Virus record (IMG/VR): IMGVR_UViG_3300031949_000037
Location: 1-61,396 of that record
Source: a virus
Lineage: Duplodnaviria; Caudoviricetes
Direction: 5' to 3' (one strand)
DNA length: 61,396 nucleotides
In this document: positions 1-61,396 of the stretch, piece by piece
How the letters are laid out: every line of letters starts with the position of its first letter
Numbering within the stretch: position 1 is the first letter of the stretch
Program-made: the position numbers and the translations under genes
Notes under the pieces: generated by a model
What the model was told of the DNA's origin: nothing
What the model saw: only the letters and a program-made list of their open reading frames with translations
The model's database searches: none

Positions 1-184
1 TCTCGCCCAACAACCGCGTCGTCGAGGCCGACGGCTCGGCCTGGGCCTCGATGTCGGACCGGATCATCAGCCACGAAGGCCAGCTCTGCCGGACCTTGCC
101 CGAGGACCGCCATCCTACCTGGAGCGCCGGCCATATGGACCCGTGGGCGATCTCCTACGAGCTTGCCCAGCCCCCCGAGAGTTG
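1..184. repeat. Terminal direct repeat, left copy (circular assembly overlap)
   Basis: Identical to 61213-61396 except C128 vs T61340 (synonymous, GCC/GCT). Confidence 0.97.
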
Positions 185-554
185 GGGGCTGCCCTTCACT
201 GAGGCCTGCCTAGACCGGGCCGCCCGCGAAGTAGCGCAAGACTGCGTCCGCTATGGCATCCCGGCCGTGGTGCTGCCCTACGTGTCGGGCGATAACCACG
301 AGGCGCCGGGCATCGCCCGCCACGACCGCTCGGCGAACGGTACGACGTGGGGGAAGAGCGACCCCGGCCGCTTCTTCGACGACCGGGGCTTCGAGAGGAG
401 AGTAAGGGCCTACATCATGCCACAACCCACGCCCGAACAAGTCCTGGCCATCGTCCGGGCCCTAACACCGGCGCTGCTGGCCGGCGACGTCGGCACCGTC
501 CACGCCCAGATTCACTATCTCTACGCGCTAGCTGGCAAGCCGCAACCGACCTAG
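1..554 (+). CDS. N-acetylmuramoyl-L-alanine amidase (Amidase_2 endolysin), 3' part; gene starts at 61047 and crosses the junction
   Basis: Joined protein has ILIHAT, WSAGH, ISYEL, ARHD and KSDPG, typical of Zn-amidase_2; follows holin-like genes. Confidence 0.85.
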   Translation, partial: SPNNRVVEADGSAWASMSDRIISHEGQLCRTLPEDRHPTWSAGHMDPWAISYELAQPPESWGLPFTEACLDRAAREVAQDCVRYGIPAVVLPYVSGDNHEAPGIARHDRSANGTTWGKSDPGRFFDDRGFERRVRAYIMPQPTPEQVLAIVRALTPALLAGDVGTVHAQIHYLYALAGKPQPT

Positions 555-569
555 CGAGCGATCCGTAAC

Positions 570-755
570 ATGGTCTGGCTTCTCTACCGGGGGAACATGG
601 CGCGCGTCGTGGCGGGGTCCGAGACTGGCACCCAATACGCCTGCTCGCCCCGTTCCTTCATCGAGGTGGAGGACGCCGACGCCCCCCAGCTCCTGCGCAT
701 GCCCAAGGCCCGCTGTGGCTGCGGGCGGATGTTCCGCCGGCAGAAGCCCCGCTAG
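570..755 (+). CDS. Small Cys-containing protein, paralog-like to 36666-36887
   Basis: FIEVEDADAPQLL..CGCG resembles IIDVDEADVEVLL..CCTGG. Confidence 0.6.
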   Translation: MVWLLYRGNMARVVAGSETGTQYACSPRSFIEVEDADAPQLLRMPKARCGCGRMFRRQKPR

Positions 756-762
756 CGAAAGG

Positions 763-992
763 CCCGGCTTTCCCGGCGGGGGCGGAAAACCCAAGTTTCG
801 GGCGCCGGCCAAACTTCGGCGTTTGAGCTCGGCCCCCCAAAGCCCGAAGCGTTACTTCCCCCTCAGGCCCGCGAGCTACTATTTGCCCGGCCCGCAGAAA
901 CCCCGGCTTTCCGCCGGCGGGGGAAACAGGGGGTTTGAGCTCGGCGCCGAAACCCCGAACCGCTACTCCTATGCTCAGGCCCGCGAGCTACT
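763..992. repeat. Degenerate ~112-bp tandem duplication in an intergenic region
   Basis: GTTTGAGCTCGGC at 821 and 933; CTCAGGCCCGCGAGCTACT at 862 and 974; CCCGGCTTTCC at 763 and 902. Confidence 0.85.
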
Positions 993-1026
993 TTTCCCGC
1001 CTCTGATGGAAAAGCGGTTTGGTAGG

Positions 1027-1056
1027 TTGACACGAACTGGCCGCTACGGCTATAGT
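1027..1056 (+). promoter_or_regulatory. sigma70 promoter with embedded operator
   Basis: TTGACA-18 nt-TATAGT; contains CTGGCCG-CTA-CGGCTA. Confidence 0.85.
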
Positions 1057-1065
1057 CTAGGCGCC

Positions 1066-1440
1066 ATGAAAACGCGCGCCAGGGCCGTCCAGAGGTGGGT
1101 TACGGACCGCCTCTGCGCCGAGTGTGGCAGCCGGCTCGTCGCGTCTACCGGGCCCATGTGCCCGATGGCCCCGCAACACGCGGGCTCGGTAGCGGCGCCA
1201 TCCGGTACCCTGGCGCGCATCATGGCCGAATGGGGGCGCGGGCTGGAGGCCGAGGATGCGCTGGTGGCGGCGCATAAGGGTGCCCTGGCCTACTGGCTAC
1301 TACGCCGGCATGCCTGGGGAGACCATCGGCTCTGCCCGCGACTCCATAGCCTGCTGGGGCCGAGCGCAGGGGACATAGGGTGCCTGGGGAGCATCCCGCC
1401 GATGTACCGGCCTCCGCGCCCGGTCGTCGACCTGTGGTAA
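1066..1440 (+). CDS. Hypothetical Zn-ribbon protein, probably near-leaderless
   Basis: ATG 10 nt after the -10 box; CAECG motif. Confidence 0.55.
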   Translation: MKTRARAVQRWVTDRLCAECGSRLVASTGPMCPMAPQHAGSVAAPSGTLARIMAEWGRGLEAEDALVAAHKGALAYWLLRRHAWGDHRLCPRLHSLLGPSAGDIGCLGSIPPMYRPPRPVVDLW

Positions 1441-1453
1441 GGAGGTTCCGATC

Positions 1454-2422
1454 ATGACCCAGGAGCACGCCCTAGTGGCCGTCGGCACGCGGCCACTCCT
1501 GGCTACTAAGGCCAACGTTGAAGTCATGGAACGCTTCATCCAGGTGATGGACCCGAACGCCGACGCTAAGCTCAGGTGGTCGCTGGCCGTCGTGGCCGTA
1601 CGGCTAGGCCTGCACCCTCTTAACAATGAGGTGATGCTGTACGAGGGGCAGGTCTTCATCACGATCCACGGCCGCCGCCGGCTAGCGGAGCGCAACGGCG
1701 ACCTAGCCGCCATCCAGCCCGACATCGTCACGGACGACGCCCGGCGCAAGGCCATGGGGGCCACGAGTAGGGGCGACATCGTCGGCATGTGCTACGTCTA
1801 CCGGCGTAGCGATGAGCGCCCTACCATCCAGTACGGCCTGGTCCGGGCTAATGAGCGCTGGCCTAGCGAGAACGAGATGGTCAAGCTGGGCGTGACGCAG
1901 GAGGAGGTGCAGAAGCTCAGAAACAACGACGATCCCGATGGCCTGTTCGCCATCATCAAGAATCCCCGCGCTAAGGTCCGGCCCATCATCCTCCAGCCGC
2001 ACATAATGGCGATGAAGCGGGCCGAGGCGCGGGCCCTGGACTCTCTGGCCGGCGTACCGCTGCCGACCTTCGACCCCGAGATGGGGGCCCAGGTCACCAA
2101 CGGCGTCCTACCGGCCTTCATGCTCCAGGAGGACCCCGATCCCGCAGCGCCGACGGCTACGGCGGAGCCAACGCCAACGGCGCCGTCTTCGCCCCCGCCC
2201 GTCCAAGCGTCGGCACCGCCCACGCCACCCCCGGCGTCGATGCCCGAGCCTACGACATCGCCGTCGACCAGGCCGCCGGCGCCGCCCACGTCGAGGCCCC
2301 CGGCACAGTCTACGTCCTCGCGACGCCCCGCTCAGGGAGCGCTACCCGTACCGTGTGCTAACAATCCACAGATCTGCGGCTGCCCAAGCCATATCGCCGA
2401 GCGAGCCGCCCGGCGGGCATAA
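1454..2422 (+). CDS. recT: RecT/Bet-like single-strand annealing protein with P/T-rich tail
   Basis: LGLHPL..VFITIHGRRRLAERNG and PHIMAMKRAEARAL motifs; AAGGAGG RBS. Confidence 0.75.
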   Translation: MTQEHALVAVGTRPLLATKANVEVMERFIQVMDPNADAKLRWSLAVVAVRLGLHPLNNEVMLYEGQVFITIHGRRRLAERNGDLAAIQPDIVTDDARRKAMGATSRGDIVGMCYVYRRSDERPTIQYGLVRANERWPSENEMVKLGVTQEEVQKLRNNDDPDGLFAIIKNPRAKVRPIILQPHIMAMKRAEARALDSLAGVPLPTFDPEMGAQVTNGVLPAFMLQEDPDPAAPTATAEPTPTAPSSPPPVQASAPPTPPPASMPEPTTSPSTRPPAPPTSRPPAQSTSSRRPAQGALPVPCANNPQICGCPSHIAERAARRA

Positions 2423-2440
2423 GAAAGAGGGAAGCTAGAA

Positions 2441-2761
2441 ATGAAGAACCTGACCTGGGCTCACTACCTGATCATCAGCGTAGTCGTCTTTACGCTGGTA
2501 ATTTGGGGCTATATCGGTACCATCGTCTTAGATGGTGCTCCAGCCATAGCCCCTAACACCCCAATCGCTACAGCGGATGGCGGAGTAGCGGATGGCGGGC
2601 TAGACGTGGACCCCGTCACTGGCGAACCTAGAGGCCACTTCGCTATAGGTTGGAACTGTACGGGCTTCCGGCCTACAGGCGGCACGGCCTTGCTCGGCGA
2701 TTGGCTGATTCTGGTGCCTGTCCTCGGCCTAGTTGCCTGGAAGGCCATACCAAGACGCTAA
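2441..2761 (+). CDS. Small membrane protein (2 hydrophobic segments)
   Basis: Hydrophobic N- and C-termini; visibly more AT-rich than flanks. Confidence 0.65.
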   Translation: MKNLTWAHYLIISVVVFTLVIWGYIGTIVLDGAPAIAPNTPIATADGGVADGGLDVDPVTGEPRGHFAIGWNCTGFRPTGGTALLGDWLILVPVLGLVAWKAIPRR

Positions 2762-2771
2762 GGGGCCTATC

Positions 2772-3098
2772 ATGGGGGGCGGCCGTAACCTAGCCACGTA
2801 CCCACGCTGCCCGAAGTGCCACAAGAAGCGCGATGTAGGCCTGGCGCTCTCGGCGCCAGGCTGGCATTGCTTCCCCTGTGGCCTGTACTTCGTGGTCCGG
2901 GGCGGCATGTCCGTGGCCGACGGCCACGACTCCTACCCCGCCGACGTGAAGAAGGTCTACCATTGTCCCATCCACTACCGAGAGCATTTGGGCGTCTGCC
3001 CACGCTGCCAGCAAAGCTCAAAGGAAGGAGCATCCCATGCCGCGCCAGTACACCAGGACCCGGAGAAAGCTGGCCCTCGAGGAGGCCGCGCCGCCTGA
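2772..3098 (+). CDS. Double Zn-finger-like protein
   Basis: CPKC, CFPC, CPIH and CPRC. Confidence 0.55.
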   Translation: MGGGRNLATYPRCPKCHKKRDVGLALSAPGWHCFPCGLYFVVRGGMSVADGHDSYPADVKKVYHCPIHYREHLGVCPRCQQSSKEGASHAAPVHQDPEKAGPRGGRAA

Positions 3099-3648
3099 GG
3101 AGGGCCAGGACCACGAGGCGGCGGAGCCGCCGCTGGCCGAGGCTACCGAGCCGGCCCTAGACGTCCAGACGTCCGGCGATGGTGCTACGCCGGCGCCCGA
3201 GCCGGCCGGGGCCGAGCCTGAGGACAAGGCCACGCCAGCCCCGGAGCAAAACCTGACGCTGGAGGCCAGGGGCCGCGTAGTCGCGTGGGCCCCCAAGTCT
3301 ACCGAGACCGGGCCGGTCTGCCGCATTACCTTCGAGACCGCCGACATCAACGGTCGGGATCTCGAGCTCTTGTGGTCCGCCCAAGCGTTCCTCGCCGCCA
3401 TGACGCTAACCTTCGAGGGCCGGTCGCAGCGCATCCCCTTCCCCATGGCGGTCGGCCCTAGCCCGGCGTCAGAGGCCGCCGCCGAAGAGCCCTGCACGGA
3501 CCAGGAGCAGGCCGAGGCCGATGCCCTAGCCGGCGGCGCCATGGCAGAGGCGGAGGGCCAGGCGGAGGGCTTAGCCCAGGCCGAAGAGGCCGTGGGCGGG
3601 GCCGAGCCGCCATGGGCCGAAGGCGGCCAGCCCGAGGGCGGTGACTAA
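3037..3648 (+). CDS. Acidic hypothetical protein
   Basis: AAGGAG RBS; E/A/P-rich termini around a folded-looking core. Confidence 0.65.
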   Translation: MPRQYTRTRRKLALEEAAPPEEGQDHEAAEPPLAEATEPALDVQTSGDGATPAPEPAGAEPEDKATPAPEQNLTLEARGRVVAWAPKSTETGPVCRITFETADINGRDLELLWSAQAFLAAMTLTFEGRSQRIPFPMAVGPSPASEAAAEEPCTDQEQAEADALAGGAMAEAEGQAEGLAQAEEAVGGAEPPWAEGGQPEGGD

Positions 3649-3671
3649 CCCGCTTAAGCCCTTTCCCATCC

Positions 3672-3733
3672 TTGACACAGAGTGGCCCCTGGGTATGATC
3701 CAGGGGCCGCTACTTACTAGCCGCTACGGCTAG
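3672..3733 (+). promoter_or_regulatory. sigma70 promoter with downstream operator
   Basis: TTGACA-16 nt-TATGAT; perfect CTAGCCG-CTA-CGGCTAG at 3717-3733. Confidence 0.75.
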
Positions 3734-3737
3734 CGTT

Positions 3738-4355
3738 ATGTTATCTATCGAAAGGATGGGCGCCCCCGCCATGCCGAGCCGCCGCTTACCCCCCCGTGTC
3801 CTCGACCTCCAGGCTCCGCAGTACCCGCTACCGGATGCGCCCGCCCCGCGCCCGGCCTCGCGTAGGCGCGCGCGGCCGGGCGATCTCGCGGTGGTGGTGG
3901 GGGGTGGTGGTGGTGGTGATCTCTCTCGATCTACCGATCCATTAGTAGACCGAGACCCCACCACCACCACCGCGCACGGGCTCGCGCGCGCGGTGGCGCG
4001 CTACTTACGGGTGCGCCTGGGCACGGCCCTGGCGGCAGAGATGGTCGAAGAGTATGGGGCCATCCCGATACTCCGCGCCCTACCCCTCGTCATGAGACCG
4101 CATTGGGTAGAGGAGCCGGTTGCCCAGCTTACCTACGCGGAAATCAAGGCGTGGCGAGCGGCCGGTGCTAAGGGCCAGTTACGCCGGCCCGGCAGGGAGC
4201 GAATCCTGTGGGAGCCGGCACCTGGGCTACGGAGTCCTGGCGGCGTGCTACGGCGGAAACTCGAGGCTGGCCGGTTGACGGCCGCTAGCCGTAGCGGCTA
4301 TAGTGACCAGGCCGGCGGCGCTACGGAGCCCCGCCAGCAAGCGATAGGAGGCTAG
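3738..4355 (+). CDS. Hypothetical protein, possibly a replication-initiator-like remnant; start uncertain
   Basis: ORF after a promoter; DRDPTTTTAHGLARA resembles phage replisome-organizer linkers; internal inverted repeat. Confidence 0.4.
   Translation: MLSIERMGAPAMPSRRLPPRVLDLQAPQYPLPDAPAPRPASRRRARPGDLAVVVGGGGGGDLSRSTDPLVDRDPTTTTAHGLARAVARYLRVRLGTALAAEMVEEYGAIPILRALPLVMRPHWVEEPVAQLTYAEIKAWRAAGAKGQLRRPGRERILWEPAPGLRSPGGVLRRKLEAGRLTAASRSGYSDQAGGATEPRQQAIGG
4275..4304 (+). promoter_or_regulatory. sigma70 promoter with embedded operator
   Basis: TTGACG-18 nt-TATAGT with CTAGCCG-TAG-CGGCTA. Confidence 0.8.
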
Positions 4356-4357
4356 GC

Positions 4358-5662
4358 GTGCAACAGAGCGGTAGCATCATCCGGGGCCTGGCAACGGCAG
4401 ATCTCCACCTGGGCATCGACAACGTAGGTGGCCTAAACGCCTACGGCCTGCCGGCGCGGGTCGACGACTTCTTCAGCGCCTTCGACCAGATGATCGGCTT
4501 CGCCAGGGGAAGGCGAGGAGCTACCGGCGGCTTCGACGCCGAGCCGGTAGACCTCTTCATCATCGCCGGCGACCTGACCCGGCACCGTAATCCGCCCCAG
4601 CGGATCGTGGCGCCCTTCCTGTACCGGGTCCGCGCCATGGTCGACAAGGGCATTACCGTGGTCCTGGTCTGCGGGAACCACGATGGGCAATCGGGGCGCG
4701 GTCAGTACAACCTACTCGACGCGGCCGCCGAGGTGGGGGGTGCCTCAGCGGATGGTGGCCAGGTAATCATCTTTAACGAGCCCGCGTCTCTGACGGCCTC
4801 TACCCGGCATGGGAAGGTGCGGCTAGTGGGCATCCCCTGGCCCCGTGTAGGGGCCAGCGATGGGGCCCCCATGGCCGAGGTCCGCGACGCTGCCGACGCC
4901 GTTCTACGCGACAGAATAGGCCAGGCGGCTCTTCCCGAATCGCTCGACTACGCCGAGCCCGAGGTCATGATTGGCCACCTGGCCGTGGCCGGGGCCGACC
5001 GCGCCAGCGACCAGTGGATGACGCTAGGCTACGAGCCCCTGGTGCGGCCGGGCGACTTCCCTCCTACGCTCGACCTGGTCCTGCTAGGCCATTACCACAA
5101 GCCCAGCATCATTAGCCGGTCCGGCCCGCCGATCCTCTACTGCGGATCGCCCATTACCATCGACTTCGGCGAGGAAGGCCAGGAGAAGATGGCCTGGAGA
5201 TTTGCCCTTGACGGCTCCCGCCCGCGCGGCCAGCGCTGCGTAGAGCTAACCTCCATGCCCCTAGCCGGCCGCCCGTTCCGCACGATCGACCTAGACCTGG
5301 CCGACTTCATCGACCCGGTCGTGGTGACCGCGGCCGCGATCGAGGCGATCCACCAATCGGTCGGCGATGTGCTAGACGGTGCCGTCGTTAGGGTGCGGAT
5401 CAAGTGCCGCGCGGCGGCCCAGGCCGGGGCCCTTAAGCTGGGCGCTATCGACGCGGCTCTTCGAGAGGCCGGCGCCTGGTACGTAGCGGGAATCCATGTA
5501 GAGGCGCCCAGGGCCGAGCGCCGCTGGGGCGGCGACAGCCTGATGTCACGGCCGCCCGAGGAGCTGCTACGTGAATACCTCGAGCGGACCGAACCCGATC
5601 CCGACCGCCGGGCCCGCCTCTACGGGCTGGCCATGCAGCTAAAGGCAGAGGCCGAATGCTAA
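4358..5662 (+). CDS. sbcD: SbcD/Mre11-family nuclease
   Basis: Metallophosphoesterase motifs ADLHLG, IAGD, GNHD, LGHYH, YCGSP..DFGE. Confidence 0.93.
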   Translation: MQQSGSIIRGLATADLHLGIDNVGGLNAYGLPARVDDFFSAFDQMIGFARGRRGATGGFDAEPVDLFIIAGDLTRHRNPPQRIVAPFLYRVRAMVDKGITVVLVCGNHDGQSGRGQYNLLDAAAEVGGASADGGQVIIFNEPASLTASTRHGKVRLVGIPWPRVGASDGAPMAEVRDAADAVLRDRIGQAALPESLDYAEPEVMIGHLAVAGADRASDQWMTLGYEPLVRPGDFPPTLDLVLLGHYHKPSIISRSGPPILYCGSPITIDFGEEGQEKMAWRFALDGSRPRGQRCVELTSMPLAGRPFRTIDLDLADFIDPVVVTAAAIEAIHQSVGDVLDGAVVRVRIKCRAAAQAGALKLGAIDAALREAGAWYVAGIHVEAPRAERRWGGDSLMSRPPEELLREYLERTEPDPDRRARLYGLAMQLKAEAEC

Positions 5663-5904
5663 AGAAGGTGTGGGTACTGATGGACCGGCCGCCCGGCCCG
5701 GACAGCCAGTTTGTGGAGGTCGAGGACGCCGGCGGCCAGGCCCTGAGGGTCGAGTGGCGGGAGGAAGGGCGCTATTGGGCGCTCGGCCCCTTCTACATCG
5801 CCGATGATGTTGACAGCGAGATGGCCGGCACCCGGCACGCCGTAGAGAAGGCCGTTACGGACCTGGGCGAAGCCGTGGGCACCATAGGATGGGGCGAGCG
5901 ATGA
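5656..5904 (+). CDS. Hypothetical protein
   Basis: Overlaps both neighbours; PPGPDSQFVEVED motif. Confidence 0.6.
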   Translation: MLKKVWVLMDRPPGPDSQFVEVEDAGGQALRVEWREEGRYWALGPFYIADDVDSEMAGTRHAVEKAVTDLGEAVGTIGWGER

Positions 5905-6167
5905 TCCACATCTGGACGACCGACGACTTCTACGAGGCGGCGTCGCTCCTGAGCCGCTGGCAGTTCTATGCCTGCCGACATAACCGGCGCGACGTCGGCG
6001 ACCAGTACGGCGCGGCCTGGTCGGTGGTGATGGACCTATGGAGCGCTAGCCTAGAGGGCGCCGCCAATCTGTCGATGGAGGTCGAGGACCAGATCAAGCA
6101 AGCCATGGCCGAGGCCCGCCGGCCCTTGCGCCAGCTAGCCGAGGCGGCTAGTATGGCGGCGCCATGA
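5901..6167 (+). CDS. Hypothetical protein
   Basis: ATGA coupling at both ends. Confidence 0.55.
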   Translation: MIHIWTTDDFYEAASLLSRWQFYACRHNRRDVGDQYGAAWSVVMDLWSASLEGAANLSMEVEDQIKQAMAEARRPLRQLAEAASMAAP

Positions 6168-6373
6168 TACCCAAGCCAGCGGGCTACGTCTGGGCCGAGG
6201 GCAAAATGCGCGGCGGGGTACAGACCATAACGCGCCATCGGGCCGGCTGCGGCGTGGTCTGGCGGGCTCGCTCTAGCCTATACAGTACGGTTTTCCTGCA
6301 TGCCAAACGGCCGGGCAATCTGCCCTGGTACGTCTTCGTAGACCATCGCTGTGTAAGGGGGGCGAAGGGATGA
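6164..6373 (+). CDS. Hypothetical protein
   Basis: ATGA coupling at both ends. Confidence 0.5.
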   Translation: MIPKPAGYVWAEGKMRGGVQTITRHRAGCGVVWRARSSLYSTVFLHAKRPGNLPWYVFVDHRCVRGAKG

Positions 6374-8145
6374 TACCGCTACGAATAGGCCTAAGTAACT
6401 TCCTGAGCTATGGTGACGCCGACGTCGACCTGGCCGGCCTCTCCATGGTGGCCCTGGCGGGCGAGAACGGCGCGGGCAAGTCGGCCCTGGCGGTCGATGC
6501 CCTAACCTGGGCCCTGTGGGGCCTAAGCCGTGCCCGCTCCGACGACGACCTGGTCCGCGCCGGTGCCAGCGAGTGCATGGTGACGGTAGACATCGCCGTG
6601 GATCGCGGAACCTATCGCGTTAGCCGGCGCCGGCACCTGGGGCCGGGCGGCCGCGCCGGTACTAGCGCCCTTACCCTTGAGGCCCTGGAGGGCGGCCGGG
6701 CCGTGAAGCTCACGGCCGAGACGATCCGAGAGACCCAGGAGCGCATCGAGGGCGTCCTCGGCCTTGACGGCAAGACCTTCATCAACACCGCCTGTCTAGT
6801 ACAGGGCCGGGCTGACGAGTTCGCCCGCGCCGGCCCCAAGGACCGTAAGGACCTTCTGGCCGAGATCTTGGGCATCCGGTCGTGGCAGGAGTGGGCGGGC
6901 ATGGCCCGCGATAGGGGGCATCGAGCGGCTGCGGCTGCGGCCGCCGAGCAATCGTCCGCCGAGGCCTTCCGCCAGGCCCTAGCGGGCGCTGGCGGCCTAC
7001 GGGCCCAGCTACAGGAGGTGGAGGCCCGCCTAGACGCCCAGGGCCGAGAGGTATCCGACCTAGCGGGCCGCCTGGAGGGCGGCCGTGCCCTAGCCCAGGC
7101 GCAGTCTGAGACCCTTAGGATGAGGGGTAGCCTTCGGGCCGACCTCGCCGCAGTGGAGGGCCAGGCACGGGCAGGCCGCATGCAGATCTCCCGGCTTACC
7201 GAGCAGCTAGCGGCCATCGCCACCACTAAGCCCGGTAGCCGCCCCCTTCAGTGTCCTACCTGTGGCCAGGACATCGTAGACACAAAGGCCGCCGAGCGGG
7301 TAGAGGAGTGGGCGCGGCGCCAGGCCGATCTTCGCGCCCGGCTGGAGGCCGATCTCCTGACCGTTGATGGCGCCACGGACGACGCTGTGATCCGGGCCGG
7401 CGAGATACAAGAGCGCCTCAGCGTCGTCGAGGCCGAGGTCGATGGCGTGGGCGACATGCAGGCGGCCCTAAGGGCGGCCGAGAGTAACCATCAGACCGCC
7501 GCGGCGCTCCTGGCTAGCTGGCAGGCCGACGCGGCCGGTATCCGGGGCCGGCTCCAGCAGTTAGCGGCGCTAGAGCGGGATCTGGAGCGGGCTGAAGGGC
7601 GCGCCGCCGAGGCTTCGGCGCGGGCCGCCGATATGATCCTGCTCGACTCCATCCTGGGGCCTAATGGGATTCAAGCCATGCTCATAGACGCGGCGATCCC
7701 CGAGATCGTAGACGAGGCCAACCGGCTCCTGGGCATCCTAACCGCCGGCACGACGACCATTGATCTGAGGACCCAGCGCGCGGGGAAGACAACGGGCCGC
7801 GACATCGAGACGCTGGACCTCTTGATCAGCGATGGGCTGGGCATCCGGCCTTACGAGCTCTACTCAGGCGGCGAGCGCTTCCGCGTCGACTTCGCTACCA
7901 GGATCGCGCTATCCAGGCTCTTGGCTAGGAGGGCATCGGCGCCGTGCAGGACCCTTGTAATCGACGAGGGCTTCGGGAGCCAGGACGGCCGGGGCAGGGA
8001 GGCCCTGATGGAGTGCCTCTCGATGATAGCGGCCGAGTTTGGCCTGATCCTCGTTATCAGCCACGTCGACGACCTGAGGGAAGCCTTGCCCTGCACGATC
8101 CTCGTCGAGAAGGGGCCCAATGGTTCGCGGGCCATCCTACGCTAA
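6370..8145 (+). CDS. sbcC: SbcC/Rad50 SMC-like ATPase
   Basis: Walker A GENGAGKS, Zn-hook CPTC, signature YSGGE, Walker B LVIDEGFGSQD, VISH. Confidence 0.95.
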   Translation: MIPLRIGLSNFLSYGDADVDLAGLSMVALAGENGAGKSALAVDALTWALWGLSRARSDDDLVRAGASECMVTVDIAVDRGTYRVSRRRHLGPGGRAGTSALTLEALEGGRAVKLTAETIRETQERIEGVLGLDGKTFINTACLVQGRADEFARAGPKDRKDLLAEILGIRSWQEWAGMARDRGHRAAAAAAAEQSSAEAFRQALAGAGGLRAQLQEVEARLDAQGREVSDLAGRLEGGRALAQAQSETLRMRGSLRADLAAVEGQARAGRMQISRLTEQLAAIATTKPGSRPLQCPTCGQDIVDTKAAERVEEWARRQADLRARLEADLLTVDGATDDAVIRAGEIQERLSVVEAEVDGVGDMQAALRAAESNHQTAAALLASWQADAAGIRGRLQQLAALERDLERAEGRAAEASARAADMILLDSILGPNGIQAMLIDAAIPEIVDEANRLLGILTAGTTTIDLRTQRAGKTTGRDIETLDLLISDGLGIRPYELYSGGERFRVDFATRIALSRLLARRASAPCRTLVIDEGFGSQDGRGREALMECLSMIAAEFGLILVISHVDDLREALPCTILVEKGPNGSRAILR

Positions 8146-8342
8146 CCGGGGCGCACAACCGCCATCCAGGCCGCGCGGCCTGGGGGAAGGCCATGCGGAA
8201 CCGCCGCTGGCGCCGGCGCTTTCGGCGCTGGGCCTGGGCGTCCGTCCGCCGGCCATGGAGCCTATGGCCCTTCGGCGGTCTGAGGGGAGGACGCGATGGT
8301 CGCTTCTAGCGGGCAGGTCGGTATCTGAAGTGGGCGGCGGCC

Positions 8343-8918
8343 GTGCTCCTATGGTCGTCAGTGGGCGCGGTCCTTGGAACCGCATGCGGAGGCGCCTATC
8401 GACCACCACCTGAGCCCACGGCGGCGGCAGGCCCCGCCTGCATCGCTACGCCGCCTGTGCTATCGGCCGGCGCCCGGATGTGTCTAGGGCATTTCTCCAC
8501 GGCCACCAGCCGCCCGTTAGACATGCCGGCGCCGGCCCCTACCATCCAAGCCCTGGCGGCCGCGCCCGCCACACCCACGATACCCTTTGCCCCGACGGCC
8601 CCTAGCGCCGCGCCGACGACCCTAGGGGCCGCGGCCTTATCCGAGGCCTTCCTGGCCGGCTACGCTGCGGGTGGCGGGCCGCCCGAGCTGGCGCCCCACT
8701 TCACCGACGTCGCGATCCCCTGCGAGTCGGGCTGGCGTACGGACCCGCCCGGCTACCACCTGGGCATGCTGCAGTTCGCCCCCGCCACCTGGCGTAAGGC
8801 GGCCCGCGCCGGCGCCGACTACCGCGACCCGTGGGAGCAAGGCTTCGCGGCTGGCAACTGGATCGGGCCGATGGGCGTCGACCCCGGCAGTAGGGCCGGA
8901 TGGGCCGGCTGCTGGTAA
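8343..8918 (+). CDS. Exported (lipoprotein-like) transglycosylase, Rpf/lysozyme-like fold
   Basis: LGTAC lipobox-like motif, P/A linker, then CESGW..GMLQFAPATW..DPWEQ. Confidence 0.7.
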   Translation: MLLWSSVGAVLGTACGGAYRPPPEPTAAAGPACIATPPVLSAGARMCLGHFSTATSRPLDMPAPAPTIQALAAAPATPTIPFAPTAPSAAPTTLGAAALSEAFLAGYAAGGGPPELAPHFTDVAIPCESGWRTDPPGYHLGMLQFAPATWRKAARAGADYRDPWEQGFAAGNWIGPMGVDPGSRAGWAGCW

Positions 8919-8983
8919 GCCTCCTCTCCTAGCTTCGGCGCCCGAGAATCTCGCGAAATAGCCCCACTTTCTCGCCAAAAGGG

Positions 8984-9000
8984 CTAGCCGCTGCGGCTAG
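8984..9000. promoter_or_regulatory. Operator palindrome
   Basis: CTAGCCG-CTG-CGGCTAG next to AT-rich GATACTATATAT. Confidence 0.75.
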
Positions 9001-9292
9001 TTTGGCCGATACTATATATGGACATAGGACACGCGGCCAGGGGTAGGCCGGACGCGAACAAGCCCCACAGCAAAGGCCCTAACGCCGAGGCGTACGCGAG
9101 CTACACCAGGCGGGGCCGGCCGAGCGGCCGGCCGCCGGACAGCCACTAGGGGCGGGCACGGCAACTAGGCGCGCGGAGGGAACGGGGCCACGACATAGCT
9201 AGGCAGACCGAGAACCGAGAGGAGAGGGTAGGGCTGCCTAAGGGGCCACAAGGAACGTAGGTCGGGGCTTCATTAGCCCTGCAAGCCGCGAA

Positions 9293-9371
9293 GGGCTCCG
9301 CTATAGGGTCTAGGGGCGACCGCCGCCCCTACCGATGAGGCCCCGGCGAGGGCCGAAACCCGAAGGAGCCC
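9293..9371 (+). ncRNA. Type III hammerhead ribozyme (core variant CCGAUGA)
   Basis: GGGUC (site after 9310); stem I UAGGGGCG/CGCCCCUA; core CCGAUGA; stem II GGCCC/GGGCC; GAA-ACCC closing stem III; extension GGGCUCC/GGAGCCC. Confidence 0.8.
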
Positions 9372-9375
9372 TGGA

Positions 9376-9579
9376 ATGGATAGTACCCAACTAAGGCAGG
9401 CTCAGCAGCTTGGGCGCATCTACCGGCGGGTCGTTAGCCTACTTCGCCAGACGACCGAGGCGCCGGGCGGGAGCATGGGATCACAGACAAGGCGCTGTGA
9501 GAAGTGCGCCGGCCCGGTCTTCCTGGCCCTAATCGGCGGCAAGATGCCATGGCTCTACTGCCCGAGATGTGACGGATGA
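9376..9579 (+). CDS. Small Zn-ribbon protein
   Basis: AAGGAG RBS; CEKC..CPRC. Confidence 0.55.
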   Translation: MDSTQLRQAQQLGRIYRRVVSLLRQTTEAPGGSMGSQTRRCEKCAGPVFLALIGGKMPWLYCPRCDG

Positions 9580-9587
9580 AGGCGGCC

Positions 9588-9619
9588 CGCCCCTACGGAT
9601 GAGGCCCCGGCGAGGGCCG
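9588..9619 (+). repeat. Degenerate partial copy of the hammerhead core
   Basis: 31/32 identical to 9324-9355; followed by GTAA instead of GAAA; no stem I 5' arm. Confidence 0.85.
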
Positions 9620-9642
9620 TAAGCCAAAGGAGAGAAGGCATC

Positions 9643-9912
9643 ATGGCAAGCCAGACGGCAGACCTGGCCACGGTAGTCGTCGAGGGGACGATGCGGGCAG
9701 GGGCCCGGTACGTGGCCGAGAAGCACCTGGCGGTAGACTACGCCGCCGTCACGGCCCGGATGCGCGACATCGTACGCGCCGAGTACGACGAGCTGGTGGC
9801 GACCCTGAAGGACGCCCTGGATGGCAACATGGGCGGCCCGATGTACCGCCAGATCATCAACACCTATTGCACGTCCTGGGGGATCAGGGCGGTAGACAAC
9901 AGGGGGAAATGA
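9643..9912 (+). CDS. Hypothetical protein
   Basis: Purine-rich RBS region; high-GC codon pattern. Confidence 0.65.
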   Translation: MASQTADLATVVVEGTMRAGARYVAEKHLAVDYAAVTARMRDIVRAEYDELVATLKDALDGNMGGPMYRQIINTYCTSWGIRAVDNRGK

Positions 9913-10145
9913 CGATGGACGCTCACCAAGTACACGATGCCCAGCAAGAGCTCGGGCAGGCCTACCGACAGCGCCGGCTCATAGCCCAGCTTCAGGCCAA
10001 GCGCGCCGAGGTGCTTAGGGCATGGGCGCGCCAAGCCGACTTCTCCGATGGGGCATGGCTCGATCCTAACCAGCCCCTCGAGCGGATGTGGCGCCTCACC
10101 TACGCTATCGACCGGGCCATCGTCCGGGCCGGCGGGGAGGTCTAG
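9909..10145 (+). CDS. Hypothetical protein
   Basis: ATGA overlap; N-terminus DAHQVHDAQQELGQAYR resembles DSTQLRQAQQLGRIYR of 9376. Confidence 0.55.
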   Translation: MTMDAHQVHDAQQELGQAYRQRRLIAQLQAKRAEVLRAWARQADFSDGAWLDPNQPLERMWRLTYAIDRAIVRAGGEV

Positions 10146-10147
10146 CG

Positions 10148-10360
10148 ATGAAGGCGGCTGCCATGGTAGAGATCGCCGGCCAGGAGTGGGTCCTGGTCAA
10201 GACGGTGCCGCGCCAGCAGTTCGGCGCGGCCACGGCCCGCACGATGGAGCATGCGGGGATCGTAGCGCGGCTAACGGTCCGACGGCACGGCGGCCGTACG
10301 CTCTACTACGTTAACGATTATGGCGCGGGCGGCCTGGGCGCCGCCCGGCGCACGATCTAG
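10148..10360 (+). CDS. Hypothetical protein
   Basis: GGAGG RBS. Confidence 0.55.
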   Translation: MKAAAMVEIAGQEWVLVKTVPRQQFGAATARTMEHAGIVARLTVRRHGGRTLYYVNDYGAGGLGAARRTI

Positions 10361-10370
10361 GAGGCTTTCG

Positions 10371-10892
10371 ATGAAACGGCTTGCGGCGGCGTTGCCGCTG
10401 CTCACGGCGGCCGCCCTGATGGCCGGATGCCTGAGCCTGCCCGATGGGCTCCAGGTGACGGTCTCGCCGGACGGCTGTACGCCGGATCGATCCTACTGCA
10501 TGGGCCGGCCCGCCAATTACTACTACCCGCCCACGCGAACGGTAGTGATGGCCCCCGGCCAGGGGCTACCTCAGACGGCCCATGAGGTCTGTCACGGCCA
10601 CCAGCACGAGGTAATCCTGGAGGCCACGGGCCGGGAGCCCGACATCACCCTATCGCCGTGGTACACGACGGCGGAGGGCGCCGCCTTCCTGGCGGCGACG
10701 GGATGGCGGGCGGATGGTGGTACGGGAGACTACGGGCCCACCTTCTACCCGAACGAAACGCCGTGGGACTTCCTGGGCTTTAACGCCCTGGAGGACGCGG
10801 CCTGGACGTGCTCCAAGTATCTAACCGATCCCGAGGACCTACGGGCCCGGTCTCCCGAGCGCTACGCTTGGGCGGCCGAGTGGCTGAAGTAA
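10371..10892 (+). CDS. Lipoprotein with HExxH zinc-metallopeptidase-like motif
   Basis: AGGAGG RBS; MKR..LMAGC lipobox; TAHEVCHGHQHE; distal NALEDAA. Confidence 0.7.
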   Translation: MKRLAAALPLLTAAALMAGCLSLPDGLQVTVSPDGCTPDRSYCMGRPANYYYPPTRTVVMAPGQGLPQTAHEVCHGHQHEVILEATGREPDITLSPWYTTAEGAAFLAATGWRADGGTGDYGPTFYPNETPWDFLGFNALEDAAWTCSKYLTDPEDLRARSPERYAWAAEWLK

Positions 10893-10904
10893 CGGAGGTG
10901 CGAC

Positions 10905-11129
10905 ATGGAGATCGCTCACACGATCCACGGCGGCCCCCTGCGGCCGCGATTCACCAAGCCCGGCGAGCGGGCGCTGTTCCACCGGCTGACCAAGGCCCAG
11001 CTATTCGTAATCGCCTATCACTACGCCGCGCGCGCCTGTGGCGAGTACGACGATGCCCTAAGCGACGGGCGGGCACTAGCTGAGCTAGAGACCGAGGTCC
11101 AGGCCCACATCGAGTCGGGTACGTTCTAA
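10905..11129 (+). CDS. Hypothetical protein
   Basis: GGAGGT RBS. Confidence 0.6.
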   Translation: MEIAHTIHGGPLRPRFTKPGERALFHRLTKAQLFVIAYHYAARACGEYDDALSDGRALAELETEVQAHIESGTF

Positions 11130-11204
11130 AACCGGGGGCTCCTGCCCCCAGGCCCGCGCCCATCTGATGATGGGCGGGGACGGTAAGGGCAGGAGGTAAA
11201 GACG

Positions 11205-12251
11205 ATGGCCCACCAGTTGGAGATCAAGAAGGACGGTAAGGCCAGCATGTTCTACACGGACTGGCAGACCCCATGGCACGGCCTGGGGGTGTCGGTAGCG
11301 GAAGCCCCTACGGGGGCCGAGGCGCGGAAGCTGGCCGGGACAGACTGGGAAGTCGGCATGCAGCCGGTCAAGACCGATGATGGCCAGGTGATCGAAGGCT
11401 ACAAGGCGGTCCGCCGGCTGACGGATGGCAAGGTGTTCGCGGTCACGAGCGACCGATGGACGCCCTTTCAGAACGCCGAGATCGGCAACTTCGTGGACGA
11501 TCTCGTAGCGGCCGGCAGTCTCAAGCGGGACACGGCCGGGGCGCTCTACGGCGGCGCGAAGGTGTGGGAGCTGGTCAGGGTGCCAGAGGAGATCACCATC
11601 GGCAAGGGCGACGTGGTCTACCCCTACATCCTGGTTTTCAACGGCCACGACGGCCACACGGCCCTGAGCGTCCTGCCCACGACGGTCCGCGTAGTGTGCA
11701 ATAACACGCTTAACGCGGCCATCGACCGGGCGGCTGGCGTTATCCCCGTCAGGGTCTACCACGTAGGCAAGCTCGACACGCGGCTGGCCGAGGCCCGCCG
11801 GGTCCTGGGCATCAGCACCGTCGAGATCGCCACCTTCGCCAAGATGGCCGGCGGCCTGGCGGCCGCCGATGGGCTGCCCCACATCCCGACGCTTCTAAAG
11901 CGCCTGTTCCCGGCGCCGGCGAAGGATGCTACGCCCCTGGCCAAGACGCTCTACGAGCAGCGCCGGGCGGACATCGAGGAAACCCTTAAGCGCCAGGTCG
12001 GCGACGGCAGCGCGTGGGGAGTCCTCAACGGGATCACGGCCTACGTCGACCATCGCATCCGCCACGCTAAGCGCGACGACCTGGCCGACAGCAGGAAGAT
12101 GAACAGCGTCCTCCTGGGCCCCGACGCGCGGATCAAGACGGAGGCCGCGCAGATCCTCAGCAGCCTTACGGGCATCTACCAGAACCTCAAGCGGGAGCGC
12201 GAAGAGATGATGGTAGCCGTACGGGTCAAGACGGCCGGGCCGACACTATAG
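11205..12251 (+). CDS. DUF932 family phage/plasmid protein
   Basis: MAHQLE..PWHGLG, FNGHDG, TTVRVVCNNTL, AWGVLNGITAYVDH. Confidence 0.9.
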   Translation: MAHQLEIKKDGKASMFYTDWQTPWHGLGVSVAEAPTGAEARKLAGTDWEVGMQPVKTDDGQVIEGYKAVRRLTDGKVFAVTSDRWTPFQNAEIGNFVDDLVAAGSLKRDTAGALYGGAKVWELVRVPEEITIGKGDVVYPYILVFNGHDGHTALSVLPTTVRVVCNNTLNAAIDRAAGVIPVRVYHVGKLDTRLAEARRVLGISTVEIATFAKMAGGLAAADGLPHIPTLLKRLFPAPAKDATPLAKTLYEQRRADIEETLKRQVGDGSAWGVLNGITAYVDHRIRHAKRDDLADSRKMNSVLLGPDARIKTEAAQILSSLTGIYQNLKREREEMMVAVRVKTAGPTL

Positions 12252-12356
12252 ATGGGCGGCCATGGAGAGCCAGGGTGCCGGCCCTGGCCCCCGCCTACCG
12301 GAGACGGCGGGCGGAGGCTAGGGCCGGAAGGGTACCTAGGGAAAGGGGCGACATAC

Positions 12357-12623
12357 ATGAGGGAAGAGTTCGAGCTAGGCCAAGAGGTCGTAGTACGCCG
12401 CTCGCGGATGGCCGGCGAGCTGTGGAAGCGGGCCACTGTGGTTAGGCCCCACGCTACCCGCGAAGACGCCTACATTACTTGCGCCGGCGGCCGCAGGGAA
12501 TACTACGACTTCGTCGAGGTGGACATGCCCATAGTGACAGGGGAAGGCCCCGCAATCGAGCGCCGGCTGATCCTGAATAGCCGGGCTAACATCCGCCCTT
12601 ACCAGCCGGAGCCGGGGGCCTAG
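12357..12623 (+). CDS. Hypothetical protein
   Basis: ORF after a long hairpin and G-rich RBS. Confidence 0.5.
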   Translation: MREEFELGQEVVVRRSRMAGELWKRATVVRPHATREDAYITCAGGRREYYDFVEVDMPIVTGEGPAIERRLILNSRANIRPYQPEPGA

Positions 12624-12693
12624 CCCCCGGCGAGCGCCTCGAGGATGACATCGGTGAGGCCCGCTGGAACGGCGGCGAGTGGGAAGTAGATTA

Positions 12694-12716
12694 CTAGCCG
12701 GTATGATACCGGCTAG
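12694..12716. promoter_or_regulatory. Extended operator-like perfect palindrome
   Basis: CTAGCCGGTAT-G-ATACCGGCTAG, containing TATGAT. Confidence 0.65.
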
Positions 12717-12730
12717 GGAAGGAGAACGGC

Positions 12731-12931
12731 ATGCGAGCAAAGGCAGAGTACGTCCTAACGGGCGTCGTCGGCACCATCCGGGCCGTGGGTAAGGCCCTGA
12801 GTGTCGGCGACAGGGACCAGGCCGAGGCCGCCTTCCGGGCGGCCGTAGCCGAGACGGACGAGGTCCTGGCGCGGAGCCGGCTGGCACTCCAGCGGGCCCG
12901 GCGCTTCGGGCCGACAGAGGCCGCGCGATGA
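12731..12931 (+). CDS. Hypothetical protein
   Basis: AAGGAG RBS. Confidence 0.55.
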   Translation: MRAKAEYVLTGVVGTIRAVGKALSVGDRDQAEAAFRAAVAETDEVLARSRLALQRARRFGPTEAAR

Positions 12932-13251
12932 TCGTCTATCGCGGCTTCCGCCGGCACAAGCATGGGCCGGTCGTGACCAGGGATGGCGTCTTCTTCGAGG
13001 CCGGCCCATCGCGCAAGGTGTGGGACCATTCCCCCGACGGCTTCGAATGGGGCTACGGGGGATCGGGCCCCGCGCAACTAGCGCTGGCCCTGCTGCTGGA
13101 CGTCACGGGTAACGCAGACGAGGCCGTACTCATGCACCAGCGATTCAAGGATAACGTAGTGGCCGGCTGGCGCTCCGACGGTAGGTGGGAGATCACCGAC
13201 GCCGCAATAAGGGCCTGGCTATTGAAGGCCGGCGGCCCACGCCAGGTTTGA
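12928..13251 (+). CDS. DUF6166-like protein
   Basis: HSPDGFEWGYGGSGPAQLALALL signature. Confidence 0.8.
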   Translation: MIVYRGFRRHKHGPVVTRDGVFFEAGPSRKVWDHSPDGFEWGYGGSGPAQLALALLLDVTGNADEAVLMHQRFKDNVVAGWRSDGRWEITDAAIRAWLLKAGGPRQV

Positions 13252-13277
13252 CAGGCGCTAGCCGGTACGGCTAGCAT
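13248..13277 (+). promoter_or_regulatory. sigma70 promoter with embedded operator
   Basis: TTGACA-18 nt-TAGCAT with CTAGCCG-GTA-CGGCTAG. Confidence 0.85.
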
Positions 13278-13286
13278 GGAGGGGCC

Positions 13287-13778
13287 ATGAGTAACGGTAC
13301 CAAGATACCCAGGGAGCAGGCCGAGGCCGCCGGCGCGCGGGTCCTCGAAGCCATCGACGGCTATGTATCGCGCGCCATGATCTGCGGCTCCATCCGCCGC
13401 GGCGTCGACATGGTCCACGACTGCGACATCGTCGCCGTCGCCCATGGCGAAGTCGAGGCGGCCGGTGCCATGCAGACGCTCGAGAACATGGGCGAGAAGA
13501 TCAGGGGCGGCAAGAAGCTGATGAGCGCCCGCGTCGACGGCGTCCAGGTGGACCTCTGGCTAGTGCCCGAGGAGTCGTGGGGCGCCGCCACCATGTTCGC
13601 TACCGGGAGCCCCCAGGTGAACATCCGGCAGCGCCAGATCGCCACACGGAACGGCCTGGTCCTGAACCAGTACGGGCTCTGGCGGGGTAAGGAGTGCATA
13701 GCGAGCCGGACCGAGCAAGAGGTCTACGCCGCCCTGGGCATGCCCTACCTGGAGCCGTGGGAGAGGAGCCTGGGATGA
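13287..13778 (+). CDS. polX: Minimal DNA polymerase X (palm and thumb only)
   Basis: GSIRRG, DCDIV, VDLW, FATGS, LNQYGL, EQEVYAALGMPYLEP. Confidence 0.9.
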   Translation: MSNGTKIPREQAEAAGARVLEAIDGYVSRAMICGSIRRGVDMVHDCDIVAVAHGEVEAAGAMQTLENMGEKIRGGKKLMSARVDGVQVDLWLVPEESWGAATMFATGSPQVNIRQRQIATRNGLVLNQYGLWRGKECIASRTEQEVYAALGMPYLEPWERSLG

Positions 13779-13981
13779 TGGGTGCCTGCCCCATGGATAA
13801 GCCCGAATGCCAACTTCTAGGCCAGGACGGCAACGTGTTCTACATCATGGGGGCAGTCGCCCGTACCCTTAGAGGCGCCGGCCTCGAGGAGCGGGCCGCC
13901 GAATTCACCGAGCGCGCCCGCCAGGCCCATGATTACGACGAGGTACTCCGCCTAGTGATGGAGTACGTGGAGGTAGTGTGA
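13775..13981 (+). CDS. Small conserved phage protein (GxDGN-x-F type)
   Basis: LLGQDGNVFYIMGAV..DYDEVL. Confidence 0.7.
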   Translation: MMGACPMDKPECQLLGQDGNVFYIMGAVARTLRGAGLEERAAEFTERARQAHDYDEVLRLVMEYVEVV

Positions 13982-14229
13982 ACGGCCATCGCCATAGGTG
14001 GGGGCGGTGCTGCCCTATCAGCCCCACGGGCGATCCGGGTAACGAAGCGGCGCGCCGGCTAGAGCAGGAGCGAGAGCGGGTCACCCACTACGCCTGCGAC
14101 TGCGGGGCGATCAAGATGGTCCTGGAGCTCCGTAGCCGGCGCCAACTGCTCTTCCTGGTCACGCGGCCAGCGCCCGGCGGCCGGCGCCTATGGACCAAGC
14201 GGGTAGCCCTGAGGAGGGGGCGGGCATGA
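13978..14229 (+). CDS. Hypothetical protein
   Basis: GTGA overlap; His/Cys motifs. Confidence 0.45.
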   Translation: MNGHRHRWGRCCPISPTGDPGNEAARRLEQERERVTHYACDCGAIKMVLELRSRRQLLFLVTRPAPGGRRLWTKRVALRRGRA

Positions 14230-14342
14230 GCCAGTTTCTCCGCGACCTGGGTGTGTGTTTTGCCGCATGGGCGGTGATCTATGCCTTCGTCCTAGGGGTA
14301 GGGGTCGGCCTCGGATGGCTGGCTACGCTGGCGGCACGTTGA
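14226..14342 (+). CDS. 38-aa single-pass membrane peptide (not in the ORF track)
   Basis: MSQFLRDLGVCFAAWAVIYAFVLGVGVGLGWLATLAAR; GGAGG RBS; ATGA overlap. Confidence 0.5.
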   Translation: MSQFLRDLGVCFAAWAVIYAFVLGVGVGLGWLATLAAR

Positions 14343-14359
14343 CAGGAGGAGGGGCGGCC

Positions 14360-14647
14360 ATGAGGCCCTACCTGACGCCTACGCGGCGGCGGGCGCTGGA
14401 GATCGTACGCGACGGCGGCCCCATCCTGCCGGGGCACTTCGCGGAGCGGATGTGGCCGGATAGCGAGTGCTGGCGCCACGTTCACAAATGCGGCCCCTAC
14501 GGGGCCAGCCAAGGCGTCATGATGGCGATGGCCGCCGGGGGCTTCCTGGGCAAGCTGGGGAAGGCCGGCTTGGTCTGCTGGTTCGGCTCGGCTGGCTACA
14601 TGTTGACCGCGCAAGGGTATGCGGCCCTGGGCCCGCCCCCTTCTTGA
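14360..14647 (+). CDS. Winged-helix-like hypothetical protein
   Basis: AGGAGG RBS; LTPTRRRAL..LGKLGKAGLV..YMLTAQG. Confidence 0.55.
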   Translation: MRPYLTPTRRRALEIVRDGGPILPGHFAERMWPDSECWRHVHKCGPYGASQGVMMAMAAGGFLGKLGKAGLVCWFGSAGYMLTAQGYAALGPPPS

Positions 14648-14672
14648 CCACGGCTAGCCGTAGCGATAGGAT
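14644..14672 (+). promoter_or_regulatory. sigma70 promoter with degenerate operator, upstream of the HTH gene
   Basis: TTGACC-17 nt-TAGGAT with CTAGCCG-TAG-CGATAG. Confidence 0.75.
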
Positions 14673-14689
14673 GTCGGGGGAGGCAAGGC

Positions 14690-14935
14690 ATGAGCCAGAA
14701 AGTAGCAACACCCGCCATGCTAAGGGACTTCCGGCGCGAGTTCGGGCTACGGCAGCCCGACATGGTCCGGGAGCTCGAGGTTAGCTGGCAGGCCATCAGT
14801 CGATGGGAGCGCGGCGCCCAGCCAATCCGCCACGCGCGCGTCCTGTACCTGGCCCTCCAGCATCTACGGTATTGCTACCGCCGGCGCGGGCGCCAGCGGC
14901 GGGCCTATGGCAAGGTGAAGTCCAAGGCGGCCTAG
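14690..14935 (+). CDS. XRE/Cro-family HTH regulator
   Basis: LRDFRREFGLRQPDMVRELEVSWQAISRWERG. Confidence 0.9.
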   Translation: MSQKVATPAMLRDFRREFGLRQPDMVRELEVSWQAISRWERGAQPIRHARVLYLALQHLRYCYRRRGRQRRAYGKVKSKAA

Positions 14936-15838
14936 ATGCGCGATGGCCCGCCATGGGCGGTAGTGTCGCCGATCCTAGTGATCGGCGACTTCTGCCAGGA
15001 TCGCTTCATTCGGGCAGCGGCTTCCCGCTTATCGCGGGAGTGGCCGCTGCCCGTCTTTTGCTTTGGGGGCCAGGAGATCGCCATGGGCGGCGCCGGCAAC
15101 GTGGCCCGGCAGCTACGGGCCTATGGCGCGCCCGTGATCGAGGTCGAGCTAGCTAGGTGTGTCAAGGTACGAATCCTGGCCGCGATGGCCGGGATGCCTG
15201 AGACCGAGGTCCTGCGCCTCGATTACCCGTGGCGGATACGGCGCTGGCGCCGGGGCAGCCCTACGCCCTTCATCCCCGAGGCGCACCCGCCCCTGGGCGG
15301 GGTCGTCTACGCCGACTATCGCGGCCTCACCGGCCCGCCGCCAGAGGTCGGCGCCCTGGTCCGCTCGCTGCGCTGCCCGAAGGTGGTCGACGTGCGGCGT
15401 GTGCCCTACGGCTGGGATGCCTTCGACGTGCTGAAGATAAACCAGGCCGACGGCCTGCTCGCTGAGTCTTGCCGGCAAGACTACGAGCGCCTAGGCCGCA
15501 AGGCCCTAATGGGGGCCGTAGTGACGCGCGGCTCCGCTGGCCATGTCGTCGTGACTGGCGCGGGCCCGGTAGACGTGCCGGCGATGGAGCTACCGGGCCC
15601 CGTAGTCAACGTGAGCGGCGCCGGCGACGTCTTCACCGCTACCCTCGTAGTCGCCATGGCGAGCGCCTACGGGCGCTGCGGCTCCTACTCGGCGGCCGAC
15701 ATCGAGCCGGCGGCCCGACTGGCTGGCCTAGCCGCCGCTTTACGGGTCCGCAAGCCCGGCTATAATGTGGCCGTCGCGCCCGAGGAGCTAGCGCCATGGT
15801 TGGATTCTGGACCCCCGAAGAGCCCGCCGACTTACTAG
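14936..15838 (+). CDS. PfkB-family sugar kinase, HldE/RfaE domain I-like
   Basis: ILVIGDFCQDRF..SRLSREWPLPV..GGAGNVA; VVTRG; NVSGAGDVF. Confidence 0.8.
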   Translation: MRDGPPWAVVSPILVIGDFCQDRFIRAAASRLSREWPLPVFCFGGQEIAMGGAGNVARQLRAYGAPVIEVELARCVKVRILAAMAGMPETEVLRLDYPWRIRRWRRGSPTPFIPEAHPPLGGVVYADYRGLTGPPPEVGALVRSLRCPKVVDVRRVPYGWDAFDVLKINQADGLLAESCRQDYERLGRKALMGAVVTRGSAGHVVVTGAGPVDVPAMELPGPVVNVSGAGDVFTATLVVAMASAYGRCGSYSAADIEPAARLAGLAAALRVRKPGYNVAVAPEELAPWLDSGPPKSPPTY

Positions 15839-16281
15839 AACGGTGCCAGCTAGCCCGTGAGGGCACGGGCCGGATCGTAGGCCTGGTCAACGGCTGCTTT
15901 GACCTGCTACATCCCGGCCATGTCCTCTTCCTCCAGGAGGCCGCCCAACACTGCGATAGCCTGGTCGTGGCCATCGACACCGACGCCCAGGTCCGCCATG
16001 CTAAGGCCGATGGGCGCCCCGTACGCTCCTGGTACGAGCGCGCCTTCCTGGTCAAGGCCCTTGCCTGCGTCTTCGGCGTTACCCCCATTGACCCCGTGCA
16101 GCCCCTAACGGCCGTGCTGGAGGCCCTTCGCCCCGACCTCTATATGTACCGGCCGGGCTCGCCGCCTACCGAGCTGGAGGTAGCGCGTGGCCTGGGCCTG
16201 GGCATGCTGGAGCTAGGGCGCCATGGGGCTTGGAGCACGACAGAGGAGATCATCCGATGCGAAAGAAGGCGACTCCGGTAG
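15796..16281 (+). CDS. Cytidylyltransferase-fold nucleotidyltransferase, HldE/RfaE domain II-like
   Basis: NGCFDLLHPGH, LVVAIDTD..K..RP...ER, C-terminal STTEEI. Confidence 0.85.
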   Translation: MVGFWTPEEPADLLERCQLAREGTGRIVGLVNGCFDLLHPGHVLFLQEAAQHCDSLVVAIDTDAQVRHAKADGRPVRSWYERAFLVKALACVFGVTPIDPVQPLTAVLEALRPDLYMYRPGSPPTELEVARGLGLGMLELGRHGAWSTTEEIIRCERRRLR

Positions 16282-16823
16282 CCCGCGACCCGCTGCAAAT
16301 CCGCTACGCGGACCCGCGCACCCTGAAGCTGAACGAGGACAACCCCAGGTGGATGCCCGACGATGAAATGGCCTCCCTGAAGCGGTCGCTCCAGACCTGG
16401 GGCTTCGTCGATCCCATCATCGTACGGCGCGAGAACGGCGAGGTGATCGCTGGCCACCAGCGGATCGCGGCCGCCATCGCAGTAGGGCTGGCCCAGGTGC
16501 CAGTGATAGACCTAGACGTGACCGCCCTCGACGCCGCTCTGCTTAACCAGGCCCTTAACCGGATCATGGGCCGCTGGGATGAAACCAAGCTGCCGCTCGT
16601 GCAGGAGCAGCTACGGCTCGAGGGCGCCGACCTGAGCCTGACCGGCTTCACGTCGGCCGAGCTCGACCTGTACGCCGGCACCGTCGCCGGCGCCCCTGTC
16701 CACTCGGCCGCCCGTAAGAACGACAACTTTGCGGCCTTCAACCGTGGTACCGGCGAGTACACGCGCCTAGAGCTAGGCGAGATCCAGATTGCCCTACCGG
16801 CCCATGTCTACCATCGGGGCTAA
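16257..16823 (+). CDS. ParB/Srx N-terminal domain protein
   Basis: NPR..LKRSLQTWGFVDPIIV..VIAGHQR. Confidence 0.85.
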   Translation: MRKKATPVARDPLQIRYADPRTLKLNEDNPRWMPDDEMASLKRSLQTWGFVDPIIVRRENGEVIAGHQRIAAAIAVGLAQVPVIDLDVTALDAALLNQALNRIMGRWDETKLPLVQEQLRLEGADLSLTGFTSAELDLYAGTVAGAPVHSAARKNDNFAAFNRGTGEYTRLELGEIQIALPAHVYHRG

Positions 16824-18231
16824 CGAGCGGACGTCCGCCGCCTACCGCGCCGACTACGTCGCCTCCATCGTCGGGTACTGGCTAAGCTACGAGGCCGAAC
16901 AGGCCGGCGTGCGCCTGGTGGACCCGCGGCGGGCCGACATCGTCCTGCTCGTGCATGCGGGCGCCATCAACTTCGCCCCGGCCGCCCGCCGGGAGCTCCG
17001 CCGCCATCGCATCGAGCCCGACGCTGGCAAGCGGGCCGGGCCCTACATCATCGCCGGCGGCGCCATCGGCTCTGCGCCCTTCACGTGCATGGAGGTGGCC
17101 AACGCCGTAGCGCTCGGCGAGGGCTACGCCTTCGTCCGGGAGCTCTTCCGGCTGGCCGGCACCGGCGCCAGCATAGCCAAGATAAGACAGTGGATAATTG
17201 CCTACCCCCATGCCCTAGAGCGGTCGCAGCTCGCCGGCTATCGCCGGGACCACGCCCGCCCCTGGCTCCTGGCGCCTGGTAGCGCCGGCCCTATAGCGGA
17301 GCCCGACGCGCGCATCGACTGGTCGGTCCCGCCCATCCGGTCCGACGACAAGGTCGTGCAGGTCATGGCCGGGAAGGGCTGCCCGAACAAGTGCAAGTTC
17401 TGCGCTACGTCGTGGGAGCAGCGGTACCAGTACCGCCAGGACGGCGCCTACGCCGTGGGACTCCTACGCCAGCTCAAGGCGAAGGGCGAACGGGTCCGAC
17501 TGGTCTCCAACGATCCGGCTGCCCTACCCTGGTTTCCTGACATCGACGTCAAGCTGGATGCCCAGAGCTTTACCTTCCGGGCGCTCAAATCGCCGGCGGC
17601 CCGCGCCGCCCTCATGCGCACCCGCCCGTCTAGCTGCCGGATCGGGGTTGAGGGACTCTCCTACCGGGAGCGCGTCGCGTACGGCAAGCCCATCCGCAAC
17701 GATGCCCTGCTGGAGCTCCTGGCGGGCGTCCACGCTCACAAGCTCGACAGCCACCTCTTCTTGATCACGTGCGCGCCGTTCGAGACCGAGGCCGACTGGC
17801 AGGAGTACACCGACTTCTACTATCGGCTGGCGCGCGCCATCCCTCGCGGGGTCTGTAGGGTCAAGTACACCACCTTTACCCCCGCGCCGCCGGCTCCCTT
17901 AGCCCGCTTCGTGCCGGGCGGAGACCTCCGCCGGCGGCCGGCCCTCTTCAGGGATTGGGTGGCGCGCCACAGCGCCGGGCGGCATATGTTCTCCATCTGG
18001 CCGCGCGGCCCTAAGACGGTAGCCGAGCACACATCGGACCTACTCTCGGCCCCCCCCGAATACGTCAGGCAGTGGGTGAACGGTCACGGTACGATGGACC
18101 TGGCGCCGACCGTCGAGGACGCCGCCCGCCTGCCGTGGGAAGTGGTCAAGTGGCCCTGGTCGCCAGAGTCACGGTGGAGGGCCGCGGCCGCGTACGCCCG
18201 CGCGATGGAGCTTCCGGGGCCGGCAGAGTGA
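16804..18231 (+). CDS. Radical SAM protein
   Basis: KGCPNKCKFC (CxxxCxxC); RIGVEG; ETEAD. Confidence 0.85.
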   Translation: MSTIGANERTSAAYRADYVASIVGYWLSYEAEQAGVRLVDPRRADIVLLVHAGAINFAPAARRELRRHRIEPDAGKRAGPYIIAGGAIGSAPFTCMEVANAVALGEGYAFVRELFRLAGTGASIAKIRQWIIAYPHALERSQLAGYRRDHARPWLLAPGSAGPIAEPDARIDWSVPPIRSDDKVVQVMAGKGCPNKCKFCATSWEQRYQYRQDGAYAVGLLRQLKAKGERVRLVSNDPAALPWFPDIDVKLDAQSFTFRALKSPAARAALMRTRPSSCRIGVEGLSYRERVAYGKPIRNDALLELLAGVHAHKLDSHLFLITCAPFETEADWQEYTDFYYRLARAIPRGVCRVKYTTFTPAPPAPLARFVPGGDLRRRPALFRDWVARHSAGRHMFSIWPRGPKTVAEHTSDLLSAPPEYVRQWVNGHGTMDLAPTVEDAARLPWEVVKWPWSPESRWRAAAAYARAMELPGPAE

Positions 18232-18238
18232 GTCTTGC

Positions 18239-20293
18239 ATGGCGCGGAAGTCTACCCTTACCCGTCTACCCGCGCACCTCATCGCCGAGCGCCGCCAGCA
18301 CGTCCGGCGCCTAGACCTAATCGGCTCTAGCGTCCCTACCATCGTCGCTACTCTCCAGCACCAGGCGCCCCAACTGATCGAAGCCCAGGCCGACCCTGCA
18401 CAGACGGTCCGTGACGACCTCGACGCCATCCGGGGCCTAGCGGTAGCGGAGCTAACCGACCTGGGCTCCGCCGCGCTGGGGGCCCGCGCCGTCGTCGACT
18501 ACATTGGGCTTAAGCGCTTGATCCTTAACAGCGCGATTGCCATGGCGGAGTCGCCGGCCGTCAGACCCAGGGATAGGGCCAAGTTCCTCCAGGTGGCCAA
18601 CGTGGCGGCCGACGACATCGCTCGGGCCAGAGGCGTACCCGTAGACCGGCCGGCCTTCAACATCAACTTCCAGCAGCAGCTACTAGCCCTGGGCCTACCG
18701 CCGGCCATGGTCGACATGCTGACGGCTGGCCCCGCCCGCGCCGGGCCGGCGCCTCTCCTTCTGCCCGCCGGCACCGGTGGCGGCCTCGTCGACGCGCTGA
18801 CCTTCGCCGTTTCGCCCGACTTCTGCGACCTCGGCTCCATCATGGAGTCCTACCCGATGCAGGAGCGGGTCCTGCGAGAGTTCATGTCGCCCCGGTCGCC
18901 CTACCGCGTCCTGGTCCTGGTCTGCGGCATGCGGTCCGGCAAGGGCGTGGTGGGCAGCATCGTGGCCTGGTACGCCGCCTATCAGCTCCTCTCCCTAGCC
19001 GACCCCCAACACTACTTCGGCCTGGCGCCCGGCCAGGAAATCCAGATCGTGACGATGGCCACATCGCAGGACCAGGCGAAGCACAACGTCTTCAAACACA
19101 TCGTCGACCGCCTGGAGAACGGGGGCCCATGGTTCCAGGCCCTACGCGACCAGGCCGAGGTCGTGAGCCTCGAGATCCGCCTACCCAAGAACATCCTGAT
19201 CCGCTGCGGCCACTCCAAGGCGTCTACCCAGGTGGGCTCTACCTCCTACGTGGTGATCCTCGACGAGCTGGCCCGGATGAAGGACACCGAAGGGCGCGAT
19301 AACGCCGACGAGGTCTACGACAAGATGGGTGCGACCACGGCCACCTTCCTCGAGGAGGGCAAGGTCCTGGTCTTGACGTCGCCCGAATGGGAAGGCGATA
19401 AGAGCATGCGGCTACTGGACGAGGCCACGGCCGACGACGATAGCGGCCGGCCCCTACATCCCGACATGCTGGGCATCCAGCTCGCTACGTGGGAAGCCAA
19501 CCTTAACTTGACCGAGGACGGGCTGGCCGAGGCCTTCCACCGCGACGCTAACCCCATGGCCTTCTGGCGTGACTTCGGGGCCCGCCCGCCCCTGGCCGCT
19601 GAGGGCTACTACCCCGATCCCGGCCGCTGGGACCGGCAGGTCGACCCCGACCTGCGGCACCCCTACGACGAGAACGATCAGCTATACGACTGGTGGGTGC
19701 CTTGCTGCGATGGCCGGCGCTTCGTCCATGTCGACCTAGGCGCCAAGCGCGACGCCGCCGGCCTGGCGATGGCCCATGCGCCCGTGCCGGGCTGCCCCTA
19801 CTACAAGACGGTCCTCCGGGATGGCCAGATAGTCGAAAACCCGCGCGCCCGCGCGGTCGTGACCGACGTTATCCACCGCCTCGTGCCCGGCCGCAAGCGG
19901 GAGGTGAAGGGCGAGATCTCGTTCGAGGCCGTGCGCCAGATGATCCGCAACTGGCAGGCGCGGGGCTTCAACGTCAAGGGCGGCCTGGTCTCCTACGACG
20001 GCTGGCAGAGCCTCGACAGCCGGCAAATCTTCAAGCGCGAGGGATACAAGGTCGCGGAGTTCTCCCTAGACCGCAACACCGAGGGCCATGATACCCTCCA
20101 GGAGCTTCTAAACACGGACCGCCTCGCCTACTACGGGCACCCCGTCTTGCTGAACGAGGCTAAGCACCTGATGCTCCTGCACGGCAAGAAGGTGGATCAC
20201 CCCAAGGGCGGCTCTAAGGACGTAGCGGACGCCGTCGCCGGCGCCGTCTATCATGCCCTGAAGCGGGGCGGCCGAGTTAGGTTCGTGGGCTAG
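18239..20293 (+). CDS. terL: Terminase large subunit with ~180-aa N-terminal extension
   Basis: GMRSGK Walker A, VILDE Walker B, HVDLG and DHPKGGSKDVADA nuclease motifs. Confidence 0.92.
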   Translation: MARKSTLTRLPAHLIAERRQHVRRLDLIGSSVPTIVATLQHQAPQLIEAQADPAQTVRDDLDAIRGLAVAELTDLGSAALGARAVVDYIGLKRLILNSAIAMAESPAVRPRDRAKFLQVANVAADDIARARGVPVDRPAFNINFQQQLLALGLPPAMVDMLTAGPARAGPAPLLLPAGTGGGLVDALTFAVSPDFCDLGSIMESYPMQERVLREFMSPRSPYRVLVLVCGMRSGKGVVGSIVAWYAAYQLLSLADPQHYFGLAPGQEIQIVTMATSQDQAKHNVFKHIVDRLENGGPWFQALRDQAEVVSLEIRLPKNILIRCGHSKASTQVGSTSYVVILDELARMKDTEGRDNADEVYDKMGATTATFLEEGKVLVLTSPEWEGDKSMRLLDEATADDDSGRPLHPDMLGIQLATWEANLNLTEDGLAEAFHRDANPMAFWRDFGARPPLAAEGYYPDPGRWDRQVDPDLRHPYDENDQLYDWWVPCCDGRRFVHVDLGAKRDAAGLAMAHAPVPGCPYYKTVLRDGQIVENPRARAVVTDVIHRLVPGRKREVKGEISFEAVRQMIRNWQARGFNVKGGLVSYDGWQSLDSRQIFKREGYKVAEFSLDRNTEGHDTLQELLNTDRLAYYGHPVLLNEAKHLMLLHGKKVDHPKGGSKDVADAVAGAVYHALKRGGRVRFVG

Positions 20294-20296
20294 GGC

Positions 20297-20326
20297 TTGA
20301 CCGACGCTAGCCGCTACGGCTATTAT
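20297..20326 (+). promoter_or_regulatory. sigma70 promoter with embedded operator, upstream of the hexamer array and RAMP gene
   Basis: TTGACC-18 nt-TATTAT with CTAGCCG-CTA-CGGCTA. Confidence 0.85.
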
Positions 20327-20430
20327 GGCGGAGCCGCGCCAGCGCCGGGGGCTGGCGGGCTAGCGAAAGGGGCCGCCCCATGACCATCAGTTCTCTAGCG
20401 CTGGCCATCCCGCCGGCCTAGTGCTCGCAT

Positions 20431-21241
20431 CGACCTCGGCAACGCCTAGGGCGATGCTACCGTCGACGTTCCAGTCTACGCCTAGGCCGCCATCGGCTTC
20501 GCCGGCGCTAGAGCCATCGCCCGCGGCAACGGCTTCGCCGTCGCTGTCGACCACGACGCGGCCGGCGTCTATGCCGACGCCGGCGCCATCGCTGTCGCTA
20601 ACGCCGCCGCCCACGTCCCGGTCTTCGCCATCGGTAACGCCGCCGGCACTGCTGGAGGCGTCGCCTACGCTCTCGGCCTTGTTGCCGGCCGCGTCAACGC
20701 TGCCGCCATCGCTGCCGGCGCCGACCTCGCTGACGCCATCGCCTTCGCTCTCGGCCTCGCTACCGCTCACGCCGCTGCTGGCGCTGCCGATCCCGCTACT
20801 GCTCCCGGCGGAGCCGTCGCCATCGGCCCCGTCACGCCGTAGACCCGGACTGCGCCTATGCCCTCGTTACCGTCGCCGTCCGCTGCTGACGCCTTCGCCC
20901 CCGGCACCGCCAACGGCACCGGCTTCGGCCCTGCCAGCGTTACCGTCGCCGCCCCGCCACACTGCTCCCGCCTTAGTCTGCGCCGGCCACTTCGTCACCG
21001 TCCGCGGCTGCCCCTTCGCCTTCGTCAACGCCATCGCTGACGCTGCCGGCCTAGCTGCCGACCTCGTCGACGCCCTCGCTACTGCCGAAGCCTGCGCCAA
21101 TGCCCGCGCCAACGCCCTCGCCACCGCCGAAGCTGGCGCCGACGGCTTCGCCGTCGGCCTCGCCAAAGCCGCCCCGCCGGCCCCGGCAACGGCCTCGCTC
21201 CCGCCATCGTCAACGCCCCGCCATCGTCAACGCCCCGCCAT
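20431..21241 (+). repeat. Degenerate hexamer array (C)G-N-Y-N-N, ~130 units; candidate non-coding guide RNA array
   Basis: 57 consecutive in-register units at 20488-20829 all have G at position 2 and a pyrimidine at position 4; positions 5-6 vary; several register slips are not multiples of 3. Confidence 0.85.
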
Positions 21242-21280
21242 AGTGTCCGCCGGCCATGCGGCCCGGCAGAGAGGAAAGCC

Positions 21281-21922
21281 ATGCCGATCAGGATCACGGT
21301 CCGCGCCCACTTCGAGAGGGGCTACATAGCCGACCCCTACTGGCCCGAGCGGGAGAAGGTGATCAACATCCTGAAGGAGTCGGGGGCCAACCGGGTCCGG
21401 TCTCAGGACCGCCGGGCCAAGGCCCTAGACGACTACCTGAGGGCCCGCAGCATGACGCTTGAGGATCTGCACAGCCTGGAGGCGCTTGCAGAACGGCCGT
21501 TCTATACGCTCGACGGGCGTATCATCATCCCGGCCCATCAGGTCCATGGCGCCCTAGCCAATGCTGCGGCGCTCTGCTCTTCTTCCATACGGATCGCCCG
21601 CCAGGAGCAGATCAGGACCGTGCTCCAGAGCGGCGATTGGCTCACGGACAAGGGCAAGGAAGACGGCACGTGGGAGCGGTTCGTGGTGGTCAAGAGCGGG
21701 ACCGGTAAGACGCTGACCAACCAGCGGGCCCTACGCGCTAACCCCTACATCGAGGACTTCGACGCCACGGGTACGCTGACGACGCTCATGGAGAAGGAGC
21801 ACCTGAAGAAGCTCGAGGACTTCGTTAAGTGGACGGGCCAGGAGATCGGGCTGGGCGCCTCCCGCAAGATGGGCTGGGGCCGGTTCGACGTTATCGGCTT
21901 CGAGCTCGAGGCCGCTGCATGA
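21281..21922 (+). CDS. Stand-alone RAMP-superfamily (Cas7/Csm3-like) protein
   Basis: N-terminal beta strand, IIIPAHQVHGAL (cf. IPGSSLKGAL), C-terminal Gly-rich loop GLGASRKMGWGRF. Confidence 0.75.
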   Translation: MPIRITVRAHFERGYIADPYWPEREKVINILKESGANRVRSQDRRAKALDDYLRARSMTLEDLHSLEALAERPFYTLDGRIIIPAHQVHGALANAAALCSSSIRIARQEQIRTVLQSGDWLTDKGKEDGTWERFVVVKSGTGKTLTNQRALRANPYIEDFDATGTLTTLMEKEHLKKLEDFVKWTGQEIGLGASRKMGWGRFDVIGFELEAAA

Positions 21923-22341
21923 GCGAGGATGCACCGGGAGCCGTGAACCTACGCGATCTGCCGCCTACGCCGGAGCACGACAAGTTCCTCAAGGTTCGTA
22001 GTGGGCCGCTCGGTGAACACCTCAGTGGGTTCTACGATTATCTGGCCGAGCTGAGCATTCACCTGATGGTGTGGGCTGAGAGTGACGAAGAGGCTGATTG
22101 CGATGGTGGCGTGCTGAACGCGATCTGCCTGGGGGACAGCCGGTGCCCAGCCTGCCACGGTTCGGGCAGAGTTACCCGGCATTTCGAGGGCTACGTATCC
22201 GCCGCCAAGACGCCCGCAGAGTTGATCGCAGGTTACCTCGGTATCGACCCCAAGGCATTCAATGACGAGACCGAGGCAGTCTACCAAGCCGTCAGCAGAC
22301 AGGCCCGCGAGGCCGTGCGGGAGGCTGAGGGGGAAGCATGA
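21919..22341 (+). CDS. Hypothetical protein with CxxCxGxG motif
   Basis: ATGA overlap with the RAMP gene; CPACHGSG. Confidence 0.65.
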   Translation: MSEDAPGAVNLRDLPPTPEHDKFLKVRSGPLGEHLSGFYDYLAELSIHLMVWAESDEEADCDGGVLNAICLGDSRCPACHGSGRVTRHFEGYVSAAKTPAELIAGYLGIDPKAFNDETEAVYQAVSRQAREAVREAEGEA

Positions 22342-22664
22342 GCCCCACGGTCCGGGCCCGGCTCGAGTGGCACCACTTCTACGCCCATGTAGACCTGCCC
22401 AAGGGGGAGCTGCCGCCTAGCATCGTGCTGCCGCTGGAGACCATCATGGGCGAGCCGCAAGTCGACGAAGCGGGCTTCATCATCGAAGTCGACAGAGAGG
22501 CCGAGCCGCTGCTAGCGCCAGACGAGGGGTGGGAGTTCCGCCTACAACCGACTTGCGACTGTACGCTACGCTACGTAGCGGTAGAGCCCCCCTGGCAGGC
22601 CCAGATCAGGAACGCGATCCGCCGGAACGGCTACCGCGCGAAGGAGGCGCCATGCCCGCCCTAA
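22338..22664 (+). CDS. Hypothetical protein
   Basis: ATGA overlap. Confidence 0.55.
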   Translation: MSPTVRARLEWHHFYAHVDLPKGELPPSIVLPLETIMGEPQVDEAGFIIEVDREAEPLLAPDEGWEFRLQPTCDCTLRYVAVEPPWQAQIRNAIRRNGYRAKEAPCPP

Positions 22665-23209
22665 GGTCTACGCTGCTCCTGGCGCTGGTCGTGGCCGCCG
22701 TAGGCGTAGCGGTAGCCACGGCCGGCGCCGGCGCCCAGGGGCCGCCACCTAGGCCCCTGAGGATATGCCGATGGTACCCGCACCTGCGGGTCTGCCGGCC
22801 CCCTACGCTCTCGCCGTCGCCCACCTCTACGCCATCGGCGACGCCCTCGGTAACGCTGACGCCAACGATGCCGCCCACGTCAACGTCCTCGCCGCCGCCG
22901 CCGCCAACGTTGACGACCTCGCCATCGTCGACGGCGCCGCCTACGTCGACGCCAACGCCGCAGCCTACGCCAACGCCGGGGCCGGCCGGCCCCCTACAGG
23001 GAGACCTCAACGGCGACTGCGTAGTCGACCTGGTCGACTGGCAGATGATCTACCCCCGCTATGGGTGCGTCTTCGGGCTCCTCTGCTATCGCCCCATGTA
23101 CGACCTGGAGCCGCCCGGCGGCGACGAGGACATCGACATATGCGACCTCCAATACGTCTACGGCCGCCTGGGCAGCACGTGCGATCACCCGATCCCGGCC
23201 GGTCAGTAG
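22652..23209 (+). CDS. Exported protein: signal peptide, P/T linker, dockerin-like Ca-binding domain
   Basis: AAGGAGG RBS; GDLNGDCVVDLVD..DLEPPGGDEDIDICDL. Confidence 0.8.
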   Translation: MPALRSTLLLALVVAAVGVAVATAGAGAQGPPPRPLRICRWYPHLRVCRPPTLSPSPTSTPSATPSVTLTPTMPPTSTSSPPPPPTLTTSPSSTAPPTSTPTPQPTPTPGPAGPLQGDLNGDCVVDLVDWQMIYPRYGCVFGLLCYRPMYDLEPPGGDEDIDICDLQYVYGRLGSTCDHPIPAGQ

Positions 23210-23211
23210 TC

Positions 23212-23241
23212 TTGACAGGCCCTAGCCGAGGCGGCTAGTCT
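23212..23241 (+). promoter_or_regulatory. sigma70 promoter with embedded operator
   Basis: TTGACA-18 nt-TAGTCT with CTAGCCG-AGG-CGGCTAG. Confidence 0.85.
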
Positions 23242-23367
23242 ACACGCATGGCGGCCGGCGGCTACCCGACAGCAACCGGGTTGGGGGCGGGGAGGGCATC
23301 GCACCCTATGGCCAACCGGCCGCCGCTCTTTATCCCCGCTACCTAGCCCCGCCGGGGGCGACCTATC

Positions 23368-23817
23368 ATGCCGAACCATAGCCGGCTAGAGATTCTGGAG
23401 GGCGCGGCCGAGCTCCGAGACAGGGTAGCGGGCATCGTGCTAGCCTACCGTGGGAAGGGTGCCCGCTTGGCGGCCATCGCTACCGCTCTGGGTTACGAGA
23501 CCTGGGGCCGGGGGGATCGGGGGATGGCGCCGGCGGACCGCGAGCGCATCATGCGAATCCTTAAGGGCCTGGAGAGGGACCACCTGCTCTACCGGGACGC
23601 CAAGGGCCTATACCGGCCCTTCGATTGGCGCGAGTACCTGGCGGCTCTTAAGGGGCGCCACGACCACTACCGTCTACGGGCCCGCTTCCTCTACCGGGCC
23701 GCCCAGCGGTCGGAGCGGCTTGCCGCCCGCGCCTGGCGGGCCGTCATGGCCGAGCTAGAGCGCATAGCCGGGGAGCACCCCGAGGTCGACATCGAGAAGC
23801 TGAGGGACGAGACATGA
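23368..23817 (+). CDS. Putative winged-helix DNA-binding protein
   Basis: LAAIATALG..RILKGLERDHLLYRD..GLY pattern. Confidence 0.55.
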   Translation: MPNHSRLEILEGAAELRDRVAGIVLAYRGKGARLAAIATALGYETWGRGDRGMAPADRERIMRILKGLERDHLLYRDAKGLYRPFDWREYLAALKGRHDHYRLRARFLYRAAQRSERLAARAWRAVMAELERIAGEHPEVDIEKLRDET

Positions 23818-24269
23818 GCCAGCAGCGCCGCCACTACGAGGATACCGACGTGCCGGAGAGTAAGTCCCAGCAGGATACGCAGACGCTCTTACGCCAGCAT
23901 GGCGTAACGATGGTCCGTTGGACGACGACCGCAAACCTGATCCGCCTAGAGTTCTCCTGGCCCTATCGAGACCACGAGCTGGGCTTTCGCCTAGACCTGC
24001 ATGTGCCGGCAAAGGACGCTGCTGGCAATCTCCTAGAGCCGGACCGCCGCGAACAAGAGGCCCGTCGCCTCTACCGGGTCCTGCTCTACCACGTTAAGGC
24101 CAAGCTGATCGCGGTAGAGGAGGGCCTGGTCCCGCTGGAGCAGGAGTTCCTACCCTACCTAATCGGCGAGGGCGACCGTACCATGGGCGACGTGGTCCGC
24201 GAACAGCTCGCGGCCGGCGCGCTCGCCAACGCGCGGCCCTTGCTGGAGAGCGGTCTGTCCGGCGCTTGA
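23814..24269 (+). CDS. Conserved phage hypothetical protein
   Basis: YEDTDVPESKS..VKAKLIAVEEG..EQEFLPY. Confidence 0.7.
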   Translation: MSQQRRHYEDTDVPESKSQQDTQTLLRQHGVTMVRWTTTANLIRLEFSWPYRDHELGFRLDLHVPAKDAAGNLLEPDRREQEARRLYRVLLYHVKAKLIAVEEGLVPLEQEFLPYLIGEGDRTMGDVVREQLAAGALANARPLLESGLSGA

Positions 24270-24295
24270 ACTAGGCTAGCCGCTACGGCTATACT
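24266..24295 (+). promoter_or_regulatory. sigma70 promoter with embedded operator
   Basis: TTGAAC-18 nt-TATACT with CTAGCCG-CTA-CGGCTA. Confidence 0.8.
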
Positions 24296-24304
24296 AGCGC
24301 CGCC

Positions 24305-25828
24305 ATGTTACCCGAACCCCTTTACGACCGCGACGCCATCCGCCTCTACCATGGCGACTGCCGGGCGCTGCTGGCCGCTCTTCCGGGCCACAGCGTGAAC
24401 GCGGTCGTGACCAGCCCGCCCTTTTGGGGGCTGCGGATGTACGACTGCCCCCCTAGCGTTTGGGGCGGAGATCCCGACTGCCGCCACGAGGAAGGGTGGG
24501 TAATGATCGCCCGCCGCTACCAACGGGCTAGCGTAGGTGAGCGCTCGACCTTAGAAGGCGGGAGCCAGAGACCCCAGGGCGACGATACGCCGGTGATCAT
24601 CCCCGAGACGGCTAGCTGCCCGCTCTGCCGCGCCTGGCGCGGCTGGTACGGCTCCGAGCCGACGGTCCCCATGTACATCGAGCACACGGGCGAGGTCCTG
24701 AGGGCCTTGCGCCGGGTCCTGCGCCCCGATGGGGCCTTGTGGCTAGACCTCGACGACAGCCGCGGCGCCCATGGGTCGCGGTTCCCTGACAGGCGGCGGA
24801 AGGAGCTTGCGGTCACGCCTGGCCGGCGCGCCGCCGGCATTCCTGATATGTCGGTCTGCCTGATCCCGCTGGAGGTGGCGCGGGCCGCCCGCGCCGAGGG
24901 CTGGATCGTGCGGTCCGTGATCATCATTCCCACGTGGGTACCCGAATCAGCCCACGACCGCCCTACGGACGCCTACCGCGTGCTCCTGATGCTATCGCCG
25001 GCCCATGGCATCACGTTCTACTGGAACGAACAGACCCGCCGGCATGGCCCGACGCGGCCTAGCAATCAAGCCGGCCTGGAGGGCGAAGACTGGCGGTGGG
25101 AGAAGGATGCCAGGGGCCGGCCGGTCCGGCGGTCCTACTGGCACGCCGAACGCTACTGGTACGACGGCTATGTGGGTAGGGTACCTAGCACCGGCCGCCA
25201 GCGGTCGGAGAGGATCGGCGGCGACCATGATAGGCCAAGCCATAGCAGGGGCGGGCCGATTAGTCCCTCGACCTACCGTAACCTGGGCAACGTGTGGGAC
25301 GACATCGGGCCGGCAGCCTACCCCGGCGAGCACTTCGCCGTAATGCCCATGGCAGAGGCCGAGAGGTGCATCGGGCTCTCGGTACCTCCTGAGGCATGCC
25401 CGAAGTGCGGCCGCGGGCGGGTAAGGATCGTCGGTAGCCGCAGCCCCCGTCACGAGGGCACAGATGGCCGCGGGCAGCCTGACGGACCGGGTAGACTGGC
25501 CGCAAAGCGCGACCTCCTACGGGCTAGCGGCGGAGATCCTGATAACCCCTGGCCGGATGCAGAAACCCTCGGCTGGACGGATTGCGACTGCGGCGCCGCC
25601 TATGAGCCGGGCGTGGTCCTGGACCCTTTCGCGGGAACGGGTACCACGCTGCTGGCGGCGCAGAACCTCGGCCGGCGCGCGATGGGCTTCGAGCTCTCGG
25701 AGGACTACTGCCGCCAGGCCGTTACGCGCCTGACCGTAGGCGACGCCGGCGTCCGCCGCATGGTGGAGGCGGGCCGCGCCGGCGCCCAGCAACCGTCGCT
25801 CTTCGAGGAGGCTGGCCATGGCCGGTAG
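24305..25828 (+). CDS. Beta-class DNA amino-methyltransferase (N4C-like)
   Basis: VVTSPPFWGLR catalytic motif precedes VLDPFAGTGTT SAM motif. Confidence 0.92.
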   Translation: MLPEPLYDRDAIRLYHGDCRALLAALPGHSVNAVVTSPPFWGLRMYDCPPSVWGGDPDCRHEEGWVMIARRYQRASVGERSTLEGGSQRPQGDDTPVIIPETASCPLCRAWRGWYGSEPTVPMYIEHTGEVLRALRRVLRPDGALWLDLDDSRGAHGSRFPDRRRKELAVTPGRRAAGIPDMSVCLIPLEVARAARAEGWIVRSVIIIPTWVPESAHDRPTDAYRVLLMLSPAHGITFYWNEQTRRHGPTRPSNQAGLEGEDWRWEKDARGRPVRRSYWHAERYWYDGYVGRVPSTGRQRSERIGGDHDRPSHSRGGPISPSTYRNLGNVWDDIGPAAYPGEHFAVMPMAEAERCIGLSVPPEACPKCGRGRVRIVGSRSPRHEGTDGRGQPDGPGRLAAKRDLLRASGGDPDNPWPDAETLGWTDCDCGAAYEPGVVLDPFAGTGTTLLAAQNLGRRAMGFELSEDYCRQAVTRLTVGDAGVRRMVEAGRAGAQQPSLFEEAGHGR

Positions 25829-26390
25829 AGGCTATATGCCGCGCGCCCAAACGCAGGAGTGGGAGACGCCGCGCGATCTCTTCGACCGGCTGTGGGAGGA
25901 GTTCGGCCCCTTCGAGTGCGATCCTTGCTGCCGCACGGTTCACTATACGGCCCAGCGCGTTCTCGGCGCCGGCGGCCTCGTCTATGTCCCGCCCGGCGGG
26001 CTCTTCGGCCAGCGCGACGTGGCGCCCGGCGTCGCGGAGGACGGCCTCCTAGGGCCTTGGCGGGGGGCCGTCTATATGAACCCGCCCTACGGGGAGGTCC
26101 TGGCCGCCTGGGTCACGAAGGCCGTGCGCGAGGTCGAGGCCGGCAACGCCCGCCGAGTGGTGGGCCTCGTCCCGGCCCGGACCGATACCCGCTGGTGGCA
26201 GCGCTACGTGCTGGAGGCCGCTTCCTGTACGCCGCAAGTGGTTCCCGAGCCGCTTCTAGCGGGCGGCTGGGAGATCGCGTGCCATTCGGCCCTAAGGGTC
26301 CTGCGGTTCCTGCCGGGCCGGCTGAGGTTCGGGGGCGCGGCCAACTCGGCCACCTTCCCCTCGGTGATCGTTGTGTGGGAAATGCCATGA
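25818..26390 (+). CDS. Phage N6-adenine DNA methyltransferase (phage Dam family)
   Basis: EWETP, VYMNPPYG, LVPARTDTRWW, GRLRF. Confidence 0.9.
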   Translation: MAGRGYMPRAQTQEWETPRDLFDRLWEEFGPFECDPCCRTVHYTAQRVLGAGGLVYVPPGGLFGQRDVAPGVAEDGLLGPWRGAVYMNPPYGEVLAAWVTKAVREVEAGNARRVVGLVPARTDTRWWQRYVLEAASCTPQVVPEPLLAGGWEIACHSALRVLRFLPGRLRFGGAANSATFPSVIVVWEMP

Positions 26391-26761
26391 GCACGACCAG
26401 CAAGCCATGGGATCGCCGCGGCCAGGGATCGCGGGAGTATACCGATGATCAATGGGCCGCCGTGGTCGGTACGATGAAGGGGCGCCACATCGGCCCCGTG
26501 TTCCGCATAACAACGGAAGCCCTGGCGGCCGAAACCGACGTGCCGGGCCGGACGATCCGGGCCATCCTAAGCGACGCCGATGGGGCCGAGTTCTGCCTAG
26601 GCGGTGGAGACGACGGGCTCTACATCGCCGAGTCGTACGAAGAGACAACGTCGATCACGGGCCGCCTCTTCTCCCAGGCTAGCCGCATGAGAGAGCGGGC
26701 CCAGCGCCGGCACGATTACGCGGGCAAGAACCTACCACGACGTCAAGGGCAGTTGATGTGA
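26387..26761 (+). CDS. Hypothetical protein
   Basis: ATGA overlap; HTH-like EALAAETDVPGRTIRAIL. Confidence 0.6.
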   Translation: MSTTSKPWDRRGQGSREYTDDQWAAVVGTMKGRHIGPVFRITTEALAAETDVPGRTIRAILSDADGAEFCLGGGDDGLYIAESYEETTSITGRLFSQASRMRERAQRRHDYAGKNLPRRQGQLM

Positions 26762-26966
26762 TCGTCTGCCAAGCATGCGGCTGGCGCGGCTGGGTGCCGC
26801 TGGCCTTCTGCCCATGGTGCGGCCGGGCCCGGCTGGGCGAGGAGCAGGACGTGGCGGCCAATGACCAGGATACGCTCAACCTGGAGCGCAACTGCCGGGC
26901 GGAACAAGAGGGGCTACACCGGAAGGCCCTACGCCGGGCAGGGGGTAACGGGAACAGGAGAGTCGG

Positions 26967-27410
26967 ATGAAGGCGCTTACCCTTACCCAGCCCTGGGCCT
27001 CTCTGGTGGCGGCCGGCCTGAAGCTGGTGGAGACGCGGACCTGGCACACATCCTACCGGGGGCAGCTAGCGATCCACGCCGCTAGGGACTGGCCGCCGTG
27101 GGCTCGCGGCTTCGCTGAAACGGAGCTCGGGCCGGGCCGTCTTCTGAGCCCGATCCCGCGCGGCGCCGTCCTCTGCGTTGTGGAGCTCGCCGATATGCGC
27201 CGTACGGAGGAGATCGCGGCAGCGGTCTCGGCGCTGGAGCGCCACTACGGCAACTTCGCGCCCGGCCGGTGGGCCTGGGTCTTCAAGCCGGGCTCGCTCT
27301 TCGTCTTCGACCCGCCGGTGCCGGCCAGCGGCCGGCAAGGCTTGTGGGAAATGGACCCCGCGCGCTTGTTCGGCGCCTACGGCGAGCACCGTGGGCCCGG
27401 TCGCAGCTAA
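26967..27410 (+). CDS. ASCH domain protein
   Basis: MKALTLTQPWASLV..VETRTW..YRGQLAIHA..GRQGLW. Confidence 0.9.
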   Translation: MKALTLTQPWASLVAAGLKLVETRTWHTSYRGQLAIHAARDWPPWARGFAETELGPGRLLSPIPRGAVLCVVELADMRRTEEIAAAVSALERHYGNFAPGRWAWVFKPGSLFVFDPPVPASGRQGLWEMDPARLFGAYGEHRGPGRS

Positions 27411-27420
27411 GGGCGATGAT

Positions 27421-27840
27421 GTGACCGAGCCCCTTGTCTGGCAGGACGCCATATGGTGCCGAGATCTCGCCCTTGTCGGCCTCTGCCGATGGTGCCGCCA
27501 GCCGGTTCAGTACCCGCTACGCTTCTACTGTTCGCCCAACTGTCGCCACCTCTTCGAGGTCAACCATTTCTGGTGGGCGGCGACCGCTGAGGCGCTAAGG
27601 CGCTCCGATAAGGCCTGCCGGCGCTGTGGCGGGATGGCCTGGGAGGTCCACCACCAGACGCGGCTAGACGATCCCAGCCTACGGTCGGCGAGCTGCTATA
27701 ACCACCAATCCAATCTGGAGCCCCTGTGCCTGAACTGCCACCACGCCCACCACCACGCCGCCGGCAACCGGCTAACGCTACGGCAGGCGCGGGACCTGGC
27801 CCGGCTAGCGTTGTGGATCGGAGAGGAGGTAGCAGTGTGA
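27421..27840 (+). CDS. HNH endonuclease
   Basis: CRRCG..EVHH..NHQSNLEPLCLNCH. Confidence 0.85.
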   Translation: MTEPLVWQDAIWCRDLALVGLCRWCRQPVQYPLRFYCSPNCRHLFEVNHFWWAATAEALRRSDKACRRCGGMAWEVHHQTRLDDPSLRSASCYNHQSNLEPLCLNCHHAHHHAAGNRLTLRQARDLARLALWIGEEVAV

Positions 27841-28115
27841 CCGAGACCATGATCGTGCGCTACCTGATGGCCGGCACCTTCCGGGCTACCCGTCACGCCG
27901 AGGGATGCGCCCACCTCCGCCGGGCGCTGAGGGACCAGGAGCGGGCCCAGAGCCAGCGCTGGCCGGGGGGCGGCTACGATGCCCTCCTAGTCATGACCGA
28001 GGGGCAGTACGCGGCCGCCGGCGGCCGGCCCCCACCTAAGGACTGCCGCTGCGTCGACAAGGCCACGATAATATCGCCCGATTACGGACGCGGCGCGACG
28101 GGGGAGGAGCCTTGA
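27837..28115 (+). CDS. Hypothetical protein
   Basis: GGAGGT RBS; GTGA overlap. Confidence 0.5.
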   Translation: MTETMIVRYLMAGTFRATRHAEGCAHLRRALRDQERAQSQRWPGGGYDALLVMTEGQYAAAGGRPPPKDCRCVDKATIISPDYGRGATGEEP

Positions 28116-28395
28116 CCTTGGAGCCGTCAGACTACCCGGTGCGCTTCCCCTTTACCGAGCCCCCGGCGGGCTACCCGCCGGCGATAGCATGGGCGCGGCA
28201 CTGGTCGCTGCCTGTGCTCTCCCCCGCCGGCCGACGCCGCGCCCTCCGCTGGGGCGCCTGGCTACGCCGGCGCCACCTTGCCATCCTGGCAGAGCGGCGG
28301 AGCGAGCGCCTAGGCGCTCTAGCGCGCCTGGAGGCGACCGCTCGGGAGCATGGCGTCGCCGCGCCAGCGATGCGGTATGCCAGGGGTCGCCCTCG

Positions 28396-28905
28396 GTGAA
28401 GAGGCCGCTGCGGCCCGGTAGCGTCGAGGCCTGGGCCGCCGAGATGCAGCGCGCCCTAGCCGTCGACGGCGGCGCCAGTCTCCTAGGCGTCTACGGCCTC
28501 AATAGCCCCTTGGTCCGATGGCTCCTAAACAAGCGCTCCGACCTGCTGGCGCTAACCCCCGGCCAGGCCGCCAGGCCCCGTGTCGCCTATCGGTGCCCCA
28601 TGCCCGGCTGTGGCCGGCCGATGGTCTTCCGCGCCGGCGGCTGGACCTGCTACGCCCACGACCGGCCCTTTCGCCTAGCGCCGGCGCTGGTAGAGAACGG
28701 ACCCTTGCCGCCGCCCTGCCTGGACGTCCTGCGGCGGCTAGACCAGCCCCTAGATTGGCAGTACGATCCGCTTGCCCGCCAGTGGACGGTGCGGGAGCTA
28801 GCCCTGCCAGGCAGACGGCGTCGACCATTTAGGCAGGCGGGCCCCCAACCCCGCCCCACGAAGGGAGCCGCGCATGGTAAGCCAGGTGGCCGAGGAACGC
28901 GCTAA
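28396..28905 (+). CDS. Hypothetical Zn-finger protein
   Basis: CPMPGC..CYAH. Confidence 0.45.
   Translation: MKRPLRPGSVEAWAAEMQRALAVDGGASLLGVYGLNSPLVRWLLNKRSDLLALTPGQAARPRVAYRCPMPGCGRPMVFRAGGWTCYAHDRPFRLAPALVENGPLPPPCLDVLRRLDQPLDWQYDPLARQWTVRELALPGRRRRPFRQAGPQPRPTKGAAHGKPGGRGTR
28820..28829 (+). promoter_or_regulatory. Putative late-promoter motif, upstream of portal
   Basis: GTCGACCATT. Confidence 0.55.
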
Positions 28906-31111
28906 GGGCCACGGCCCGGACCCGAAGGCCAAGGGCATCAGGGAGCCGGCCTTCCTGGTTCGTAAGCCGGCGGCCTTCTTCGATGCCACGGCTCTAACGG
29001 CGCCCCAATGGCGCCGCGTCGTCGGCATGGCCCCCGTCGTGCGCTCCTGTATCCAGACCCTCGTTATGCAGATCACGGGGCTCAACTGGTACATCGAGAG
29101 CGAGGACGAGAAGCTGGCCGAATACTTCACCCTGGTCCTCAACAGCTCCGACGATGGCGCCGGCTTCGAGAACATGATCGCCCGCGTCGTCGAGGATACG
29201 CTGACGGTACCCTTCGGGGGCTCCTGGGAGATCGGCTCCTACCGCGACGATACCGTCGCCTGGCTAGGCCACCTGGACGCCAGCCTCATGCGCCCCACCA
29301 ACAGCAAGGACTACCCCTTCGCCCAGGTAAGCCCATGGGCGGGGCCGCTGGAGGTGGTCCTGTTCACGGCGGGCGAGGTCTCACGTGTCATGTGGCAGCC
29401 CCAGACCAGCGTGCTCGCCTATGGCTGGACCCGCACGCCTGTAATGGACTGCCTACCCGCCATCCAGGGCCTTCTACGCTCTGACCGCTTCTGGCAGACC
29501 CTCCTAACCGACAACCCGCCGCCCGGTGTGCTAGACGTGGTCGGCTGGACTGAAGAGGAAGCGACCGAATGGCTCGAGGGTTGGAAGACCATGGTGGCCG
29601 GCATCGACGCCCTGAAGGTGCCGATCCTCTACGGCCGGGAGAAGGGGGAGGCCGCCAACTTCATCAACTTCGGCCAGACCGCTACCGAGGCCCAGCTACC
29701 CGAGCTGGTCAAGCGCTACGCCGAACTCGTCACGGCGGCCTTCGGGATGAACGTGGGGGATCTCGGCCTCTTCGGTCAGGAGCTACGGCTGGCCGGCGCT
29801 ACGAAGCTGATCGAGCTCTCGAAACGCCAAGGGCTTGCCCACCTGCTACGCCGCATAAAGCAGCGCGTCGACAACGACGTGCTGCCCGACCTCTGCACCT
29901 TCAAGTGGGAGGACATCGAACTCGAGGACACGGTCCGCCGGGAGTCGGCGCGTAAGCTGGGCGCGGACCGGCTCTCCATCCTGGTTAGCGCGGGCATCCT
30001 AAGCCCCGAAGACGGCCTCCGCCAGGCGTATGAGGATGGTCTGGTAACGGTCGAGGTCCAGGCGCCAGCGCCCGCTCCTACGCCGGCGCCGGCAAACGAA
30101 GAGCCGACGGGCGACGAGGGCGTGACCAGTAGCGGCGAAACTAAGGGCCAGAAGGGCCAGCGCCATCGCCCTTTTGGCGACGCCCTGCATCGGCAGGGCG
30201 AGGACGAGGCCCCGCCCCCCCGAGCCTACCCCTTTACTAGCCCGGCTGCCCGAGACCTGGGAAAGCTCGTCGGGCCCTGGATCGCCAAGATCGGCGGCTC
30301 CATTACGCGGGCCCGGATCGCGCCCCTCCTGGAGGCGGGCATCGTGGCGGCCGACGCGGCCGGCGGTGAGGCCGCCGCCATCGCCCATCGGGCCCGTACG
30401 CCTAGCCCCGCCGAGGCGGCCATCGAGGAACTGCTGGCTAATCAGTCATGGTGGCGGGCCCCTGACATCGCCGAGCGCGTGGCGGCCGTTCTCCAGCTAG
30501 CCTACGCCGAGGGCCTGGTCCAAGAGGCCGGCGTAATCGAGAAGGAACTGGTCGCAGCCGGGGTAATCCCCGAGCCGCGTGTGGTCCCGACGGTCGCCAA
30601 GATCACGGACCCGGTAGTGCTGAAGGAGCTAGACGGCCGGGCCTACGGCCTTATCAGCAACGTCGACCGCGGCACAGACTTCTACATCCGGCGCGAGGTC
30701 ATGGCTGGCGTCAAGAAGGGCCTGCACGCGCCTCAGATTGCCCGCAGCATCCTAATCGACGACGTCCGTAGGGGGATCATCGAGACCTTCCGGGGCCGGG
30801 CGCTCTCCATCGTCAACACCGAGATCAATTGGGCCCAGACCCAGGCAGCCTTGAAGCAGCAACGCGCCATGGGCCTGACCAAGCGCCGCTGGCGGGTCGT
30901 GGCCGCCGTGGCCTGCGACATCTGCAAGCGCAACGCCGCCATGGGGGCCATCGGCCCTACCAAGCACTTCGACTCGGTCTTCGGCCCATGCGATGGGCCG
31001 CCGGCGCACCCCCAGGTTTGCCACTGCTGGATCACCTACGACAAGAAGGAGCTGCGCGCGCTAGCCAAGGCGGCCGGCGCCCCGGCCTACTATACCGGCG
31101 CCGCCCCCTAG
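28874..31111 (+). CDS. Portal protein fused to a Mu gpF-like head morphogenesis domain
   Basis: YGWTRTPVMDCL and ELVTAAFGMNVGDLG portal-like motifs; C-terminal IVNTE..CDICKRN..PPAHPQVCHC. Confidence 0.85.
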   Translation: MVSQVAEERAKGHGPDPKAKGIREPAFLVRKPAAFFDATALTAPQWRRVVGMAPVVRSCIQTLVMQITGLNWYIESEDEKLAEYFTLVLNSSDDGAGFENMIARVVEDTLTVPFGGSWEIGSYRDDTVAWLGHLDASLMRPTNSKDYPFAQVSPWAGPLEVVLFTAGEVSRVMWQPQTSVLAYGWTRTPVMDCLPAIQGLLRSDRFWQTLLTDNPPPGVLDVVGWTEEEATEWLEGWKTMVAGIDALKVPILYGREKGEAANFINFGQTATEAQLPELVKRYAELVTAAFGMNVGDLGLFGQELRLAGATKLIELSKRQGLAHLLRRIKQRVDNDVLPDLCTFKWEDIELEDTVRRESARKLGADRLSILVSAGILSPEDGLRQAYEDGLVTVEVQAPAPAPTPAPANEEPTGDEGVTSSGETKGQKGQRHRPFGDALHRQGEDEAPPPRAYPFTSPAARDLGKLVGPWIAKIGGSITRARIAPLLEAGIVAADAAGGEAAAIAHRARTPSPAEAAIEELLANQSWWRAPDIAERVAAVLQLAYAEGLVQEAGVIEKELVAAGVIPEPRVVPTVAKITDPVVLKELDGRAYGLISNVDRGTDFYIRREVMAGVKKGLHAPQIARSILIDDVRRGIIETFRGRALSIVNTEINWAQTQAALKQQRAMGLTKRRWRVVAAVACDICKRNAAMGAIGPTKHFDSVFGPCDGPPAHPQVCHCWITYDKKELRALAKAAGAPAYYTGAAP

Positions 31112-31113
31112 GT

Positions 31114-31142
31114 TTGACAGGACTAGCCGCAACGTCTATCAT
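31114..31142 (+). promoter_or_regulatory. sigma70 promoter with degenerate operator
   Basis: TTGACA-17 nt-TATCAT with CTAGCCG-CAA-CGTCTA. Confidence 0.75.
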
Positions 31143-31159
31143 GGCCCGCGAGGCGTGCC

Positions 31160-31438
31160 ATGATCTCACTACCGTCCTCGGCGCCGATGGCCTTACCGCC
31201 CAAGCTGCGCGTGGCCATGGCCGTTGTGACCTACGACGCCCCCCGCGTCTGCGGGGCCGCCGACATCAGCGCCGCCGGTTCCTACCTGGTAGCCCTGATC
31301 TGTACCGCCTGCCATCCGCCCTACGAGTCGGGCCCGCTCTCGGTTGCGGCCGAGAGCGCGGAGATGGCCCGAGAGCGCGTCATGCGCCGCCATGCCGAGG
31401 AGGTCCACGGATGGCTCCCGTCCCTGCTCACCAGCTAG
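31160..31438 (+). CDS. Small C2H2-like protein
   Basis: CTAC..HAEEVH. Confidence 0.5.
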   Translation: MISLPSSAPMALPPKLRVAMAVVTYDAPRVCGAADISAAGSYLVALICTACHPPYESGPLSVAAESAEMARERVMRRHAEEVHGWLPSLLTS

Positions 31439-31704
31439 CCGACCTGGCCGTGGATGGGCTGGTCAACGCCCAGGTGACCGCCATCATCGTCGATAGCGAC
31501 CTATTCGACCCCGTACGCGCCGCCGGCGCCCGTTACCTACCGCCCCCCTTCGACGAGCTCCTAAGCTGCTACCTATGTACCGGCACGTGGGTAGGCGTCT
31601 TCCAGGCCGCCCGAGCCGGCGGCCGCCGAGATCTCCTCCGCCGGGCCCTCGCCATAGCGTGCGCCGGCCGCATCGTCCGCGCCCTTACGGATCATCCGGT
31701 CTAG
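31411..31704 (+). CDS. DUF1360-like membrane protein
   Basis: AGGAGG RBS; LFDPVR..ELLSCYLCTGTWVG. Confidence 0.65.
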   Translation: MAPVPAHQLADLAVDGLVNAQVTAIIVDSDLFDPVRAAGARYLPPPFDELLSCYLCTGTWVGVFQAARAGGRRDLLRRALAIACAGRIVRALTDHPV

Positions 31705-31735
31705 TCTAGCCAGGTTCAGCCATGGGTCGGGCCTG

Positions 31736-31761
31736 GAGGCCCCGGCGATAGCTGGGGCCTC
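31736..31761 (+). terminator. Terminator-like hairpin
   Basis: GAGGCCCCGGC-GATA-GCTGGGGCCTC; weak T-tract. Confidence 0.5.
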
Positions 31762-31774
31762 TGGGTTTGCCCGC

Positions 31775-31791
31775 GTCGACCATTAGGGTGA
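31775..31791 (+). promoter_or_regulatory. Putative late-promoter motif, upstream of scaffold/capsid
   Basis: GTCGACCATTAGGGTGA, identical at 48459 and 60029. Confidence 0.75.
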
Positions 31792-31792
31792 G

Positions 31793-33979
31793 ATGGCGAA
31801 GCGTCTAGCTACCCGACCATACTCCGGGCCCAGCGATAGTGGCCTCCCCGACAACGTCAAGGGGCTGCCGGACCATGCCCGCGAGATCTGGGTCGCGGCC
31901 TTCAACTCCGCCTGGGATGGCTGGTCCTCCGACAAGACGGACCTCACCCAAGAAGGCTACGCCCACGCGGTAGCCTGGGCTGCGGTTAAGAAGCTCTACA
32001 AGAAGAACGCCGAGGGCGCGTGGGTGAAGCGCAGCCTGGCATGGGAAGGCCAGGGGCGCATCACCAAGGTCTGGCGGTCCGCCGATGGCGCCCACCACTG
32101 GCGCGCTACCGTCATGGACGACGGCGTCGACTGCTACGCTACCCGCATGACGATCGACTTTCAGGACGACGTGTGCCAGCGGGCGGACGCCGGGCCGATG
32201 CCCTGGTTGGGGATCGCTCACTACGGCCGCCAGAGCCAGATCGGCGAGGCGACGCGGCTCTACCGGGATGGGCGCTTTGTCAAGGCCGAGGGCGTCTTCA
32301 CAGTGGAGACCGGTAACGCCCTCCAGCGCCAGCTAGCGCGGGCTGCCTACGAGGCGGCCGAGTCTGAATCGGACCTACTACCAGCCCACCGGGCCATCGC
32401 TACCAGCCAGGCCTTCTACCCCGAAGCTCACGCCGTTGAGGACTGCGGGGTCCTGGCCTACACGCGCGGCCGGATGGATCACATCGCCCTGACTACGAGG
32501 CCGGGCAACTCGCGCGCCGACTTCGGCGTAGAGGAGGACGAGATGCGCTCTAGCAAGACCCGGCGGGACCTGCGCCGCGACGACGCCGCCGCCATCGTGG
32601 GGCCCGACCTGGCCAAGGCGCTTGACGCTAGCCAGCAGGCTAAGCGCAGCGCCGCCGGCGACGACGAGGACGACGACGGTCTGATCTACCGCATGGCCGC
32701 CGACGGCACGGTGGAGCTTACGGGCGATGCGGACCGTACGCCGCCGGCCGAGCGCGACGCCGCCAACTTGCGCGATTGGGCGGAAGCCATGGAGGAGGTC
32801 GAGGTCCTAGCTGGCGCTGGCCATCGCCAGCCGGCCGACGTAGAGAACGCCCGCGCCTTCTTCCGCCACCGCCTCGGCGACGGCACGATCCACAAGCCTA
32901 CGCTGGCAGAAGCCCGAGCCATGTTCGCTGAGGAGACCGCCCTAGCGGGCGCCCTCTTGCGCGCTACCGGCGAGACCAACTTCGCCAAGGCCATCCGCGC
33001 CGTGGTATCCGACCCTGACCAGGTCGGCCCGGCGCCAGCCCCGGCCCCAGCCGCTAAGACGCGCGCCGGCCGCCGGGTAAAGGCAGAAATGCTCGACAAG
33101 GCGAAGAAGGCCATGGAGCAGGCGAAGTCGGCCGGCGATACGATGAAGGAGTTCGTCGCCTGGGCTACGCAGAACATGCCAGCCGACACCAGCAGCCGCG
33201 CGATCCACCGTAGCCTGGCGGCCGATGCCGACTACCGGGCCCAGGTCACGGAGAGGTGGGGCGCCGAGCCCGACGACTCCGTAATCGAGACCATGAATAC
33301 GCATGCGCTCGTGCAGGCGGCCTCCGAGGCCGGCTACACCTTCATCGACATCGTCATTGCCAACATCCAGGCCGAGGACCTAGACCAGTCAACGCGCCTG
33401 GCTAACGTCCAGAGGGCCTTGAACGAGTTTGGACAGATCATCGCCCAGATCATCGCCCACGTAGCCGCCCAACAGGAGCCCAGGTCGAGCGGAGCAGCCG
33501 CGGGTAACGGCGTAAAGCCGGATGGTGCAGGTGGAGCCGCCGCAGCGCCATCAGGCGGGCCGGACCCGGAGGCTCGGGCTGCCGTGACCGCCTCGCTGGA
33601 GGACATCGACGCCGCCCTAGACGGCGGCGTCACCCCGGACGAGATGCAGGGCCTGCTAGAGCAGCTAACCGAGAATCTGCGGCGGTGTCTACCTCCCCCG
33701 CCGGCCGCCGATGGGGCGACGGTGGAGATTCTGGCCCGCCTACGGGCCATCGAGGACCGGATTAGCGCCGGTCCGCCCCCGGCAGATCCGCCGCCGGGCG
33801 ATGAGCATAGGATGGGCCCGCCCGCAGCCCCGCCCCGTCGGAAGGGGATGCTGCCAAGGCTAGGAACCGACGTCTTGCGCCAGCGGCGTTCGGAGGAGCG
33901 GCCCGGCCCTTACGGCTGGTCGCCCAGCCAGTTTGCCCATGGCGCCCATCACCGCGCGGCCTTCGACCCACGCGAGTAA
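31793..33979 (+). CDS. ChaB domain fused to prohead protease-like and scaffold regions
   Basis: LPDHAREIWVAAFNSAW..AWAAVKKLY (ChaB); GRMDHIALTTRPGN; helical C-terminus; lies before the capsid gene. Confidence 0.75.
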   Translation: MAKRLATRPYSGPSDSGLPDNVKGLPDHAREIWVAAFNSAWDGWSSDKTDLTQEGYAHAVAWAAVKKLYKKNAEGAWVKRSLAWEGQGRITKVWRSADGAHHWRATVMDDGVDCYATRMTIDFQDDVCQRADAGPMPWLGIAHYGRQSQIGEATRLYRDGRFVKAEGVFTVETGNALQRQLARAAYEAAESESDLLPAHRAIATSQAFYPEAHAVEDCGVLAYTRGRMDHIALTTRPGNSRADFGVEEDEMRSSKTRRDLRRDDAAAIVGPDLAKALDASQQAKRSAAGDDEDDDGLIYRMAADGTVELTGDADRTPPAERDAANLRDWAEAMEEVEVLAGAGHRQPADVENARAFFRHRLGDGTIHKPTLAEARAMFAEETALAGALLRATGETNFAKAIRAVVSDPDQVGPAPAPAPAAKTRAGRRVKAEMLDKAKKAMEQAKSAGDTMKEFVAWATQNMPADTSSRAIHRSLAADADYRAQVTERWGAEPDDSVIETMNTHALVQAASEAGYTFIDIVIANIQAEDLDQSTRLANVQRALNEFGQIIAQIIAHVAAQQEPRSSGAAAGNGVKPDGAGGAAAAPSGGPDPEARAAVTASLEDIDAALDGGVTPDEMQGLLEQLTENLRRCLPPPPAADGATVEILARLRAIEDRISAGPPPADPPPGDEHRMGPPAAPPRRKGMLPRLGTDVLRQRRSEERPGPYGWSPSQFAHGAHHRAAFDPRE

Positions 33980-33995
33980 CAGGAGCTAGAGACCG

Positions 33996-35528
33996 ATGAA
34001 GTACGCAGGTCCACCTTTCGCCCCGCACCCCGCTCTCCGGGCGCCCAATATGTTCGGGGGCGGCGGTGTGGAGCCCGCGTTCTTTGGCACCGGCGCCTAC
34101 CGGACCATGAGCTATGACCAGTGGAAGGACGAGCAGGAGCGCAGCGCGGCCCGCGATGGCCGGCGCGCCCACCTTCCGCCGGCCGACCGCAACGGCGTAC
34201 CGCTCGACATCGCCCACTACGCCAGCCAGGACGAGCTCCTGGACTGGGCACAGAAGATCGTCGCCCGCCATGCGGAAACCGACGACCTCCAGAAGCGGGC
34301 CACCGCGATCGAGGCCAAGATGGGCGACGACTGGAAGCGGGCCGTAGCGTCGGCCGACCCGGAGGCCATCCGGGACGTCGTGCGGGCCGCCACGCTCCAG
34401 CTACGGGATACCGATCCCAACATCTGGCCATCGCCTACGCCGACGCCGGGCGACTTCGCCAACGAATTCGGCGTACCGGTGGACCCCACCGAGATCATTG
34501 CGCTGTGTGAGGAGCTGGGGCTCTACACGGCGCTACCCGAGATCACGGATGGCTCTCGGGTCGACTCCTCGCGCCAGATCAGCCAGCTAGAGTTCGCCTC
34601 TGGCTGCGACTCGTGCGCCTTCACTCCGGGCGAGTGCCCGGAGGACTTCGTGCATGACAGCGAGGCCATCAACGTCACCAAGCGCCACTTCGGGGTCAAG
34701 AAGTCCCTGACGGAGTCGGACATCCGCCACAGCATCGCGGCCATCGCCGGCGGTGTGGGCGTCAACCAGCTCATCGGGGCCTTCAACGACCAGGGCCTCC
34801 CCGGCGAGAAGGACGTGGCCAGCCTCATCAGGGGCGGCGTCGCGGACCTGAAGGAGAAGGAGCTTCGCCTGGCGATGATCCTTGTCCTCAACTGCTGGGA
34901 CGACCTCCTGGTCAACGGCGACAACGTCACGAACCCGCTGGAGTTCGACGGGATCTCGAACGTAATCACCGCCGCTAACGGCGCCCGCGCCTGTCCCACG
35001 TGGATGTCGGGCACCTTCAGCGCGGCTACATTCGACCGCTTCCTGTCCGCCGGCTGTGCCAGGCCGCAGGCCATCATGGGGCACCCGACGGCCCTGGCGG
35101 AGATCGCCCTGGGCTACTACGCCATCGGAAGCCAGACCGTGTTCTTCGACAAGAACGAGGGGATCGTGCCCGGTCTCAACTTCGCGTCGACGATCATGGC
35201 CGGCGTAGGGCCCATTGCCCTGATCGGCGACACCCGCTTCCCCCGCGCGGCCGCAGGCGACGGGGCGTTCGATACCATCGTGTATCCGGTCCGCCTTACC
35301 CACAACGGCGAGCCCCTGATCTACAAGGCGACGCAGATTCCGCTGAGCGCCAAGGACCTGACGCCCGGCTGTACCTCCGTCGCGTTCGAGATCTGGGCGG
35401 TGTCGGCCCTTGTGGTCAAGGCGTTCTGCGCGCAGGCGCTTTGCCAGATGCGCTTCAGCGGCCTGATCGACGATGGCTGCACGTACGTCCACCCGTGTAC
35501 GCCCACGGACCTGCCGAGCCGTCAATAA
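33996..35528 (+). CDS. Major capsid protein
   Basis: Position, AGGAG RBS, strong codon bias, NGDNVTNPLEFDGI motif, downstream hairpin. Confidence 0.8.
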   Translation: MKYAGPPFAPHPALRAPNMFGGGGVEPAFFGTGAYRTMSYDQWKDEQERSAARDGRRAHLPPADRNGVPLDIAHYASQDELLDWAQKIVARHAETDDLQKRATAIEAKMGDDWKRAVASADPEAIRDVVRAATLQLRDTDPNIWPSPTPTPGDFANEFGVPVDPTEIIALCEELGLYTALPEITDGSRVDSSRQISQLEFASGCDSCAFTPGECPEDFVHDSEAINVTKRHFGVKKSLTESDIRHSIAAIAGGVGVNQLIGAFNDQGLPGEKDVASLIRGGVADLKEKELRLAMILVLNCWDDLLVNGDNVTNPLEFDGISNVITAANGARACPTWMSGTFSAATFDRFLSAGCARPQAIMGHPTALAEIALGYYAIGSQTVFFDKNEGIVPGLNFASTIMAGVGPIALIGDTRFPRAAAGDGAFDTIVYPVRLTHNGEPLIYKATQIPLSAKDLTPGCTSVAFEIWAVSALVVKAFCAQALCQMRFSGLIDDGCTYVHPCTPTDLPSRQ

Positions 35529-35553
35529 GCCCTGGACCCCAGCAGGCCGGGTT

Positions 35554-35583
35554 GCCGAGGCCCCCTTCACCGGGGGCCTCGGC
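35554..35583 (+). terminator. 12-bp hairpin after the capsid gene
   Basis: GCCGAGGCCCCC-TTCACC-GGGGGCCTCGGC. Confidence 0.65.
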
Positions 35584-35590
35584 ATGTGCC

Positions 35591-35620
35591 TTGACATCAC
35601 GGCGGGCCGCAGCGTACAGT
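35591..35620 (+). promoter_or_regulatory. sigma70 promoter for the tRNA (no full operator)
   Basis: TTGACA-18 nt-TACAGT. Confidence 0.7.
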
Positions 35621-35642
35621 CGGCCCGATGGTGAAGCGGCGC

Positions 35643-35717
35643 CGCGGCGTAGAGCAGTGGCAGCTCGTCGGGCCCATAACCCGAAGGTCGAAGGTTCGAA
35701 TCCTTCCGCCGCCACCA
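35643..35717 (+). tRNA. Initiator tRNA-fMet (CAU)
   Basis: Full cloverleaf; C1:C72 mismatch; GGG/CCC in the anticodon stem; TTCGAAT; encoded CCA. Confidence 0.95.
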
Positions 35718-35753
35718 AAATGACGACGACGGTCAAGCATTCAGGAGGCCCCG

Positions 35754-36338
35754 ATGCCAGAGAAGACCCCCGCGAAGGCCGCCCCCAACGCCCAGCCTCC
35801 CGCTGAGGAGGTGCAGGGCGAGGTCCTAGAATCCACCGGCACTCTCGAGAACGTCCTTCAGTCGCTCACGCGGGCCTTCGAGGCCTTCGTCGGGGCCGCG
35901 CGCACGCCAGCCGACCTATCGGCCTATCGCTCGGTGAACGCCGCGCGGGGCCTCCAGGAGTGTCAGGCCCTTCTTGACCAGGGATGGGATATCATCCACT
36001 CCGACTACTGCGAGGAGGTCCGCCGGCGCGGCGGCGTGGGGAAGCAGGCGTCGGTCTTGGCCTGGACGCCCTACTTCATCATGGGCCGGCGCGACACGAT
36101 GGTATCCCAGGACCGCGCGGCGATCCTTCTATTCGAGAACCAGCGAGCGATGGCGTCGGGCGTGCCGGTTGCCGACGACGAGGCCGCCGCTGACCCGGAG
36201 CAGGCCGCCGGCGATGGGGCTAGCCCGGCCCAGCCTGCCGATCATATGGACCCCGCCCGGCCGCGAGGCCGCGTCGTCACTGCGGCCGGGCCTAGGTCCA
36301 TCGGAGCCGAGGGCATGGGGGCCCTACGGGGCAGATAG
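35754..36338 (+). CDS. Hypothetical protein
   Basis: AGGAGG RBS. Confidence 0.65.
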   Translation: MPEKTPAKAAPNAQPPAEEVQGEVLESTGTLENVLQSLTRAFEAFVGAARTPADLSAYRSVNAARGLQECQALLDQGWDIIHSDYCEEVRRRGGVGKQASVLAWTPYFIMGRRDTMVSQDRAAILLFENQRAMASGVPVADDEAAADPEQAAGDGASPAQPADHMDPARPRGRVVTAAGPRSIGAEGMGALRGR

Positions 36339-36346
36339 GAGAAGCC

Positions 36347-36649
36347 GTGAGCGACATTAAGCTGGGGGATAAGGTCAGAGACCGGATAACGGGCATGGAG
36401 GGCGTCGCGCTCGGCCGTACCCAATGGCTCTACGGCTGTGTGAGGATCGCCGTCCAGGCTACGGTCCTCAAAGACGGCGTATCGCAGGCCATGGAGTGGA
36501 TTGACGAGCCCCAACTGGAGAGCCTAGGCGCATCGCCGGCCGCCGAGCGGTCTGAGGAAGGTGATCCGGCCGGGCCTCGGGCCGATCCCTGCCGTGCGCC
36601 CGAGGGCGACAGGGGTAATCCGCCCCAGCCAGTCACACGAGGGGGCTAG
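36347..36649 (+). CDS. Small SH3/KOW-like phage protein
   Basis: LGDKVRDRITGMEGV..YGC..WIDEPQL. Confidence 0.7.
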   Translation: MSDIKLGDKVRDRITGMEGVALGRTQWLYGCVRIAVQATVLKDGVSQAMEWIDEPQLESLGASPAAERSEEGDPAGPRADPCRAPEGDRGNPPQPVTRGG

Positions 36650-36665
36650 ATGCCCTGAAGGGCCC

Positions 36666-36887
36666 ATGACCGTACGGCTCCGCTACCGCTTCTATGGGCC
36701 GGCGACCGTCGGGGCCAAGAAGCCACTGCCGAGCGGCAAGGTCTACCACATAGCGCTGTGGGCCGAGCGGATCATCGACGTAGACGAGGCCGACGTGGAA
36801 GTCCTGCTGGGGTTTAAGGGCGAATGCTGCACAGGCGGCCGAGGTAAGGTGCCGCTCTTCGTGCTCGACGAGACCGAGGCGCCCTAG
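36666..36887 (+). CDS. Small Cys-containing protein, paralog-like to 570-755
   Basis: IIDVDEADVEVLL..CCTGG. Confidence 0.55.
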   Translation: MTVRLRYRFYGPATVGAKKPLPSGKVYHIALWAERIIDVDEADVEVLLGFKGECCTGGRGKVPLFVLDETEAP

Positions 36888-37847
36888 GTGGGGCGCCTCT
36901 ACCTACTGCAAATGTCCTGGGGCCTCGGCGACGTGCTCTGCTGCACGCCCGCCATCCGGGCCCTCAAGGAACGCGAGCCCGACTGTACCATCCTCTTTCA
37001 GACGATCACCAAGGGCCGTCACCATGTAGAGTACGACCCGCCGGGGGGCGCACCCGGTAGCGGCGGCGCCCCCGACGAAATGCTCTGGTATAACCCCCAC
37101 ATCGCGCGCATCCTCGACGTCCAGGATCGCCCGCCGCCCGGCGCAACGGTCGTCGAAATGTACTACGTCAAGTATGGCGGGCCAGCGCTAGACCGGCCCC
37201 TCCAGGGCCGCTACTTCGACTGCCTGGGCCTACCGTGGAATGAAGAAACACGCTTCGACCTTGACTACTACCTCCAGGACCACGAGCGCGCGGAGGCCGA
37301 TGCGATGCTGGCGGCCGGCGCCGCCGGCGCCGAGGCCTACTGCGCCCTGACGCCCCGCGTCGGCTGGCCGGGCAAGATGTGGAATGACGAAGGCTGGACC
37401 TACATCATCGCCCGGCTACATGAGAGCGGCTGGACGCCCGTCGTCCTGGCCGGCCGGCATCTCCAGGGCCGGCCATGGTCCGATGCCCTAAACCTCTCCG
37501 GTACGCTCGACATCCGCCAGACCGCCGGCGTCCTGGCCCGATGCGACGCCATGCTTTGCACCGAGGGGGGCCTAGCCCATCTACGGTTCGCCTTGGGTAA
37601 GCGGGCCGTGGTCCTAACGTGCGCCACCTCCTACAAGGTCCAGGTCTGGGCGCCGCCCGAGCTCATGACCGAGCTCCGCAACGCCGAGTGGTGCGAGCCG
37701 TGCATGTGGCGCTTCGGCCATGTGGAGGGCCGGCCGGGCGTAGCGCCGGGCAACACTCACACGTGCCCGAAGGGTAGAACGCTCCGCGATCTGACGGGCC
37801 AAACGGTGTGGGAGATACTGGGGGAGCGCCTAAAGCGCCTACCATGA
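36888..37847 (+). CDS. Glycosyltransferase family 9 (heptosyltransferase-like)
   Basis: GLGDVLCCTPAIRALK, KMW..W, NLSGTLDIRQTAGVL..EGGLAHL. Confidence 0.88.
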   Translation: MGRLYLLQMSWGLGDVLCCTPAIRALKEREPDCTILFQTITKGRHHVEYDPPGGAPGSGGAPDEMLWYNPHIARILDVQDRPPPGATVVEMYYVKYGGPALDRPLQGRYFDCLGLPWNEETRFDLDYYLQDHERAEADAMLAAGAAGAEAYCALTPRVGWPGKMWNDEGWTYIIARLHESGWTPVVLAGRHLQGRPWSDALNLSGTLDIRQTAGVLARCDAMLCTEGGLAHLRFALGKRAVVLTCATSYKVQVWAPPELMTELRNAEWCEPCMWRFGHVEGRPGVAPGNTHTCPKGRTLRDLTGQTVWEILGERLKRLP

Positions 37848-38863
37848 GACCAAGACCGCCTAGGGCCATCCACGTATCCTGGCTGAAACGGGCCGACGGA
37901 GAGACCGGCGGCGTCGAGAAGTTCGCCGCCTATCTGAAGAGCGCCCTGGCCGAGCGGGGATGGGAGGTCCTGATCATTAGCTGGCGCGACATGCCGGGCT
38001 ACGAGCGCTACGACCACCAGGGCGTGAGTAACCCCGACAAAGCCTACATCCTAGGCGCCTGGCTAGATGGGCCGGCCTTCGGCGTCGCGTACGACGTAGC
38101 GGTCAGTGACGGGTATTGGGGGATCGGGATCACGAGCCGGCCCGTCGTGCCCGTCGTCCATGGCACCTGGGCGGAGATGTTCGCCCGAATGGGCATGCGG
38201 CCTACCGACGAGGTCCAGCGCCAGGGCGAGGCCTTCAACGCGCCGAACGCCTACCCGGTAGCGTGTAGCGCCGCCTCGGCCCGCGAGCTCCGCCGACACT
38301 ATGGCCGGACCGCCGTGGCCACGATCTGCCACGGCATCGACCTTGCCACCTATCACCCCAGGGATGAACCCCTACCGCCGGGCCCGCCGTGGCTAGTGCT
38401 GGAGGCCGCAGGCAAGAACGCTAAGAAGGGGGCACGCCTAATCCCCTCCATCGCTCAGATGCTCGGCTGCGACTACCAGGTGGTCTACCTCAACGCCGCC
38501 GTGGGCCAGGAGCCCGACGCCTTCCGCGCGGGCCATGTCTTCCTGCACCCCACACGTCACGAGGGCAACGCCTACTCCTGTCTCGAGGCCCTGGCGACGG
38601 ACCTACCGATTGTGACCACGCAGGCGGGGATTTTCGAGGACATCGCCTATAGCCCTAGCGGCCAGACGGTCGTCGGGTATACTCTCCCCATAACAGCCCG
38701 GCCTGAGGACTTTGCCCATGCCGTACGGCTAGTATGCCGGGAGGTGGAGACGGGCATCATGCGAGGGGCGCCGCGTCTATGGGCCGAGAACCACGCCAAC
38801 ATGACGGCCTTCGCGCATGCGTGGGATCGGCTTCTGCGGGAGATCGCTAGTGGCCAGCCCTGA
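37844..38863 (+). CDS. Glycosyltransferase family 4
   Basis: GGVEKF, HGID, FLHPTRHEGNAYSCLEALATDLPIV (Ex7E). Confidence 0.88.
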   Translation: MRPRPPRAIHVSWLKRADGETGGVEKFAAYLKSALAERGWEVLIISWRDMPGYERYDHQGVSNPDKAYILGAWLDGPAFGVAYDVAVSDGYWGIGITSRPVVPVVHGTWAEMFARMGMRPTDEVQRQGEAFNAPNAYPVACSAASARELRRHYGRTAVATICHGIDLATYHPRDEPLPPGPPWLVLEAAGKNAKKGARLIPSIAQMLGCDYQVVYLNAAVGQEPDAFRAGHVFLHPTRHEGNAYSCLEALATDLPIVTTQAGIFEDIAYSPSGQTVVGYTLPITARPEDFAHAVRLVCREVETGIMRGAPRLWAENHANMTAFAHAWDRLLREIASGQP

Positions 38864-39269
38864 CCGGTTCGAGCTCTGCTTCACCGTACCCTACCCGCCG
38901 AGCGGCCTTCTACCGAACAGCCGGGCCTTTTGGGGCGCCAAGCAAAAGGCCGGCCGCGAATACGCCGACCTGGCCGGCATGATCATCATGGCCGCCATGA
39001 GGGAGGCAGGCCTGGCCCTACCGCGCCCCTACCTTCACGGGCTCCTGGCCACAACCCACCACTTCACACGCCATCCGGCGGACCCCGATAACTGTGTAGG
39101 GGCGCTAAAGCCCCTGATCGATGTCCTCCAGGCCGTGACCAAGGCCAGCGGTAAGCGCTTCCGCCTGGGCATCATCGAAAACGACCGCTACCTGGAGGTC
39201 GCGCAGCCGGGCCGGCGCGGCTATAGCCCGCTAGGGAAGGTGATCGAATGCAGACTCCAGTTGTGGTGA
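38850..39269 (+). CDS. rusA: RusA-like Holliday junction resolvase
   Basis: VPYPPS..PNSR, DPDN..KPLIDVL, GIIENDR. Confidence 0.75.
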   Translation: MASPDRFELCFTVPYPPSGLLPNSRAFWGAKQKAGREYADLAGMIIMAAMREAGLALPRPYLHGLLATTHHFTRHPADPDNCVGALKPLIDVLQAVTKASGKRFRLGIIENDRYLEVAQPGRRGYSPLGKVIECRLQLW

Positions 39270-39502
39270 GCCCGGAGACGGGCCTGACCGATGCCGAGGA
39301 AGCGGTAATGGATACGCTGGTAGCGGCCGCCGAGGGCTACATGAGCCTGCCCGTCCAGCACCCTACGGAACAGGCCGAGTTCGTCGACGCGATCCACCGC
39401 TGCCAGGACCTCATGGCGGTTAGGATCGCCCGGCGCCTATACCCCCAGGGATGGGCCAGCTATCAAGAGGAGGGGCCCCGTGAGGATCTGGCTCCAGTCT
39501 AG
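39266..39502 (+). CDS. Hypothetical protein
   Basis: GTGA overlap; HPTEQAEFVDAIH. Confidence 0.55.
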   Translation: MSPETGLTDAEEAVMDTLVAAAEGYMSLPVQHPTEQAEFVDAIHRCQDLMAVRIARRLYPQGWASYQEEGPREDLAPV

Positions 39503-40469
39503 CGTCTTCGCGCCTACGCCAGCGGCCAGCACGGCCGCCCTGGAGTACCTTGTGGCCAAGATGGCCGAGCATCTAAGCCGGCGCCAGCATGAGGTAACGC
39601 TCTTCGCCCTGGACGGATCGGCCGTACCCGGTGTGGCGCTGGTCACGGTACCGCGCAGTCGCACGCCATGGGCCGCCGAGACCATCGTGGTAGATCGCAT
39701 GGAGCGCCGGCGACGGCCGGACGTCTTGTTCGACCATAGCCGCTTTGAGCTAGCCCAAAGCCGCTGGCCCGCCTTGCCGGCGGTCACGATGATCCACGGG
39801 AACGAGCGCATCGAAGCCCACGCCCGCAACCTGGTCTTCGCCTCCCTGGCCCACGGGCGCTGGCACGGTAGGGTGGAGCCGGTAGCCCTGCCCAACGGAG
39901 TAGAGCCGGCCGACTTCCGCGTGGGCGGCCCCATGGCCGGCCGGCACGGGGCTCTCTGGATGGGGCGGATCATCGCCTTCAAGCGCCCCCACCTGGCCAT
40001 AGACCTCTGCCAGCGGGCCAGCGTACCGATCACCCTAGCTGGCCCCGTTGTCGACACTAGCTACTTCGGCGCCTACATACGGCCGCGGCTTAAGCCCGAG
40101 GGATGGGGCGACTACATCGGCGAGGTGGCCGGCGAAGAGCGCCTACGGCTACTGGCGGAGTCCTGCTGCCTGCTCATGACGTCGGAGGCCCAGGAGCCAG
40201 CGGGCATCGTGATGCACGAGGCCATGGCGTCAGGGACGCCGGTTTATGCCTTCAGCCATGGGGCTAGCCGGGAGTTCGTGGTCGATGGCAAGACGGGCTA
40301 CCTGTCCTCCAGCGAGGAGAGCTTCGAGGCGACGCTACGCCTGCACGCCTGGGAACGGATCGATCCGGCCGCCTGCCGGCGGCACGTAGAGGAGAACCTG
40401 AGCGTTAGCGCCATGGCGCGTAAGGCCGAGGCGCTCCTGGCCGCCGTAGCGGATGGAGCCTCATGGTGA
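39480..40469 (+). CDS. Glycosyltransferase family 4
   Basis: PNGV, WMGRI..K, EPAGIVMHEAMASGTPV. Confidence 0.9.
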   Translation: MRIWLQSSVFAPTPAASTAALEYLVAKMAEHLSRRQHEVTLFALDGSAVPGVALVTVPRSRTPWAAETIVVDRMERRRRPDVLFDHSRFELAQSRWPALPAVTMIHGNERIEAHARNLVFASLAHGRWHGRVEPVALPNGVEPADFRVGGPMAGRHGALWMGRIIAFKRPHLAIDLCQRASVPITLAGPVVDTSYFGAYIRPRLKPEGWGDYIGEVAGEERLRLLAESCCLLMTSEAQEPAGIVMHEAMASGTPVYAFSHGASREFVVDGKTGYLSSSEESFEATLRLHAWERIDPAACRRHVEENLSVSAMARKAEALLAAVADGASW

Positions 40470-41176
40470 CGTTTGACTACGCCTACTCGCTGGCCGCCGA
40501 ATACTTCCCCGGCCTTCCCCGTGATGACTTTGACGCTTGGACGGATGATTACTCTCTGGCGCGCCTAGAGTGGGATGCCATCGTGGGGCCCAAGCCGAGG
40601 CGCGCCTGCGTAGAGCGCTTCTACCGCGACGGCTACGGCCTCTTGATCCACCTCATGCGCGACCTGGTCCCCGTGGGTACCTGGGGCGCCCTGGAGGACC
40701 GGGCTAACATCATCCATCAGCACTTGCAGCGGGCGGCGTTCAAGACCGTCTTGGACTTCGGCGGCGGCATTGGCGGCACAGCCCAGCAGCTCGCCCGCTG
40801 GGGCTACACGGTCGGCCTGGTCGATGTAGGCCCTACCCTGGACTTCGCCCGATGGTATGCGGTCCGCCAGGGCCTATCTATCTTCACGTACGACCATCTG
40901 CCGGCGATAGGATGGGAGGCCATCGCGGCTCTGGACGTCCTGGAGCATTGCTGGGAGCCGGTCCCGCTACTGCAAGAGTTCTGGTCTCGGCTACCGGCCG
41001 GCGGTCTGGTTATCCTGACGCGCCACAGCTTCAAGGAACACCCTACCCACCTGCCCCGGACGTTCTGGCTCTTGGAGGCACTAGATGGCGCCCTGGATCA
41101 GATGGGCTTTGAGCTCGTAGGCGCGCCCGACCCCCATTACGGGATCGGCGCCTGGCGGAAGAGGGGGACGGGATGA
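40463..41176 (+). CDS. Class I SAM-dependent methyltransferase
   Basis: VLDFGGGIG, DVLEH. Confidence 0.88.
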   Translation: MVTFDYAYSLAAEYFPGLPRDDFDAWTDDYSLARLEWDAIVGPKPRRACVERFYRDGYGLLIHLMRDLVPVGTWGALEDRANIIHQHLQRAAFKTVLDFGGGIGGTAQQLARWGYTVGLVDVGPTLDFARWYAVRQGLSIFTYDHLPAIGWEAIAALDVLEHCWEPVPLLQEFWSRLPAGGLVILTRHSFKEHPTHLPRTFWLLEALDGALDQMGFELVGAPDPHYGIGAWRKRGTG

Positions 41177-41688
41177 GAGCTGAGGTCATGGCCTGGATGG
41201 AAGCCGCCGTCGAGCGCTACGGGCCCGAGCCGCCGGTCCTCGAGGTCGGCGCCTATAACGAGAACGGCACGGCCCGCCCGCTCTTCCCCCAGGACGGCTA
41301 CCTGGGGATCGACATCCGGGCGGGGCCCGGCGTCGACATGGTGGCCGACATCTTGGAGAGCGAGTTCCTCAACTTCGGGACGGTCTACGCCTGCGAGACC
41401 CTGGAGCACGTGCTGGAGCCATGGCGAGCCCTCGAGGTCATGTTCTCGGCCCTCCGGCCGGGCGGCCTCTGCCTGGTGACGTGGTGTTTCAGCTTCCCCA
41501 TCCACGCGGCCCCGCGCGACTTCTACCGCGTTACCCCCTACGGCCTGCACTACCTCATGGCCCGCGCCGGCTTCGAGGAGATCGCTGTCGAGACCGCTGG
41601 CACTAACCGCCCGGCCGGCCGCCCGCCTGCCGAGCAAGACTGGCAATGGCCCGACATGGTAGCGGCTTCGGCGCGGAGGCCGGCATGA
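41173..41688 (+). CDS. Class I SAM-dependent methyltransferase
   Basis: VLEVGA, ETLEHV, LRPGG, PRDFYR. Confidence 0.88.
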   Translation: MRAEVMAWMEAAVERYGPEPPVLEVGAYNENGTARPLFPQDGYLGIDIRAGPGVDMVADILESEFLNFGTVYACETLEHVLEPWRALEVMFSALRPGGLCLVTWCFSFPIHAAPRDFYRVTPYGLHYLMARAGFEEIAVETAGTNRPAGRPPAEQDWQWPDMVAASARRPA

Positions 41689-42251
41689 CGTGGGCCGAGA
41701 TGCAGGCTGGCGAGCTGGAGTGGTGGCGCGCTTTCCTGGCGCGCCCTAACGCCCTGGCCCGGCTGTTTGCCCTCTACGGCTACCGCTACCTCTCCTACTT
41801 CTTCCCCGAGTTCGACGACCTGGGCGACGTAATCGACTTCGGCTCGGGCCCGGTGTCGGCCGCCTACATCGCGGATCGCCCCCCGGCCACGGTCACCTCT
41901 ATAGACCCGCTCCTCGGGGCCTACCGGGCCGATGGCCTAATCTACGGCTCGCCGCTGGCGCCCGAACGCATCCCCGCTGGCGTCTTCGACACGGCCCTCG
42001 TCTTTAACGTGCTTGATCATGCCGATGATCCTGCCGAGCTCCTGGTAGCTGTAGCGGCCAGCCTGAAGCCGGGCGGCAAGGCCCTCGTGTGGGTACACGT
42101 CGACGCTCTGCCGGACGGCCTACATCGGATGGTTAGTGAGGACCACGTACGGGAGTGGCTACGCTGGGCAGGGCTGAGCGTGGTCCGAGACTGCCGGCGC
42201 ATGCGGGGCCATGGTGGGCCCGATGAATACCTGGCCCTGGCGACGCGATGA
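41685..42251 (+). CDS. Class I SAM-dependent methyltransferase
   Basis: IDFGSGP, NVLDH, LKPGG. Confidence 0.85.
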   Translation: MTWAEMQAGELEWWRAFLARPNALARLFALYGYRYLSYFFPEFDDLGDVIDFGSGPVSAAYIADRPPATVTSIDPLLGAYRADGLIYGSPLAPERIPAGVFDTALVFNVLDHADDPAELLVAVAASLKPGGKALVWVHVDALPDGLHRMVSEDHVREWLRWAGLSVVRDCRRMRGHGGPDEYLALATR

Positions 42252-42781
42252 ACCTGTTACCCGCGCCCCCATGGCTAGAGCTAGGCTGCGGCCTCAACAA
42301 GGCCGCGGGCTACTACGGTGTAGATCGCGCTAACGTGGCCGGCGTCGACCTCGTCCATGACCTCGAGATCCACCCCTGGCCTATCGCCGACGGGTGCGCC
42401 GAGCGTATCGGCTGCTACCAGACCCTGGAGCACATCGGCGGCCTCCTGGCCTTTATGGCCGACCTTTGGCGGGTGTGTTCGGCCGATCCCCAAGCCTGGG
42501 CAGAGATTACGGTACCCTACCACACGGCGCCGACGGCCTGGGGCGACCCCACGCATGTCCGCGCCTTCACCGAAGACACCTTCCGCTACTTCGAGCCCGG
42601 CTTCGTAGAGCGCTTCAGCGACTACGGGATCGGGCCCCACTACTTCAGCATCATCGACCAGGCCTTTAGACCGGGGGCTAACCTGTGGGTGCTGCTACGG
42701 CCGATCAAGACGGCGGCCCAGCTCCAGGCCCACCAAGAGCAGGCCTGGTGGCGCGATAGACGGGCGGCCATGCTGGGGTGA
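42248..42781 (+). CDS. Class I SAM-dependent methyltransferase
   Basis: LELGCG, TLEHI, DPTHVRAF. Confidence 0.88.
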   Translation: MNLLPAPPWLELGCGLNKAAGYYGVDRANVAGVDLVHDLEIHPWPIADGCAERIGCYQTLEHIGGLLAFMADLWRVCSADPQAWAEITVPYHTAPTAWGDPTHVRAFTEDTFRYFEPGFVERFSDYGIGPHYFSIIDQAFRPGANLWVLLRPIKTAAQLQAHQEQAWWRDRRAAMLG

Positions 42782-42933
42782 CGGGCCAGGCCCCTCCAGA
42801 AATGGCCCCAGGCGGGCCGCAGGCGGCCCGGCGCATAGGATAGAGGCCGTGGGCCCCTATCCTTACTATGGCCCAGGACCTTCGCGGGCCCAGAATCGCA
42901 ACGTGGGGCAACGCAGATACGGAGAGCAGAACC

Positions 42934-43743
42934 ATGCCGCCTAGCGCCAGCATTGTAGTCCTTACCATGGACCGCCGGCGCCCCGTAGAGGAGTGCCTAG
43001 GGGCCATCGTGGAGAAGACGCAGACGCCCTACGAGCTCCTGGTCGTCGACAACGGTAGCCAGAACGGCACCGTAGCCTGGCTGGAGGGGCTGGACCCCCG
43101 AGGCGTTGGGGCGTGCGTGGGCTACCGCGTCTTGCCCATGGGCGAAAACCGGGGCGTTTGTGCCCGAAATGTTGCCATCGACGCGGCGGCCGGGGCCTTC
43201 ATCCTCCAGGTAGATGATGATGTCGTCGTCGGGCCCGGATGGGATGGGGCGCTCCTCGGTCCGATGCTACAGGACGCCAGCATAGGCGCCGTCGGCCAGC
43301 AGGGGTTTTGGCTTAGCTGGGTAGGCTTCCAGCATCCGGGCCGTACGCTCTTCCTAGACCAGCGCTTCCCCCAGGCCGGCGACTTCTGCGACCTTGTGAT
43401 GGGCTACTGCTGGGGATGGCGGAACATCCGGGTACCAGCCTACCCCGAGAAGTGGCCGTCGGACTTCACCAGCGTACCGCGCTTCCGGTACGACGAAGCC
43501 TTCAACCCCCACTGGCATGAGGAGACGGACCTCCAGCTTCAGATCAAGGCGGCCGGCTACCGTATCCGGTGCGGGCCCGTCGTGAGTCGCCACAGCAGCC
43601 TGAAGTCCTGGCAGGCGGCCCACGGTAACGACCCCATGGTGGGCCTCCAGCACGCCATCGCCCACGAGCACCTGCTGCTGGAGAAGTGGGGCCAACGCCG
43701 GCAGGACCTAGGGCTCGAGCTTGACCGCCGGGGGCTCCAGTGA
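42934..43743 (+). CDS. Glycosyltransferase family 2
   Basis: SIVVLT, VVDNGS, ARN, VDDD, EETDL. Confidence 0.9.
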   Translation: MPPSASIVVLTMDRRRPVEECLGAIVEKTQTPYELLVVDNGSQNGTVAWLEGLDPRGVGACVGYRVLPMGENRGVCARNVAIDAAAGAFILQVDDDVVVGPGWDGALLGPMLQDASIGAVGQQGFWLSWVGFQHPGRTLFLDQRFPQAGDFCDLVMGYCWGWRNIRVPAYPEKWPSDFTSVPRFRYDEAFNPHWHEETDLQLQIKAAGYRIRCGPVVSRHSSLKSWQAAHGNDPMVGLQHAIAHEHLLLEKWGQRRQDLGLELDRRGLQ

Positions 43744-43985
43744 CCAGCCGGACCGCCCTGGCCGACGCCCTGAAGATGCCATGGTGCCCGGAGCGGAACA
43801 TCGTACTACGCGCCGCCCTGGGGATCGAGGTCGGGATGATCAACCGCGCCGGCGTGATCATCGCGGTCTGCCCGAACAGGGGCGAGGCGCGCCGCGTCGA
43901 GCGGCTGCTGGCGCGGCTCGTTAGGATTAGGCGCTACCGTCGCGAGGATGGCCAGTATGTCGTGAGCGGCGAGGTACCCGGATGA
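43740..43985 (+). CDS. Hypothetical protein
   Basis: GTGA and ATGA coupling. Confidence 0.45.
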   Translation: MTSRTALADALKMPWCPERNIVLRAALGIEVGMINRAGVIIAVCPNRGEARRVERLLARLVRIRRYRREDGQYVVSGEVPG

Positions 43986-44368
43986 ACGGCGCGCCGCCCA
44001 TCCGGCCCAATCCCCGGCTCTCGAACCCCGTCTCCCGCGGCGGGCCTAGGACCGTGCCCCTGCCGGCTTGGCTAAAGGGGGGCCGGTTCCTACGGCGGGC
44101 CATCCGACACCGCCGGGCGTGCCGTCTGTACCGTCGCCTCTGGGCCGATTGGCAGGTGGGCCGGCGCGCCATCCCGGCCATCTGGCAGGACACGCACCCC
44201 GTAGAGCTAGGCCGGGTTCGGCGCGACTTCTTCCGCCAACTGACCGCCCAACAGCGGGCCTGGAAGCGCCTCGAGAGAGCAAGCGCCCGCATGATAGCGG
44301 CGCTCAGCGCCGTGGGCGTAACGACGGCTGAAGTAGCGGCTATGCTGAAAGAGGAGAGCGACGAATGA
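43982..44368 (+). CDS. Basic hypothetical protein
   Basis: ATGA coupling at both ends. Confidence 0.45.
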   Translation: MNGAPPIRPNPRLSNPVSRGGPRTVPLPAWLKGGRFLRRAIRHRRACRLYRRLWADWQVGRRAIPAIWQDTHPVELGRVRRDFFRQLTAQQRAWKRLERASARMIAALSAVGVTTAEVAAMLKEESDE

Positions 44369-45630
44369 GGATCGTGGTACTGAGCGAGCTGAACCTGGAC
44401 GGCGGCTCGGGCTACACTACCATCGGCCGGGCCGTGGCCGCTGGCCTGGGTGCCCGCGGCCACGACGTCAAGGTCCTCGCCTTTAACTACCGGGGTACGG
44501 AGCACCGCCTGCCGATCACGGTCTTGGGTGCCGACGAGCGCTTCCTCGTGCCCCATATCCGCCAGCTAGGCCTCGCCTGGGGCATCGAAGTGGTGATCGC
44601 CATCGCCGACATCACGAAGCACCTGGAATGGCGCCCGGTGATGGACGCCGGCTACCCCTACGTGGGCATCTTCCCCCTGGAGAGTGAGCCCCTAATCCAT
44701 CCTAGCGAGTGGACGCGAACCATCGACGGGATGGCCGCCGCCCTTGTCGAGACGGAATGGGCCACGCGGCTGTGCGTCGACGTGGGCCTGGCGGCCCGCC
44801 ATATCCCCATCGGGATTGACTCCGCCTTCTGGCGCCCGCCGACGCCCGAAGACCGCGACAAGATGCGCGACAAGCTGGGCGTCGCCGAGCGGTACGTCCT
44901 ACTTACCGTTAGCGACAACCACGAGCGCAAAAACCTGCCGGCGGTCTTCGCTACGGCGGCCTTCCTCCGGGGCCGCGAGTTCGCTTGGCCCCCCGGTAGC
45001 GCCGAGGCGGTCTGCCTACCGGTCGGATCATCGGAAGACTACTACCTGATCGTTAACACCAAGCGCCGGCCCGAGGCCGTGGGCTACCACCTGTGGGACC
45101 TGGCCAATAGGTTCCAGCTTCAGAACGACACCACGTTCTACCAGCACGAGCGCAGGGCAGGCCTTAGCGACGAGGAGCTTCGGAACCTATATTGGGCGGC
45201 CGACTGTTTCGTGCTTTTATCAAAGGCCGAGGGGCTGGGCCTACCCGTGATGGAGGCCATGGCGTGCGGTCTGCCGTGCGTCTGCACAGACGCCGGCGGG
45301 ATGGCGGAGAACCTAGCCGATGGCCGCGGCTGGCTCATCGCGCCCGAGTACACGTACCTGGACCCCTTCTGCAACCAGGTACGGCGCTTCGCCGACCCCT
45401 ACCAGGCCGCTAAGGCCGTCGTGGAGCTACGGGCCCGGCCCGAAGAACGGGAGCGTCGGATCGGGACCGCCCTGGCATGGGCTGCCGGGCGTTCGTGGGA
45501 CAAGGCGCTCGACGTTGTAGAGGAGGCGTTAGATGGGCTCAAAGCTAAGAAGGAACAGGCGGCCGGGGCGGTCCCACCAGCGGGCGCCTACGCCAGCCCT
45601 ATCGCCGGCGGCCATCCCTCTACGCGGTAG
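44365..45630 (+). CDS. Glycosyltransferase family 4
   Basis: SGY, PIGID, NHERKNL, EGLGLPVMEAMACGLP. Confidence 0.92.
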   Translation: MRIVVLSELNLDGGSGYTTIGRAVAAGLGARGHDVKVLAFNYRGTEHRLPITVLGADERFLVPHIRQLGLAWGIEVVIAIADITKHLEWRPVMDAGYPYVGIFPLESEPLIHPSEWTRTIDGMAAALVETEWATRLCVDVGLAARHIPIGIDSAFWRPPTPEDRDKMRDKLGVAERYVLLTVSDNHERKNLPAVFATAAFLRGREFAWPPGSAEAVCLPVGSSEDYYLIVNTKRRPEAVGYHLWDLANRFQLQNDTTFYQHERRAGLSDEELRNLYWAADCFVLLSKAEGLGLPVMEAMACGLPCVCTDAGGMAENLADGRGWLIAPEYTYLDPFCNQVRRFADPYQAAKAVVELRARPEERERRIGTALAWAAGRSWDKALDVVEEALDGLKAKKEQAAGAVPPAGAYASPIAGGHPSTR

Positions 45631-46417
45631 CGTCGACGCCGTCGTCTGCGTACGCCATCACGTAGAGCGGCTAGCGCTTTGCCTGGGCGCCATCCGGGAG
45701 CACCTGCCAGCGGACGCCACCATCATCGTCGCCGATGCACCGCCTGGGGCATCGCCCGAGGCCCAGGCTGGCGAGCGCCACATGGAGATCGCCCGCGTGG
45801 CCCGTGAGGCCGGCGGCCGGACCGTAATCAACGGCCGCGGTCCCTGGGAGTGCAGGAACCGGGCTGCCGCCCAGGGGTACGCGCCGCTGATCCTCTTCCT
45901 CGACGGCGACGTGGTCCTAACGCCGGGCGTCTGGCTGGCCCTGGCAGGGGTGATGGAGCACGAGGAGGTGGGCATCGCTAGCGGGCTCCTGCTTTGGGAT
46001 GAGGGCATGGCGCCCCGCGACTTCCCTCTAATGCCATCGATCAAGTTCGCCGGCTACGCCTTCGGGGCCCGGCGCCTCCCTTACTCCCGGTTTGTGGGCT
46101 GGCTACCCGACAACCCCAAGGTCTACCCCCGTCGGGATCTGCAAGCCGTTAGCGCAGCCTTCATGTTGACCCGCCGCGCGCTCTGGCGGTCCCTCGCCGG
46201 CTTCGCGCCCGACTACGGGAGCCGGCCCCTGGCCGACGTAGACTACTGCATCCGGGCCCGCAGCCAGGGGCCGATGGTCGCCTTCGAGCCGACAGCGGTA
46301 GCGATGGCCGGCATGGAACCCCTAGCTGACGACGTCGTCCTGCTCCAGCAGGGCGGCGCTATCCTAGATGCCCGCCTGGGCCCCCATCGGCTCTACGACG
46401 AGCACGTCCTGCTCTAG
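45533..46417 (+). CDS. Glycosyltransferase family 2
   Basis: RNRAA, LFLDGD, AVSAAFML, DVDYCIRA. Confidence 0.85.
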   Translation: MGSKLRRNRRPGRSHQRAPTPALSPAAIPLRGSVDAVVCVRHHVERLALCLGAIREHLPADATIIVADAPPGASPEAQAGERHMEIARVAREAGGRTVINGRGPWECRNRAAAQGYAPLILFLDGDVVLTPGVWLALAGVMEHEEVGIASGLLLWDEGMAPRDFPLMPSIKFAGYAFGARRLPYSRFVGWLPDNPKVYPRRDLQAVSAAFMLTRRALWRSLAGFAPDYGSRPLADVDYCIRARSQGPMVAFEPTAVAMAGMEPLADDVVLLQQGGAILDARLGPHRLYDEHVLL

Positions 46418-46431
46418 CGTCGCCCGCCCAC

Positions 46432-46448
46432 GTCGACCATTCTGGTGA
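46432..46448 (+). promoter_or_regulatory. Putative late-promoter motif, upstream of head-tail genes
   Basis: GTCGACCATTCTGGTGA. Confidence 0.7.
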
Positions 46449-46462
46449 AGGAGGTTCGCCCT

Positions 46463-47182
46463 ATGCCCCCTCCTGACGCCGGTACGCTGCATCTGCTCCA
46501 GGCCGAGATGTACGCCGTGGGGTTCGCCACGGGCACGGTCGCGGCCGAAGACATGGCCTGGGAAGCGGCCTGGGAACAGGCCGAAACCCTGCTGGGGACC
46601 AACATCCTAACCGGCACCGTAGCCGGCGAGCGCCACATCTGGCCGCGCGGATGGGTCGACTACGGGACCAACTTCCGCTACCTCCAGCTCAAGAAGACGC
46701 ACCTGGTCTCCGTCGTCACTTGTACGCTAACGCATGACCTGGGGAACTGCGACTGCGGAACGGACGACGTGACCGCCTGCGCGCTGGAGTACAACCCCCG
46801 CCAGTCCATCATCGAGGTCCGGTCTAGCCAGGCCTCCATCAGCGCGGGGTGCGGCTGCGTTCTCTGCAACAAGGAAGCCTGGATCGACGTCACCTACATA
46901 GCCGGCGTCTGGAACACGCTGGCCGATATCCCGGCCACGGTAAAGCTGGCGCTGGTGACCCTAGCCCAGGACTGGAAGGGGCTAATGGCGACGGCCGGCG
47001 CGGCCGCAGCGGCCGCCTTCGTCGATCAGTGGTCCTCCATGGACTACTCCGAGAGGCGGGGCCTACTAACCAAAACGGCGGCCGGTTCATCGCCGGCCGC
47101 TAACCTGGCGGCGGCGGTCTTCCGCAAGTACAAGGTGAGCCGGATGGTGGCACTACGGGGCCGGCCTAGCGTCACCGGTTAG
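46463..47182 (+). CDS. Head-tail connector/adaptor
   Basis: AAGGAGG RBS; AETLLGT..VTYIAG..IPATVKLAL pattern; position. Confidence 0.65.
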   Translation: MPPPDAGTLHLLQAEMYAVGFATGTVAAEDMAWEAAWEQAETLLGTNILTGTVAGERHIWPRGWVDYGTNFRYLQLKKTHLVSVVTCTLTHDLGNCDCGTDDVTACALEYNPRQSIIEVRSSQASISAGCGCVLCNKEAWIDVTYIAGVWNTLADIPATVKLALVTLAQDWKGLMATAGAAAAAAFVDQWSSMDYSERRGLLTKTAAGSSPAANLAAAVFRKYKVSRMVALRGRPSVTG

Positions 47183-47233
47183 GCGCTGCGCGGCTGGTGT
47201 TCTGATAATTTCGGGAATAAAAGCAGGCAATGC

Positions 47234-47602
47234 ATGGAAGGGCTGAACATCACCGTCGACATCTACGCGCGGGCCGAGGGCGGCGATGACACCGTAGGCG
47301 GTGCCGTCCGGGCTGATGCTCTGCGCTACGGCGGGGTCCTGGCGCGGATCGCCAGTGACCGGGTATCGGCCGAGTTCCGGGCCCAGGGCGTCGAGCTACC
47401 GCGTACGGTTAGGATCATCCTCTGGCCCGATAGCGCCATCGGCGTGCGCGCCGGCGACATCGTCGTGCCGGTGTCGGGCGCCTGGGCGGGCCAGCGCCTA
47501 CGGGTAACGGGCATCCAGCGCTCCAGCGTCGCACAGGCCGATCCCCGGTCGCACATTCAGCTAACCGCCATCCACACCGATTGGGCGGACCGCGAGGAGT
47601 AA
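47234..47602 (+). CDS. Head closure (stopper) protein
   Basis: Size, position and DDTVGG..VRAGDIV pattern. Confidence 0.6.
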   Translation: MEGLNITVDIYARAEGGDDTVGGAVRADALRYGGVLARIASDRVSAEFRAQGVELPRTVRIILWPDSAIGVRAGDIVVPVSGAWAGQRLRVTGIQRSSVAQADPRSHIQLTAIHTDWADREE

Positions 47603-47606
47603 CGCC

Positions 47607-48020
47607 GTGCCGTCTAGCGTCGAGCGCACCCATAGGCTGAGGCGCGGCGCCCAGCGCCTAGACGCCGAGCTCCGCCAGGGCCTACGGCTGGGTGCCATGG
47701 TAGTGAAGGCTGCGGCCCAGGAGGGTGCGCCCGAGCTCACGGGCCAAATGACCAGGAGCGTGACGATCAGCCAGCCTAAATGGAGCGGCGGGCGCCTGGT
47801 GATCTACGTGGGGCCGGGCCCCGAGAGCAAAGCCTATTCAAAGTATACCGAGCTACCCCGCTACATCCGGCTACGGCCCGGCCTAGGGCCCATCAGCAGG
47901 GCCAAGGGCGCCAGGAAGCCATGGCTGAAGCCAGCGCTCGAGGAGAACCGGGGGGCAGTGATGGCCCTTATCCGGGGGGCAGTCCGTAAGGGGCTACGGG
48001 AGATGGCGAGGTCCGGCTAG
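47607..48020 (+). CDS. HK97 gp10-like neck protein
   Basis: APELTGQMTRS..YSKYTE..KPWLKPALE. Confidence 0.7.
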   Translation: MPSSVERTHRLRRGAQRLDAELRQGLRLGAMVVKAAAQEGAPELTGQMTRSVTISQPKWSGGRLVIYVGPGPESKAYSKYTELPRYIRLRPGLGPISRAKGARKPWLKPALEENRGAVMALIRGAVRKGLREMARSG

Positions 48021-48021
48021 G

Positions 48022-48438
48022 ATGCTTTCCCCTCACGAGGTCCAGGCCGCTTTCATCACCCTACTGCAAGGCAACGCCGCCCTGGTCGCCGCCCTGGCCG
48101 GGCCCGAAGCGATTAAGGAGGCCGAATGGGCGGGCAGTAGCTTCGACTATCCAGCCGTCCGGCTGGACATCGCCGACATGCGGCCCCAGGGCAACGGCGC
48201 CTGTGCGGCTCGCTGGCTCTCGGTGACGGGTTCCATCATCGTGCTTAGCAAAGGCGATTCCTCGGCGGAATGCCTGACCGTCCTGGGGCTAGTGCAGAAC
48301 GCCATCCAGGGCCGGCACCTAACCGGTGCCGGCCTGACCAGCCTGGAGGTTCGCGTAGAGCAGGCCATCTACCCCTACAGGGAAGACAACATCTGGCGGG
48401 GCGAAATCCCCTTCGCTACCACCGTGATCCAGACCTAG
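48022..48438 (+). CDS. Tail terminator/completion protein
   Basis: VQAAFITLL..YPAV; lies before the tail tube gene. Confidence 0.6.
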   Translation: MLSPHEVQAAFITLLQGNAALVAALAGPEAIKEAEWAGSSFDYPAVRLDIADMRPQGNGACAARWLSVTGSIIVLSKGDSSAECLTVLGLVQNAIQGRHLTGAGLTSLEVRVEQAIYPYREDNIWRGEIPFATTVIQT

Positions 48439-48458
48439 GGGCCGTCTTCTCCATGCTT

Positions 48459-48475
48459 GTCGACCATTAGGGTGA
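48459..48475 (+). promoter_or_regulatory. Putative late-promoter motif, upstream of tail tube
   Basis: GTCGACCATTAGGGTGA. Confidence 0.75.
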
Positions 48476-48515
48476 TGAACCCTAGAGCTAAGCCCCGCAT
48501 GAGGGAGGTCTAGCA

Positions 48516-49154
48516 ATGCCGACGCTCGGAACCGGGACCGACATCCCCCTCGGGCCGGGGGTAGACGGCGAGGACATCTATATCGAGGGCGGCCCGACCA
48601 TTTGGTTCCAGGACTCCGAGGCCCCCGAGCTCCACGCGGCCGACAGCGACGGCTACTACTGGGGCCTGAGCGGGACCGCCACCTATCCCGTTTACGCTCT
48701 GGGCTGCTACGACGACCTGACCATCAGCGACAGCCGGACGTCCAACCCTGTGACGTGCGCCGCGCTGGGTAACGTAGCCCACATGCAGCGCCGCGACGCC
48801 CTGGAGATCGCCTTTACCCTCAAGGCCCTCTTCCCGCTCGAGACCCTCCGCCACATGATCGGCGGCGGCGCCGTGGTTCACAACGCGGCGGAGGAGACCT
48901 CCAAGATGGGGATCGGGGCGCTGCCGACCAACCAGTATTTCCACGTCTTCATGAGCCGCGTGTACGACGAAGACACCGGCGACTACGTCGCCCTCACCTT
49001 CCACAAGGTGCAGTTCATGGACGCCTCGCCGCTCACGCCAGCCTATGGGAAGGAGTGGACGTTCGGCATCAAGGCGATGGCCCTGGCCGACAGCGCCATG
49101 CCCAAGGCCCAGCGCTTCGCCACGATGCTACGGTACGATCCTAGCGTGCTCTAA
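48516..49154 (+). CDS. Major tail (tube) protein
   Basis: GGAGGT RBS; size and position. Confidence 0.7.
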   Translation: MPTLGTGTDIPLGPGVDGEDIYIEGGPTIWFQDSEAPELHAADSDGYYWGLSGTATYPVYALGCYDDLTISDSRTSNPVTCAALGNVAHMQRRDALEIAFTLKALFPLETLRHMIGGGAVVHNAAEETSKMGIGALPTNQYFHVFMSRVYDEDTGDYVALTFHKVQFMDASPLTPAYGKEWTFGIKAMALADSAMPKAQRFATMLRYDPSVL

Positions 49155-49181
49155 GAGCCGCCCCCGAGAGGGGGCCATGGC

Positions 49182-49859
49182 ATGGGCCCGGCGCCCGTAG
49201 ACTTCCTAGCAGCGCTCGACCTTAAGACGGCGGCGGCCGACATCACGATTGGCGGCCGCCGTCTCAGCATCCCGCGCGCCCGCCTGGGGCTTCACTACCA
49301 CCTAGAGGCCATCATGGCGGATGGCGCCGGCCAGCCGGGCGAGACGGCGGGGGCCTATGTGGCAGCGGCTACGGGGCTATCGCTCGAGGAAATAGACGCC
49401 GGGACGGCGGCCGAGCTGATGGCCGCCTTCGCCTCCCTCAGCCGCTTAAACCGCTTCCATGGAACGCTAGCCGTGCTCTGGCCCCGCCAGCCGGCGGGGC
49501 CAGATGGTCAGAAGCCCGAGAACTATCCACACCGCGCTCTCGCCTCCCTCGTCGCCAGGCTTTCTCACGCCTATGGCTGGACGGCCGACCATATCCTTGA
49601 AGGGCTGGGGCCAGAGGAGGCCATGTGCTACCTCCAAGAAGCCCAGGTCTTAGCGCATGAGGAGGCCGAAGAGCGATGGTTACTAGCAGGAGGAGCCGTC
49701 GACAAGGACGGCAAACCCCGCCCCTACCCACCGATAGCGTGGGGCACCCCGCCGGGGGAGGCGCCGGTCCGCCGGCCGCCCCGGCGCCTGCCGCCCTGGG
49801 CACAGCCGGCGGGGATCGTGATCCAGCCCGATCCCCCACCGACGCGGCGCGAGTCCTGA
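49182..49859 (+). CDS. Tail assembly chaperone-like protein
   Basis: Between tube and tape measure; LSHAYGWTADHIL motif. Confidence 0.55.
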   Translation: MGPAPVDFLAALDLKTAAADITIGGRRLSIPRARLGLHYHLEAIMADGAGQPGETAGAYVAAATGLSLEEIDAGTAAELMAAFASLSRLNRFHGTLAVLWPRQPAGPDGQKPENYPHRALASLVARLSHAYGWTADHILEGLGPEEAMCYLQEAQVLAHEEAEERWLLAGGAVDKDGKPRPYPPIAWGTPPGEAPVRRPPRRLPPWAQPAGIVIQPDPPPTRRES

Positions 49860-50254
49860 CCGTAGCCGGTAAGGACTACGCCGTCGAGGCGCCCACGGCC
49901 CGCGGCGGCCTGACGGCCGTTACCCTACTCCTACCCCACCTCGTTACCCTACGGCCAGCCATCGAACCACTGATCAACGGCCGGGAGAGCATGACGCGGG
50001 GCGAGCTCGGCCTGGCCGTGATCTTCGATGGTCTCCAGGCCCTAGCGCCGCTGCTGGAGCCCGACGCATTCCTCGACCTGGCCGCCGCCGTCACGGGCAT
50101 CCCGAAGGAGGTTATCGGCGAGGCCCGCTTCGACCAGGTCCTAACCGCCACCATGGCCGGCCTGGGCCGGCTGAACCTGCCCGCCATCATGGCATCGGCG
50201 ACGGAGCTATTCGCCATCGCCATGCAGACCGAGCAGCCGGGGGAGGCCGCCTAA
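49676..50254 (+). CDS. Second tail chaperone-like ORF (start unclear, -1 frame overlap)
   Basis: LTVAGKDYAV.. core; ends at the tape measure start. Confidence 0.5.
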   Translation: MVTSRRSRRQGRQTPPLPTDSVGHPAGGGAGPPAAPAPAALGTAGGDRDPARSPTDAARVLTVAGKDYAVEAPTARGGLTAVTLLLPHLVTLRPAIEPLINGRESMTRGELGLAVIFDGLQALAPLLEPDAFLDLAAAVTGIPKEVIGEARFDQVLTATMAGLGRLNLPAIMASATELFAIAMQTEQPGEAA

Positions 50255-53200
50255 ATGCCCGAGCCCATCGAGGAAGTCCGAGTCCGCGTATCGGCCGAGA
50301 CCAAGGGCTTCCTCGCCGGCGTAGACGCCGCCGTCGACCAGGCCGTCGCCCGCGTTAAGCGGTTCGGTAAGGCCGTCGATGACATGGGGGCGAAGTTCTC
50401 GACCGCCGGCCGCTCGCTGTTCATGGGGCTTACGGTCCCAATCCTCGCCGCCGGCGGCGCGGCCATGAAGCTCGGCATGGACTTCGGCGAGTCCCTTGAC
50501 CACATCGTGGGGCTGGCCGGCGTGGCGCGCGAGCAGGTGAACGCCTGGAAAGACGACATCTACGACATCGCCCGTGCGACCGCCAAGGGGCCCGGCGAGC
50601 TGGCCGAGGCCCTTTACTTCATCACCTCCGCCGGCATTAAGGGGGCGGCCGCCATCGAAACCCTCGACGCGGCGGCTCATGCCGCCGCAGCGGGCCTAGG
50701 CGAGACCCAGATCGTCGCCGACGCCGTCACCTCCGTCCTCAACGCCTACGGTACGTCGACGATCAGCGCGGCCGAAGCTACGGCCGTGCTCGTGGGCGCC
50801 GTCCGCGAAGGCAAGGGAGAGGCTAACGAGTTCGCCCCGGCCATCGGCCGCGTGATCCCCATCGCCTCACAGTTGGGCGTGTCCTTCGACCAGGTAGCGG
50901 CTGCCATTGCCGCCATGACCCGGACCGGCCTCGACGCTAATGAGGCCGTGACCGCCCTCCGGGGCATCTTTACCGAGCTTGTCCAAGGCGGCGGCCAAGG
51001 CGCCGAGGTTCTGGAGAAGGTGGGCCTATCGGCCGCCGGCCTGCAGGACCAGCTCCGTAAGGAAGGCCTGCTAGCTGTCCTCCGTACCCTGGCGGAGCGC
51101 TTCCGGGGTAACGTGACGGACCTCAGCATGTTCATTGGCAACGTCCGGGCCCTGACGGGCTTCATGACCCTGACCGGCCAGGACGCCCAGATGGTCAACG
51201 ACATCTTCTCCGCCCTGGCTAACACCACAGGGGAGGACCTAGCGACCGCCTTTGAGGCCGTCGCCGAGGGGCCTGGCTTCAAGCTCCGCCAGGCCCTCAA
51301 CATGATCCGCGTGGAGGCCGTCCGGCTAGGAGACGAGATCGGCCCTACCATCGTCGGGGTGATAGCGCCGGCGGTTCATCGCCTTACGGACGTCCTGAGC
51401 CGGCTGATCGAGCGGTTTAAGGAGCTGCCGCCCGAGGGCCAGAAGGCCGTCCTGCTCATGGCGGCCCTTGCTGCGGCGGCCGGGCCCTTCCTGATGGTCC
51501 TGGGTAGCATGGCATCCGGCGTGGGCGCCGTTATCCAGCTCCTAGCGCTCCTAGGGCCGGCCTTCACGATGGCCACGGGGCCTGTAGGGCTGGCCGCCCT
51601 CGCTGTAGGCGCCCTGGTAGGTGCCCTGGTCCTCTTGCGAAAAGAAGGCGTGGATGTCGAGGGCTACCTATGGCCGTTCCTAGAGGGACTGAAGGCCCTG
51701 CGGGATCTGTCCATAGCCGTAGCTAAGGGAGTGGGTGACCTGGCCTCCAGCCTGGACTTCGGTAAAGGAATCGACGGCTCTGCGGCATCCCTTCTCGCCC
51801 TAGCCGCCGCCTTAACGGCCGTGCTGGTCGCGGCTAACCCGGTGGTCGCCATCCTAGTCGGTGCCGGCGGGCTGATCTGGGCCATCGGCGTACTCCGGGC
51901 CGACGTCGAAACCCTACCGACGCCGCTGCTGAAGCTGCGCGAGATGCTGGACCTGACGGCCCTAGGCTTCCTAGAGCTGGCTGACGCCATCCTGGCCCTC
52001 CCGGACCTGGAGTTCGGCCCTATAGACCTGACGCCATGGCATACCGCCGTCGACGACCTACGAGCTAAGATCGACGACTCCAAGACCTCCATCCTCAGCG
52101 ACCTAGACCTGGTACAGAACGGCTTTGACGCCCTCAGCACCCGCAACGCCGAGGCCGAAATCCTACGCCTTACTGGCGTGGTAGTGGACTTCGGCAACGC
52201 CTCCGTTATCTCGCTCCAAAGGCTAGCCGAGCTCGAGGGCGTGACGGAGACGGAAGCCGCCCGCATTCTGGCTCGCCAGTACGGCCCGGCGGCTAAGGGC
52301 GAGACCATGGCCGAGGAGCTGGCGCGGCGGTTTGGCATCGGCGGTAAGAAGGCGGCCGCGCCGGGACCAACGCCGGGCCCCTCCGTCACGACGAAGGAAG
52401 AGACCGCCAAAACCGAGGCCTACAAGGACACTCTCGACGAACTGACGCGCTCGCTCCTGGGCTTGGGGCGGGCCTCGGGCATGACCAATGCCGAGCTCGC
52501 GGGCTATCCGTGGACACTGGAGCTAGCCCGCCGCGCCGCCGAGCGGCTGGGGCTTACCAGCGACGACCTGATCGACATCTTCCGGGCGACCGGCAAGGGC
52601 TTTGAGGACTTCATGCGGGCCCTGGCCGCCAGCGAGTCCCTAGACCAGCTAAAGCAGATCTCCGACTCCGTCGTGGCCAGCCTGAGCGACCTGCGTAGCC
52701 AGTTCAGCGCCCTCTTCGGCGCCCCTACCAGGGAGCAGGCGGCCATCACGTACCAGCTTAGCCAGCTAAAGCTCCGCCGGGCCCAGATGGTTGCGGCCGG
52801 CGCCACGGACGAAGCCCTGGCCGGCATAGACAAAGAGATCGCGCGCATCGAGGCTGTCAACGATCTCCGCCAGGCCGAGGTGGACGTCATGCGGGCCCAG
52901 CTCGACATGGCCGACCAGACCCTTCTAACGGACGCGGAGCAGGTATCGCAGGGCCAGGGGCTCATAGCCAAGATGGCAGACCTCTCGGCCGCGGCGCAGC
53001 CCGTGATCGATCTCTACCGTAGCCAGGCCGCTCTCATGCAGGGGTGGATGGACACGCTGGGCAAGATCATCTTCACGGCTGCGGCCCTACCCCTGCCGAC
53101 GGCCCAGGTGCCGGCGATGCAGGCGGGCGGGATCGTACCCGGTCCCTACGGGCGCCCCCGCCTGATCCTTGCCCATGGCGGAGAGCCCGTGCTACCGCTG

Positions 53201-53365
53201 GGCTCCGGTCTCAGCTTCAGCATGCCCGTGACGGTCAACATTGGGGGCGGCGCCGACTGGATGCAGATCTCGCGCCAGGCCCACCAGGCCATAGAGAGAG
53301 CCCTCCAGGAGGCCCGGACGCGGGGCTACCTCGCCGGCGCGCCCATAGCATCGGACATCCGATAG
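50255..53365 (+). CDS. Tail tape measure protein (TP901-like core)
   Basis: GLTVPILAAG, ELAEALYFITSAG, GVSFDQVAAAIA; C-terminal MQAGGIVPG..ILAHGGE. Confidence 0.93.
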   Translation: MPEPIEEVRVRVSAETKGFLAGVDAAVDQAVARVKRFGKAVDDMGAKFSTAGRSLFMGLTVPILAAGGAAMKLGMDFGESLDHIVGLAGVAREQVNAWKDDIYDIARATAKGPGELAEALYFITSAGIKGAAAIETLDAAAHAAAAGLGETQIVADAVTSVLNAYGTSTISAAEATAVLVGAVREGKGEANEFAPAIGRVIPIASQLGVSFDQVAAAIAAMTRTGLDANEAVTALRGIFTELVQGGGQGAEVLEKVGLSAAGLQDQLRKEGLLAVLRTLAERFRGNVTDLSMFIGNVRALTGFMTLTGQDAQMVNDIFSALANTTGEDLATAFEAVAEGPGFKLRQALNMIRVEAVRLGDEIGPTIVGVIAPAVHRLTDVLSRLIERFKELPPEGQKAVLLMAALAAAAGPFLMVLGSMASGVGAVIQLLALLGPAFTMATGPVGLAALAVGALVGALVLLRKEGVDVEGYLWPFLEGLKALRDLSIAVAKGVGDLASSLDFGKGIDGSAASLLALAAALTAVLVAANPVVAILVGAGGLIWAIGVLRADVETLPTPLLKLREMLDLTALGFLELADAILALPDLEFGPIDLTPWHTAVDDLRAKIDDSKTSILSDLDLVQNGFDALSTRNAEAEILRLTGVVVDFGNASVISLQRLAELEGVTETEAARILARQYGPAAKGETMAEELARRFGIGGKKAAAPGPTPGPSVTTKEETAKTEAYKDTLDELTRSLLGLGRASGMTNAELAGYPWTLELARRAAERLGLTSDDLIDIFRATGKGFEDFMRALAASESLDQLKQISDSVVASLSDLRSQFSALFGAPTREQAAITYQLSQLKLRRAQMVAAGATDEALAGIDKEIARIEAVNDLRQAEVDVMRAQLDMADQTLLTDAEQVSQGQGLIAKMADLSAAAQPVIDLYRSQAALMQGWMDTLGKIIFTAAALPLPTAQVPAMQAGGIVPGPYGRPRLILAHGGEPVLPLGSGLSFSMPVTVNIGGGADWMQISRQAHQAIERALQEARTRGYLAGAPIASDIR

Positions 53366-53374
53366 GAGGCAGCC

Positions 53375-53734
53375 GTGGCCGGCTTTGGAGGCTTCACATT
53401 CGCCGCCGACGAGGGCGCCGCGCCCGGTAGCGATAGCGGATGGGTGACGACGCTCAAGACGGACCGGGCTACCCCTCTGGGTTCGGCGCGCGATAGCATC
53501 GTGACGCTAGGCGTAGGGTCGGCTACCCGCGCCTTTGAGGTCTCCCTTACCCTAGCCAGATACGCCGTGCTGCTGGCCCTGCTCAACACCGTGGCCACCT
53601 TCACCGATTGGGAGGACACGCCGAACTCCCGCGCGGCCTTCCTGGCCGGCGTCGCGCCCGTAGATCAATCGGGCCCCTGGAGCGGCGAGGCCGAGAACCG
53701 GATTACTGTGCGGGTAGAGCTCGTTTCGCAGTAG
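53375..53734 (+). CDS. Distal tail protein-like
   Basis: Follows tape measure; AGGAGG RBS. Confidence 0.55.
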   Translation: MAGFGGFTFAADEGAAPGSDSGWVTTLKTDRATPLGSARDSIVTLGVGSATRAFEVSLTLARYAVLLALLNTVATFTDWEDTPNSRAAFLAGVAPVDQSGPWSGEAENRITVRVELVSQ

Positions 53735-53735
53735 C

Positions 53736-56700
53736 ATGGTCTCAAACCTCTACCTGAACGTAGACGCCAAGGCGGCCACTCTCCGGGTCGTAATCGGGGG
53801 TATCCCGATCCAGGCCCTCTCCGCCCAATGGGACTTCGCCTACCAGCGACCGCCGACGGCCCTAATCCGGGTCCGCAATCCGGCCCCGGCGGCGGCCGTT
53901 TTCCAGGCGCCCGTACAGATTGACGCTGGCTTCAACGGCCTGACGGTCCGCTCGTTCACCGGTACGGTCCTGAACGTAAACCCCGACGAGACGGGCTGCA
54001 CCATCGAATGCCAGGGGATATCGGCCGCCCTGGAAAACACCTTCCATAAGGTCGTGGTGACGGTAGACGGCACGAAGACGGCCACGCAGCTAGTAACCGA
54101 GCTCCTGCAAGCGGCTGGCCTCAGCGCCTACTCGGTAGACCTACCGGCCTGGACGCCCGGCACGGTCTGCCCCCATGAGCTCGAATTCTCTAGCTACTCG
54201 GAGGCCATCATCAAGATAGCCGAGGTTGATGGCGGCCAGTGGTACGAGCTGCCTAGCGGCGTAATCCGCGTAGCGGTCGTCGAGCCGTGGCCTAGCGCTA
54301 CGGCCTGGCGGACCTACTTCAGCGGCGTACTGACCGGCACGACCGAGAGCTATCCGGCCGGAATCGCATCGGGCCGGCCCCGTCTCCGCCACGTCGGTCA
54401 GGCCCAGAAGGTCCGGGATGTCAAGAACCAGGCCTGGGTGCGGGGTTGCACCTACACCCAGACCAACCCCGATGGGACCGAGGTCTCCGTAGATGTCGAG
54501 GGGTGGGCCATGGGCGCTAGCCCGTGGGTCCGGGCGCCCGATGGTAGCCAGGCCTATAACGATCTGCTCTTCGCGAACGAGCTCGTCGACACCGCCGCCA
54601 AGGCTGGCACGGTAGCGGCCCGGCTGGTTAGCTATAACAACCGCCTTCTGACGCAGATCTCGGCCAGGATAGACGGTGACCCCGAGCTAGCCCTTGGCGC
54701 CACCATCGGCGTAGAGGACCCGTCCTACAGCGGCACGACGGGCAAGTGGTTCGTGGGCGGCTACCGAACAGCGATCAGCCTGGAGGGCTTCGCAACCGAC
54801 ATCACGACACTGCTGGGCGGTACACAGAGCGGCACGACGCTCAACATCTGCCCCTATGCGGCCTTTACCTACTTCACCGAGCTCGAGGTGATGGGCAGCC
54901 AGGTATGGGCCATCGTTACCCTCGACGCCAGCGCCAGCCTGGACCCCGACGGCTCCATCGTGAGCTACTGCTGGCAGGACAACCAGAGCCCGATGCAGAT
55001 CACGGGCTGCTACGCCGACCCCATCGTGACCCTCAGGACCGATGCCTCGGCCATTACGGGCACCTGGCAGGTCACGCTTACCGTGACCGACGACGAGGGC
55101 TGCGAGGACTCCGTTACGCAGCCCATCGCGCTCGAGCAGGGCATCTATGCCGCCCAGGTCCCGGCCGTCTTCGTCGCCTTCGATGCGTGGTTCAGCGCTT
55201 CACCCGACGGCGGGATCACTTGGAATGACCAGGCGGCGCCGGCGGGCTGGCACGTCGTGGCCGTGGGCGCTAAACAGGCGGACGGCGTTCACGACGGCTA
55301 CGGCGTCTACGGCCTCAGCGGGACCGCCGGCGGCCAGCTTTACCGGACGACGGACTACTGTGCTACGGCGCCGGCCCAGGTCCTCGCTGGCCTTGATGCG
55401 CCCGTCGAGCATGTGTGGTGGGATCAGAATCACCCTAGCGACATCTGGGCCCTGACCGAGCATGAGCTGTGGCGTAGCCAGAGCGACGGCGCCGCAGCCT
55501 CGTGGGTACTCTACAAGGACCTCGACGACCTTCCGTGGCTAGTGCCGGCGGCGGGCGAGTACGTTCACGCCAGCCGGATCGGCACGCCAGCACCCGAGGG
55601 CGTGTGGGTCTTCGGGGGCCAGTACGTCGACCAGGGCGCCGGGCTGGTAGGGCGGCCCCTGGTCTGCTGGGATGGCGCCCTCAACGGCGGCTGGGCTATG
55701 GCACAGATGGGCGGTGAGCTAGGCGTGGATCTCGGTGCTGGCGGCCCCCTGGACCTCTACGTAAAGGAAGCGGCCAGCCGGCAGGCGGGCGAGCTCGCCA
55801 TCGTGCTCAACTCGGCTACCTGGATGACGGGCCTCTACTACACGGACGACATCTTCGGCGACGGCTCGGCCTGGCTACGGGCCTCAGGGCTGCCAGCTAA
55901 GAGCCAGGGGAGGTGGATCGCACCCGATTGGGCCGTGGGCAAGTTCGCCTTCGCCTTCAACGACGCAGTGATCTACTTGGCGGACCTGGACCCCCTTACC
56001 GGCCGCCTGATGGTGACGACGGCGCCGGCGGCCCTGGATACGGGGCCCAGCGGGACCGACACTCCTAACTACGGCCAGTGGATCGGTGCCTTCAACTGGT
56101 GGATGCCCGGCGTGTACCTGGTCGCAGCAGAAGGGCCTAACTATCCCGGCCTAGTCTATAAGTCATTTGACCGCTTCCTCAGCATCGCCAAACTGCGGCC
56201 CGCGACGGGCTTCCCGGCCGCGCCCGCCGCGGCCAAGGGCAAGATGCTCTCCCTGAGCGGGGCCGGTAGCGCTACCCAGGAGCCCGACGAGGTCTGGGCC
56301 CTTACCACTCTTGGCGGCGTCAATAAGTTAGTCAGGTTGGCCGGTACGTCCTGGACGGTGATAACTGCGGACGCTGGCGCCGGCGCCATGCGGGTCAAAT
56401 GGCTCGGTAGCGACCTGTTCTACGTCAACGACGCAGGCCTCCAGCGCAGCCAGGACGACGGCGCCACCTTCACCAACGTCCTAACAGACGGCGTAAGCGT
56501 AGCGAAGGCGCCCGATGGCACCTTCTGGGCCATTACCCGGAGCGCCGCCCAGGCCGAGGAGTCAAAGGTGTGGTCGAGCCCGACGGGGGCCGCCGGGTCC
56601 TGGACGGTCCGATACACAGGCATCTGGGGGCTGTCGGCCGGTCAGTACGTTTGGTTTAACTCGGTCGACGTCGACCCTAACGACGCGAACCGCATCGCTG

Positions 56701-57296
56701 TAGTCGGCTCCCGACAGAGCGGCACGCTGGGCGCCTACTTCGTCTATTCCCTCACCGCCGGCGCCTCCTGGACGGTAGGGCCCAACCCCAGCAACTTCGG
56801 TAGTGACTGGCGTGACGTAAACGTACTCTGGGGCCAAAACCAGCGTGTACTCCTGACGCGGCGCAACGTCCTGATCATCGACGCGCTCGATAGTCCCTAC
56901 GCGGCATGGGTCCAGAAGTATGCGTCGCCAGATGTGGGGGGTGGCTCGCCCAACTCCCTGATCCGAGCCGGGATGTGGCTATGGGCTACCCGTATCGGCG
57001 CAACGAGCTACCACTGTCTAGTTCGTTCCGGCACGAACGGCCAGACATGGGAAGAAGTCTGGGCAGCGGGCCAGCGTCCCCACTACGGCGCGGCCTATAA
57101 CCCGGATGGCGAGCGGCTATTCGTGGTAGTGTCGCGGGTTGCCGGAGCGACCACGGACATCGACCGGCTAAAGCCATGTACGGACCCCATGCCCGACGTG
57201 GAGGCATCGCGGACGCCGATGCAATACAACTGGGCTACGGTCCTGGGCGATACCAGCCCCATCGCCCAAGGCGTAGCCGTGAAGGGCGTCAGCTAA
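53736..57296 (+). CDS. Tail tip/hub protein with PKD domain and Asp-box propellers
   Basis: LDASASLDPDGSIVSY.W..VTLTVTDD (PKD); SPDGGITW, SQDDGATF, GTNGQTW repeats. Confidence 0.8.
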   Translation: MVSNLYLNVDAKAATLRVVIGGIPIQALSAQWDFAYQRPPTALIRVRNPAPAAAVFQAPVQIDAGFNGLTVRSFTGTVLNVNPDETGCTIECQGISAALENTFHKVVVTVDGTKTATQLVTELLQAAGLSAYSVDLPAWTPGTVCPHELEFSSYSEAIIKIAEVDGGQWYELPSGVIRVAVVEPWPSATAWRTYFSGVLTGTTESYPAGIASGRPRLRHVGQAQKVRDVKNQAWVRGCTYTQTNPDGTEVSVDVEGWAMGASPWVRAPDGSQAYNDLLFANELVDTAAKAGTVAARLVSYNNRLLTQISARIDGDPELALGATIGVEDPSYSGTTGKWFVGGYRTAISLEGFATDITTLLGGTQSGTTLNICPYAAFTYFTELEVMGSQVWAIVTLDASASLDPDGSIVSYCWQDNQSPMQITGCYADPIVTLRTDASAITGTWQVTLTVTDDEGCEDSVTQPIALEQGIYAAQVPAVFVAFDAWFSASPDGGITWNDQAAPAGWHVVAVGAKQADGVHDGYGVYGLSGTAGGQLYRTTDYCATAPAQVLAGLDAPVEHVWWDQNHPSDIWALTEHELWRSQSDGAAASWVLYKDLDDLPWLVPAAGEYVHASRIGTPAPEGVWVFGGQYVDQGAGLVGRPLVCWDGALNGGWAMAQMGGELGVDLGAGGPLDLYVKEAASRQAGELAIVLNSATWMTGLYYTDDIFGDGSAWLRASGLPAKSQGRWIAPDWAVGKFAFAFNDAVIYLADLDPLTGRLMVTTAPAALDTGPSGTDTPNYGQWIGAFNWWMPGVYLVAAEGPNYPGLVYKSFDRFLSIAKLRPATGFPAAPAAAKGKMLSLSGAGSATQEPDEVWALTTLGGVNKLVRLAGTSWTVITADAGAGAMRVKWLGSDLFYVNDAGLQRSQDDGATFTNVLTDGVSVAKAPDGTFWAITRSAAQAEESKVWSSPTGAAGSWTVRYTGIWGLSAGQYVWFNSVDVDPNDANRIAVVGSRQSGTLGAYFVYSLTAGASWTVGPNPSNFGSDWRDVNVLWGQNQRVLLTRRNVLIIDALDSPYAAWVQKYASPDVGGGSPNSLIRAGMWLWATRIGATSYHCLVRSGTNGQTWEEVWAAGQRPHYGAAYNPDGERLFVVVSRVAGATTDIDRLKPCTDPMPDVEASRTPMQYNWATVLGDTSPIAQGVAVKGVS

Positions 57297-57300
57297 AGCC

Positions 57301-59181
57301 ATGAGCGAGTTCGACGAGGTAGCTGGCCAGATCAAGACTCTCCAGCGCGAGGTCCGGCGGCTCCGCATCGGCTACGACAAGATCGCTACCCCATCGGGGG
57401 GCGTACGGGCTACCTCCGTCGATGGGGTCCTGCCGGCGGCCAACCTCGTCCATGCCCTCTACGGCGCTGGCCACGTTGCCAGCCTGGCCGTGGCCGCCGG
57501 CGCTGGCCTCCTGGCCGATTACCAGGGCGGCCAGGCGCGCATGGACGAGACGGTCTACGCCATCGCTGGCGGGTCCGTCGCCCTGGACGACGACAGCACC
57601 AATTACGTCTTCGTCAGCAACGCGGGCATCGTCGCGGCGAACGCAACGGGCTTCCCGGCTAACTGCATCCCCATGGCGGAGGTCACAACGGCCGCTGGCG
57701 CCGTAACCGCCGTAGGCGACCGGCGCGCCTACCTCTGGGGCCACCATGGGCCCTTGTTTGCGGGTAACGTGACGATTGGGGGCTACCTAGGCATCGGCTC
57801 TGTCGTTCCGCCGGCCAACACGGGTTCGGGCGACGTGACGGCTAGGCGTCTACACATCGGCACGGACCTGGCCTTCACGACTGGCAAGGAAATCGAGTTC
57901 CTGGGCACCAATACGCTTGCCGCAGGCGACAACCGTTGGAGCTACTTGAAGCTCATCGTTAACCCCGGCGCGGCCTCCTCCCAGCAGCTCATGGCGGCGA
58001 CGACGGTCCTATCTTACGAGAGCACCTTCGCTCAGACGGGGGCTCTTTATGCCCATAACTACGAGGTGCAGGTCAAGGACAGCGGGGCTCTTTCGTACCT
58101 TACGGGGCTTCAGGTCGGCGGCTCGTTCAACACGCTCAATGCGGCCAACATCACGGATTACCGGCTGGCCAGCATCCAGATGCTCTACACGGCCGCTAGC
58201 CACGGGACCATTACCATTGGAACCGCCTATGGACTCAAGCTCGCCCTCTACGGGGGCTCGGGTCTTAGCGGTAGCGATGCGATCTCCTACCTCTACGGGT
58301 TCCATGTAGGCAATCTCGGGAACGCCAGGGTAGCCAGAGCGTACGGGCTCTACATAGCTGCCCAGTCCGGCTCGCCTACCATCGGTGCGGGCATCCGTAT
58401 TGAGGACTGCTCCCCAACCGCTGCGCTATGGCTGGGCGGAGATGCTGGTGCTACAACGTCGGGCATCAAGTTCGGTGCCGCAGCAGATACGAACCTCTAC
58501 CGCTCAGCGGCCGGCCTGCTCATGACGGATGGGAACCTCGATGTCAACGGCGTCATGGCCTTGGGCAACCATGCGTTGGCGGTGATCAACGCGCCGAAGG
58601 CGCTGAACGTCTGGCACAACACGGGGAACGTGAACACGGGGGCGAACCGGGGCGCGGTGTTCAGCGGGCAGCTCTACGTGAACTCGGCGACGAGCGGCTT
58701 CAGCTATGGGTTCCTGGGTGCGGCGGAGAACGTTTCGGGCGTCTCGCAGTACCTGACGGGGCTTTTCTTCGGCGTGAGCCAGAACGGCGCGGGTCTGCTC
58801 AGCTGGATGAGGGGCGTCGACGTGACGCTCATCACCTACGCCGGGATGGGCAACGTGACGTCGTCGGACGGTGTGCACGTGACCCTGGACTTCCAGGGGG
58901 CGAAGCCGGGGACGTTCCGGGGGTTCTACCTGGCGACGGGCGCGGTGACGGGGATGACTACGGCCTACGGCCTGCACGTCGAGGACATGGTGGGGACGAC
59001 CATCCGGCTGTTGGAGGTTGGGCCTGCGACGCCCTACCTGCGACTGGTGGGCGGCGCGGCGCCCGCGGCCAATCAGACCAACTTGTACCTCGCCGAGGGG
59101 GTGACGCCCACGCTACGGCAGGTACAATGGAAGTTGTTCTCGGCGCTTGTGGCCGGAGACCGAGTAATGGTCCTGGTCTAG
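57301..59181 (+). CDS. Tail fibre / receptor-binding protein
   Basis: G/A/T/S-rich beta-repeat character; DTNLYRSAA motif; end of tail module. Confidence 0.75.
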   Translation: MSEFDEVAGQIKTLQREVRRLRIGYDKIATPSGGVRATSVDGVLPAANLVHALYGAGHVASLAVAAGAGLLADYQGGQARMDETVYAIAGGSVALDDDSTNYVFVSNAGIVAANATGFPANCIPMAEVTTAAGAVTAVGDRRAYLWGHHGPLFAGNVTIGGYLGIGSVVPPANTGSGDVTARRLHIGTDLAFTTGKEIEFLGTNTLAAGDNRWSYLKLIVNPGAASSQQLMAATTVLSYESTFAQTGALYAHNYEVQVKDSGALSYLTGLQVGGSFNTLNAANITDYRLASIQMLYTAASHGTITIGTAYGLKLALYGGSGLSGSDAISYLYGFHVGNLGNARVARAYGLYIAAQSGSPTIGAGIRIEDCSPTAALWLGGDAGATTSGIKFGAAADTNLYRSAAGLLMTDGNLDVNGVMALGNHALAVINAPKALNVWHNTGNVNTGANRGAVFSGQLYVNSATSGFSYGFLGAAENVSGVSQYLTGLFFGVSQNGAGLLSWMRGVDVTLITYAGMGNVTSSDGVHVTLDFQGAKPGTFRGFYLATGAVTGMTTAYGLHVEDMVGTTIRLLEVGPATPYLRLVGGAAPAANQTNLYLAEGVTPTLRQVQWKLFSALVAGDRVMVLV

Positions 59182-59207
59182 GCCCCCCCGGCGGAAGGAG
59201 CGACGAC

Positions 59208-59522
59208 ATGGTCATGTACTCCCAGGACATCGACCCGGCCCTGGCCATCGAAATCCTACCCGAGAAAATCCGGCTATCTAAGCGGCGCATCACAGACTGC
59301 GCCCTCGACCTGTCGATTCTCTCCACCATGCCAGACCACGCCGCCCAGGAGGTTACGTACCTCGAGACCCAGCTTCGGCTCCAGAAGGCCATCCTAGCCG
59401 AGTACGAAAACCGCCTAGCCGCCATCCAGAAGGCCGCCCAGGGCCCGGACCGAGAAGCCGATACGGCTACCCCGGCCACTGAACCAACCGCCGAGAAGGC
59501 GGGGCCCACGCCAGGGCCATGA
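59208..59522 (+). CDS. Small coiled-coil protein
   Basis: AAGGAG RBS; follows the fibre gene. Confidence 0.55.
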   Translation: MVMYSQDIDPALAIEILPEKIRLSKRRITDCALDLSILSTMPDHAAQEVTYLETQLRLQKAILAEYENRLAAIQKAAQGPDREADTATPATEPTAEKAGPTPGP

Positions 59523-60025
59523 TCGTAGCAACTAACAGCCTACCGCCCGAAGTAACCAGCATGATCCAGGCCGCCGCCCGGCGCGCGGGGATCGCCGACG
59601 GCGTTGGCTACCTGGACGGCGAGGACGTCCTAAGCGACCTCACGCTGGTAGCCCTCCAGGCCCAGCGGGCCTTTGACCCAGCGCGGGGCGCCAAGTTTAC
59701 CACCTTCCTCTGGCTCCGCCTGTGGGGAGAGGCCGTCGATTTGCGCCGGCGGCATGGCCGGCAGCTACGGGATGGCCAGCCCCGCCCCATGGAGCTACCG
59801 CTGGAGGCCGCCGCCGCTGTCGAGGACCGCAGCGACCCGCCGGCCGCTGGCCTCATGCAAGCCATTTCGCACCTACCCGGCCGCGAGCGCGCGGCCCTAC
59901 TTCTACGAGACGTGGGGGGCGTGCCGGCGGCCGAGGTCGGGCACGTCCTGGGCATCGGCAAGAGCAGGGCAAAGGACCTACGCCGCCAGGCCGTGCGGCG
60001 TCTTCACGTAGCGATGGAGCGCTAG
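59519..60025 (+). CDS. sigma70-family sigma factor (regions 2 and 4, FliA/WhiG-like)
   Basis: FDPARGAKFTTF..GEAVDLRR; LPGRERAALLL..EVGHVLGI. Confidence 0.88.
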   Translation: MIVATNSLPPEVTSMIQAAARRAGIADGVGYLDGEDVLSDLTLVALQAQRAFDPARGAKFTTFLWLRLWGEAVDLRRRHGRQLRDGQPRPMELPLEAAAAVEDRSDPPAAGLMQAISHLPGRERAALLLRDVGGVPAAEVGHVLGIGKSRAKDLRRQAVRRLHVAMER

Positions 60026-60028
60026 GCG

Positions 60029-60045
60029 GTCGACCATTAGGGTGA
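60029..60045 (+). promoter_or_regulatory. Putative late-promoter motif, upstream of lysis module
   Basis: GTCGACCATTAGGGTGA. Confidence 0.75.
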
Positions 60046-60062
60046 TCAGGAGGCGGCACTCT

Positions 60063-60329
60063 ATGGCAACTCTGGATGCTCATGCCGGCCCGGCACTACA
60101 AGAGTGGCGGGCTTTTTGGGAGGATGTTCGGGGGGCCAACGGCGGCGATCCCAAGATGGTGATGCTGGCGATCAATCATCTAGGCGAAGGCCATGCAGGC
60201 TTCTGCGACGACGTCCGTAGGCGGATAGGCCGCCTGGAGCGCTTCGTCTACATGGTTATGGGCGGGCTCTGCGTGCTAGTGCCCGGCCTGGAAATAGGGC
60301 TCTACGTCCTGCACCTGGTACGGGGGTGA
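60063..60329 (+). CDS. Single-TM lysis-module protein
   Basis: AGGAGG RBS; IGRLERF followed by a hydrophobic helix. Confidence 0.6.
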   Translation: MATLDAHAGPALQEWRAFWEDVRGANGGDPKMVMLAINHLGEGHAGFCDDVRRRIGRLERFVYMVMGGLCVLVPGLEIGLYVLHLVRG

Positions 60330-60333
60330 GACC

Positions 60334-60531
60334 ATGCTGCTACGTGCGCTGTGGCGCTTCGGCAGGACCGCGTTAGCCGTAGGGGCTGGCGCCGCTATCA
60401 CGTGGGCCATCGGCAATGTGGGCGACCTACCCGTGCAGCCGGGGATCGCGGTCCTCGTGGGATCGCTCCTGGCCGCCGTCGACAAGTACGCCCGCGACCG
60501 CGGCTGGTACAAGACAGCCCCCGGCCTCTGA
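60334..60531 (+). CDS. Putative holin (2 TM)
   Basis: 65 aa, two hydrophobic segments, AVDKYAR; upstream of the amidase. Confidence 0.6.
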   Translation: MLLRALWRFGRTALAVGAGAAITWAIGNVGDLPVQPGIAVLVGSLLAAVDKYARDRGWYKTAPGL

Positions 60532-60878
60532 TGCACGTCCTCCTCGACCTCAAGGTCGGGCCCGTCAAGGCCCGACGTTGCTGGACCCCGGAGGCGTCTA
60601 ATGCCTTCATCGATCGGGCCGTGCAGATCACGGGCCTCGATCCCTTCGGCGAGCGGACGGTCTGCTACCATGGCCAGGTCCTCATGTTTTGCCAGCTTAT
60701 CGCCGAGTCTCACATCGCCGGCCACCTTGACCGCCAGCACGGCCTAGGATGGGTCGATGTCTTCTCCTGTGCCGACGTCGATAGCGAGCTGGTCGCGGCC
60801 GCCGTGCAGCTACACCTTCTGGTCGGTACGGGCGGCAGGATGAAGGTGCAGGTCTTGGAGCGGGGCATGTCGCCCTAG
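60531..60878 (+). CDS. speD: S-adenosylmethionine decarboxylase proenzyme-like
   Basis: LIAESHIAGH self-cleavage motif, VDVFSC, C-terminal LERG. Confidence 0.85.
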   Translation: MHVLLDLKVGPVKARRCWTPEASNAFIDRAVQITGLDPFGERTVCYHGQVLMFCQLIAESHIAGHLDRQHGLGWVDVFSCADVDSELVAAAVQLHLLVGTGGRMKVQVLERGMSP

Positions 60879-61046
60879 ATGGGCGGGCCGACGAGTGCGG
60901 CCGCGAGAGACCCTGCCACATTGGAGCAGCGACCTCAGCGACCGTAATCCGTTCAGCCCGGCCGGTTTCGACCGGCTCCTGAGGAAGCGCCGATGGTTCG
61001 GCCTAGAGCAGCTATGGTGGGCCTGGCGCCGCTGGCGCCGGGCTAG

Positions 61047-61396
61047 ATGGCAGAGGCCATGTATCCCCCGGATGAAACGATCTGGCCGCAGGTCGAGCCC
61101 CACACCTGGAAATACGCGCCCCGCTGGCACACGCCGCGGCTAATCCTGATCCACGCTACGCGCGGCAACAACACCATGGAGCTCCAGTACCAGGCCACGA
61201 AGAACTGGCAGATCTCGCCCAACAACCGCGTCGTCGAGGCCGACGGCTCGGCCTGGGCCTCGATGTCGGACCGGATCATCAGCCACGAAGGCCAGCTCTG
61301 CCGGACCTTGCCCGAGGACCGCCATCCTACCTGGAGCGCTGGCCATATGGACCCGTGGGCGATCTCCTACGAGCTTGCCCAGCCCCCCGAGAGTTG
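61047..61396 (+). CDS. Amidase endolysin, 5' part (continues through the junction to 554)
   Basis: MAEAMYPPDE..PRLILIHATRG.. reads in frame into MSDRIISHEG. Confidence 0.85.
   Translation, partial: MAEAMYPPDETIWPQVEPHTWKYAPRWHTPRLILIHATRGNNTMELQYQATKNWQISPNNRVVEADGSAWASMSDRIISHEGQLCRTLPEDRHPTWSAGHMDPWAISYELAQPPES
61213..61396. repeat. Terminal direct repeat, right copy
   Basis: Matches 1-184 with one mismatch. Confidence 0.97.

Follow-up and report, generated by a model that had tools for sequence, protein, structure and literature searches.

Hammerhead ribozymes are common in phages. Perreault et al. (2011, PMC3088659) have already published the type III hammerheads of phages, including their core variants, their clusters around variable genes and their location ahead of start codons. 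Core-variant hammerheads of phages are described there as slow, for example A6C in phage Bcep176, with the suggestion that the slower bacteriophage variants may gain activity under particular conditions, and some core-variant hammerhead-like RNAs are reported to be without detectable activity (PMC3088659). For the HHphage of the haloviruses HF1 and HF2 a transcript 5' end has been mapped within 3 nt of the cleavage site (PMC3088659). Substitution of the core nucleotide U4 by C has a precedent as well: U4C has considerably lower activity in vitro, but enough in vivo for viroid infectivity (Ambros and Flores, 1998, cited in PMC3088659). U4C is discussed for a viroid in PMC3088659, whose figures and supplementary listings may include phage cases. 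When a different type III hammerhead was mutagenised comprehensively, every single mutant of the CUGA U-turn had low co-transcriptional activity, with the exception of a C:G swap (Roberts et al., 2023, PMC9901934). Finally, synthetic bacterial switches exist in which a hammerhead keeps the SD sequestered (Wieland and Hartig, 2008, cited in Felletti et al., 2016, PMC5052635). Twister constructs whose open stem holds both the SD and an anti-SD gave 5- to ~100-fold more expression when the ribozyme was active (PMC5052635).

We describe here a hammerhead in a complete virus record of 61,396 bp, whose source is called a soil phage and which is referred to in the following as the window. The G+C content is 66-69% along the entire window and the long ORFs lie chiefly on the + strand. 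The hammerhead is situated within a 457-nt gap between an ORF of 191 aa that ends at 8918 and an ORF of 67 aa that starts at 9376. A metallophosphoesterase and an SbcC-like ATPase are encoded farther upstream, and a DUF932 protein follows downstream. Our preferred reading, which we consider fairly probable, is that the element would act as a slow-cleaving type III hammerhead with the rare natural substitution U4C, cutting a conserved leader off an early mRNA upstream of the RBS.

A type III hammerhead with C at core position 4

The hammerhead occupies positions 9306-9361, with a predicted cut between C9310 and U9311 at a GUC site, and 14 of its 15 core positions are canonical (Table 1). Direct reading of the sequence, the MFE fold and the alignment to a covariance model agree on a type III topology, in which three helices meet at one junction, stems I and II are closed by loops and stem III is open. 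A sequence-only reading of the window had claimed these three stems with a GUC-site geometry, and this is confirmed base for base. Likewise, the core that it gave, CCGAUGA instead of CUGAUGA, is correct and is now supported by a custom covariance model, homologues, covariation and core conservation. Compared with C3 U4 G5 A6 N7 G8 A9, six of the seven positions agree; the C at position 4 is the sole core departure and no other register offers a U. All remaining type III features are present, namely GAAA (9355-9358), the pairs U9309-A9358 and G9339-C9354, and a cleavage nucleotide other than G (C9310). Fourteen nt separate the end of the element from the ATG at 9376. The suggested pairing of the two loops through CCG/CGG fared less well. 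It is possible in the window, but weak, as only the CC of loop 1 and the GG of loop 2 are constant across the three homologous versions; a third loop-loop pair could form in the window (CCG/CGG) and in homologue L125 (ACC/GGU), on different sides, and none in homologue L002, and the pairing would be very short.

Table 1. Features of the hammerhead locus, in window coordinates.
Feature	Position	Strand	Basis and remarks
Presumed operator palindrome GCTAGCCG-CT-GCGGCTAG	8983-9000	+	Sequence; common to L002, L003 and L125 (second arm CGGCTAG)
A/T-rich -10-like TACTATATAT	9010-9019	+	With the palindrome, presumed promoter of the hammerhead transcription unit (8983..9019)
Conserved non-coding leader, would-be 5' cleavage product	9020..9292	+	Homology to L002; length ~270-300 nt
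GGGCUCC, 5' strand of the outer stem III extension (anti-SD)	9293-9299	+	Sequence, fold; window-specific
GGGU, 5' strand of stem III (U16.1), and C17	9306-9309 and 9310	+	Sequence, R1
Stem I hairpin UAGGGGCG-ACCGC-CGCCCCUA, 8 bp	9311-9318 / 9324-9331 (9311..9331)	+	Sequence, MFE fold
Core strand C3 C4 G5 A6 U7 G8 A9 (CCGAUGA)	9332-9338	+	Sequence
Stem II hairpin GGCCC-CGGCGA-GGGCC, G10.1-C11.1	9339-9343 / 9350-9354 (9339..9354)	+	Sequence, fold, R1
G12 A13 A14 A15.1 and 3' strand of stem III, ACCC	9355-9358; 9358-9361	+	Sequence, R1
GGAGCCC, SD (GGAG) and 3' strand of the stem III extension	9365-9371	+	GGAG 7 nt before ATG 9376
First ORF after the hammerhead, 67 aa, CxxC...CxxC	9376..9579	+	GC3 0.72; cargo differing between related phages
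Decayed partial duplicate (3' part of the hammerhead and SD), ahead of ORF 9643	9587..9632	+	Direct repeat; R1 19.3 bits, E 0.033

Folded without constraints, 9293-9371 gives exactly this three-way junction as its MFE structure (-43.4 kcal/mol, z -2.41). The same fold is also the MFE structure in a 146-nt context, and the reverse strand adopts a different fold. The 61-kb genome has a single match to CYGATGA..GAAA, on the forward strand, compared with 0 on the reverse strand or in a backwards control. A descriptor that requires stems I, II and III and allows at most one core mismatch matched once in the window, compared with 0 matches in 100 dinucleotide shuffles. The resemblance to a hammerhead is not due to chance.

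For comparison with related ribozymes, viral contigs were scanned with a pattern anchored on GGGTC...CYGATGA...CGAAACCC, which returned 117 stretches. A covariance model, R1, was built from 29 canonical (CUGAUGA) phage type III hammerheads with well-formed stems I and II (alignment A2); its training set holds no C4 sequence and nothing from the phage lineage of the window. On this model the window element scores 48.4 bits (E 3.2e-8) with all 52 model positions aligned, which is within the range of the canonical members (42-68 bits). In a model-based alignment of 40 hammerheads from the whole class, 97.7% of the pair cells hold standard pairs, 154 cells are doubly changed (equalled in 0 of 500 shuffles), and double changes are found in 12 of the 15 pairs. 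The Infernal hammerhead models proposed as a check in the sequence-only reading yielded no match. At the gathering threshold, Rfam reported only a tRNA for the whole window and no hammerhead, and at E ≤ 10 no hammerhead, Hammerhead_3 included, and nothing else credible for 9200-9450 (251 nt). This outcome is uninformative, because canonical phage relatives also fall below the gathering score: the perfectly canonical phage hammerhead L016 reaches 38.1 bits on RF00008 against a gathering score of 48.5, and nine loci, five of them with canonical hammerheads, gave 0 matches at gathering level. Thus, the Rfam negative carries little weight, and the gathering threshold misses this entire phage subclass, canonical members included. 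By its fit to R1 and its covariation, the element is to be regarded as a true type III hammerhead and a member of the class found immediately ahead of RBSs in DNA phages.

Homologues, leader and downstream genes

With the SbcC-like protein as query, three related viral contigs with 67-70% amino-acid identity were recovered, and a search with the conserved C-terminal part of the 191-aa protein yielded five metagenome loci. L002, L004 and L123 all carry the hammerhead, without any difference over the motif, and L125 has a third distinct version. It is absent from L003 (no R1 match at E ≤ 1) and from L122 and L124 (no R1 match at E ≤ 10), and since these related phages are without the element, it must be dispensable. 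In L003 and L122 the promoter region leads almost directly into the first ORF. CCGAUGA, and with it C4, is found in all three distinct versions (window, L002/L004/L123 and L125). L002 and L125 have an extra U after A9, an insertion shared by 7 of the 29 canonical phage hammerheads; the three versions were compared on the model-based alignment A5, and the MAFFT alignment A4 was left out because it misplaced this U. None of the 15 core columns varies among the versions, compared with 17 of the 42 non-core columns (Fisher p 0.0025), statistics that are thin because there are only three distinct homologues. The first pair of stem I is U-A or C-G, a compensatory change among the homologues; the second is A-U in the window and in L125 and G-C in L002, and the outer pair of stem III changes in a compensatory manner from G-C in the window to A-U in L125 (AGGU...ACCU). 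Because the core is invariant while the helix changes are compensatory, it appears that selection kept both fold and core after C4 arose. For L002 and L125, prediction favours an alternative fold with GGGUC paired to the 5' strand of stem II; the hammerhead fold lies 4.0 and 7.4 kcal/mol above it, respectively.

Further searches for relatives gave little. A blastn search of 8900-9700 against GenBank phages had no match, an exact 34-nt stretch of the hammerhead was not found in viral contigs, and the pattern of the lineage with Y at position 4 retrieved from viral contigs only the two contigs already known. The sole addition from the first anchored pattern scan (L007, the same as L008) proved to be a chance match in coding DNA. 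In genome contigs, the stem I and core pattern of the lineage matched four times; no prophage copy or host was found, because none of these matches is a hammerhead by R1.

The hammerhead would belong to a transcription unit under the control of the presumed operator palindrome. At the equivalent place, L002 and L125 have TTGACA-N17-TAGTAT and TAGTCT, respectively, surrounding the same palindrome, and L003 has kept the palindrome together with TATACT. In the window itself, a scan for the sigma-70 consensus gave no match, and we therefore infer the promoter from the homologues. Positions 8942-9368 share 80% nucleotide identity with L002, compared with 72% in the flanking coding DNA. The leader is non-coding, because indels (alignment A1) disrupt the sole ORF there (43 aa, 9018-9149). 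Contigs from four sediment runs, with three other sediment studies represented, cover parts of it (9053-9244); they add no hammerhead variants, as none extends to the hammerhead. A search of sequencing runs listed no RNA run with the stretch. Rfam at E ≤ 10 on 8900-9400 returned nothing credible for the leader. An alifold analysis of three leader sequences gave one clear compensatory pair, in a hairpin at ~9206-9246, and little besides; the covariation term was positive (penalising), and a convincing overall structure was not found with these three sequences. A repeat of CUAGGGGCG at 9146 (repeat family D2) was considered as a competing partner for stem I and dropped, since it is not conserved in L002.

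Downstream, the position of the element is that of its class. An SD-like motif with a start codon follows within 33 nt of 28 of 34 hammerheads, compared with 684 of 6800 random positions (10%) in the same loci, although nine of the 34 belong to one sequence family and the count overstates independence. Because placement close to an RBS is class-wide, the window element occupies the usual site. Cargo genes behind it differ. The window and L002 are homologous up to 9368, immediately behind the SD, and again from 9912 on; L125 and L002 share the hammerhead and the first codons and then diverge. Thus, with homology breaking just past the SD or start codon, one ribozyme precedes three different cargo genes. 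For the 67-aa ORF of the window, no Pfam family and no relative in viral contigs was found.

Probable slow cleavage and alternative readings

Well-formed C4 hammerheads are not restricted to the lineage of L002; they occur in viral contigs in four separate lineages, the other three being represented by L049, L087 and L093 (R1 41.7-48.6 bits for the C4 members), and L087 is a clear homologue of L063, which has U4. In a comparison that covers positions 4 and 5 only, is limited to hammerheads anchored on GGGUC...CGAAACCC and involves small numbers, the Y4 pattern had 90 distinct matches in viral contigs, of which 33 were well formed (29 U4, 4 C4), whereas none was well formed among 43 distinct matches with A or G at position 4 or among 17 in which A, C or U replaced the essential G5. 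Phage hammerheads appear to tolerate C4 specifically. Since U4C is a documented natural variant with activity in vivo, the substitution lowers the expected rate, but does not exclude the element from the class. Slower cleavage is expected because C lacks the N3-H that U4 contributes to the U-turn, and the element most likely cleaves, but slowly. U4C is usually considered crippling, yet it is fixed among the diverged homologous versions and recurs in other phage lineages, which suggests that slow hammerheads are tolerated or even selected in phage mRNA leaders.

For the preferred reading, processing of an early transcript by a slow ribozyme, the following sequence of events can be drawn up. The element would be part of the 5' UTR of an early transcription unit controlled by the operator. 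Once transcribed, the RNA would fold into the three-way junction and cut itself between C9310 and U9311, probably more slowly than a U4 hammerhead. A leader of ~270-300 nt would be detached, ending in a 2',3'-cyclic phosphate, and the downstream mRNA would have a 5'-OH end, followed by stems I and II as two stable hairpins ahead of the SD. Counted from the new 5' end at 9311, the SD (GGAG, 9365) would start 55 nt and the start codon (9376) 65 nt downstream. Decay of mRNA in bacteria can depend on the 5' end. Cleavage would in this way uncouple the fate of the mRNA from that of the leader, and its stability should change; in the window phage alone, cleavage may also help to free the SD. Processing of the early transcript fits the RBS-proximal position seen across the class (28 of 34) and the published phage cases (PMC3088659).

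This last possibility leads to a second reading, in which cleavage gates translation. The sequence-only reading had claimed that a stem III extension, GGGCUCC/GGAGCCC, buries the GGAG of the SD for ORF 9376, and had concluded that self-cleavage may control translation. The helix itself is real in the window. It is part of the MFE fold, and the duplex formed by the two 20-nt flanks of the hammerhead reaches -19.9 kcal/mol, whereas shuffled flanks average -9.7 (z -3.5; none of 200 shuffles is as stable). The gating derived from it stands less firmly, as the helix is missing from both homologues and from the class. Flank pairing is not significant in L002 (z +1.07) and L125 (z +0.16), the mean flank z of 34 phage hammerheads is 0.11 with p ≤ 0.05 in three of them, and true flank pairs (-5.8 kcal/mol) are no more stable than permuted ones (-6.1 kcal/mol). 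Anti-SD/SD pairing as a trait of phage hammerheads in general is rejected on these numbers, and one strong outlier among 34 tests is not very surprising. Because the helix is absent in both homologues and across the class, translational gating is a possibility specific to the window. Mechanistically the idea is workable, since the window has the layout of the synthetic SD-sequestering ribozyme switches, a design that functions in bacteria (PMC5052635). The 7-bp extension of stem III would mask the SD of ORF 9376 and the slow C4 core would serve as a delay, which is compatible with our preferred reading; we hold such cleavage-gated translation to be possible, but rather unlikely. After the cut, the closing helix would be a duplex of two strands and the SD would be unmasked when the 5' strand leaves or is degraded, a step that we view with similar reserve. 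An 11-bp GC-rich duplex, judged by its -19.9 kcal/mol, would not dissociate unaided after cleavage. Furthermore, the extension makes the hammerhead fold the MFE structure in the window, unlike in L002 or L125. As it abolishes the competing fold, the helix may stabilise the active fold as much as hide the SD. Three versions of the same ribozyme with different cargo, one of them with an SD-masking helix, provide a natural test system for the effects of cleavage on translation and mRNA stability.

A further reading takes the element for a catalytically dead relic, in which U4C abolished cleavage and the structured 5'-UTR module is either decaying or kept for another role, such as hairpins ahead of the RBS or a protein-binding site. 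It draws on the low activity of U-turn mutants in vitro (PMC9901934) and on the core-variant hammerhead-like RNAs without detectable activity (PMC3088659). Hammerheads do decay in this region. A direct repeat of 46 nt brackets the 67-aa ORF (9323-9368 and 9587-9632, 91% identical), with a 22-nt stretch GATGAGG..GGCCG that is identical in both copies (2 matches, compared with 0.01 expected), and the downstream copy, 264 nt away, has the core CGGAUGA, GUAA for GAAA and GCC for CCC and is without the 5' strand of stem I and without a cleavage site. Because core and near-core positions are changed and the 5' half is missing, this copy is not a ribozyme. At the equivalent place in L002 there is a weak remnant (8.3 bits). 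The intact element, however, looks unlike a truly decayed copy, which has three changes in or near the core and has lost its 5' half. The other core positions are invariant in the three versions, whereas 17 of 42 stem and loop columns changed, in the stems with compensation. C4 is found in four lineages, with 0 intact-stem variants having A4, G4 or a changed G5, and U4C keeps activity in vivo (PMC3088659). A dead relic is hard to reconcile with a fold and core that, in these three sequences, seem to have been kept by selection after C4 arose, and we regard it as unlikely.

Two readings attribute a wider function to the locus. The first would combine processing and gating in a natural SD-masking switch, in which the slow C4 hammerhead imposes a delay or senses Mg2+ or pH, frees a functional leader and then switches on an exchangeable early-gene cassette; pH sensing comes into question because a protonated C could replace U4. 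We consider this switch improbable. Still more doubtful, in our view, is a role at the DNA level, with the hammerhead and SD as a recombination junction for swapping small early-gene cassettes and RNA activity as secondary. The mosaic joints at this locus invite such a view. Homology of the window and L002 stops right behind the SD, L125 and L002 part after shared first codons, and the repeat around the 67-aa ORF is made of the 3' part of the hammerhead. Hammerheads flanking variable genes have been described (PMC3088659), and we see the same in L116, L020 and L052, where two or three hammerheads per locus lie 300-800 nt apart and flank variable genes. Exchange at the DNA level, however, leaves the conservation of the core and the covariation of RNA helices unexplained. 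In phages, mosaic joints at gene borders are the rule and need no special sequence. Lastly, a chance resemblance in a GC-rich intergenic region, for which the missing Rfam match and the modest fold z of the 79-nt stretch alone (-2.41) might be quoted, has next to no probability and is refuted as far as sequence analysis reaches, given 0 of 100 shuffles matching the descriptor, the R1 E-value of 3.2e-8, the compensatory changes in homologues and the failure of Rfam at gathering score on canonical controls too.

Comparison with known hammerheads

The hammerheads of fungal and plant RNA viruses offer a distant parallel to the locus described here. Self-cleavage of these 5'-UTR hammerheads is likewise tied to translation of the downstream ORF (PMC13725137); as described there, they are type I ribozymes of eukaryotic RNA viruses and act with cap-independent initiation and without SD masking. 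Closer in geometry are the synthetic SD-sequestering switches, in which SD and anti-SD lie in the open stem of a ribozyme in the 5' UTR (PMC5052635), the arrangement that 9293-9299 and 9365-9371 have in the window. The switches are engineered and their cleavage-dependent expression was measured (PMC5052635), whereas the predicted pairing in the window is natural and not conserved in homologues. Among viral examples, the HHphage of the haloviruses HF1 and HF2 is similar in being a core variant in an early region, 13 nt upstream of a start codon (PMC3088659). It differs in its core variation, its high-salt requirement and its archaeal host (PMC3088659).

The closest relatives are the type III hammerheads of phages and prophages, with which the window element shares the junction, the GUC site, the core, the G10.1-C11.1 pair and an intergenic position in a phage (Perreault et al., 2011, PMC3088659). 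Some of those are clustered and flank small variable genes, and slow core variants occur occasionally (PMC3088659). The 29 canonical relatives from viral contigs have the frame GGGUC...CGAAACCC in common with the window element, which differs from canonical phage hammerheads in C4 and in its loops, ACC and GG compared with UGAYGCY and RGCA in many relatives. For the substitution itself, the nearest case is the viroid U4C hammerhead, a type III ribozyme with the same change at the same core position (PMC3088659). In the viroid, an RNA replicon, the ribozyme cuts multimeric genomes (PMC3088659); in the window it is found in the mRNA leader of a DNA phage, with C4 fixed across diverged homologues. 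This fixation, with the recurrence of C4 in other phage lineages, is modestly new, as is the absence of purine-4 and G5 variants among the well-formed matches of the viral-contig scans. The same applies to the three natural versions, of which one has an SD-masking helix and two do not.

Breakpoint and repeat at the hammerhead

Comparison of the window with L002, a related phage contig carrying a homologous C4 hammerhead, reveals a mosaic breakpoint (window 9368/9912 versus L002 8278/9325) whose position coincides exactly with the 3' end of the hammerhead plus Shine-Dalgarno sequence (SD). The ORFs that follow the breakpoint are not alike among the window, L002 and L125, the relative with the other distinct C4 homologue. 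In L002, the frame opened by the ATG directly after the hammerhead (8287-8622) has a GC3 of 0.55, while another frame (8300-8620) reaches 0.86, the value expected of a gene, and lacks an early start codon. This mismatch between GC3 and start codon points to an unusual start, a frameshift or an error in the assembly.

In the window, the first ORF after the hammerhead, the 67-aa ORF67, is flanked on both sides by a 46-nt direct repeat (9323-9368 and 9587-9632, 91% identical). Its second copy, which provides the SD of the ORF at 9643, is a hammerhead in truncated form that has three changes in or near the core.

Leader and putative operator

A non-coding leader separates the presumed promoter from the hammerhead (see table), and if the hammerhead cleaves, this leader would come off as a separate RNA. 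Its nucleotide identity between window and L002 is 80%, compared to 72% for the flanking genes, and contigs of three other sediment studies cover window 9053-9244. The leader has no match in Rfam. One of its hairpins, at about 9206-9246, displays a single compensatory change from G-C to A-U. The more upstream hairpin has a different loop in L002, and a contig from X2 carries insertions there. The leader also holds, at 9146-9154, a second copy of CUAGGGGCG, which comprises C17 and the stem I 5' strand of the hammerhead (9310-9318) located 164 nt downstream. This upstream copy could in principle compete for the stem I 3' strand; in the alignment of window and L002 it is not conserved.

In the relatives, a palindrome overlaps a promoter-like TTGACA-N17-TAGTAT, and it looks like an operator on the promoter of the early unit bearing the hammerhead. 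Inspection of the sequence and a promoter scan found no TTGACA box in the palindrome region of the window. A 27-nt stretch of this region is found twice more in L002 (96% identity to L125), so that it may represent a regulatory site present in several copies.

Location of features in the window and in other viral contigs
Feature	Location	Remarks
Leader	window 9020-9292	non-coding, ~270 nt; between presumed promoter and hammerhead
Hairpin GGCCGGCC-GAGC-GGCCGGCC	window, about 9113-9132	inside leader
Palindrome CTAGCCG..CGGCTAG region	window 8983-9019; L002 7895-7930; L125 376-410; L003 7730-7752	L003, related contig without hammerhead
tRNA gene	window 35643-35714	+ strand; Rfam RF00005, 63 bits
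Canonical hammerheads with extra U after A9	L096, L104, L020, L037, L072, L081, L091; possibly L052	

Hammerheads of other viral contigs

Canonical phage type III hammerheads fall below the gathering score of Rfam Hammerhead_3 (48.5 bits), as exemplified by L016 11741-11800 with 38.1 bits; at this score, Rfam returned no match over nine loci (L016 and eight others). Hammerheads of this phage class commonly carry an additional U between A9 and G10.1: by alignment, 7 of 29 canonical sequences have it, as do two of the three C4 homologues (L002 and L125). Type III hammerheads also cluster by two or three, 300-800 nt apart, in the viral contigs L116 (2107-2963), L020 (2-873) and L052 (6392-7154). 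These clusters show the same gene-flanking arrangement of hammerheads that is reported in PMC3088659.

Follow-up and report, generated by a model that had tools for sequence, protein, structure and literature searches.

The stretch of DNA analysed here (the window) is the complete record of a soil phage and has a length of 61,396 nt. It contains a long array of hexanucleotide repeats, which is preceded by a promoter and a leader and followed on the same strand by the gene for a small RAMP-like protein (Table 1). The two small ORFs downstream of this gene gave no family match and are not conserved with the system. In this phage, the main array lies directly after the large terminase gene.

Table 1. 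Features of the array locus and related elements of the window
Feature	Position	Strand	Basis or remark
Third array, ~29 units, 96 bits	2145..2321	+	3' end of RecT-like gene 1454-2422
Sigma-70-type promoter, TTGACC-18 nt-TATTAT	20297..20326	+	10/12 consensus matches
Palindromic operator-like spacer element, TAGCCG-CTA-CGGCTA	20308..20322	.	copy count
Leader, ~100 nt, from promoter to array, without ATG-led gene	20327..20427	+	
Main array, ~134 CG-N-Y-NN hexamer units in blocks, 6 phase slips	20428..21234	+	HMM, autocorrelation
Block of 12 successive NN dinucleotides in common with phage L001, 'fixed' bases differing	20957..21040	+	comparison
Perfect 17-nt tandem duplication, 2.5 copies, 3' end of main array	21200..21241	+	repeat finding
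Solo Vipr-like RAMP gene, 213 aa, RBS GAGAGGAAAG upstream	21281..21922	+	model, Foldseek, hhalign
Two small ORFs, 140 and 108 aa, function unassigned by family searches	21919..22664	+	same transcription unit as RAMP gene
Second array, 29 clean hexamer units, 0 slips, 130 bits	22802..22978	+	within ORF 22529-23209

The promoter is the sole promoter-like site between 20200 and 23400 (shuffled sequences give a mean of 0.2), and a search of the same interval for terminator-like sites found none. The palindrome TAGCCG-N3-CGGCTA in its spacer is present in the window in eight perfect and three one-mismatch copies, against 0.32 expected, and the majority of these are flanked by a −35 element, TTGAC, on one side and a −10 element, TAnnnT, on the other. 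The original prediction, made from the DNA letters alone, of an operator-controlled promoter upstream of the array agrees with this arrangement. The structured leader that it also proposed is not supported, as the leader folds no more stably than its shuffles (z 0.29). We obtained no alignment between the leader and that of the closest relative, L001, and Rfam returned just two sub-threshold chance matches for 19800–23600.

Arrays were called with a cyclic six-state HMM. The main array spans 807 nt of same-strand hexamers with a score of 473 bits, close to the ~810 nt predicted, and the base autocorrelation of 20297–21280 reaches 0.474 at lag 6 and 0.471 at lag 12, compared with 0.374 for lag 3 and 0.258 for lag 5. 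Over the 59 in-phase units of 20488–20841, the composition is C.80, G.96, C.61/G.20 and C.65/T.32, followed by two free positions (NN). The same HMM called no array on either strand of eight first-order Markov resamples of the window and none in 50 kb of phage SUSP1. Like the leader, the array RNA folds no better than shuffled sequences (z −0.27). Tandem Repeats Finder detected no CRISPR-like repeats in the window and PADLOC no Cas family among its 61 ORFs, as had been predicted; the phage thus carries a minimal viral locus with neither a CRISPR array nor other cas genes.

The phage carries three arrays, and some arrays lie inside real ORFs; neither point had been foreseen. Pfam and PHROG searches gave no match for the ORF that contains the second array, and an initial impression of a dockerin-like C-terminus was dropped because Pfam gave no support. 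The third array is translated as the Pro/Thr/Ser-rich tail of a gene that matches Pfam RecT below the cut-off (E 8e-4); at the orthologous position, L003 has a clear RecT-like gene (phrog_2449, E 1e-42).

The RAMP gene starts 46 nt past the end of the main array and 39 nt past the last perfect 17-nt repeat. It is a real gene with 96 homologues. The AF2 model of its product (pLDDT 96.8, pTM 0.88) gave 175 Foldseek matches in the PDB at E ≤ 1e-3, headed by Cas7-type RAMPs: type VII Cas7 (9j9e, 4.4e-8) and Csm3 (7uzw, 4.9e-8), with Cmr4 and gRAMP also represented. These Cas7-type matches range from E 4e-8 to 4e-6 with a TM of about 0.5. Since the fold library ends on 2026-04-08 and a Vipr entry is absent from the matches, this ranking cannot weigh Vipr against Cas7. 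A structure search of BFVD yielded three viral proteins (E 1.7e-11 to 3.7e-7), one of which is named as a RAMP protein. The model and the sequence motif together display an RRM core, a glycine-rich loop and a thumb. Across the family, there is almost no variation in the C-terminal motif G-x-G-A-S-R-K-M-G-W-G-R-F, and the long-hairpin residues N147-Q148-R149 vary hardly or not at all. We predict with high confidence that the protein adopts a Cas7-type RAMP fold, as the original prediction of a solo RAMP/Cas7-like gene had it and as the Foldseek search proposed with it now indicates. Sequence families capture the protein less well. The match to Pfam RAMPs (PF03787; 15.6 bits, E 0.023) stays below the gathering cut-off of 22.1 bits, only 7 of 92 family members match at E ≤ 0.1 (best 0.005, all below the cut-off), and NCBIfam, PHROGs and PADLOC contain no family for it.

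A phage-borne solo RAMP next to short tandem repeats is reminiscent of VIPR. According to the available text of its description, VIPR pairs a solo RAMP with 5-nt GGY/NN repeats that specify a gapped DNA target, one base being skipped per NN during recognition; these properties, named in the original prediction, are as published (10.64898/2026.04.26.720920). The same text gives the repeat RNAs (vrRNAs) 9–16 repeats and a conserved structured 3' tail, typically places an accessory vap gene in the locus and reports codon-matched targets for phage SUSP1 (10.64898/2026.04.26.720920). Further traits of VIPR are a Vipr protein with RRM core, glycine-rich loop and thumb, small loci found chiefly in viruses, and a vrRNA that is expressed and co-purifies with Vipr. 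The type II Vipr of SUSP1 binds double-stranded DNA, as stated in the accessible parts of both VIPR papers (10.64898/2026.04.26.720920, 10.64898/2026.04.26.720927).

We compared the protein families by profile. A profile of 92 family members aligns with 36 SUSP1-type Viprs with an hhalign probability of 97.3% (E 1.9e-11) over 153 columns that include the thumb and the G-loop; against the single SUSP1 sequence, the probability is 42.6% (E 2.6e-4). The SUSP1 ORF used here corresponds to PDB 36pp, 'SUSP1 Vipr protein', which a PDB sequence search with the 213-aa protein finds weakly (36pp_D, E 0.72). Judged by these profiles, our family and that of SUSP1 Vipr are remotely homologous. In the alignment, D177 and W178 of SUSP1 Vipr, which hold G1 and G2, are replaced by Ala and Ser.

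Cas7-family RAMPs bind crRNA in a register of six bases per subunit, with 5+1 pairing. The protein studied here shares the fold, the glycine-rich loop and the thumb-like hairpin with the Cas7 backbones (Csm3, Cmr4, type VII Cas7, gRAMP), and the length of its repeat equals their register. One might therefore consider an RNA-guided system with an RNA target, as for type III and type VII Cas7 backbones, all the more because the best Foldseek matches are all RNA-target binders. However, only two of the six bases per unit vary, so that 5+1 pairing cannot apply and the guide would be non-contiguous. The fold ranking is blind to Vipr, and the profile homology is to a protein described, in the text available, as a double-stranded DNA binder (10.64898/2026.04.26.720920, 10.64898/2026.04.26.720927). 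We regard an RNA target as improbable. The locus also differs from class 1 CRISPR systems in having no repeat-spacer array, Cas5, Cas6, large subunit or adaptation genes.

Homologues of the gene were examined for period-6 arrays in their surroundings, as had been suggested. A + strand array is found within 150 nt of the gene in 22 of 26 related loci (upstream in 13, downstream in 5, on both sides in 4), and in 17 loci an array abuts the RAMP gene's own start codon. L018, where a homing-endonuclease ORF splits the gene and an array precedes the first part, joins the paired loci; the remaining unpaired ones are one degraded array and two partial matches. Nineteen of the related loci come from viral contigs. 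All-against-all ORF clustering of 27 loci found no neighbour family in more than four of them, antisense shadows of the gene aside. Array sizes range from 10 to 205 units; some loci have 50–205, in some cases without a break. Punctuation into blocks, of roughly 9–20 units, is limited to L026, L015, L017 and L001, and in L026 and L015 the phase slips by +1 every few units. The 3' flanks of the arrays have no common motif and run straight into the next gene's RBS. Strand scores are far higher for the + strand except in L009, L018 and L020, where the CGGC/CGAC units give similar scores for either strand.

These comparisons make a DNA-level role of the arrays (iterons, a packaging site by the terminase gene or DNA sites of the RAMP-like protein) most unlikely. 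The proximity to the large terminase gene in the window would suit a packaging site, but neighbours differ in the other loci and no terminase family is conserved beside the gene. In addition, the arrays keep the strand of the gene wherever it can be told (all but L009, L018 and L020), and RAMP folds are RNA binders.

Taken over the window and 24 loci (2007 units), the consensus is C-G-x-C-N-N, with C.89 at position 1, G.96 at position 2 and C.93 at position 4; positions 5 and 6 are nearly random (<0.1 bit each). The NN bases are AT-rich, with a mean GC of 0.41 in genomes of 56–73% GC. The G-loop reads GWGRF in 21 sources (20 loci and the window), 20 of which have callable arrays (that of L014 is degraded), and in all 20 of these, position 3 is mostly C or T. 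Four loci in which position 3 is G or A have GYGRF, GYGRG or GCGRF instead. Repeat position 3 and the G-loop change together by clade, with only two to three independent changes and L023 as an exception. The original (C)GNY-NN reading was correct in its period and its fixed bases, whereas position 3 is not free but clade-specific.

Could the arrays mainly encode low-complexity protein ([S/T/P/A]-Pro or Ala-X), with the nearness to the RAMP gene incidental? At least two of the three + frames are stop-free by construction, and the RecT-linked arrays of the window and L003 are indeed in-frame parts of real genes and form [S/T/P/A]-Pro linkers there; five of six unit positions also match the needs of such a linker. 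In L003, moreover, an ORF passes through the upstream array and ends in an ATGA overlap with the RAMP start. Nevertheless, coding alone does not explain the arrays. Real genes here have a GC3 of 0.72–0.91, whereas in the X-Pro frame the two wobble sites have opposite compositions, one with G.96 and the other with a GC of.43 (A.35). The Ala-X frame never uses NNG or NNA codons and hence never K, E, Q, M or W. The L017 array contains 15–17 stops in each + frame, the arrays of L008, L011, L012 and L026 have no ORF context, and the +1 slips of L026 and L015 recur every few units. The main array has stops in two of three + frames, and ORF 20421–21329, which spans it, has no Pfam match. As the gene and the array are also paired in 22 of 26 loci whatever the neighbours, we give the coding explanation very little credence. 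Recoding of TAG was rejected, since ordinary genes are read through in the normal way, and NN as codon positions 1–2 of high-GC genes was ruled out (r −0.01 against the phage's genes).

The arrays turn over rapidly between relatives, and this fast turnover is confined to NN. The flanks of L002 and L004 are 96.5% identical (119 mismatches in 3381 positions, 3.5%). Mismatch frequencies at the six repeat positions of their arrays are.05,.04,.11,.02,.28 and.33, in addition to indels of whole units, so that NN differ by ~30% and fixed positions by 2–11%. Between the window and L001, with 84% identical proteins, the arrays cannot be aligned except for one block (Table 1). A period-6 scan of IMG/VR with this shared block found L001's contig only, which served as positive control.

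This pattern bears on the possibility that the array RNA is a scaffold or cis-regulator without targeting, the protein covering the CG-x-Y repeats in the mRNA of its operon. Coating of the 5' UTR, the intergenic junctions and the RecT tail would then control translation, stability or packaging, and NN would be unconstrained. Several observations are consistent with such a role: the arrays fill 5' UTR or intergenic space up to the next RBS without a tail or terminator, in 17 loci one of them adjoins the start codon of the RAMP gene itself, and NN are of nearly even composition with a lean towards AT, as might be expected of relaxed sites. But NN differ ~8x more than the flanks, and in whole blocks, which goes beyond relaxed constraint, and the window and L001 have kept the 12-NN block even though its fixed bases have drifted. 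Furthermore, the homologous SUSP1 system targets DNA via NN, according to the text available (10.64898/2026.04.26.720920). A scaffold is unlikely in our view, though it deserves more weight than an RNA target.

The absence of a target in gapped searches, which required exact seeds and covered few guides, also fits a scaffold. At target periods 2–6, the NN strings of all window arrays matched the window and the 26 loci no better than strings with shuffled unit order, so the search under different gap models suggested originally gave no target above chance. Exact scans of IMG/VR with a 10-unit guide of array 2 (period 3) and an 11-unit block conserved with L001 (periods 3, 2 and 4) gave 0 matches, as did a metagenome scan at period 3. 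Shorter seeds gave at least 119 and 26 matches, and among the matches listed, extension into neighbouring units was at chance level (best 18/40 and 13/30).

Taken together, we consider that the locus probably represents a phage-encoded system of the VIPR kind, in an undescribed hexanucleotide class. The phage promoter would give rise to one transcript with the leader, the long CG-(C/N)-Y-NN array and the Vipr-like RAMP gene, with no terminator between them, and further arrays would be transcribed elsewhere from the same strand. On the basis of its homology to Cas7 and SUSP1 Vipr, the RAMP protein may assemble on the array RNA with one protomer per six bases. The fixed C-G-x-Y would be held by the G-loop, the RRM face and the thumb hairpin, leaving two free bases per unit exposed. 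The exposed dinucleotide string would read a gapped DNA sequence of a competing mobile element or the host and would repress it.

The likeness to VIPR is extensive. Both consist of a phage-borne, solo, small RAMP of ~200 aa without CRISPR array or cas genes, both have same-strand tandem repeats flanking the gene, in which two hypervariable bases come after a fixed part, and profile comparison shows the protein families to be homologous. The ~9–20-unit blocks of some lineages are close to the 9–16 repeats given for VIPR in the text available. In contrast to VIPR as described there, the repeat is a 6-nt CG-x-Y-NN rather than a 5-nt GGY-NN, arrays reach into ORFs and can be far longer (50–205 units, some unbroken) than the vrRNAs, a conserved 3' tail and a conserved vap gene are both lacking, the G-loop has other residues in place of those that read G1 and G2, and NN are AT-rich with no codon-matched target found. 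The legend of fig. S17 gives a pentanucleotide motif across VIPR types and cites further 5-mers as alternatives (10.64898/2026.04.26.720920). The available Evo-PIN text describes GAC/NN, CAC/NN and other 5-mer arrays beside Vipr-like folds and, outside 5, 18 and 60–79 nt, periods of 10, 8 and 7; it does not mention a period-6 array with a Vipr-like neighbour (10.64898/2026.10.21.760802). Those arrays resemble ours in lying beside Vipr-like folds and differ in being 5-mers throughout, and their divergent fixed motifs indicate that a different protein can go with a different fixed part. The accessible text of the VIPR papers contains no period-6 type, although a figure or table could hold one. 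Since the published repeats are pentanucleotides, as far as the accessible text goes, we read the six-base system as a hexanucleotide VIPR variant. Fold, profile homology and period-6 arrays beside the homologues thus bear out the predicted 6-nt-period relative of VIPR; the relatedness stands, but the term VIPR variant suits the locus better than 'new RNA-guided system'. On both points at which the prediction could fail in these data, the outcome was in its favour: the fold is that of a RAMP, and the homologues have arrays.

A more far-reaching reading, which we offer tentatively and with some doubt, is that of a hexanucleotide VIPR branch with a register between 5-nt VIPR and 6-nt Cas7. It would be free of tail and accessory gene and would carry tens to hundreds of guide units in operon mRNAs, with guides writable inside ORFs and NN renewed. 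The fixed N-CG-CC-N would let any guide sit in an ORF as a harmless [S/T/P/A]-Pro linker, and block-wise NN replacement between near-identical phages would represent active or recombinational guide renewal.

VIPR was first described in 2026, and all repeats reported in the accessible text are pentamers (10.64898/2026.04.26.720920). If our interpretation is true, a Vipr homologue with a six-base RNA register would mean that the filament register can change. Because the G-loop changes together with the repeat, the family would provide a natural comparison for the reading of fixed bases. Neither natural arrays of such length nor an overlap of arrays with coding sequence has been reported for VIPR, as far as the literature text available goes. 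The system would also be relevant to the proposal that a viral RAMP gave rise to the six-base Cas7 backbone, and it would add a second gapped code that could be deciphered and perhaps reprogrammed.

A hexamer array beside the solo RAMP gene, as in the original prediction, is borne out by the autocorrelation of the main array (0.474 at lag 6; lags 3 and 5 give 0.374 and 0.258), by its cyclic HMM score and by the position of the 213-aa gene, which starts 46 nt past the HMM end of the array with an RBS in front. In 59 in-phase units (20488–20841), the bases are C.80, G.96, C.61 or G.20, and C.65 or T.32, followed by two free positions (NN). Eight Markov resamples of the window yielded no arrays with the hexamer HMM, nor did 50 kb of phage SUSP1. 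The ORF containing the second array (22529–23209) has a signal-peptide-like start, reads the array as a Pro/Thr/Ser stretch and ends in a Cys- and Asp-rich C-terminus somewhat reminiscent of a dockerin; it matches nothing in Pfam or PHROGs.

The 213-aa protein has no family in PHROGs, NCBIfam or PADLOC, and Pfam matches its RAMP G-loop weakly (E 0.023). There are 96 homologues (90% clustering), and searching 1.84 billion representatives with the family profile returned 253 proteins at E ≤ 1e-3, of which 152 reach E ≤ 1e-10 and 78 reach E ≤ 1e-30; all named matches are labelled hypothetical. The AlphaFold2 model (92 sequences; pLDDT 96.8, pTM 0.88) has the anticipated RAMP/Cas7-like fold: Foldseek gives 175 PDB matches at E ≤ 1e-3, headed by Cas7-type RAMPs (type VII Cas7, Csm3, Cmr4 and gRAMP), and the structure matches in BFVD are three phage proteins, one carrying a RAMP protein name. 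Public gene calls of homologues P0008, P0065 and P0094 begin within the upstream array and thus carry false N-terminal extensions (Ala-X or Asp/Gly-rich repeats).

We identified the Vipr gene of SUSP1, an Escherichia phage with type II VIPR, as PDB 36pp, and GGTNN arrays are present in the phage sequence. In hhalign, the window family and the SUSP1 Vipr family (191 relatives collected) align over 153 columns including the thumb and G-loop (probability 97.3%, E 1.9e-11), which identifies the 213-aa protein as a remote homologue of Vipr. SUSP1 Vipr residues D177 and W178 read G1 and G2, according to passages of the cryo-EM paper; the window family has A and S at these positions of the alignment, and R179 is retained in both.

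We compared the window with 26 related loci (19 viral and 7 genome), of which L019 and L025 are partial hits. A plus-strand array lies within 150 nt of the gene in 22 of the 26 (13 upstream, 5 downstream and 4 on both sides), so that periodic arrays do flank the homologues and, with the alignment to the Vipr family, support the proposed 6-nt-period relative of VIPR in both kinship and anatomy; RNA-guided targeting is its putative mechanism. In L014, a degraded array follows the stop codon. In L018, the array lies ∼26 nt before the first part of a gene split by a LAGLIDADG ORF, in what looks like an intron or homing-endonuclease insertion. No neighbouring gene family is conserved around the Vipr-like gene across the related loci.

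The 2007 pooled units read C.885, G.956, C.595 or G.203, and C.932, and the last two positions hold less than 0.1 bit each. Position 3 tracks the protein clade: the large clade has C/T, L009 and L018 carry G, and L017 and L020 carry A. The G-loop tryptophan becomes Y or C in the clades with G or A at position 3; this covariation comprises 2–3 independent changes only, with L023 as an exception. Punctuation divides the arrays of L026, L015 and L017 into blocks of roughly 5–20 units, which may be single guides. The NN bases are AT-rich (GC 0.41) and unlike codon positions 1 and 2 of the window phage's genes. Gapped searches found no NN targets at periods 2–6 in the window and the 26 loci, and searches with exact seeds and few guides found none in IMG/VR (periods 2, 3 and 4) or metagenomes (period 3).

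The proteins of the window and L001 are 84% identical, and their arrays are not alignable save for one block, in which 12 successive NN are shared and the fixed bases differ. Between L002 and L004, the flanks have 3.5% mismatches, whereas the arrays mismatch by.05,.04,.11,.02,.28 and.33 at positions 1 to 6. These arrays also differ by insertion or deletion of entire units, and their differences cluster in blocks, most of them at the 5′ ends.

Since the array design leaves at least two of the three plus frames unable to hold stops, open frames carry little meaning. Some arrays are clearly non-coding: that of L017 has 15–17 stops in each plus frame, those of L008, L011, L012 and L026 lack ORF context, and +1 slips occur every few units in L026 and L015. 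The L003 array is in frame behind a RecT domain (phrog_2449, E 1e-42) and reads as [S/T/P/A]-Pro; the third window array has the same position, within a weaker RecT match. The L003 ORF extends into a domain that the window encodes as an ORF of its own (2441–2761). Codon bias as the sole cause of the array bases fits no frame: GC3 of real genes is 0.72–0.91, the X-Pro frame has one wobble site with G.96 and the other with GC.43, and the Ala-X frame never uses NNG or NNA codons. We conclude that the constraint acts on nucleotides, the fixed bases happening to suit a harmless linker.

The window is 100% complete by CheckV (61,396 bases, GC 67.7%). The array promoter is the sole promoter-like site within 20200–23400, where no terminator-like site follows it. 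Its spacer is occupied by the palindrome TAGCCG-CTA-CGGCTA (copy at 20308), and TAGCCG-N3-CGGCTA occurs in the window 11 times (8 copies are perfect, 3 have one mismatch) versus 0.32 expected. Since most copies share a TTGAC...TAnnnT frame, the array operon is a predicted member of a phage-wide promoter/operator set. Often an ATG lies 10–13 nt downstream of the palindrome, and such genes are possibly near-leaderless. The leader, described as structured in the original prediction, folds no more stably than shuffles (z 0.29). The tetranucleotide CTAG is strikingly common by eye in 20290–20520 (promoter, leader and first array units). PADLOC matches suggest that the 591-aa ORF encodes an SMC- or ABC-type ATPase.

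Features of the window and related loci (window coordinates unless a locus is named)
Feature	Position	Strand	Remarks
Main array	20428–21234	+	Hexamers; cyclic HMM 473 bits, 6 phase slips
Second array	22802–22978	+	29 clean units; cyclic HMM
Third array	2145–2321	+	Cyclic HMM
Large-terminase-like gene	18239–20293		Upstream of array promoter; PHROG terminase families, E 1.5e-11
Promoter-like site TTGACC-18-TATTAT	20297–20326	+	Downstream of terminase-like gene
Leader	Between promoter and main array		∼100 nt
TAGCCG-N3-CGGCTA copies (11)	1038, 3718, 4286, 6136, 8985, 13259, 20308, 23223, 24277, 31124, 59455
RecT-like annealing protein genes with hexamer array	1454–2422; L003:384–1538		In-frame Pro/Thr/Ser-rich linker after RecT domain
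Split Vipr-like gene, L018	3195–4582		N-terminal part; 174-aa LAGLIDADG-type-motif ORF 3475–3999; remainder from 4046
Punctuated array	L026:4650–5286		7-nt units CGCCCG+T
Punctuated array	L015:4684–5005		CGTTCG+G
Punctuated array	L017:4629–5863		YGCT units every 41–78 nt; two outliers, 18 and 119
Three DNA methyltransferase-like genes	16230–16820, 24305–25825, 25818–26387		PADLOC MTase_II/oMTase, E 9e-25 to 3e-43
591-aa ORF	6370–8142		PADLOC mad3 (E 1e-18) and LmuB

According to the legend of fig. S17 of the VIPR preprint (bioRxiv 10.64898/2026.04.26.720920), all seven types have pentanucleotide repeats, and passages of the same preprint name NNNGG, YNNNG and NNNNG as alternative motifs; the text of the VIPR supplement mentions neither 'hexanucleotide' nor '6-nt'. 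Passages of the Evo-PIN preprint (bioRxiv 10.64898/2026.10.21.760802) give periods of 5, 18, 60–79, 10, 8 and 7 nt and link no period-6 array to Vipr. The text of the competition preprint likewise uses none of these terms, and a six-base VIPR did not turn up in the text of the wider literature searched. Because the pentamer, the 3′ tail and the vap gene, VIPR features each tested here, are lacking at the window locus, it lies outside every described type: it is VIPR-like, with a six-base unit, and belongs to no VIPR type described so far.

Follow-up and report, generated by a model that had tools for sequence, protein, structure and literature searches.

A hexanucleotide repeat array beside a Cas7-like RAMP gene in a phage genome is probably a guide-RNA array of a VIPR-like system

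The tract at positions 20431-21241 of virus record IMGVR_UViG_3300031949_000037 (Caudoviricetes; 61,396 nucleotides, called the window here) is probably a non-coding guide-RNA array of a VIPR-like system, built of short repeats, with the RAMP protein encoded at 21281-21922 as its partner. VIPR, or Viral Interference Programmable Repeat, combines a small phage RAMP with tandem-repeat guide RNAs (10.64898/2026.04.26.720920; 10.64898/2026.04.26.720927; 10.64898/2026.10.15.759431). The system, which phages use against rival phages, is presented as a pentanucleotide code preceding CRISPR. One protomer binds each repeat, the repeat consists of a fixed trinucleotide and a variable dinucleotide (NN), and the wobble base of the target is skipped (VIPR preprints, 2026). 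Five observations established here underlie our reading: the hexamer grammar of the tract, its conserved pairing with the RAMP gene in the same orientation, the fold of the RAMP, the hypervariability of NN against a fixed scaffold, and the absence of a preserved reading frame. Set against the main-text descriptions of published VIPR, the hexanucleotide array is most likely a new variant of that system. The features of the locus are listed in Table 1.

Table 1. Features of the array locus (positions in the window)
Feature	Position	Strand	Remarks
Sigma-70-like promoter	20297-20326	+	TTGACC-18-TATTAT; 10/12 consensus matches; consensus match only
Leader, promoter to array	20327-20430	+	Contains a 13-codon ORF, ATG 20380 to TAG 20421
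127-codon antisense ORF	20387-20770	-	Reported as a protein by public gene callers
302-codon ORF over array	20421-21329	+	Judged a by-product of the repeat grammar, not a gene
Array segment 1	20431-20490	+	10 hexamer units, register phase 2
Array segment 2	20488-20835	+	58 units in a single register (the 57 of the original prediction plus one)
Candidate 10-unit guide	20728-20787	+	Segment 2, units 40-49; NN against radical-SAM motif DIVLLVHAGA, in frame, 1-nt skip
Array segment 3	20835-20882	+	8 units, register -1
Array segment 4	20884-20955	+	12 units, register back by +1
Array segment 5	20963-21196	+	35 conforming units, register +1
Terminal units	21178-21241	+	Perfect 17-nt x 2.5 tandem duplication inside
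23-nt end motif	21234-21256	+	Second copy at 20967-20989, 87% identity, 267 nt apart
Cas7-like (Vipr-like) RAMP, 213 aa	21281-21922	+	AF2 model and structural matches

The repeat grammar is strict. The 342 nt at 20488-20829 form 57 hexamers, and a recount agreed with the original prediction that position 2 is always G (57/57) and position 4 always a pyrimidine (57/57; 38 C and 19 T). Position 1 is C in 47 of these hexamers. The reported diversity of positions 5 and 6 was also reproduced, with 14 of the 16 dinucleotides in use and an A/T content of 46.5%. Measured over 300 nt at a time, period-6 power stands well above chance and peaks at 4-6.5 across 20501-20901; for scale, the median over the whole window is 0.6 and the 95th percentile 1.9. 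Over 20488-20829 itself, the power is 6.7 at period 6, 26.7 at period 3 and 0.6 at period 5. When 2,054 units were pooled across loci, position 1 was C (0.74) or T (0.19), position 2 was G (0.97) and position 4 was C (0.88) or T (0.10), the values for positions 2 and 4 being partly set by the unit detector itself; position 3 was mixed and positions 5 and 6 were near uniform. The consensus unit is Y-G-N-C/Y-N-N, or equivalently GNY-NN-Y, and the variable triplets are NNY and A-rich. The detector is not specific for such arrays, because two genuine P/T/S linkers encoded by this phage (at 2143-2326 and at 22807-22993) carry that G..Y hexamer signal too. The claim of a nucleotide-level, information-rich grammar that is not a translated protein, with units that behave as pieces of guides, is upheld by the RAMP partner, the recurrence of the array in 23 of 26 other loci, the hypervariable NN and the resemblance to VIPR.

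The periodicity changes register at all the sites where slips had been claimed (near 20485, 20834, 20883, 20955-20962, 21171-21183, 21218 and 21235), as seen in both the phase track and register tracking. The slip near 20485 is +3 and that at 20883 is +1; 20834 is a 5-nt unit, and the slips at 21218 and 21235 are the 5-nt unit CGCCC. These are not assembler artefacts, since a second assembly (a Logan contig of 9,412 nt, depth 25) has 0 differences and 0 gaps over 20000-21700, an agreement that is not independent because the run behind it is probably the source sample. The 17-nt tandem duplication said to end the array is real, with TRF finding 2.5 copies at 100% identity over 21200-21241, and each copy consists of two 6-nt units and one CGCCC unit. 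TRF also finds a 42-nt period at 21070-21165. In segment 5, A recurs at position 1 every 6-7 units, and a block of about 10 units (20969-21030) is shared with the relative L009. The 23-nt end motif may be a module end or a boundary signal; it has no significant fold. Neither the ends of the array nor its whole length gave a significant RNA structure, and a structured 3' tail was not found. Over all loci, segments have a median length of 11 units (IQR 8-20, n=110, maximum 107), with a detection floor of 7 units.

The association of such arrays with a RAMP gene recurs elsewhere. Of the 26 other loci (24 viral and 2 MAG), 23 have a segment of 10 units or more no further than 600 nt from a RAMP homologue, the exceptions being L020, L031 and L034. 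Unit density is 43.1 units/kb beside the RAMP gene, compared to 3.7 beyond 1.5 kb and 1.05 in the remaining window. Of 70 segments, 64 have their position-1 pyrimidine bias on the strand of the RAMP gene. The distance between array and gene is short, 16-92 nt for arrays upstream and 23-95 nt for those downstream. All-against-all BLASTP of + strand ORFs showed the RAMP to be the only ORF family common to all 25 loci compared, and no conserved accessory (vap) gene was found among them in this way. The array cores of relatives are GGC, GAC or GTC (exactly GGC in L015, L030 and L031). In the window, the array has the promoter on one side and the RAMP start codon on the other and comes directly after TerL, while in other loci arrays follow the RAMP gene rather than the terminase. 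The tract was also considered as a private insert, as suggested by the lack of an array directly after TerL in L001-L004, four relatives identified by their TerL; this was rejected, and the L003 array was found 2 kb further on.

The RAMP protein has 144 homologous clusters and matched no Pfam or PHROG family. Its AF2 model (pLDDT 97.3, pTM 0.88) is that of a stand-alone minimal RAMP outside a CRISPR locus, with an RRM core, a glycine-rich loop (GLGASRKMGWGRF) and a thumb. In structure libraries that contain no Vipr chain, the best 50 VIA-align matches and all the Foldseek matches listed are CRISPR RAMPs, the best being Cmr4 (Z 13.0), Csm3 (12.9 and 12.5), type VII Cas7 (12.5) and Cas7-11. A family profile gave weak matches to PDB sequences: type VII Cas7 at E 0.031, Cmr6 at E 0.037 and the Vipr of SUSP1 (36pp_D) at E 0.063. 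Since the SUSP1 match is marginal and no better than that to type VII Cas7, the sequence resemblance to a bona fide Vipr is weak. The arginine of the glycine-rich loop, R195, is invariant in the family and aligns with SUSP1 R179, which is described as holding the pyrimidine. Unlike in SUSP1 Vipr, where D177 and W178 are described as holding two G's, the aligned residues here are Ala and Ser, which fits the free middle base of the array unit. No acidic residue is invariant across the family, so RNA cleavage of the Csm3 type is unlikely. By analogy with VIPR, the protein is presumed to be the partner of the array and to read its RNA with each protomer covering a single unit. The original prediction made no connection between the array and this downstream gene. 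A tblastn search with the RAMP against 50,697 records of isolated phages returned nothing at E up to 10, and the family is almost absent from NCBI. The hosts are probably high-GC soil bacteria.

Comparison of related phages shows which positions of the unit change. L010 and L012 have RAMP genes that are 96.7% identical, and their arrays differ mostly at positions 5 and 6, in line with the NN turnover for which strain comparison had been proposed as a check. Substitutions number 8/125 at position 1, 3/127 at position 2, 20/124 at position 3, 3/123 at position 4, 36/121 at position 5 and 52/121 at position 6. They are not concentrated at third positions, and no frame renders this pattern synonymous. 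In the block shared by the window and L009, position 5 differs at 0/10 units and position 6 at 2/10, whereas position 3 differs at 5/9. When two stretches of the window were used in exact-word scans, the viral contigs collection yielded no further copy; a variant of 20317-20467 with about 97% identity is present in a second soil study.

The only promoter-like site in 19800-23600 is the one at 20297-20326 (shuffled sequences average 0.3), and it probably drives both the array and the RAMP gene. A palindrome, TAGCCG-N3-CGGCTA, lies inside it at 20308-20322. This palindrome has 8 copies in the window compared to 0.06 expected, and the same motif follows TerL in the relatives L001 and L003. The RNA structure of the leader (20327-20430) is not unusual (z -0.18).

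By analogy with published VIPR, we infer that the array is transcribed, that the RAMP binds the RNA and forms a filament on it, and that targets are read by a 1-nt-skip rule and silenced. In this scheme, the array and the RAMP gene would be transcribed jointly from the promoter at 20297-20326. The G at position 2 and the pyrimidines at positions 4 and 1 would be the fixed scaffold, with the information carried by positions 5 and 6. RAMP protomers would polymerise on the RNA, one per unit, gripping the fixed bases. The NN dinucleotides would pair with a target while skipping every third base, so that they match codon positions 1 and 2, and the outcome would be the silencing of genes of competing, related phages.

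The proposal that the slips delimit individual guides held in part. In its favour, a candidate guide-target match in L009 ends one unit before a register junction, and the junctions in L027 and L024 are recurrent 5-nt or 7-nt punctuation units. That slips are the sole delimiters is contradicted by L030, whose guides are separated by an in-register motif, and by the window's own candidate guide (units 40-49), which lies inside an unbroken 58-unit register. Register-shifting 5-nt and 7-nt units together with in-register markers would be the elements that probably split the transcript into guides of about 10 units.

Candidate targets were scored with NN pairing and a 1-nt skip in the target, so that a 10-unit guide reads 20 bases. 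Units 27-36 of L009 match the TerL stretch GHDTLQELIN in frame, at 18/20 in G001 and L004 and 17/20 in the window. The TerL of L009 itself (GYDTLLELLN) scores 14/20 against the same guide, and 18/20 was reached by this guide in 0/200 shuffles. The match is only suggestive, because it involves one guide, three mutually homologous targets and about 30 guide-by-genome tests. With all arrays, 40 matches of at least 17/20 were found when the target was read at period 3, compared to 11, 18, 16 and 29 at periods 2, 4, 5 and 6 and 9-29 in 12 shuffles; open frames of 150 codons or more contain 18 of these matches (3-14 in 8 shuffles). Matches of at least 18/20 number 3 globally, which is inside the shuffle range of 0-5. 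The candidate guide of the window scores 17/20 against the window's own radical-SAM gene at 16936 and 17/20 against the homologue in the relative G002, with flanking units scoring 0-1. We treat it as a lead only, since 17/20 is common in shuffles. For the window's guides, searches at periods 2-6 through the window, two whole relatives and 257 kb of loci found no target above shuffles. The frequencies of NN and of codon positions 1-2 correlate at Pearson 0.60 for the window's 119 units and 0.15 for 2,100 pooled units (no better than a uniform model); this comparison is uninformative, and a coding tract would give the same outcome. The array system as read here suggests that soil phages of high-GC hosts may fight by silencing each other's terminase genes.

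More tentatively, we propose that the locus may represent an undescribed VIPR-like type, and we hold this complete version to be somewhat less likely than its opposite. It would have a six-base GNY-NN-Y protomer code and precursors of hundreds of bases instead of separate tailed RNAs of about 100 nt. Off-register and marker units would break its filament into guides of about 10 units. Conserved genes of siblings, those for terminase and radical SAM, would be silenced, and the carrier's own copies would bear escape substitutions.

An unlikely alternative is that the array RNA binds the RAMP without guiding it, as an autoregulatory 5' leader, as a scaffold or storage filament, or as a decoy for the RAMPs of the host or a rival. 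The place of the window's array between promoter and RAMP start codon would suit this view, as would the abutting arrays of relatives, and decoy or redirecting vrRNAs are among the RNAs described for VIPR (10.64898/2026.10.15.759431). A pure scaffold is disfavoured because it needs no diverse NN, yet NN is near uniform. NN is also hypervariable in near-identical phages and kept in the shared block of more distant relatives, where position 3 drifts. The in-frame TerL candidate, with its mismatch to the carrier's own gene, argues against this alternative as well. Guide RNA remains our preferred reading of the tract.

It is very improbable that the tract is translated from the 302-codon ORF as a disordered, linker-like protein rich in Pro, Ser and Thr with an Ala-rich C-terminal part. 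This is the sole start-bearing frame that is open throughout, its GTG overlaps the stop of the 13-codon ORF with a plausible ribosome site, and the two real P/T/S-linker genes of the phage share its hexamer grammar in the same relative frame. However, the frame is open by construction, because the NYN and NCG codons of the grammar cannot be stops. As had been noted, its translation alternates between Pro/Ser, Arg and Ala-x readings, changing character at every slip. It has no homologues, is absent from the protein collection and overlaps the RAMP gene by 48 nt. One of its third positions (the G at position 2) is invariant and the other is variable, and the GGC, GAC or GTC cores of relatives would yield very different proteins. 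Frame is kept in only 7 of 28 register shifts across loci, with 5-6 out-of-frame shifts in the window. The presence of the array beside the RAMP gene in 23 of 26 loci also speaks against a linker gene.

Slightly less probable still, and disfavoured, is a decayed, frameshifted gene of Ala/Gly-x dipeptide repeats in the GNY-first frame, or a real antisense gene for an acidic 127-aa protein rich in Gly, Asp and Ser. Both frames have gene-like codon scores (0.4-0.9 bits/codon in the GNY frame), the antisense ORF is called by public gene callers, and gp79 of Mycobacterium phage Bobby reads similar DNA as Ala-rich repeats in a real ORF. The codon-usage score is uninformative and cannot choose a frame, because the same pattern is seen in true linkers, in which the real frame scores negatively. 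The GNY-first frame (position mod 3 = 2) has the TAG codons previously noted at 20447 and 20483 and another at 20837; its reported lack of a start was borne out, with no ATG, GTG or TTG between 20486 and 20836. Conservation is strongest at what would be its third positions (1 and 4), and change is most frequent at what would be its first and second positions (5 and 6). The GNY-frame peptide has no homologues, and four translations of the tract gave no match to Pfam or PHROG. The GNY frame of the upstream segment closest to the RAMP gene coincides with the gene's own frame in 5 of 17 loci. Recurrence next to one and the same gene in 23 of 26 loci is not what a pseudogene would show. The antisense ORF is judged an artefact of the self-complementary GNC pattern. 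Its cluster holds this phage's own copies only, its frame scores coding-like in true linkers as well, and the scan of 19800-23600 found no promoter-like site for it on the - strand. This antisense protein and the N-terminal extensions given to the RAMP gene in public records of relatives are flagged as mis-annotations.

Least probable, and disfavoured, is a DNA-level element, either a packaging or binding site by the terminase gene or a DGR variable region: the tract does directly follow TerL, and its A-rich NNY triplets resemble DGR variable repeats, but arrays elsewhere follow the RAMP gene and not the terminase, a 6-bp period does not fit the DNA helical repeat, RAMPs are RNA-binding proteins, and a search for the reverse transcriptase PF00078, which gave matches in control genomes, found none in the complete 61,396-bp record.

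Among known systems, P/T/S interdomain linkers of high-GC organisms resemble the array in having the same C-G-N-Y-N-N signal and the same codon-score profile. Real linkers lie inside ORFs with folded domains on both sides, have about 30 units and keep their frame, whereas the array lacks domains on its flanks, changes register and accompanies the RAMP gene from locus to locus. Like TIGR-Tas and other tandem guide arrays, the array alternates fixed and variable segments beside an effector gene; TIGR-Tas is described with an 18-nt period and another effector (10.64898/2026.10.21.760802). The periods given in this tandem-array survey are 5, 7, 8, 10, 18 and 60-79 nt, and period 6 was not found in the available part of its text (10.64898/2026.10.21.760802). 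No Rfam family matched at E up to 1.

The likeness to VIPR, as its main texts describe it, is closer. Both have a single small phage-encoded RAMP of about 200 aa outside a CRISPR context, short tandem repeats in intergenic DNA flanking the gene on either side, and a fixed triplet (GGY in VIPR, GNY here) that alternates with hypervariable NN. The arginine at the pyrimidine has its counterpart, and a candidate target here lies in a coding region and is matched with the wobble base left out. The vrRNAs described in the literature consist of 9-16 repeats of a pentanucleotide, YNNGG or the alternatives NNNGG, YNNNG and NNNNG, and end in a structured 3' tail (VIPR preprints, 2026). The arrays here use a 6-nt unit (GNY-NN-Y), their longest segments have 58 units in the window and 107 in a relative, and no run of at least four YNNGG units occurs near the RAMP gene in any of the 26 loci. 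Neither the structured tail nor a conserved vap gene, which is typical of vipr loci in the preprints but not universal, was found here. The published census drew on NCBI (VIPR preprints), and the probable high-GC soil hosts of the present family differ from the hosts described there.

The class 1 CRISPR backbone (Csm3, Cmr4 and type VII Cas7) provides the closest folds. A Cas7 subunit covers 6 nt of crRNA, which equals the repeat length here. Unlike class 1 CRISPR, the locus has no repeat-spacer array, since the periods of 12-42 nt reported by TRF and a repeat finder follow from the hexamer grammar, and its periodicity is encoded in the RNA sequence itself. The 25 loci share no second conserved gene family, cas included, and Pfam and PHROG scans of the neighbouring genes were without cas. 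If our reading is correct, the principle of repeat-coded guides is wider than published, extending to a hexanucleotide unit, to a fixed triplet whose middle base is free and to arrays of ten times the length, and the family would be a natural experiment on the joint variation of code and protomer footprint. As its protomer would have the footprint of Cas7 on crRNA, the system may be intermediate between VIPR, with its five-base code, and the class 1 CRISPR backbone, and the family bears on the proposed path from VIPR to CRISPR since Cas7 proteins too cover six bases each.

The tract at 20431-21241 is most likely a guide-RNA array belonging to a system like VIPR, in which phages combine a small RAMP protein (Vipr) with tandem-repeat guide RNAs (vrRNAs), here with a six-base unit. 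The original prediction of an information-rich array organized at the nucleotide level is kept in this reading, and the 302-codon ORF over the tract (20421-21329) and an antisense ORF are best read as by-products of the hexamer grammar. Across the 57 hexamers at 20488-20829, position 2 is always G and position 4 always C or T (57/57 each), position 1 is C in 47/57, and positions 5-6 (NN) use 14 of the 16 dinucleotides and are 46.5% A/T, as first described. Period-6 power in the tract is far above that in the rest of the window, the predicted register changes were recovered by phase and register tracking, and a perfect 17-nt duplication (2.5 copies) closes the tract. The GNY-first frame has no start codon and is interrupted by TAG at 20447, 20483 and also 20837. 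Folding of the array RNA was no better than that of shuffles (z +1.18; 19/20 shuffles folded at least as well), and the array matched no Rfam family. One way to dismiss the register slips was to call them errors. A second assembly, from the probable source run and hence not an independent sample, did not differ over 20000-21700 at a depth of 25, so the slips are not assembler artefacts. A different soil study contains short stretches that share about 97% identity with 20122-20272 and 20317-20467.

The record (61,396 bp, 67.7% G+C) has a completeness rating of 100%, and its long ORFs are all on the plus strand. A 15-nt palindrome, TAGCCG-N3-CGGCTA, occurs 8 times in the window compared to 0.06 expected. 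The copies sit within promoter-like TTGAC...TAnnAT sites, and the motif is also present in two relatives, loci L001 and L003. The palindrome probably serves the phage itself as a promoter or operator and may explain some of the high CTAG count (266). The radical-SAM gene is conserved among relatives. The terminase of L001 (5824-8823 of that locus) has 999 codons and carries an intein-like insert (CFTGDT...VHNS) right after the KGG motif; the 684-aa window terminase is without it. In L003, an ORF of 70 codons encoding two or three hydrophobic helices (9841-10050) stops immediately before the array and shares its frame with the open frame of array plus RAMP gene. In the window, only a 13-codon ORF (20380-20421) occupies this place.

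Features of the window around the array and genes used for comparison
Feature	Coordinates	Strand	Remark
Cytidylyltransferase-like gene	15796-16281	+	upstream of TerL
Radical-SAM gene	16789-18231	+	PF04055, just above threshold; upstream of TerL
Large terminase gene (TerL)	18239-20293	+	PHROG terminase families
RAMP ORF, 213 codons	21281-21922	+	tract located between TerL and this ORF
Real P/T/S linker genes of this phage	ORFs 1454-2422, 22529-23209	+	hexamer signal as in array, X-(NCG) codon pairs
Palindrome copies, 15 nt each	3718, 4286, 6136, 8985, 13259, 20308, 23223, 24277		

One alternative is that the tract is translated. Written as codons, the unit becomes (GNY)(NNC), with a different reading in each frame: one frame gives an Ala/Gly-x dipeptide repeat, the next gives the Pro/Ser/Thr-rich 'linker' of the 302-codon ORF, and the opposite strand gives a Gly/Asp/Ser-rich ORF that public gene callers report as protein (127 aa, 20387-20770, minus strand). 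The phage's real linkers have negative codon-usage scores in the frame that is truly read and positive ones in the GNY and antisense frames, exactly like the array, so codon scores cannot choose between the frames. The near-identical phages L010 and L012 have RAMP genes that are 96.7% identical and three arrays that are 77-87% identical. The NN turnover looked for between strains was present, with substitutions at 36/121 for position 5 and 52/121 for position 6, compared to 20/124 at position 3 and 8/125, 3/127 and 3/123 at positions 1, 2 and 4. This pattern is synonymous in no reading frame. The trend reverses in a block of about 10 units common to the window (20969-21030) and L009: positions 5-6 differ at 2/20 and position 3 at 5/9, as expected if the information lies in NN and position 3 is unconstrained. 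Only 7/28 junctions preserve frame across the register shift, and in 5/17 loci, about one third, the closest upstream segment has its GNY frame in phase with the RAMP gene. Several RAMP homologues carry N-terminal 'extensions' whose low-complexity sequence is Arg-rich or alternates as A-x or V-x, indicating that gene callers ran through upstream arrays. Among the public protein calls, those with alternating A-x or V-x are P0001, P0002, P0013, P0018, P0021, P0063, P0074 and P0088. The 'extensions' and the antisense ORF are likely mis-annotations.

Two observations concern real proteins. The second linker ORF likely starts at 22652. Its N-terminus is hydrophobic, its P/T/S linker spans 22807-22993, and its C-terminal part is rich in Cys and bears a dockerin-like DLNGDCVVDLVD motif; a homologue in L001 (9147-9734) directly follows the terminase. 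The only array-like DNA among isolated phages was Mycobacterium phage Bobby gene 79 (L008, 1072-1878), an Ala-rich AAxAA repeat in a real 269-aa ORF next to an integrase, with alanines encoded by GCC and GCT only.

In four relatives found through the terminase, no array directly follows that gene. A private, decaying low-complexity insert was the early favorite and was overturned by L003, where a 530-nt tract with the same grammar and register slips lies directly upstream of an 83% identical homologue of the 213-aa ORF. Loci with RAMP homologues were then fetched (24 viral and 2 MAG), and 23/26 carry a segment of 10 or more units at most 600 nt from the RAMP gene. The arrays of L031 (91 and 75 units) are further upstream, and in L034, a partial match, the array (46 units) is about 1.9 kb from the gene. 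L020 (whole locus, 6,633 nt) has no array; no other viral locus combines a RAMP homologue with the lack of a nearby G..Y hexamer array, and L020 may use another repeat grammar. Units occur at 43.1 per kb beside the RAMP gene and at 3.7 per kb more than 1.5 kb from it; the remainder of the window has 1.05 per kb. Arrays end 16-92 nt ahead of the RAMP start codon or start 23-95 nt past its stop, and the position-1 pyrimidine bias is on the RAMP gene's strand in 64/70 segments. The RAMP gene is the sole ORF family common to all 25 loci examined. The pooled unit (n=2,054) is Y-G-N-C/Y-N-N with positions 5-6 near uniform, the G at position 2 and Y at position 4 being partly imposed by the unit detector. 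The prevailing base at position 3 is C in the window, G in L015, L030 and L031, and A in L027. The idea that the NNY triplets belong to a diversity-generating retroelement (DGR) was dropped because the phage record has no reverse transcriptase.

The RAMP ORF has 144 homologous clusters (E up to 0.001) among 1.84 billion representatives, and none of them has a name or Pfam domain. Its AlphaFold model, built with 51 sequences, has very high confidence, with a pLDDT of 97.3 and a pTM of 0.88. All of the Foldseek matches listed were CRISPR RAMPs, as were the best 50 from VIA-align, led by Cmr4 (Z 13.0, rmsd 3.8, 155 aligned) and Csm3 (12.9 and 12.5), with type VII Cas7 (12.5) and Cas7-11 as further matches. 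The Pfam RAMP match was below threshold (E 0.023). We take the C-terminal GLGASRKMGWGRF to be the RAMP glycine-rich loop. A tblastn search of 50,697 isolated-phage records gave no homologue; family members are almost all metagenomic, with a few MAGs (Tepidiformaceae, Acidimicrobiia, Planctomycetia).

The original prediction that slips delimit guides stood in part: slips look like boundary marks, but only one of several kinds. In L027 (3629-4844, 1.2 kb; CGAC-NN units), segments have 5-21 units and most junctions are 5-nt YGCAN units. Every junction in L024 (3725-4003; CGCC-NN units) is 7 nt (CGTTCGG or similar) and moves the register by +1, whereas in L030 (3659-4312; TGGC-NN units) guides of 6-12 units are parted in register by TGAC-NN then AGCT, with 11 occurrences. 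In the window, a 5-nt unit CGCCC then CGCCA is common to three slips, a 23-nt motif occurs at both 20967-20989 and 21234-21256, and segment 5 has units with A at position 1 every 6-7 units. Because this punctuation recurs, the slips look like boundary marks rather than random damage.

Searches with the window's guides, run on the window itself, 257 kb of loci and two whole relatives, returned no match above shuffles. A guide of L009 (units 27-36 of a 49-unit segment) matched TerL at 'GHDTLQELIN' on the coding strand, in frame and with the wobble base skipped, scoring 18/20 both in L004 and in G001 (a sibling phage, complete but without the RAMP gene) and 17/20 at position 20084 of the window; L009's own terminase ('GYDTLLELLN') scored 14/20. 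Against G001, 0/200 unit-order shuffles reached 18, with the three terminase targets mutually homologous and about 30 guide-by-genome tests made. The match ends one unit ahead of a register junction. The L003-type terminase (L003 7846-7875 compared to window 20084-20113) has H>Y, Q>L and I>L within ten codons; these changes, absent from three relatives, fall in an otherwise conserved motif matched by its own array's guide. Over 66 clean segments, matches of at least 17/20 numbered 40 at target period 3 (9-29 in 12 shuffles) and 11, 18, 16 and 29 at periods 2, 4, 5 and 6; 18/40 of the period-3 matches fell within open frames 150 codons or longer (3-14 in 8 shuffles). The 3 matches of at least 18/20 were inside the shuffle range of 0-5. 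Window units 40-49 (20728-20787) matched the phage's own radical-SAM gene ('DIVLLVHAGA') and a homologous site in the relative G002 with sharp edges, at 17/20 each, a score that alone is not significant. These matches are suggestive of a wobble-skipping rule and warfare between sibling phages, not proof.

The VIPR kind itself is already known from 2026 preprints. Vipr is a minimal phage-encoded RAMP, and vrRNAs of about 100 nt have 9-16 YNNGG pentanucleotide repeats (alternatively NNNGG, YNNNG or NNNNG) followed by a structured 3' tail. Their targets are rival phages and satellites, whose double-stranded DNA pairs with NN while one base, usually the wobble, is skipped (10.64898/2026.04.26.720920). 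The unit here is 6 nt instead of 5, and no run of at least 4 YNNGG units was found near the RAMP gene in 26 loci. Segments reach 58 units in the window and 107 in L030 (median 11), unlike the 9-16 repeats of VIPR; no structured 3' tail was found in the window array or at its ends, and no conserved accessory gene beside the RAMP gene in 25 loci. A text search of a language-model survey, which gives period 5 for VIPR arrays and 7, 8, 10, 18 and 60-79 nt for others, found no period-6 arrays (10.64898/2026.10.21.760802). The literature search gave no relevant report of a hexanucleotide VIPR; the preprint supplements, outside its scope, may hold more. The RAMP family may have escaped the VIPR census since the latter drew on NCBI NR with contigs of at least 20 kb (10.64898/2026.04.26.720920) and the family is almost only metagenomic.

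Vipr places one protomer per repeat and holds the flipped-out GGY with H17, D177, R138, W178 and R179; in SUSP1 Vipr, D177 and W178 hold the two guanines and R179 the pyrimidine (10.64898/2026.04.26.720927). Our family profile matches SUSP1 Vipr (PDB 36pp_D) weakly (E 0.063), level with type VII Cas7 (E 0.031). In this weak alignment, D177 and W178 correspond to Ala and Ser and R179 to an invariant R195, which would fit a GNY scaffold whose middle base is free. Relative to published VIPR, the novelty lies in the unit of six bases with its free middle base, in the great length and punctuation of the arrays, and in a distinct RAMP family.
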